From: Chiloscyllium plagiosum
Lineage: Eukaryota
NCBI RefSeq assembly: GCF_004010195.1
Contig: NC_057719.1
Coordinates: forward strand, 35,745,092-35,766,918
DNA length: 21,827 bases
Reading direction: 5' to 3'
A program made the translations under genes and the position numbers. Below are positions 1-21,827 of the stretch, one piece after another (the first letter of the stretch is position 1; every line of letters starts with the position of its first letter). A model generated the notes under the pieces. The model searched no databases. It had not been told where the DNA came from and saw nothing but the letters and a program-made list of their open reading frames with translations.

Positions 1-1019
1 CAAACCATTCAGACACCCTGATGTCCTGAATCAAGAAAATCTATAACTATTGCACCAGCGTCATAATTAATTGTGCTACCCCTTCAACTTTACCTAGCTT
101 GCTATTCTTCTCAAATGCCATATGACAGTCACACGTAGGACCAAACCATAACATTATGCAGTCACGGCTCCAGAAGTTCTCTCAGATCACATTTATTTAC
201 TTTAATTTGCACTATCGATTCATTTACATTGTTATGAATGCTACGGGAATTTGATTGTGCCTTTTTGTTTCTTGCCAACATCTAGCCTCGACTGTCAGCG
301 TATTCTTAGGTCTACATTCTATGCACTTTTTTGCCACCTCTGGCCTTCATTACCGAAATTACTATTTGTTTTCTTGCCTTGACTCTATTCTTTGATTTGC
401 TATACCTACCCAAGTTTAATCCCTCATCCCCAGTGTTAAGCTTAAATCCCTCCCTACTTGCTTGATTGCGCAGTTTTCAGGAACACTAGTTCTACAACTG
501 TTCAAACTGACCCAGTCCCCACTTCCTCCAGTATGGATGTCAGTACTTTTTCCTCAGGTTGGACGCTTTTCTTAATTTAATTAATCACGGATGATGGGTA
601 TTCCCTTTAGAATTTTTCTTTATAGCAGAGACATACTTATTCTGAAATGTCCCCTTAAGTGTTGACCACAGTTTGTCTACTGACCTATTATCCAGCCAAC
701 TCCTCCCGTATAATCTTTGACCCTTGCATTCATTTCAGTAATCTTATGTGCCCTTTGCCAACTGATGTGGTTCAGGTAATGATTCAGCAATTAATATTTG
801 AAGTTCTCGTCTTCAGTTTTGTACATTTCTCCTTATACTGTCTAAACAGGACCTCTTCATTAGACCTACACCCATACAGTTGGTATCTACATGGATCATG
901 ATATCTGGATCCTCCCCACCCTTTCAAGTTCTTATCCCTCCCTGAGTAGATGTCCTGAAACCTGGCACTGGGTAGACAACATAGCCTTAACTTATATTCT
1001 TAGTGTGTAAATAGTGTGT

Positions 1020-1810
1020 AGGCCTATTTCTCTCTGGTCCTAGACTTCCCACAAAGGGAAATAGCCTCTCAGCATCTACAGAAACTCCCTACAGAGCAAG
1101 TGTCAACCTAGTGAACCTTCTCTGGACTGCAATTATATTTTTGCATACTTAAGGGCTCCAAAACTGCTCACAGTATTTTAGGTGTGGTCTAACAAGTGTC
1201 TTGTAAAGTTTTAGCAAAACTTCCCATTTTTATATTCAATTTCTTTTGCAATAAATGAAACATTTCATTTGCCTTCCCTACTAACGGAACTCGTATGCTA
1301 GCCTTTCATGATTATGCACAAGGACAGTCAAAATGTTTGTGCTTCAACTTTTCTCCCTTGAAGCAATATTTCATTCCTCTATTCGACCAGCCAAAGTGCA
1401 TAATGGCACATGATATTTCATCTGCCAAGTTTCTGATCACTCACTTAACCTGTCTATATCCCCAAGTAGGCTCACCACTTGTGTTTCCACCAGTTTTTGT
1501 GCCATCCACAAACATGTATATTCACTTCTGTTAGCCAAGTAATTTATGTATGTTGCAAATAAGCGTGGCCCCAGCACCAACCTCTGTAACATCTTGGTAT
1601 ACCATGGTTAGCTTATCTGCTTCCTAATGACAGGTTGCCATTGTGAAAATACTCCATTTATCTCAACTCTTATTGACTAGCCAATTGTCTATCCATGTCA
1701 ATACACTATTTCTGACAGGGTGGTCTATTAATTTTAATCAATTGGCCTTCCAAATATTACACCTACTAGGTCCCTTTTATTATCCAGCTTGTTAATTAAA
1801 AGAATTCTAA
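1020..1810 (-). mobile_element. Old, degraded CR1 LINE ORF2 (RT) fragment; continues beyond later insertions (~2361-2460, ~2820-2950, ~3065-3500)
   Basis: The reverse complement near 1495-1515 reads like a decayed FADDTK motif (gtttgtggatggcacaaaa). Surrounding sequence has CR1-like phrasing and no intact frame. Confidence 0.55.
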
Positions 1811-1812
1811 TA

Positions 1813-2358
1813 CAGGGGAACCTCGATTATCCGAAAATTGGATTATCCGAAGAGGATCTCGAAGTCCCAATAGAAACATTACATCAAAGACGTGTTTCCA
1901 GCAGTGAGCGCGTCTTTTATTTATAGTGATGAAACAGGCACCGTCTCCAAATGGCTGACATCCCACCCTCTCTCTCCCCACACTTTCCCTGGAGTTCTAC
2001 AGAGGGGTGCACCCTAACTCGCCTCTGGCTTCCCAGGAATAATCTCTCCAATATTGTCCTGTACAGGGCAAGAGTATGTGTGTGTGTCTGTGTGCGCTCG
2101 CTATTTGGAGACTTACCCCACAAAGGCAGAAATCTTGTTTTTAGTGTACAGTCCGGATTCCCCGGAGAGGGGCCGGGGGAGAGCAGTGGTGGAGGGCTGT
2201 GTTGGGGGCGAGGGCTCGCGTACTTTGTGCTGGGGGGGGGCCAGATTGGGGGCGGAGGATCACGCGCTGTGTGCTGGGGGCAGGGTTGGACGTTTGTGCG
2301 CTGCTGCAGTCTCCTGAATAGGGAGCAGACTTTAAAACTTTTAATAGAGTTTCCACTG
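1813..2358. mobile_element. Non-autonomous Tc1/mariner-pogo (Tigger-like) MITE
   Basis: The ends are TA|CAGGGGAACCTCGATTA and TAATAGAGTTTCCACTG|TA, imperfect terminal inverted repeats (14/17) with TA on both sides. GATTATCCGAA is repeated subterminally. The interior is GC-rich and non-coding, and it interrupts the CR1 fragment. Confidence 0.7.
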
Positions 2359-2466
2359 TAAACATGCCAGGTGAGATTTCCTCTTCATGAAGCCACAGTG
2401 ACTCGACTTGATTACATTAGACATTTCTAATTGCTCTATTACGGCCTTTAGAGTAGACTATCATAG

Positions 2467-2817
2467 GGGGAACGGTGGCTCAGTATTAGACTGCTGCCTC
2501 AGCGCCAGACACTTGGGTTCGATTCTAGCTTTGAGTGATTGTCTGTGTACAGTTTGCACACTCTCCCAGTGTCTGCGTAGATTTCCTCTTTGAGCCTAGT
2601 TTCCTCCCAAAGTCCAAAGATGTGCATGTTAGGTGAACTGGCCATGCTAAATTACCCATAGTGGCCACAGATGTATACACCTGGTGGATTAGCCATGGGA
2701 AATGCAGGATAATAGGGACAGGGTAGGTAGTGGGCCTGGGTGGATTCTCTTCAGAGGGGTAGGTGTGGACTCAATTGCCCAAATGGCCTGCTTCCATACT
2801 GTATGGATTCTATGATT
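2467..2817 (+). mobile_element. HE1-like V-SINE (tRNA-derived)
   Basis: A box TGGCTCAGT, B box GGTTCGATTC, central TCCAAAGATGTGCA.GTTAGG..GGCCATGCTAAATT core, and a CR1-like tail ending GATTCTATGA. Three related copies occur in the window. Confidence 0.8.
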
Positions 2818-2954
2818 AACTGGCCTAAAGTAACCTCTTGGTTGTCTTTTAAAATAAGATCATTACATTGGTAGTTTTTCAATCCTTTGTGACTTTTCTA
2901 GAATTGAAGGGTTACTACCAGTGCATCCATTGTCTTTGTAGGTGCATCCTTTAA

Positions 2955-3054
2955 AGTGATTCCTGATGAAGGGTTTTTGCCCGAAACGTCGATTTTCCTG
3001 CTCCTTGGATGCTGCCTGACCTGCTGTGCTTTTCCATTATCACTCTAATCTTGA
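2955..3054 (+). mobile_element. Short PLE-derived element (family A) with hammerhead motif and 10-bp TSD
   Basis: CATCCTTTAA occurs at 2945-2954 and 3055-3064. The body is shared with 7930-8142, 17011-17210 and 20047-20177. Confidence 0.8.
2959..2994 (+). ncRNA. Minimal type-I hammerhead ribozyme motif (family A)
   Basis: CTGATGA(2963-2969) A GGGT TTTT GCCC GAAA CG TC, with predicted cleavage after 2990. Stem I (attc/gatt) is weak. Confidence 0.65.
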
Positions 3055-3508
3055 CATCCTTTAACATCAGTCAAGTCCAGAGGATTAAGCCTTTAGCAGT
3101 TTCTGTAATATATTTTCCTCAAGTAATAGTTAGTGTTTATTAATAACAATAAAAGGATATTCTATATTCTTTTCTATTTCCTCTCACCCAGACCCCATTT
3201 TGCCACTTGATTTGGTATTTTTTGATTGGCAATCATGCATTCTACTGTGAAGACTGATGCAAAGTATTTAGTTAACTTCTCTGCCATTTCCTGGCTCCAT
3301 TATTATTTCCTGAACCTCAGTTTCTAAAAGGCCTAGGTTCACTTTAGGCTTTCTCTTTTTACATATTTAGATTTTACTATCTATTTTTATATTACTTGCA
3401 AGTTCACCTTAAAAGTTTACTTATTCCCTCTATTATTTTTGTTCCTCTTTAAAAACTTTCCCAATCCTGTGAATTAACAACTAACCTTTGCCCAGTGTAT
3501 GCATTATT

Positions 3509-3720
3509 TTAGAACATAGAACAGTGCTGCACAGGAATGGGTTCTTCAGCCCATGATGTTGTGCTGAACATGATGCCAAATTAAACTAATTCTTTCTGCC
3601 TTTAGTCCATATCCATCTATTTCTTGCACATTCATGTGCTTATCTAAAAGTCCCTTAAATGCCCCTATTCTATCTGCCTCCACTACCATCCCGGAGTGTG
3701 TCCAGGCTCCTACCTGCATT
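3509..3720 (-). mobile_element. CR1 LINE 3' end
   Basis: TAGAACATAGAACA tandem tail followed by the reverse complement of a CR1 3'UTR/ORF2 terminus resembling 8940-9130. Confidence 0.7.
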
Positions 3721-3759
3721 AAAAAAAAAGTTTGTAAAGTGCCTATTTTTAAGATGACA

Positions 3760-4071
3760 TTTTCCTCCCGTGCGACTATTTGTTCTTTCCAATCTGGTAG
3801 TTAGACACACTTTTGTTGTCATTCTCACATTCCAATCACATAATATGAACTAACAACATCCTTTCGTCCCTTGCGCTCCAACCACCACCTACCTCCTCTA
3901 ACTATTGCATAAATGCTGCTCTCTGTACACTTCATTTCAATTCTAATGAAGAGTCATCTAGACTTGAAACATTAACTTGCTTTCTCTCCATGGGTGCTGC
4001 CTGACCGCTGTGATATCCTGCAATTTTTGTTTCCAATACAGGTTCCAGCAACTGCAGTAATTTGCTCCTAC
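3760..4071 (+). mobile_element. Decayed PLE terminal repeat with degenerate hammerhead (3940-3977)
   Basis: CTAATGA A GAGTC ATCTA GACTT GAAA CATT followed by the TGCTGCCTGACC motif shared with family A. The left boundary is approximate. Confidence 0.55.
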
Positions 4072-4199
4072 CCTCTCCTTCCTGCCTGTCCTTTCAAAGT
4101 CATCTATTCCTGAATATTTAGATCCAAGCACTTATCTTCTTGCAATCAATACATAACTAACACAATGGAGGCTTGTGATTATTGGAGATCAATAATCTA

Positions 4200-4460
4200 A
4201 GTTACAGGATAATCATCACAGGAATTCCTCAGGAATTCCAAACACTTTGAGCTGCTTCAATGATCTTCCCTCCAACATAAAGTCAAAAGTAGGGATGTTG
4301 ATTCATCATTGTCCAACATTCAGCACCATCTGCGGCTCCTCAGACACTGAAGCCGTTGATGTCCAGCTATGTGAGCTCCAGGCATTGATCATTTTGAACA
4401 GGAGAAAGTTTCACCATCATCCTTTGTCATTCAATGGTATTACCATGCTGAATCTCCCTG
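4200..4460 (+). mobile_element. CR1/L2-clade LINE RT fragment
   Basis: ORF 4247 begins SCFNDLPSNIKSKVGMLIHHCPTFSTI, a decayed form of FINDLP..IRSEVGMFADDCT around the RT catalytic motif. Confidence 0.6.
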
Positions 4461-5073
4461 AACTTGGTGGTGCCGGTGTTGGACTGGGGTGGACAAAGTT
4501 AAAAATCACACAACACCAGGTTATAGTCCAACAGATTTATTTGGAAGCACTAGCTTTTGGAGCACCGCTCCTTTATCAGGTGGTTGTGGAGAATCAGATC
4601 ATGATCACAGAATGTATAGCCAAATTAGTCCACTGTTATGGAGATGTGATACATTAAACAATTTCAGATCAAATCTTTCTTCTTTTAGAATGGGATATGC
4701 TGGTTTCTGTTGTTGGATATGTAAATCCCAGAACTTCTTTTAAATTGGATTCTCAAGATAGCCCAACTTTTGTAACAATAGGTGTGAAGTCTGTCTGTGT
4801 CCCAATGTCGAGTCAGATTGACAAGTCCTCTGCACAGTTTTACATGGATTCATGCAGTCTTTGAGCAAAATAAAATGTAAATCTGGAAAAACAAGTTGAC
4901 CCCATAAACCTATATGCATGCATGTATAGCAGCGACAGAGTGAGTGTGAGAAAGAGAGAGAGAGAGAGACACAGACAGACTTCACACCTATTTGGAGGTG
5001 CCGATGTTGGACTTGGGTGTACCAAGTTAAAAATCACAACACCGGGTTATAGCCCAATAGGTTTATTTGGAAA

Positions 5074-5109
5074 CACTAGCTTTCAGAGCGCTACCTCCTT
5101 CATCAGGTG
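5074..5109 (-). ncRNA. Minimal type-I hammerhead ribozyme motif (family B), intact core
   Basis: Minus strand: CAC CTGATGA A GGAG GTAGCG CTCT GAAA GC TA GTG. Stem I is CAC/GTG and stem III is palindromic AGCT. Confidence 0.7.
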
Positions 5110-5959
5110 GCTGTGGAGTACAAGATTGTTAAGTCTCTCATCTTTTAGAATGTCAATGTTGGTTTCAGTTCTTTCATCTGTAAATCCCAGAACTTTTTTT
5201 TAAAAAGTTACATTCCCAAGTGAACTTTAACAATAAGTGCCATGCCGTCTCAGATAATGCATTGAAGGTGTGAGGTGCCCTGCGTGAAGTTGTCTGTGCC
5301 CCAATGTTCAAACTGATTCCATTTCTAAAAAAGGGGATGTACAGAACCTTACATGGGTTCATACAGTTTTTGAGCAAAATAAAATAATTCTGCAAGTACA
5401 AATTCACCCCACAAACGTGTGTGTGTGCGCGCGCGCACACACACGCGGGGAGGGGGGTACGAGTGTGAGAGTGTGTGTGTATATGTGTGTGAGTATGAGT
5501 GCAAAGGGGCATAAGTCTGTGAGAGGGTGCATGTGTGGGTGAGAGTATGGAAGTGTATGTGTGAGCATATGAGAGGGGGTCTGCAGGTGTGTATGGGTCT
5601 ATAGATGTGTGTGCGCGCATGTAGTGCGTGGAGTCACTTGTAGTGTGACATGAACCCCAAACCAGACCTTGGATTCATGTCACACTACAAGTGACTCCAC
5701 TGCACTACACACACTTCTACAGACCCATACACTCACACAGACCCTGCCATATGCTCACACATACACAGCCACACTCACACCCACTCACAGACTTCTATCC
5801 CTTAACACTCAATGCCCCCACCCCACACAGACAGACAGAAAGATACACACACACACACACCCCCCTTCAAATGGTGTGGAGGTGCCGGTGTTGGACTGGG
5901 GTGTAGAAAGATAAAAATCACACAAAACCAGGCTATAGTCCAACAGGTTTAATTGGAAG

Positions 5960-5994
5960 CACTAGCTTTCAGAGCCCTGTTCCTTCATCAGGTG
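5960..5994 (-). ncRNA. Minimal type-I hammerhead ribozyme motif (family B), intact core
   Basis: Minus strand: CAC CTGATGA A GGAACAGGGCTCT GAAA GC TA GTG. Stem II is weakened. Confidence 0.6.
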
Positions 5995-6572
5995 GTTGTG
6001 GACACCCGGATGAAGGAGTAGCGCTTCCAATTAAACCTGTTGGACTATAACTTGGTCTTGTGTGATTTTTAATTCTTTAAAGGATTATCTGAGACGACAT
6101 GGCACCTATTGTTAAAGTTCACTTGAGAATATAACTTTTAAAAAAATTTCTGGGATTTACACAAGAATGAACTGAAACAAACATGGCCATTTTAAAAGAT
6201 GAGAGACTTAAACAATCCAGGTCTTTTCAATATATCATTTCAGTTTCATCTGTGTGTAAACTTTTGCTATAAATTCCGTGTCTTACAATCTTATACTCCA
6301 CAACCACCTGATGAAGGAGCAGCACTCTGAAAACTAGAGCTTCCAAATAAAAACCTGTTGGACACTAACCTGGTATTGTGTGATTTTTAACTTTTCAAAC
6401 ATATTGTTTGGAAAGCGGAAGTTCTGGGATTTACATATCAAAGAACAGAAACCAGCATATCCCATTCTAAAAGATGAACGATTTGATCTAAAATTGTTTA
6501 ATGTATCACATCTCCATGACACTGAACTACTTTGGCTATAAATTCTGCGATCATGACCTGATTCTCCGCAAC

Positions 6573-6607
6573 TACCTGATGAAGGAGCAGCGCTCTGAAA
6601 GCTAGCC
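6573..6607 (+). ncRNA. Hammerhead motif (family B), core intact, stem I mostly lost
   Basis: TAC CTGATGA A GGAGC AGC GCTCT GAAA GC TA GCC, with a deletion just downstream. More decayed copies lie at 4548-4582 (-) and 6305-6339 (+). Confidence 0.5.
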
Positions 6608-6779
6608 TTGGACTATAACCTGATGTTGTCAGAATCCCCCCTAGAAAATAATCTAGGAAAACAAGGGTGGGTCTGGTAATTAATTATGAAACCAGGACAA
6701 AGGAGAAGGTTGATCCAACTTCAGGCAGCCAGGATGTGAGCACCACAATAGTAACCATATGGTACGATGAAATGTAAAA

Positions 6780-6995
6780 AGGAGAAAATGCAGAAGAGGT
6801 TTACCAGGATGCTGCGTGGATTAGAGCTATAAAACTAGGCAATAAAAACTCTGGATGGTGGAGACTGAAGAGAGACGGCAAAATTAAGAGAGACGGCAAA
6901 ATTAAGAGATGTGAAGATAGGGTTGATGGTCAGAATCTTCTGCCCCAGAGTTGAAATGTCCAATACTAGGGCAGCATTTTCTCAAGGGCCATACA
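6780..6995 (+). mobile_element. Degraded CR1 ORF2 C-terminal fragment
   Basis: GCAGAAGAGGTTTACCAGGATGCTG (QKRFTRML) and CAGAATCTT..CCCAGAGTTGAAATGTCCAATACTAG are homologous to 8655-8860. Confidence 0.65.
6868..6909 (+). repeat. Perfect 18-bp tandem duplication (2.3 copies)
   Basis: AAGAGAGACGGCAAAATT at 6868-6885 and 6886-6903, then AAGAGA. Confidence 0.9.
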
Positions 6996-7263
6996 GTTTG
7001 GATTATGTTTAAGTTTGAGTCTTTGGGCGTGGAGCTTGAATTTGCTGCCTTTTGAATCAGGTGAGATTTCTATCATCATGAGCCATGGTGGAATAAAGAG
7101 AGAAAAGGAGGTTACAAACAAATGAAGCAGCATACAGAAAACCAGCAACATGGCAATTCACACAGGTAACAGAAATAATTTCTGATTTTTCATGTACATT
7201 ACAGGAAATGTAAGAAGTTGATGTCTTCAGAATTAAACATAGAAGACTGAACAGAAGAAATAC

Positions 7264-7426
7264 CTTTCAAAGGTGGTAATTTTTGCAGCTCCCTGTTGTT
7301 ACTGATATTGAACCTGGAAGAACTCTGACGCTTTTCTTTCTTCACTACTGCTGTAGGTCCAGGAAACTTTATCTTTGTTAACTGTGTAGTTGGAGGGGTA
7401 CTATTGTTGGGCCTCTTGTTTGAGAT
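7264..7426 (-). CDS. PPP2R5C: Internal coding exon of a PP2A B56 (B') regulatory subunit, N-terminal arm: [54 protein letters not shown](D)
   Basis: On the minus strand the acceptor is tttttttttgtag|ATC (AG at 7428-7427) and the donor is AAAG|gtattt (GT at 7263-7262). The exon is 163 nt (54 open codons + 1 nt). The peptide matches recalled human B56gamma-long (..[27 protein letters not shown]) and B56delta ([42 protein letters not shown]). The family call is secure; the gamma-versus-delta call is about 65:35. Confidence 0.9.
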
Positions 7427-7929
7427 CTACAAAAAAAAATGTATTTGAGTCTTGAGAATTTTCATTGATGAACAGGCTAATGATTCAATGTCAAGATCTA
7501 TAAATTCTTTATAGTCCAAATCATTCACAGCATTTAAAATATTGCAGTTCTAATTGTTGTTCAGCTTGCCTTCTCAAAAGCTGCAACTTCTTTAAAGCAA
7601 ACTGACAGTAATTAACAGTTTTTAATTTCAATTGAAATTGAAGCTGATTTCAAGAATATTTCAAATGGTTGGAATGGAAACTAGTAAATGGCAATATTTT
7701 TAATTTTTCTAAAGGGAGGTCAAAACAGCATATCTAAAGTATGAAATCTAACATTAAAAAAGGCTTCATAAATGGTTCAGATCAGGTTAACATCTCCTAT
7801 GGTTATAAAATAAGTGAACATAATACTTTCTGGAATATAATAGATAAATATTTGTCTAAAATAAAGAAAAACTGTTTTCATCAAAACTTAGTACTGTTTG
7901 AAATTGAACAAGCTTTTAACATAGCTGAG

Positions 7930-8142
7930 GAGAAAGTGAGGACTGCAGATGCTGGAGATCAGAGCTGAAAATGTGTTGCTGGAAAAGCGCAGGTCAGGCA
8001 GCATCCAAGGAACAGGAGAATCGACGTTTCGGGCACAAGCCCTTCTTCAGGAAAGAAGAAGGGCTTGTGCCCGAAACGTCGATTCTCCTGTTCCTTGGAT
8101 GCTGCCTGACCTGCTGCGTTTTTCCAGCAACACATTTTCAGC
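7930..8142. mobile_element. Palindromic two-arm PLE family A insertion with 15-bp TSD
   Basis: The left arm (minus, to 8053) and right arm (plus, from 8055) are near-perfect reverse complements. TTTAACATAGCTGAG occurs at 7915-7929 and 8143-8157. Confidence 0.9.
8019..8053 (-). ncRNA. Minimal type-I hammerhead motif (family A), intact core, host-gene sense strand
   Basis: Minus strand: TTC CTGAAGA A GGGC TTGT GCCC GAAA CG TC GATT. The plus-arm copy lacks the first CT of the core. Confidence 0.65.
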
Positions 8143-8432
8143 TTTAACATAGCTGAGATCTACGAAACATTTCTTGCAGTGGCCCTTCTAAATGCTACCA
8201 AAAAGAATTAAAGCATACCAAAACTGCAATATGAAATATACTGACAAGAAACTTTCCAACAATTTGTTCTATATTTGCTGTCATATAATACAAATTTAAT
8301 ATTGACCAACTTAGATGAATATAACATTTGGAACATATGGCAGCAAATATAGATGAACTTAGACAAATCATGAAAATTACAGGAGGTTCAAGTTTACTTA
8401 ATTTTACTGTTAACCAGTAAATCTACCCAAAT

Positions 8433-9135
8433 ATGTTGGAGTGCAGGTTCATAGCTCCTTGAAAGTGGAGTCGCAGGTAGATAGGATAGTGAAGAGGGCG
8501 TTTGGTATGCTTTCCTTTATTGGTCAGAGTATTGAGTCCAGGAGTTGGGAGGTCAATTGCAACTGTACAGGACATTGGTTAGGCCACTGTTGGAATATTG
8601 CGTGCAATTCTGGTCTCCTTCCTATCGGAAAGATGTTGTGAAACTTGAAAGGGTTCAGAAAAGACTTACAAGGATGTTGCCAGGGTTGGAGGATTTGAGC
8701 TATAGGGAGAGACTGAACAGGCTGGGGCTGTTTTCCCTGCAGCGTAGGAGGCTGAGGAGTGACCTTAGAGGTTTACAAAATTATGAGGGGCATGGATAGG
8801 ATAAACAGACAAATTTTTTTTCCTAGGGTTGGGGAGTCCAGAACTAGAGGGCATAGGTTTAGGGTAAGAGGGGAAAGATATACAAGGGACATAAGGGGCA
8901 ACATTTTCACACAGAGGGTGGTACGTGCATGGAATGAGCTGCCAGAGGAAGTGGTGGAGGCTGGTACAATTGTAACACTTAAGAGGCATTTGGATGGGTA
9001 TATGAATAGGAAGGGTTTGGAGGGATATGAGCCGGGTGCTGGAAGGTGGGACTAGATTGGGTTGGGATATCTGGTCGGCATGTTGGGCCGAAGGGTCTGT
9101 TTCTATGCTGTACATCTCTATGACTCTATAACTAT
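8433..9135 (+). mobile_element. 5'-truncated CR1 LINE (ORF2 C-terminus + 3'UTR), frameshifted
   Basis: Consecutive ORFs give VHSSLKVESQVDRIVKRAFGMLSFI / LYRTLVRPLLEYCVQFWSP..LERVQKRLTRML / FTQRVVRAWNELPEEVVEAG. The tail is TCTATGACTCTA. Confidence 0.95.
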
Positions 9136-9172
9136 GTCCATTTTGTCATTTTTCATAAAAGCATTAAAAGTT

Positions 9173-9541
9173 TAGAATCACAAAATCTCTACAGGATGGA
9201 AAGATGACATTTGGCCCATCGGGTCCACACCGACCCTACAAACAGCATCCTGCCCAGACCTGTGCACAGCCCCAGTGCCCTGCCCTATCCCCATAACCCC
9301 ACAATTACCATAGCTAGTCCATCTAACTTGCACACCCCTGGACACTACAGACAATTTAGCATGGCCAATCCACCCAACCTGTATATCATTGTACTGTGGG
9401 GAGAAGCTGTAGCACATGGCAGAAACCCACACAGACAAGGGGACAATGTGCAAACTCGACACAAACGGTCATCCAAGGCTGGAATTGTACCTGGTCCTTA
9501 GCAGTGCAAGCAATGTTAATCACTGAGGCACCGTGCCACCC
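9173..9541 (-). mobile_element. HE1-like V-SINE
   Basis: Reverse complement of the 2467-2817 family (AATTTAGCATGGCCAATCCACC; CACTGAGGCACCGTGCCACC head). Confidence 0.8.
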
Positions 9542-9544
9542 TTG

Positions 9545-9905
9545 ATTTTTTAATACACTCACAGGATGTGGACATCAGTGGTTCGCCCAACATTTATTGC
9601 TCATCCCTAGTTGCCTTGAGAAGGGGCTAATGAGCTGCCTAATTGAACTGCTGCAGACAATTTGGTGTAGGTACACCCACAATGCTGTTCAGGAAAGTGT
9701 TCTAGAATTTTGACCAGAGACGCTGAAGGAGTAGTGATATATATCCAAGTCAGGTTAGTGAGTGGCTTGGACAGCATTTGCAGGTGCTGTTATCATCATG
9801 TTATCTGCTGCTCCTGTCTTTTTAGATAGTACAGGTCATGGATTTGGAAGATGCTGTTCAAGAAGCCTTTGTAAATTTCTGCATTGCATCTTGTAGATAC
9901 TACAC
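9545..9905 (-). mobile_element. CR1/L2-clade LINE 3' end; related plus-strand remnants at ~13930-14080, ~20600-20790 and ~21360-21550
   Basis: GGATGTGG..CATTTATTGCTCATCCCTAGTTGCCTTGAGAAGG..GTAGGTACACCCACAATGCT is the reverse complement of GCACTGTGGGTGTACCTA..CACCACCTTC..CACATCC found at the other sites. Confidence 0.6.
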
Positions 9906-10307
9906 ATTTTCTTTTCTCAAATGCATATTATCAGCATGTGGACATGAAAATTGTTCCTGAATCTATTAATAGTATCTCATACTAGGTACATTCAACATAT
10001 CAGGGTCTTCTTTTTCTTCTATGATCATCAACCTGATTAAGACTAAGAGCAGTGTTGAGCCATGTAAACTTCTGCGAAAGACTGCATGGCTGACTCATTC
10101 AGCAATATTACTACAAGTACCAAAAACAGTGATCCAAGTTTCTATATTTCCCCATGTACACTGAAGTCATGGTGGTGACCAATTAGGACCCAATGAAAAA
10201 TATTCCAATGAGTTATTATTAGTTTTTTTTTTACAATTTGCAGTAGTGATATTGGCCTGTGGTTATCAGGCTAATTGTTCCTTGTAAAGACAAAGCAGGT
10301 TTGATAT

Positions 10308-11026
10308 TGTTGACGGGAAAATCACCAGCATCGGAGTCAGAGTCGGGGTTCAATGACAGAGTTTATTGTACAAGGTGATATCGGAGCTCCAGGGAGAGAA
10401 AGACATCAACAGGACGGTGGTCAGCTGCGAGTCTTCTCTCAACCCATGGCACATGTCAAGATACTTTTATACATTTTCTGATATAATAGGTCAGTGATAA
10501 GGTTATTGTCTCTGTAACATAGTTTGTTTGTTGTAAACATTGCAGAATCGTTGATAGTTTCTATGCAGTCATTGTCAGTTCCAATGCAGCCTTTGTTAAT
10601 TTCAGCACGATCGTTGTCAGTTTCAATGTCTGTGCGGAATTCCATTACTGTGTTATTGGGTGCTAATCTCTCTTTTGGAGAAGGACAATTACTGCAGCCT
10701 GGCTATTAGCACTTTGTTTTGAGTCCATATCAAACTGCTAGCAAACTTTCTATCAAAGGTGTTGGCTGGACCCAGACACTCCAGTGGGCAGTATACGCTA
10801 TTCATGTGTATTCTCTCTCCCACCCACCTTAAACTAATCAATTAGGTTGTGAGTGCATTATGCTGGCATTCTGGTGGCCCCAGGCAGTTTGTGTGTTTGC
10901 TCTGCTGTCGCTCTCCAAATTGTGGTCCAGTGGCCATCTTGTGTGTCAAATGGCCAACTTATGGTTCAGCAGTCATCTTGTGTGTCCATGTGCCTAGTGT
11001 CACCCTGCCCCGTGCTATCTCCCACT
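10308..11026 (-). mobile_element. Probable solo LTR (ERV/LTR retrotransposon)
   Basis: The plus strand begins TGTTGA (CA end on minus). On the minus strand TATAAAA (10471-10465) is followed ~100 nt later by AATAAA (10367-10362), then ~55 nt to the end, giving a U3-R-U5 layout. The far end is imperfect (CCCACT) and the flanks are TGATAT/TGAATAT. Confidence 0.6.
10548..10631 (+). repeat. Degenerate 21-bp tandem repeat, 4 units
   Basis: TCGTTGATAGTTTCTATGCAG / TCATTGTCAGTTCCAATGCAG / CCTTTGTTAATTTCAGCACGA / TCGTTGTCAGTTTCAATGTCT. Confidence 0.75.
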
Positions 11027-12061
11027 TGAATATTAACGCCCATAACCAGTGAGAAATGATCCAAAGTGAAATAGGGATGTGATATTCACCTGCCACTAAC
11101 GGCCTACTCCTTGTATTTTACGGCAGCAGCTATTTGGCTGTGTGCCCCTCCTTGTAGAATCAGGATACTTAATTATTTAAAGTCAGGCTCCCATACTGGA
11201 ATTGAAGGTCTGATTTAAACTTCTGGTATATAAAGGTTTCTTTAGGAAAGTCTACAGTGAAATGAATGAGGGGATGTCTACCCCTCTAAGTAACTGTACG
11301 TGGCCCAAGAGGAATGGCAATTCTCCCAGTCCCTTCAAGAATGCCTTTGACCTCCCTCAGACCAAATTTCACCCAGCACTGTTGACCATTATTCAGTGGG
11401 ACTCTCTTCACTAGGAATCATTAAGAACAGTTTAAGGATCACTTGGCTATAGCTACCTGTCATCAATGTTCCCTCTTATCTGTGGGCCAGAAAACGAATC
11501 AAGAAGTTAACAAATTCATACAGTTCAATAGTTAATATTGGGCTATTGTTTCCTCTTGAAGAGACAAACAAGATTGGTGAAATAAGCAAATTGGTTCATT
11601 GAATCATGCAACACAGGTGGCCATTCAGCCAGTTATAGTTGCATTAGTTCTTCAATGAAGCCCTGGGAGTATATCCCTGGCTGCAACTGTAGTCTATGTT
11701 CACTTTATTTAAACATGCAAACAAGGACAAAGTTATCCAGTTTATTTTGAAGCACCAATCCTTCAGTTACACTCGAAATCGTGTCCTTCCTTGATCTATC
11801 ATAAAGCTGACATGTCTTAAACACTGCTTAAAAGAAACAAATTCCTTGTATCCAGAGAAGTAAGATGTGCTCTAGCTTCACAACCTCAAAATATTTCACT
11901 TTTTCTACTCGTCAATTACTATTTCAAATTTTGCATAATTTGATTGCTGTGATCAGGATGAAACATTGACTATAGATTATACTAGTGTGGTTTATATCTG
12001 TGTGGCCGTGAAATATCACGAACCTGTTGTGGTTCTGTTCGCCGAGCTGGAAGTTTTTGTT

Positions 12062-12101
12062 GCAAACGTTTCGTCCCCTGGCTAGGCAACATCATCAGTG
12101 T
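12062..12101 (-). ncRNA. Minimal type-I hammerhead motif (family C), mirror copy
   Basis: Minus strand: ACA CTGATGA T GTTGCCT AGCC AGGGGAC GAAA CG TT TGC. Confidence 0.62.
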
Positions 12102-12146
12102 TTGGGAGCCTCCTGCGAAGCGCTTCTTTGATGTTTCCTCTGGTGT

Positions 12147-12193
12147 NNNNNNNNNNNNNNNNNNNNNNNNNNNNNNNNNNNNNNNNNNNNNNN
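12147..12193. other. Assembly gap (47 N) inside the left arm of the palindrome
   Basis: Run of N. Confidence 1.
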
Positions 12194-12589
12194 CTTTAGT
12201 GGTTGGTATATTGGGTCCAGGTCGATGTGTTTGTTGATGGAGTTTGTGGATGAATGCCATGCCTCTAGGAATTCCCTGGCTGTTCTCTGTCTGGCTTGCC
12301 CTATGATAGTAGTGTTGTCCCAGTCGTATTCATGTTGCTTGTTGTCTGCGTGTGTGTGAATTTGACTGGGACAACACTACTATCATAGGGCAAGCCAGAC
12401 AGAGAACAGCCAGGGAATTCCTAGAGGCATGGCATTCATCCACAAACTCCATCAACAAACACATCGACCTGGACCCAATATACCAACCACTACAGCGGAC
12501 AGCTGAAACTGACAACCGGAAGCGGCAGGGACAGACCACTATAAACACCGGAGGAAACATCAAAGAAGCGCTTCGCAGGAGGCTCCCAA

Positions 12590-12629
12590 GCACTGATGAT
12601 GTCGCCTAGCCAGGGGACGAAACGTTTGC
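12590..12629 (+). ncRNA. Minimal type-I hammerhead motif (family C)
   Basis: GCA CTGATGA T GTCGCCT AGCC AGGGGAC GAAA CG TT TGC. Stem I is GCA/TGC, stem II is 6/7 bp and stem III is palindromic AACGTT. Confidence 0.7.
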
Positions 12630-13279
12630 AACAAAAACTTCCAGCTCGGCGAACAGAACCACAACAACGAGCACCCGAGCTACAAATCTTCGCACAAACT
12701 TTGAATCATGAACCTCTTATGTTGATTACATACTTCAGAGGATTTCTTGTTTCTGGATTCTGTAGTCTAAAGTCTCTTCCTTTATGTCGCCAAAAAACTG
12801 TCCGAAAGTACTGCCTGTTAATAAGTGCAAGTCTGCAATATCCTTATGATGCCAGATATCACCCAAACAATTGTTTATAATTGTAATCCCTGTGGTACAA
12901 GATCATTTAGCCCTAAAGTTGTATAAAGGCGACATAAAGAATGATTATAGCACAGTGACTAACTACTGTATAAAAGTAGAAAAAGTTAAATGAGGAACTT
13001 TAAAGAAATACACCAAAATCAGGATAAAATGAGCTTTGAAGGAATAGAAGTTTCTTAAGGATCTATGATCGTAAATGGTCTATATTTGTGCCCATCTACG
13101 GATTTGTTTTTCCCCAAAAACACAGGAAATGTGACATTTCAAAGAACTGTATCCATAAGCTATATGGCAAGTAATATTCATGTAATTTCTCTCAAACAAA
13201 TAGCTTGTGAGATTCAATCACTCCAGAAAAATATACAATATACTCCAATTATAATATTGACTTTTTGCAGTGTAGTTAC

Positions 13280-13815
13280 AGTCAGAATCGTATGGAATGG
13301 AAACAGATCCTTCAGTCCAACCAGTCCATGCTGAACATAATCCCAAATTAAACTAGTCCCACCTGCCTGCTCCTAGTCCACATCCCTCCAAACCTTTCCT
13401 AACCATGTACTTATCCAAATGTCTTTTAAATATTGTAATTATACCCGCATCCACCACTTCCTTCAGAACTTCATTCCACACGTGAACCACAGTGTAACTA
13501 AACTGTCCCCATTGTCTTTATTAAATCTCTCTCCTCTCACCTTAAAAATATGCCCCGTAATCTAGAAATCCCCCATCCTAGGGAAAAGACACGTACCATT
13601 AACCCTATCTGTACATCTCATGATTTTATAAATTTATATAAGGTCACCTCTCAATTGCCTATTCTCCAGTGAAAAAAGTTCCAACCTTTCTTTATAATTT
13701 GACCCTCCATACTCTGCAACATCCTGGTAAATCTCCTCTGAACTCTCTCCAGCTTAATAATATCCTTCCTAGAACTGGGCAACTAGAACTGGACACTACT
13801 CCAGAAGAGGCCTTG
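13280..13815 (-). mobile_element. CR1 LINE 3' fragment
   Basis: Reverse-complement similarity to 8600-9130 (ATCCCTCCAAACC.TTCCTA, CCACCACTTCC, TTCCACACGTGAACCAC, CAACATCCTGGTAAATCTC). Confidence 0.85.
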
Positions 13816-14689
13816 TTACAAACGTTTGAAGACTTTATTCACAAAGTATGTGGGAAATAACTATATAATTGACTACATAAATTAAAATACTGAAAATAAT
13901 TTAAGTCACACACATTGTTTACTTGTGCTATCCATGGGGCTAAAATCCTGGAACTTAGCACTGTGGGTGTACCTAGCTCTCATGAACTGCAGTACTTCAA
14001 GATGACAGTGCAACACCACCTTCTAAAGAGTAATTAAGGACGGGAAAACAATGCTCACATCCAGTGATATATCCCATGAAAGTAGTAAATATTAACCAAG
14101 TCATGTATTTCTGATGATCAGATCGTTGCAAACAAGTTGGAGCAGGTGCTGCCATGGGAAATTTTAATTCGCCTATAAAGGATTACATGCAACTTGACTG
14201 GAAATAAAGGTGTGTTTTTCAACTGAAGTTCTTGTTGATGATAAGAGCCCTCAGTCAGCCTTCACTCAGCATTACAAAAGCAGGCCGTTCTGCCGCTTTA
14301 TCTATTCCCCGAAATGTCTGAATTGCTCATTATTTCAAAAATCTGTCTAACCCAGCCTCTGCAGCCAAGAGTAAAACAATGTCAAAAATTAAAAGACCCC
14401 GAGACAAGAAATTACCCCATCTCTTTCCTAAATTATTCTGATACTGAGCCAGATTGCCTTGTGAGGGGAAATATCCCTTCAGCATCTACACTGTCAAACC
14501 TTCCCAGAATGTTTATGTTTCCTTAAGATCCACACATCATTCTTACCATTATGACAGTCACCATCCATCTGTCTTTTTCTTATAACCCTGTGAATAATCA
14601 TCCAAAGCCTCAATCTCCCAACCAACCAATCTCCACCACACTTCCAAGCAGTGTATTACTTGCTCATTTGTGGTAAATAATGTGTATTT

Positions 14690-15075
14690 TTTTTTAAATT
14701 CATTCAGGGATATGAGCATTGCTAGCTGGGCCAGCCTTTATTGTCTATCTCTAAATTTCCTGAATTGAGTGGCCTACTTCTGTCATTTCAGTGTATGGTT
14801 AAGAGTCAAATGCATTGTTAAGAGTATGGGATCACATACTCAGAGCCTGGAGCCAGACCATGTAAGGATGGCAAATTTCTGTCCCTACAGGACATTAGTG
14901 AACCAACTAGGTTTTTTACAAGAATCAACAGTGTTTAGCATGGTTATCAGAAGGCTCTCTATTCTCATTTCAGATTTCATCAAACACAAATTTCACAAAT
15001 GTGAACCCCATGCCCCCAGAACATTATCTTGAGGTTCTAAAGTACTAGTCCAGTGACATTACAACTATGGCTCAA
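14690..15075 (-). mobile_element. Old tRNA-derived SINE sharing its 3' tail with the CR1/L2-clade LINE
   Basis: The tail TTTTAAATTCATTCAGGGATATGAGCATTGCTAGCTGGGCCAGC.TTTATTG resembles 9545-9610. The head is TACTAGTCCAGTGACATTACAACTATG (tRNA-like, reversed). Confidence 0.5.
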
Positions 15076-15271
15076 CATTCCTTCCATGTATAAATATTTC
15101 TGGATTTCAAAATGGAGGCAGATGGATTTGGATCAGTTCTGCGAAGATTTTGTTTTTGAAAAGATCACATCATCAATTTGGAATAGTAACCTAAATAAAA
15201 TAGCTCCAAGGCAGCATATCATTACAGTAGAGTGCTTAGGATGCTAATGGATGAAATCTTTATACTGTTGA

Positions 15272-15934
15272 GTTTATGACAGGAAGAATAAATACATTTA
15301 GAGATCTAGTTTAGTTCTGACATCAGAATAGAGCAAAGACTTTGTTCAAAAGAACCCAGAGCTCTGATAAGGTAGAACAACTTCTCCTAACCTACCAGGA
15401 GAAATGACTAAGTTCAGAGGAACAAGTCACCCAATGGAGTGATTTTCAGTCTGTGGAGCTTCTGAGCCAGGAGATTGTGGCAATAAATCCTCAAATTGCT
15501 AGAACAGAGGAAATTTAATTCATCAAAATTGACAGCAGTTCATATCAGTAGATTCTAGAAGGCACTGATTAAAAAAAAAAGTCCAAGGTAAAGAAACTAG
15601 AAAATGTTAGATTTTAATAGCTGCGGCAAAGGTAATATTTCTCTGTGGTTGAATCTCTAACAGATGACTTTCGGAAACAGGTTGAAACTTTATTTTGATG
15701 CTTGTGATGAGATTTTTTTTTTCACCATACAATTTAGCTTTATTTCCTTCTTTATGTAACAAACTCATGTTCTGTTGTTAAAGAACATCAAGGCTTAAGT
15801 AAACATATTTCAATGACTAAGCACCATGTTAATTAATTGCATAAACTAAATTAAATTAAATTTATGCAAAGTCAAGCCAGGTTTCAGTCTAGCAACTGAC
15901 TTGTGCTGTAGTACCAGCAGCTGGGATCATAACT
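15272..15934 (+). mobile_element. Possible decayed solo LTR
   Basis: The ends GTTTATGA...GGGATCATAAC resemble TGTTATGA...TCATAACA LTR termini. No clear TSD. Confidence 0.3.
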
Positions 15935-16315
15935 TGCATATTCCAACCTTCTACTCTTCTTTTTTAGTCTTCATTTGCTGGCTTCTAAAATTTTCCCAAT
16001 CCTTTAGATTACTAATATTAACAGCACAGTACAGCTTTTCTTTCAATTTGATGCTGTAACTTATTAAAAATTCATCCAGGTAGTCTTTTATAAATGCAAT
16101 GTATTTTTTTTTTTAAAAAAGTATCTCTTTAAATGTCTATTACTGCTAAACTGTTACCTTAACTTTGAATCGATTTTACCAATTCACTTTGGCTAATTCG
16201 TCTTACCTTTGACATTTCCTTTAGTGTTAATGTTCTAGCTTCAGATCCGGTTTTCTCACCCTCAAATTGGACGGAAAATGTTTCCTTCTACCAACCATTA
16301 CTTACTGTAAATAAT

Positions 16316-16592
16316 GGGGTGGCATGGTAGCTCAGTGGGTTCAATTCCACCCTCTGACAATTGTTTGTGTGGAGTTTGCATGGGTTTGCTCCGGTTTCCT
16401 CCCACAGTCCAAAGATGTGCAGGTTAGGAGGACTGGCCATGTTAAATTGCCCATAGTGTTCAGGGATGTCTAGATTAGGTGCATTAGTCAGGGGTAAATA
16501 TAGGGTAGGGGAATGGGTCTGGGTGGATTATTCTTCAGAGGGTTGCTGTGGACTTGTTGGGCGGAAGGGCCTGCTTCCTTACTGGAGGGTTT
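16316..16592 (+). mobile_element. HE1-like V-SINE, internally deleted
   Basis: GGGGTGGCATGGTAGCTCAGTGG/GGTTCAATTCC head and CCCACAGTCCAAAGATGTGCAGGTTAGG core. Confidence 0.8.
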
Positions 16593-17010
16593 TATATATA
16601 TGTTATCTATATTAAAATAACCTGTTCCTAGTTGATTGCAGGAAGCATTTTGCTAACAAACTATCGTGAATATACTTTATAAACTCATCCTCCAGGCTAT
16701 GCTTCCTAATTTGATTTGTCCAATTTATAAGAAAATTAAAATCATAATTAAAACCGTACCTTTTCTACAATCCCCCATTTTTTCTTGATTTATTGTCTGT
16801 CCTTTAGTGTTACTATTGGGGGTATATAAACCATTCCCACCAGTGACTTCAGTCCTTATCTCCACATGAACTGATTCCACATTTTTTTTTCTCCAAGCAA
16901 AGATTGTTTCTACTACAATACTAATTCCAGCCTTTATCAACAGTTCTATTCGAACTCCGTTGCCTTTCTTCCTGACCTTCAAAAATTTTAAATACCCAGA
17001 ATATTAAGGT

Positions 17011-17210
17011 TGAAAAGTGTGGCGCTGTAAAAGTACAGGTCTGGAGGCATCTGAGCAGTAGGAGTGTCGACATTTTGGGCATTAGCCCATCATCAGGAAT
17101 CCTGCTCCTCAGATGCTGCCTGACCCGTTGTGCTTTGCCAGTGCCTCCTGTCTTCCTGTCATAAACTCAACAGTGCTGATCTCCAACATCTGTTGTCCTC
17201 ACTTTCCCTG
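17011..17210. mobile_element. Older palindromic PLE family A insertion with 13-bp TSD and decayed hammerhead (17066-17100, minus)
   Basis: AGAATATTAAGGT occurs at 16998-17010 and 17211-17223. The minus arm reads ATTC CTGATGA T GGGC TAAT GCCC AAAA TG TC GAC. Confidence 0.8.
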
Positions 17211-17489
17211 AGAATATTAAGGTCCCAAGACTTGTCAATGTGCAGTTGAGTCTCTATAATGGCTACCAATCCATTTATCTTTTTATGAATTATGCTTTCA
17301 AGAATCTCAAATCCTGCCATTTTAATAACTTTTCCCTACTTCAATTGCACAATCTCTTTGTTCACACTCTGGTTATCATTAACCTGTAATTGCTCTTTAA
17401 CTTGCCAAATCTGTCCTTATATGATCCCACCAGCAGTATTTAAATTAAACCACACTCGACAGCTCTTTATGACTTGCCAGGATACTGGC

Positions 17490-17752
17490 TTGAAGGTAGC
17501 AGAGAGTGGTAGTGTGGGTTGCTTTGCCGACTGGAGGCCTGTGACCAGCGGTGTACCATGAGGAGCGGTGCTGGTCTACTGTTTTTCATCATTTATATAA
17601 GTGATTTGGATGCGAACATAGGAAGTATAGTTAGTAAGTTTGCAGATGACACTAAAATTGGAGGTGTAGTGGACAGCGAAGGAGGTTACCTCAGAGTACA
17701 ACAGGACCTTGATCAGATGGACCAATGGGCTGACGAGTGGCAGATGGAGTTT
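17490..17752 (+). mobile_element. CR1 RT core fragment
   Basis: WRPVTSGVP* / LFFIIYISDLDANIGSIVSKFADDTKIGGVVDSE..QQDLDQM..WADEWQMEF. Confidence 0.92.
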
Positions 17753-17995
17753 TTAAACAGAAAGAAAATGTACACCTATTTTGTATCTGTTGCAATTCAA
17801 CAAAAATTAATAACAGCCATTCCCTAATTCATTTCTCAGGGCAATGCCTTGACTTAGCAGTCAGTCATCATTAACTGGCACATTCTCCATGGCAACAATG
17901 CTACCAGAGTTCGTTTGCCAACGGAATAGCATTCTCCCCTATACAGTATAAATGCTATTTTTCCTTAATATTATTTCTTGAAAATTGTACTGATG

Positions 17996-18332
17996 GGATG
18001 GAAGAGTGTCTCAGTGGTTAGCATTGCTGCCTCACAGCGTCAGGGACCCAGGTTAGATTTCACCCTCGGACGACTGCCCTTGTCGAGTTTGCACATTCTC
18101 CTTGTCTGCGTGGGTTTTCTCTGGTTGCCTACCACAGTTCAAACATGTGCAGGTTAGATGAATTGGTCATGCTAAATTGCCAATAGTATCCAAGGATTGC
18201 AGACTAGTTGAAAAAAAATGCAGGGTGACAGGGATTGAACGGTCTAGTGAATCTGGGTGGGATGCTCTTTGCAGGATTGGTATGGACCGAAATGGGCCGA
18301 ATGGCCTGCTTCTACATTGCAGGATTTCTATG
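17996..18332 (+). mobile_element. HE1-like V-SINE
   Basis: CTCAGTGGTTAGCATTGCTGCCTCACAGC..GACCCAGGTTAGATT head, V core and GGATTTCTATGA tail. Confidence 0.8.
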
Positions 18333-18687
18333 AGTGCAAGACAGGAGTTTGACAAAAGTTGCTTTTTTTCCAGGAAAAATCAAGGAAGCTTCCAGTAAAG
18401 TGCAGATTAAGGAATGGTGTTTTTTGAGGGGGGGGAAGGTGTTGCAGGAGGAGAGAGACAGAGATATTTGCTTCCACATATAGCAAGCAAATAATGACTG
18501 AACAGGCCAATTTAATTGATTCACTTAAATTGGGGGCCAGAGAAGGTGCAAATTTAAACAGCATGAAATCCTGCTGACTTGTGCAAAATGTCATCATTGT
18601 TGGGATTTTACGTGTAACATGACATGTCACAGAGATACATTTCCCTATTATTAAAAACAGCTGATATGCTGTTAATGCTAGATATTT

Positions 18688-19103
18688 GGTTTACTGTTAG
18701 CATGCTGTCTTGAGTCAAGAGGCTGTGGGTTCAAGTACACCATATTCTATAGCAAGATCTAAGCTGACAACTATTGTAACACCTAACATAAGTTGGCCTG
18801 TCAGTGGTGCTGTCTTTTGAGTCAGCCGCTAAATTTTCAATGCCTTTTCAGGTGGATATAAAAAATACAAAAGGAGCAAGGGAACTTTCACAGTACCTAT
18901 GGCAAAATTTATTCTTCAATCAAACATTAATAAAACAGATCATATCACCATGAACTCATGGCTATTTGTGGAACATTGTTGCATCAAAAGTGATTATTGC
19001 ATTGCCTATACACAATGATGATTATTCTTCATATTAGCAGTAATATTGTTTGGGAATCCCTAATATTGTGAAAGGTATTATTCAAATGCAAGTGTTTCTT
19101 TTT
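18688..19103 (+). mobile_element. Ancient DeuSINE-like (SacSINE1/AmnSINE-type) element
   Basis: tRNA-like head (GAGTCAAGAGGCTGTGGGTTCAAGT), TTCAGGTGGA..GCTATTTGTGG core and a GTGAAAGGT.TTAT..AAATGCAAGT..TTCTTT tail. Recognised from memory and highly diverged. Confidence 0.5.
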
Positions 19104-19426
19104 TCTCTGAAAATGTTGAAATGCTGAGACAGGTTTTACACTATTATGAAATATTGACGAATTAGGGCATATAATTGTGACACAGGAAATAAGCTGCTGT
19201 ATTTCTTAAGACATATAACATGTAGAAATTTTAGCTGCTTATAATGCAAAACCTCTGGCTCATGTCTAATTTTCATGAGAGAATTATATTTACCTACAAA
19301 TCTTCAACACCCTCTATTTCATACAAAACAGTATAGTTTGAAAACAAAATTGAACAGACTAAGCCTATATTCATTGGATTTTATAATAATGAAAAGTTAA
19401 AATTCTTAAAACTAACAAGATCTTGA

Positions 19427-19574
19427 AAAGTATAAAAACAGAAAATACTACAGAAATGCAACATGATATGACTCAATGCCATAGCAGATGCTGCCTGACC
19501 TGCTGGGTTTCTCTAAAAATGTTTTGTATTTAGTTCATTTTCCAGGATCTGCAGTTATTTTGCTTTTATTTGAT
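19427..19574 (+). mobile_element. Decayed PLE terminal fragment without ribozyme core, inserted into an old CR1 3' fragment (~19345-19915)
   Basis: GATGCTGCCTGACCTGCTG..TCCAGGATCTGCAG motif, with GATCTTGA at 19419-19426 and 19575-19582. Confidence 0.5.
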
Positions 19575-20046
19575 GATCTTGAGAGGACAAGATGAAAATT
19601 GGGAGAATGCTTCTTCTGGGTGGAAATGCTAGAAATAGTTTCAACATAAGAGGTCTCCCTTTCACAAAGCTTTTTTCCTTCCGAGAGGATTGTCATTATT
19701 GGAATGCTTTTCCCAGAACAGAGACTGGACTAAATGAATTTACTGAAGGACGAGTTAGACAGATCTTTAATAAACAAGGAAATCAAAAGTTAAGGGGGCA
19801 TACAGAAAAGCAGAGTTAAAACCACAACTAGATCGGCCACCATCATATTGAATGGTACAGCAAGCTCAAAGAGCTGCATAGCCTGCTCCCTGTTTTCAAG
19901 TCTTAATGCTCCTGAGATAATCTAAGAAAAATAGTTCTATACTGGTGAACCACAGCTACGGTTACAAACGATGCCATGACATGCATACCACCAAACTATC
20001 ACAATGGTGAAGAATTTGATTACATGATTTCAACCTAATTCATTTC

Positions 20047-20177
20047 TTCATTTCCTGAAGAAGGGCTCATGCCCGAAACGTCGATTCTCCTGCTCCTTGG
20101 ATGCTGCCTGACCTGCTGCGCATTTCCAGCAACACATTTTCAGCTCTGATCTCCAGCATCTGCAGTCCTCACTTTGT
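20047..20177 (+). mobile_element. Young single-arm PLE family A element with 13-bp TSD
   Basis: CCTAATTCATTTC occurs at 20034-20046 and 20178-20190. The body is nearly identical to the reverse complement of 7930-8053. Confidence 0.88.
20051..20087 (+). ncRNA. Minimal type-I hammerhead motif (family A), intact core
   Basis: TTC CTGAAGA(20055-20061) A GGGC TCAT GCCC GAAA CG TC GATT. Confidence 0.68.
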
Positions 20178-21559
20178 CCTAATTCATTTCATAGCCCACT
20201 TCAAGTTACTGCAAAACTGTACACAATTCACATTCTTCCTCAAAATTAGTGATTATATCTACATGCATTTAGATCTTAAACCCAGCAAACAATAAAAAAT
20301 GTTTTGGGATTGAAAGCATATATTGTATTGCATATGAATTGTGACATTAATATCTGAATTCATATCCTCTATATTGTTTATAATTATGAATGTCACATAA
20401 GATTTCAAGTTGAGAAAGATAATTGGAATAAAATATTGATATATTTATCATCTGCTTACTAATGTAATACTACTGCATGATTACAAATTCAGACACACAA
20501 ATGCTAACCATCTACAATCTTTCATTAAGTACATTTGTTCATTTAGGCTTTAAAACTTTTCACTTCACTACAAGTTATTTTGGCACTCCCTTCCAAATAC
20601 ATGACCTTCACTGCTTACAAGCAGCGGGACCATTATGACTTATAGCCTTCTCTTTCAACCATTTATCTTCCTGACATGAAAATGTCTCACTATTGGGTTA
20701 AATTCTAGGATTCCCTATGTGCACTATGGGTATACGTACATCAGATTGAGTGCAGTAGTTGAAGATCATGGGTTACAACAACATTCAAGCCCGACCACCA
20801 TCTATAAAGCTCAAGTGACCTCCTAAAGGGCAATGACTTTCAAACCCCCCTGCTCCTGGGGTTGGCATAAAAATTAATAAACTAATCAGAGTATTCAATT
20901 TACCTGTCTGATGGAAAATGGTCAAAAGAATTGTAACCCACACTTAACAAGAGCTGCAATTTTTACAAATAAATACATTCCAGAGACACATATGAAGGAC
21001 CATCAATGTATTATTCCACCAGTTAAAACACTAATTTCCTTTCAAACCTGTATATATGCATACAGACAGACACAAAGAAAAAAGAAAAAAAATGGCACTA
21101 TGAGTGGAGGAAAAAAAGGGGGAACAATTCAATGGGACCCATACAAAAGATTCAATGACAAATTTTGTTTGCTTCCGAAGATCTTCTGTTCTTTCATTCT
21201 GTTTCTCCAGGTTCTTTCATTTTTTCATACAAGACTCTGGGCTATTTGTGCAAGCTTGAATAGAAATCATAATGGAAACTTGGAGAGGGAACACACTTGG
21301 ACCATCAGCAAAATTTTTCACTGGTTCATCCAATCACCTTCAAATTCTTCTCCAAGCCACTCACCATCCTGATTTGGAAATATATCACCGTTCCTTCACT
21401 GTCACTGGGTCAAAATCCAGGAATTTCTTCCCCAAGAGCATTGTGGGTTAACTCACGGCAGGTGGACTGTAATGATTCAAGAAGGCAGCACACCATCACC
21501 TTCAAGGGTTAACAAGTGCTGACCAACAGTGATGTCCACATCCCACAAAGAGGAATTTT

Positions 21560-21715
21560 AGAGTCAAAGAGAGGTACAGCACGGAACAGGATCCTTTGAT
21601 CCAACTCATCCATGCCGACCAGATATCCCAACCCAATCTAGTCGCACCTGCCAGCACCTGGCCCATACACCTTCCTATTCATAGCCTCCACCACTTCCTC
21701 TGCAGCCCATTCCAG
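21560..21715 (-). mobile_element. CR1 3'UTR fragment
   Basis: CATGCCGACCAGATATCCCAACCCAATCTAGTC is the reverse complement of 9050-9082. Confidence 0.88.
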
Positions 21716-21717
21716 AC

Positions 21718-21827
21718 GCAAAGAGGAGGGGGGGGAGACGAGGAGGAGGAGGAGGGGGGCGGACGAGGAGGAGGAGGGGGGCGGACGAGGAGCGAGGAGG
21801 AGGGAGGAGGAGGGAGGAGGAGGAGGG
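21718..21827 (+). repeat. GGA/G-rich polypurine low-complexity repeat running off the window end
   Basis: (GGA)n interspersed with GGGGGGCGGAC units. Confidence 0.9.

Follow-up and report, generated by a model that had tools for sequence, protein, structure and literature searches.

We report that the hammerhead motifs in a 21,827-nucleotide stretch of Chiloscyllium plagiosum DNA (the window, meaning the whole stretch that was analysed) very probably sit in the end repeats (pLTRs) of three families of Penelope-like elements (PLEs), here called A, B and C, and that the copies there have lost 5' sequence, are often folded back and are probably inert. A hammerhead-like motif was found at all twelve positions given in the preliminary description, each on the strand claimed. 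These motifs represent approximately seven insertions, with both C motifs in one fold-back and the five B motifs in one nested block.

Insertions and host exon in the window

The features are as follows.

2955..3054 (+), end piece of family A (Neptune-like), truncated at its 5' side; core at 2963-2990, with the cut predicted behind 2990; flanked by a 10-bp target-site duplication (2945-2954 / 3055-3064)
3943..3973 (+), hammerhead of an older A-related family, decayed by G5 to A and an altered palindrome; stem-loop II of 15 nt
4464..6629, family B (Neptune-like) nested tandem/inverted block with five B motifs inside; likely one complex insertion
4551..4579 (-), family B hammerhead with two changes that break the core, G8 to A and G12 to A
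5077..5106 (-), family B hammerhead; intact core
5963..5991 (-), family B hammerhead; intact core
6308..6336 (+), family B hammerhead; stem III palindrome broken
6576..6604 (+), family B hammerhead; intact core
7265..7426 (-), coding exon of the host gene, which encodes a PP2A B56 regulatory subunit of gamma/delta type; E 4.7e-19 to PDB 8u1x_B
7930..8142, family A head-to-head insertion; intact core 8023-8050 (-), second arm from 8055 without CUGA; 15-bp target-site duplication 7915-7929 / 8143-8157
12026..12704, fold-back insertion of family C (Poseidon-like) with one hammerhead on each strand, 12593-12626 (+) and 12065-12098 (-); flanked by a target-site duplication (12015-12025 / 12705-12715, 10/11 alike)
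17011..17210, head-to-head insertion of family A, older than the others of its kind here; G12 to A breaks the core at 17069-17096 (-); flanked by a 13-bp target-site duplication (16998-17010 / 17211-17223)
20047..20177 (+), family A 5'-truncated end piece starting 8 nt before C3; intact core 20055-20082; 13-bp target-site duplication 20034-20046 / 20178-20190

The family B block carries the C-terminal end of the endonuclease in both orientations around 5631-5694, and by eye its flanks resemble a decayed target-site duplication (10/12 alike). Within the family C insertion an endonuclease C-terminal frame runs from 12358 to 12609 (+), and its stop codon lies inside stem II. The window had been described as an intron pair: the B56 exon indeed lies inside it, with the next B56 exon approximately 39 kb to the left and further B56 exons on the same strand, but the upstream exon of the host gene was sought and not found; an N gap follows the window.

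Sequence and structure of the motifs

As a strict descriptor of the minimal type-I hammerhead we used CUGANGA-N, stem II of at least 3 bp, GAAA, a paired NN, U and H. Eight of the twelve motifs satisfied it (A 2963+, 8050-, 20055+; B 5106-, 5991-, 6576+; C 12098-, 12593+), and the remaining four have core or stem III lesions. These four belong to families whose other copies carry the CUGANGA...GAAA...UH core; for the older A-related family at 3943, correctly called a decayed variant, CUGAUGA is retained in three other copies. The catalytic nucleotides are thus not fixed as had been claimed, being broken at 17096 (-), 4579 (-) and 3943 (+). Likewise, stem III is a palindrome in most copies rather than always, since it is broken at 6308 (+) and altered at 17096 (-) and 3943 (+).

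One extra nucleotide precedes stem II, as the minimal form requires. Stem II pairing, which was not part of a core-only search, was nevertheless recovered in 67-74 of 75 matches of the 12-nt class and in 23-25 of 26 of the 13-nt class, and the first stem II pair (the G10.1-C11.1 position) is G-C or G-U in 70/75, 24/26 and 12/13 matches per class. At the palindromic 15.2/16.2 positions the same classes have CG in 46 of 75 (CA in 14 and TG in 9, which we read as CpG decay), GC in 21 of 26, and CG in 7 plus TG in 5 of 13. Stem I closes the motif with 3 bp in families B and C and is weak in family A, where most copies have 2 bp, U.U and A-U (C-G, U-A, mostly U.U, A-U; 4 bp in a single subfamily). 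In family C, stem II has 6 bp and an internal mismatch instead of the 7 bp first described, and stem I is GCA/UGC at 12593 but ACA/UGC at 12098. Covariation between the families was upheld as judged from pair comparisons and counts: stem II and the palindrome differ while pairing is kept, and stem I reads C-G/U-A in A, C-G/A-U/C-G in B and A-U/C-G/G-C in C. Within the 12-nt class double changes are few (3 A-U and 3 U-A among 75). Energy folding of monomers and self-dimers (two copies) was uninformative, in that it returned no hammerhead beyond stem II and the hammerhead dimer was not the lowest-energy form. By their sequence the motifs are minimal type-I hammerheads, for which self-cleavage is predicted.

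Three families of Penelope-like elements

The three families are unrelated in DNA sequence, as had been proposed, with similarity between them limited to 10-16-nt chance matches. Their PLE origin, earlier an inference, is demonstrated by linked endonuclease and reverse transcriptase (RT) sequence, recognised by motifs that we take to be diagnostic of PLEs. In all three families the end of a GIY-YIG endonuclease lies upstream of the hammerhead at a set distance on the same strand. For family A, endonuclease motifs were found upstream in 8 of 50 copies; five are distinct loci with family A motifs (IFRLG at about 275-290 nt or YIGET at 435-483 nt), one match lies across a gap and two come from neighbouring B or C elements. 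Family B has GFMSHY 501 nt upstream at one locus (L017), and a search with the B endonuclease peptide gave 14 loci, seven of them with a B hammerhead 305-770 nt behind. In family C the motifs precede 25 of 41 copies, at 163-175 or 349 nt among the matches listed. A search with the RT peptide, which is of Penelope type by its motifs, gave an A hammerhead approximately 1.2 kb behind at 5 of 10 loci; no RT was traced for families B or C. The one Pfam match was a weak GIY-YIG hit for C (E 0.07, below the cut-off); the A endonuclease, the A RT fragment and the window peptide had none.

The CX2-5CxxC linker that defines Neptune (PMC8557442) is present in 5/10 A, 2/7 B and 0/12 C gap-free copies, and some of the A and B copies that lack it are truncated or decayed. 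On these sequence features, A and B are Neptune-like and C is Poseidon-like. No unbroken full-length element was seen in this assembly, which has many N gaps; a 1,091-aa open frame considered as a full family C element proved to be mostly an N gap.

Copy ends and insertion

Half of the A and B copies start at the 5' edge of the ribozyme and not at its cut site, while family C does not show this. The 5' ends fall within -5 to +14 nt of C3 in 82 of 166 A and 30 of 58 B copies, a rate about six times that further upstream. Eleven family A copies reach no more than 4 nt upstream of the cut site, and by eye only two of these look like clean starts, the others being deletions or diverged copies. As a source of the pile-up we also considered a first exon spliced on at stem I, the arrangement of Penelope in Drosophila virilis; this was rejected, the short copies having neither a common upstream sequence nor a single junction. 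The 3' ends are bimodal in family A (67 of 187 at +90-99 and 73 at +125-134) and in family B (24 of 60 at +80-89 and 16 at +120-124), with the two preferred points 30-40 nt apart.

These ends recall PAc, a Poseidon element of Anolis carolinensis with a hammerhead at the pLTR-ORF junction, in which two RT start sites approximately 110 nt downstream define the tail, both target strands are nicked and extended, and the main template is uncut RNA (PMC11167929). The two 3' end points of A and B resemble the two PAc start sites; PAc was tested in vitro, whereas our data are genomic copies, and A and B are Neptune-like. By analogy with PAc, the element protein would nick the target and prime reverse transcription internally, 80-135 nt behind the ribozyme, on RNA left uncut at that ribozyme, and in families A and B synthesis would usually stop just past the ribozyme 5' edge. 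Head-to-head pairs may arise by priming from both nicked strands or by fold-back of the cDNA. Since copy starts pile up at the 5' edge and almost none lie at the cut site, the genome lends support to what was found in vitro, namely that reverse transcription uses uncut RNA.

Genome-wide load

The suggested density of one motif per 2 kb is local only: the window has 8 intact motifs in 21.8 kb and the adjoining DNA 20 in 187 kb, compared with 64 in 953 kb from 100 distant 10-kb samples, i.e. 1 per 14.9 kb. A genome-wide search gave 131,309 matches to a core-only pattern and 132 to its control. The exact family A motif alone has 86,254 copies, and extrapolation puts the intact motifs in the genome at about 227,000.

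Alternative interpretations

Chance, or short palindromic repeats that yield such motifs as a by-product, has a vanishingly small probability as their origin and is refuted by the shuffle, reversed and genome-wide controls. In 300 dinucleotide shuffles of the window the mean number of strict matches was 0.003 (maximum 1; observed 8), reversed controls of 120 samples gave 0 matches, the genome-wide counts exceed their control as given above, and the same core stands at the same position relative to the tail in three sequence-unrelated families. Such a reading could draw on the very short stems I and III and on an Rfam scan of the window in which the hammerhead family was absent among 23 matches up to E 10; we ascribe this silence to the limit of those models for the minimal form and do not take it as evidence. 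A less improbable, though still unlikely, reading makes the short A and B units non-autonomous elements, SINE-like or retrozyme-like, with short master copies as their source and PLE proteins as their machinery. Their very high copy number would fit, as would the similar 5' start of half of the copies, an inverted arm within 250 nt upstream in 82 of 182 A and 31 of 58 B copies, and RNA reads on both strands. The earlier proposal of SINE-like families in their own right is not supported, however: the units are 5'-truncated ends of coding elements, their 5' ends vary and most of their flanks are unique. Where a SINE has a fixed 5' head derived from a polymerase III RNA and no coding parent, here the 5' ends spread over ~20 nt, arm junctions vary by copy, and long copies continue into the coding element and share the same subfamily variants. 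When the flanks of short copies without inversion were compared with one another, similarity did not continue into them in 27 of 36 A cases and in all 10 B cases, and in the other 9 A cases it continued for <20 nt. Nor does the window contain the head-to-tail non-coding arrays of retrozymes, its copies being single or head-to-head; the tandem pieces in the family B block include coding remnants. The 5' truncation, inverted 5' copy and optional 30-40 bp tail are those of PLE insertions.

We consider it very unlikely that these intronic ribozymes are active in host pre-mRNA and selected, for or against, as regulators of PP2A B56 and other genes. Four intact motifs do lie on the sense strand of the gene (8050-, 5106-, 5991-, 12098-), two sense motifs of one family, 885 nt apart, could dimerise, and the window is denser in intact motifs than average (8 vs 1.46 expected, p 1.4e-4, the events not being independent). 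Over 121.8 kb of the host gene, however, intact sense motifs are not depleted (10 vs 7 antisense, small numbers), and fewer than half of the copies retain the core (41 of 100 in A, 21 of 45 in B). At the CpG that they share, the lethal G12A and the tolerated C11.1U occur equally often (16 vs 15 of 100 in A, 12 vs 14 of 45 in B), which points to neutral decay of the copies. Of four base-matched comparisons of core and tail, one has the core better conserved (A/T columns of family B, 7/315 vs 60/1027, p 0.008) and one has it less well conserved (C/G columns of family A); selection bias affects both sides. In predicted folds the sense-strand motifs pair 24/28, 34/34, 29/30, 26/29 and 12/29 of their nucleotides with inverted arms, and such copies would be buried in long duplexes with their own arms. 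No pile-up of read ends at the cut site was seen in one poly(A) single-cell RNA run, a weak test as the library is ill-suited to cut ends. Three RNA runs were searched with a long A copy: one gave 0 reads, one consisted of contigs, and one gave 1,856 reads. These reads represent both strands, and their depth changes 4-fold at the core, a step that is confounded by upstream subfamily divergence. No RNA run was indexed as containing the window itself. In our preferred reading, that of probably inert PLE end pieces, selection would maintain the ribozyme in active source elements only; cleavage there would be slow and would involve a dimer or the help of the element protein, while inserted copies would decay neutrally and fastest at core CpG sites.

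Relation to known elements

Minimal hammerheads in the pLTRs of metazoan PLEs were described in 2014 (Cervera and De la Pena, PMC4209133), so the kind is already known, and the window adds three families to this published class. The consensus given there is the same as here (short stem I, CUGANGA, one extra nucleotide, G10.1-C11.1, GAAA, palindromic 15.2/16.2, UH); the paper likewise reports several families per genome, mostly as lone motifs from truncated PLEs, pairs on opposite strands 100-700 bp apart, and the motif in Poseidon and Neptune PLEs of fishes. No shark row was found in the part of its alignment at hand. The insertion units here are of the same kind as those of endonuclease-positive PLEs, with strong 5' truncation, partial tandems, an adjacent inverted 5'-truncated copy and an optional 30-40 bp tail (Craig et al. 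2021, PMC8557442). Non-LTR retrozymes, reported from one chondrichthyan genome, share type-I hammerheads related to those of PLE pLTRs but are head-to-tail arrays of non-coding units, whereas the copies here are dispersed or head-to-head and have coding remnants (bioRxiv 10.64898/2026.07.22.740005).

The copy number differs: PMC4209133 singles out ~4,000 copies in coelacanth and ~9,000 in Xenopus as remarkable, whereas here there are at least 131,309 by one pattern, and a load of about 200,000 intact motifs would be >20x the published high mark. This makes the genome a large natural mutational data set for the hammerhead motif. The function of PLE hammerheads has been called unclear (PMC8557442), and in PAc the protein is needed for cleavage and RNA-seq ends are absent at the cut site (PMC11167929). 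The pile-up of copy starts at the 5' edge, which the available part of PMC4209133 does not describe at stem I, may bear on what these ribozymes do in Penelope-like elements.

Hammerhead motifs in the window

A hammerhead-like motif was found, on the expected strand, at all 12 positions named in the preliminary description of this window, which spans 35745092-35766918 of its contig. The window holds eight matches to the strict descriptor (CUGANGA-N-stem II of ≥3 bp-GAAA-paired NN-U-H), against a mean of 0.003 and a maximum of 1 over 300 dinucleotide shuffles. With the stem III and UH condition dropped, there are 9 against 0.087 in the shuffles. The catalytic nucleotides had been regarded as fixed, which applies to eight of the 12 motifs but not to the remaining four.

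Motifs in the window that fail the strict descriptor (position, strand, type and change)
3943, +, decayed motif, G5 to A
4579, -, family B motif, G8 to A and G12 to A
17096, -, family A motif, G12 to A
6308, +, family B motif, stem III palindrome broken

An Rfam scan of the window, up to E 10, gave 23 matches and none to hammerhead families. The family C stem II, described as 7 bp, consists of six pairs with an internal mismatch.

The copies from a core-only search demanding no pairing fall mainly into three length classes of 75, 26 and 13. In these, stem II is paired in 67-74/75, 23-25/26 and, internal mismatch excepted, 9-12/13, and pair 15.2/16.2 reads CG, GC and CG, respectively, plus CpG decay products. 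Of the suggestion that stems vary between families around a constant core, the first part stands, since stem I differs yet stays paired, but the core is broken in some copies. The search also yielded older relatives of family A whose stem II sequences differ, including the family of the 3943 motif. Eight older A-related loci elsewhere in the genome (L056, L058, L070, L101, L113, L125, L126 and L161) share the tail motif, have variants of stem-loop II of 13-15 nt and represent a natural series for covariation analysis; in an older C-related group (L133, L152, L159, L052 and L157) stem II is paired throughout and stem I differs.

Parent elements and host gene

Between long copies of families A, B and C, DNA similarity is limited to 10-16-nt matches, in keeping with three unrelated families of Penelope-like elements (PLEs). 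The family C frame is open at 12358-12609 and its stop codon lies within stem II, which makes the core's first half (12593-12609) coding as well; in longer copies the frame runs on into a GIY-YIG domain (Pfam E 0.07, under the cut-off). Upstream of the hammerheads examined, protein motifs that we take to be PLE endonuclease motifs were present in 25/41 C, 8/50 A and 3/25 B cases (a few of them from neighbouring elements), with a near-constant distance between a family's own endonuclease motif and its hammerhead. Conversely, when loci are located through the B endonuclease end, a B hammerhead follows at 305-770 nt in 7/14 cases; when they are located through a peptide that we take to be PLE reverse transcriptase (RT), an A hammerhead follows at about 1.2 kb in 5/10. 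The CX2-5CxxC linker, reported as a mark of Neptune elements (PMC8557442), was seen in 5/10 A, 2/7 B and 0/12 C copies with gap-free upstream sequence. In locus L003 (132-1148, -) an open frame of 339 residues has RNase H-like features of retroviral polymerase type.

Five window insertions lie between target-site duplications of 10-15 bp, and all family B motifs of the window lie within one nested inverted block. Other repeats are as follows.

Further repeats in the window
19486-19560 and 17100-17210: more family A-related tail fragments without hammerhead core
2465-2817, 9178-9542, 16387-16611 and 18003-18333: multi-copy short repeat of about 300 nt, both strands, without hammerhead, presumably resembling a tRNA-derived SINE of cartilaginous fish
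8433-9138, 13284-13813, 17484-17752 and 21559-21683: multi-copy pieces, presumably CR1-type LINE 3' ends
10551-10628: three degenerate repeats with a 21-nt period, inside the otherwise unexplained segment 10310-11100

An exon at 7265-7426 (-) matches the PP2A B56 delta subunit (best solved structure, E 4.7e-19), and seven more exons match the Pfam B56 family, 39-100 kb to its left and likewise on the minus strand; we take these downstream exons to be B56 gamma isoform-like. Because the B56 exons are on the minus strand, motifs on that strand have the sense orientation in the host pre-mRNA. A search for the upstream exon did not find it, and an N gap adjoins the window end. A stretch of 121.8 kb of the host gene contains 10 intact motifs in sense and 7 in antisense orientation; in predicted minus-strand folds the sense motifs are buried in duplexes with their own inverted arms.

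Abundance in the genome

In the 3.56-Gb genome the exact patterns of families A, B and C matched 86,254, 5,655 and 4,342 times, respectively (reversed controls 0), and a pattern of the core alone, with a 13-nt spacer, 131,309 times versus 132 for its control. Pieces of 10 kb, 100 of them taken at fixed steps along the first 12 contigs, have 64 strict matches in 953,452 non-N bases, and 20 samples beside the window gave 20 in 186,683 bases; reversed controls were 0 in both. Extrapolation from this sample of the first 12 contigs suggests about 227,000 (175,000-290,000) intact motifs per genome. The proposed density of one per 2 kb is that of a locally rich window (8 versus 1.46 expected, from five insertions); the genome sample has one per 14.9 kb.

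Ends of the copies

For family A, 187 of 217 matches start ≤12 nt from the anchor start and 182 have 300 nt upstream, of which 16 with an N gap at the end were dropped and 166 kept; for family B, 58 of 62 were kept. The 5' ends fall within -5 to +14 nt of nucleotide C3 in 82/166 A (p 1e-18) and 30/58 B copies (p 1e-8), a rate per base about six times that further upstream in both. In family A, starts close to the cut site number 11 at most, two of clean appearance. Family C lacks this edge, with 5' ends near C3 in 0/12 pattern-chosen and 2/11 tail-chosen copies (one a diverged relative). An inverted arm lies ≤250 nt upstream in 82/182 A and 31/58 B copies, and the 3' ends of both families are bimodal, with peaks 30-40 nt apart. 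In the accessible parts of the literature on truncation and PLE hammerheads no 5' pile-up is described.

The A/B edge is not accounted for by an upstream subfamily that went unseen, since most flanks of the short copies without inversion are unique (A 27/36, B 10/10). In D. virilis Penelope, the reported transcription start is 46 nt upstream of an intron (PMC2377424), and this intron has its end at helix I (PMC4209133); a spliced first exon of this kind was rejected here, as no shared first exon was found. Either a transcription start at the ribozyme's edge or an RT stop there may produce the edge. On a long A copy, reads of one RNA run (1,856, from both strands) show a step in depth at the core and no read-end pile-up, which is a weak test.

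Decay of the core

Among tail-found copies extending ≥4 nt past C3 (100 of 166 A, 45 of 58 B), the core is intact in only 41/100 and 21/45. At the same CpG, the core-killing G12A is as frequent as the tolerated C11.1U (16 versus 15 in A, 12 versus 14 in B). Excess core conservation, anticipated at the outset, was not consistent in four comparisons of base-matched non-CpG core and tail columns, two being without difference, family B A/T columns better kept in the core (p 0.008) and family A C/G columns, near the truncation edge, worse kept (p 0.004). Within the motif, the sites of strong non-CpG variation are N7, loop II, stem I and H17, a pattern that selection in the source elements would be expected to leave.

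Relation to known elements

The A, B and C motifs correspond to the consensus reported by Cervera and De la Pena (PMC4209133), and are new members of this already published class. Shark PLE ribozymes do not appear in the literature listed on sharks and PLE hammerheads; 'shark' in the consulted text of PMC6155905 describes a shape, and a 2026 preprint reports non-LTR retrozymes from one chondrichthyan (bioRxiv 10.64898/2026.07.22.740005).

In PAc, the Poseidon element of Anolis carolinensis, reverse transcription has two internal start sites behind the hammerhead, nicking and extension take place on both strands of the target, the main template is uncut RNA and cleavage requires the protein (PMC11167929). 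The window pieces are similar, with two tail ends, head-to-head arms and a ribozyme uncut in nearly every copy. Hammerhead dimer cleavage in vitro is reported to be low (PMC4209133; review PMC6765202). Because of this low activity and the fit to PAc, our data suggest that the genomic copies would be inert insertion products, and that the ribozyme may be functional in the source elements only.
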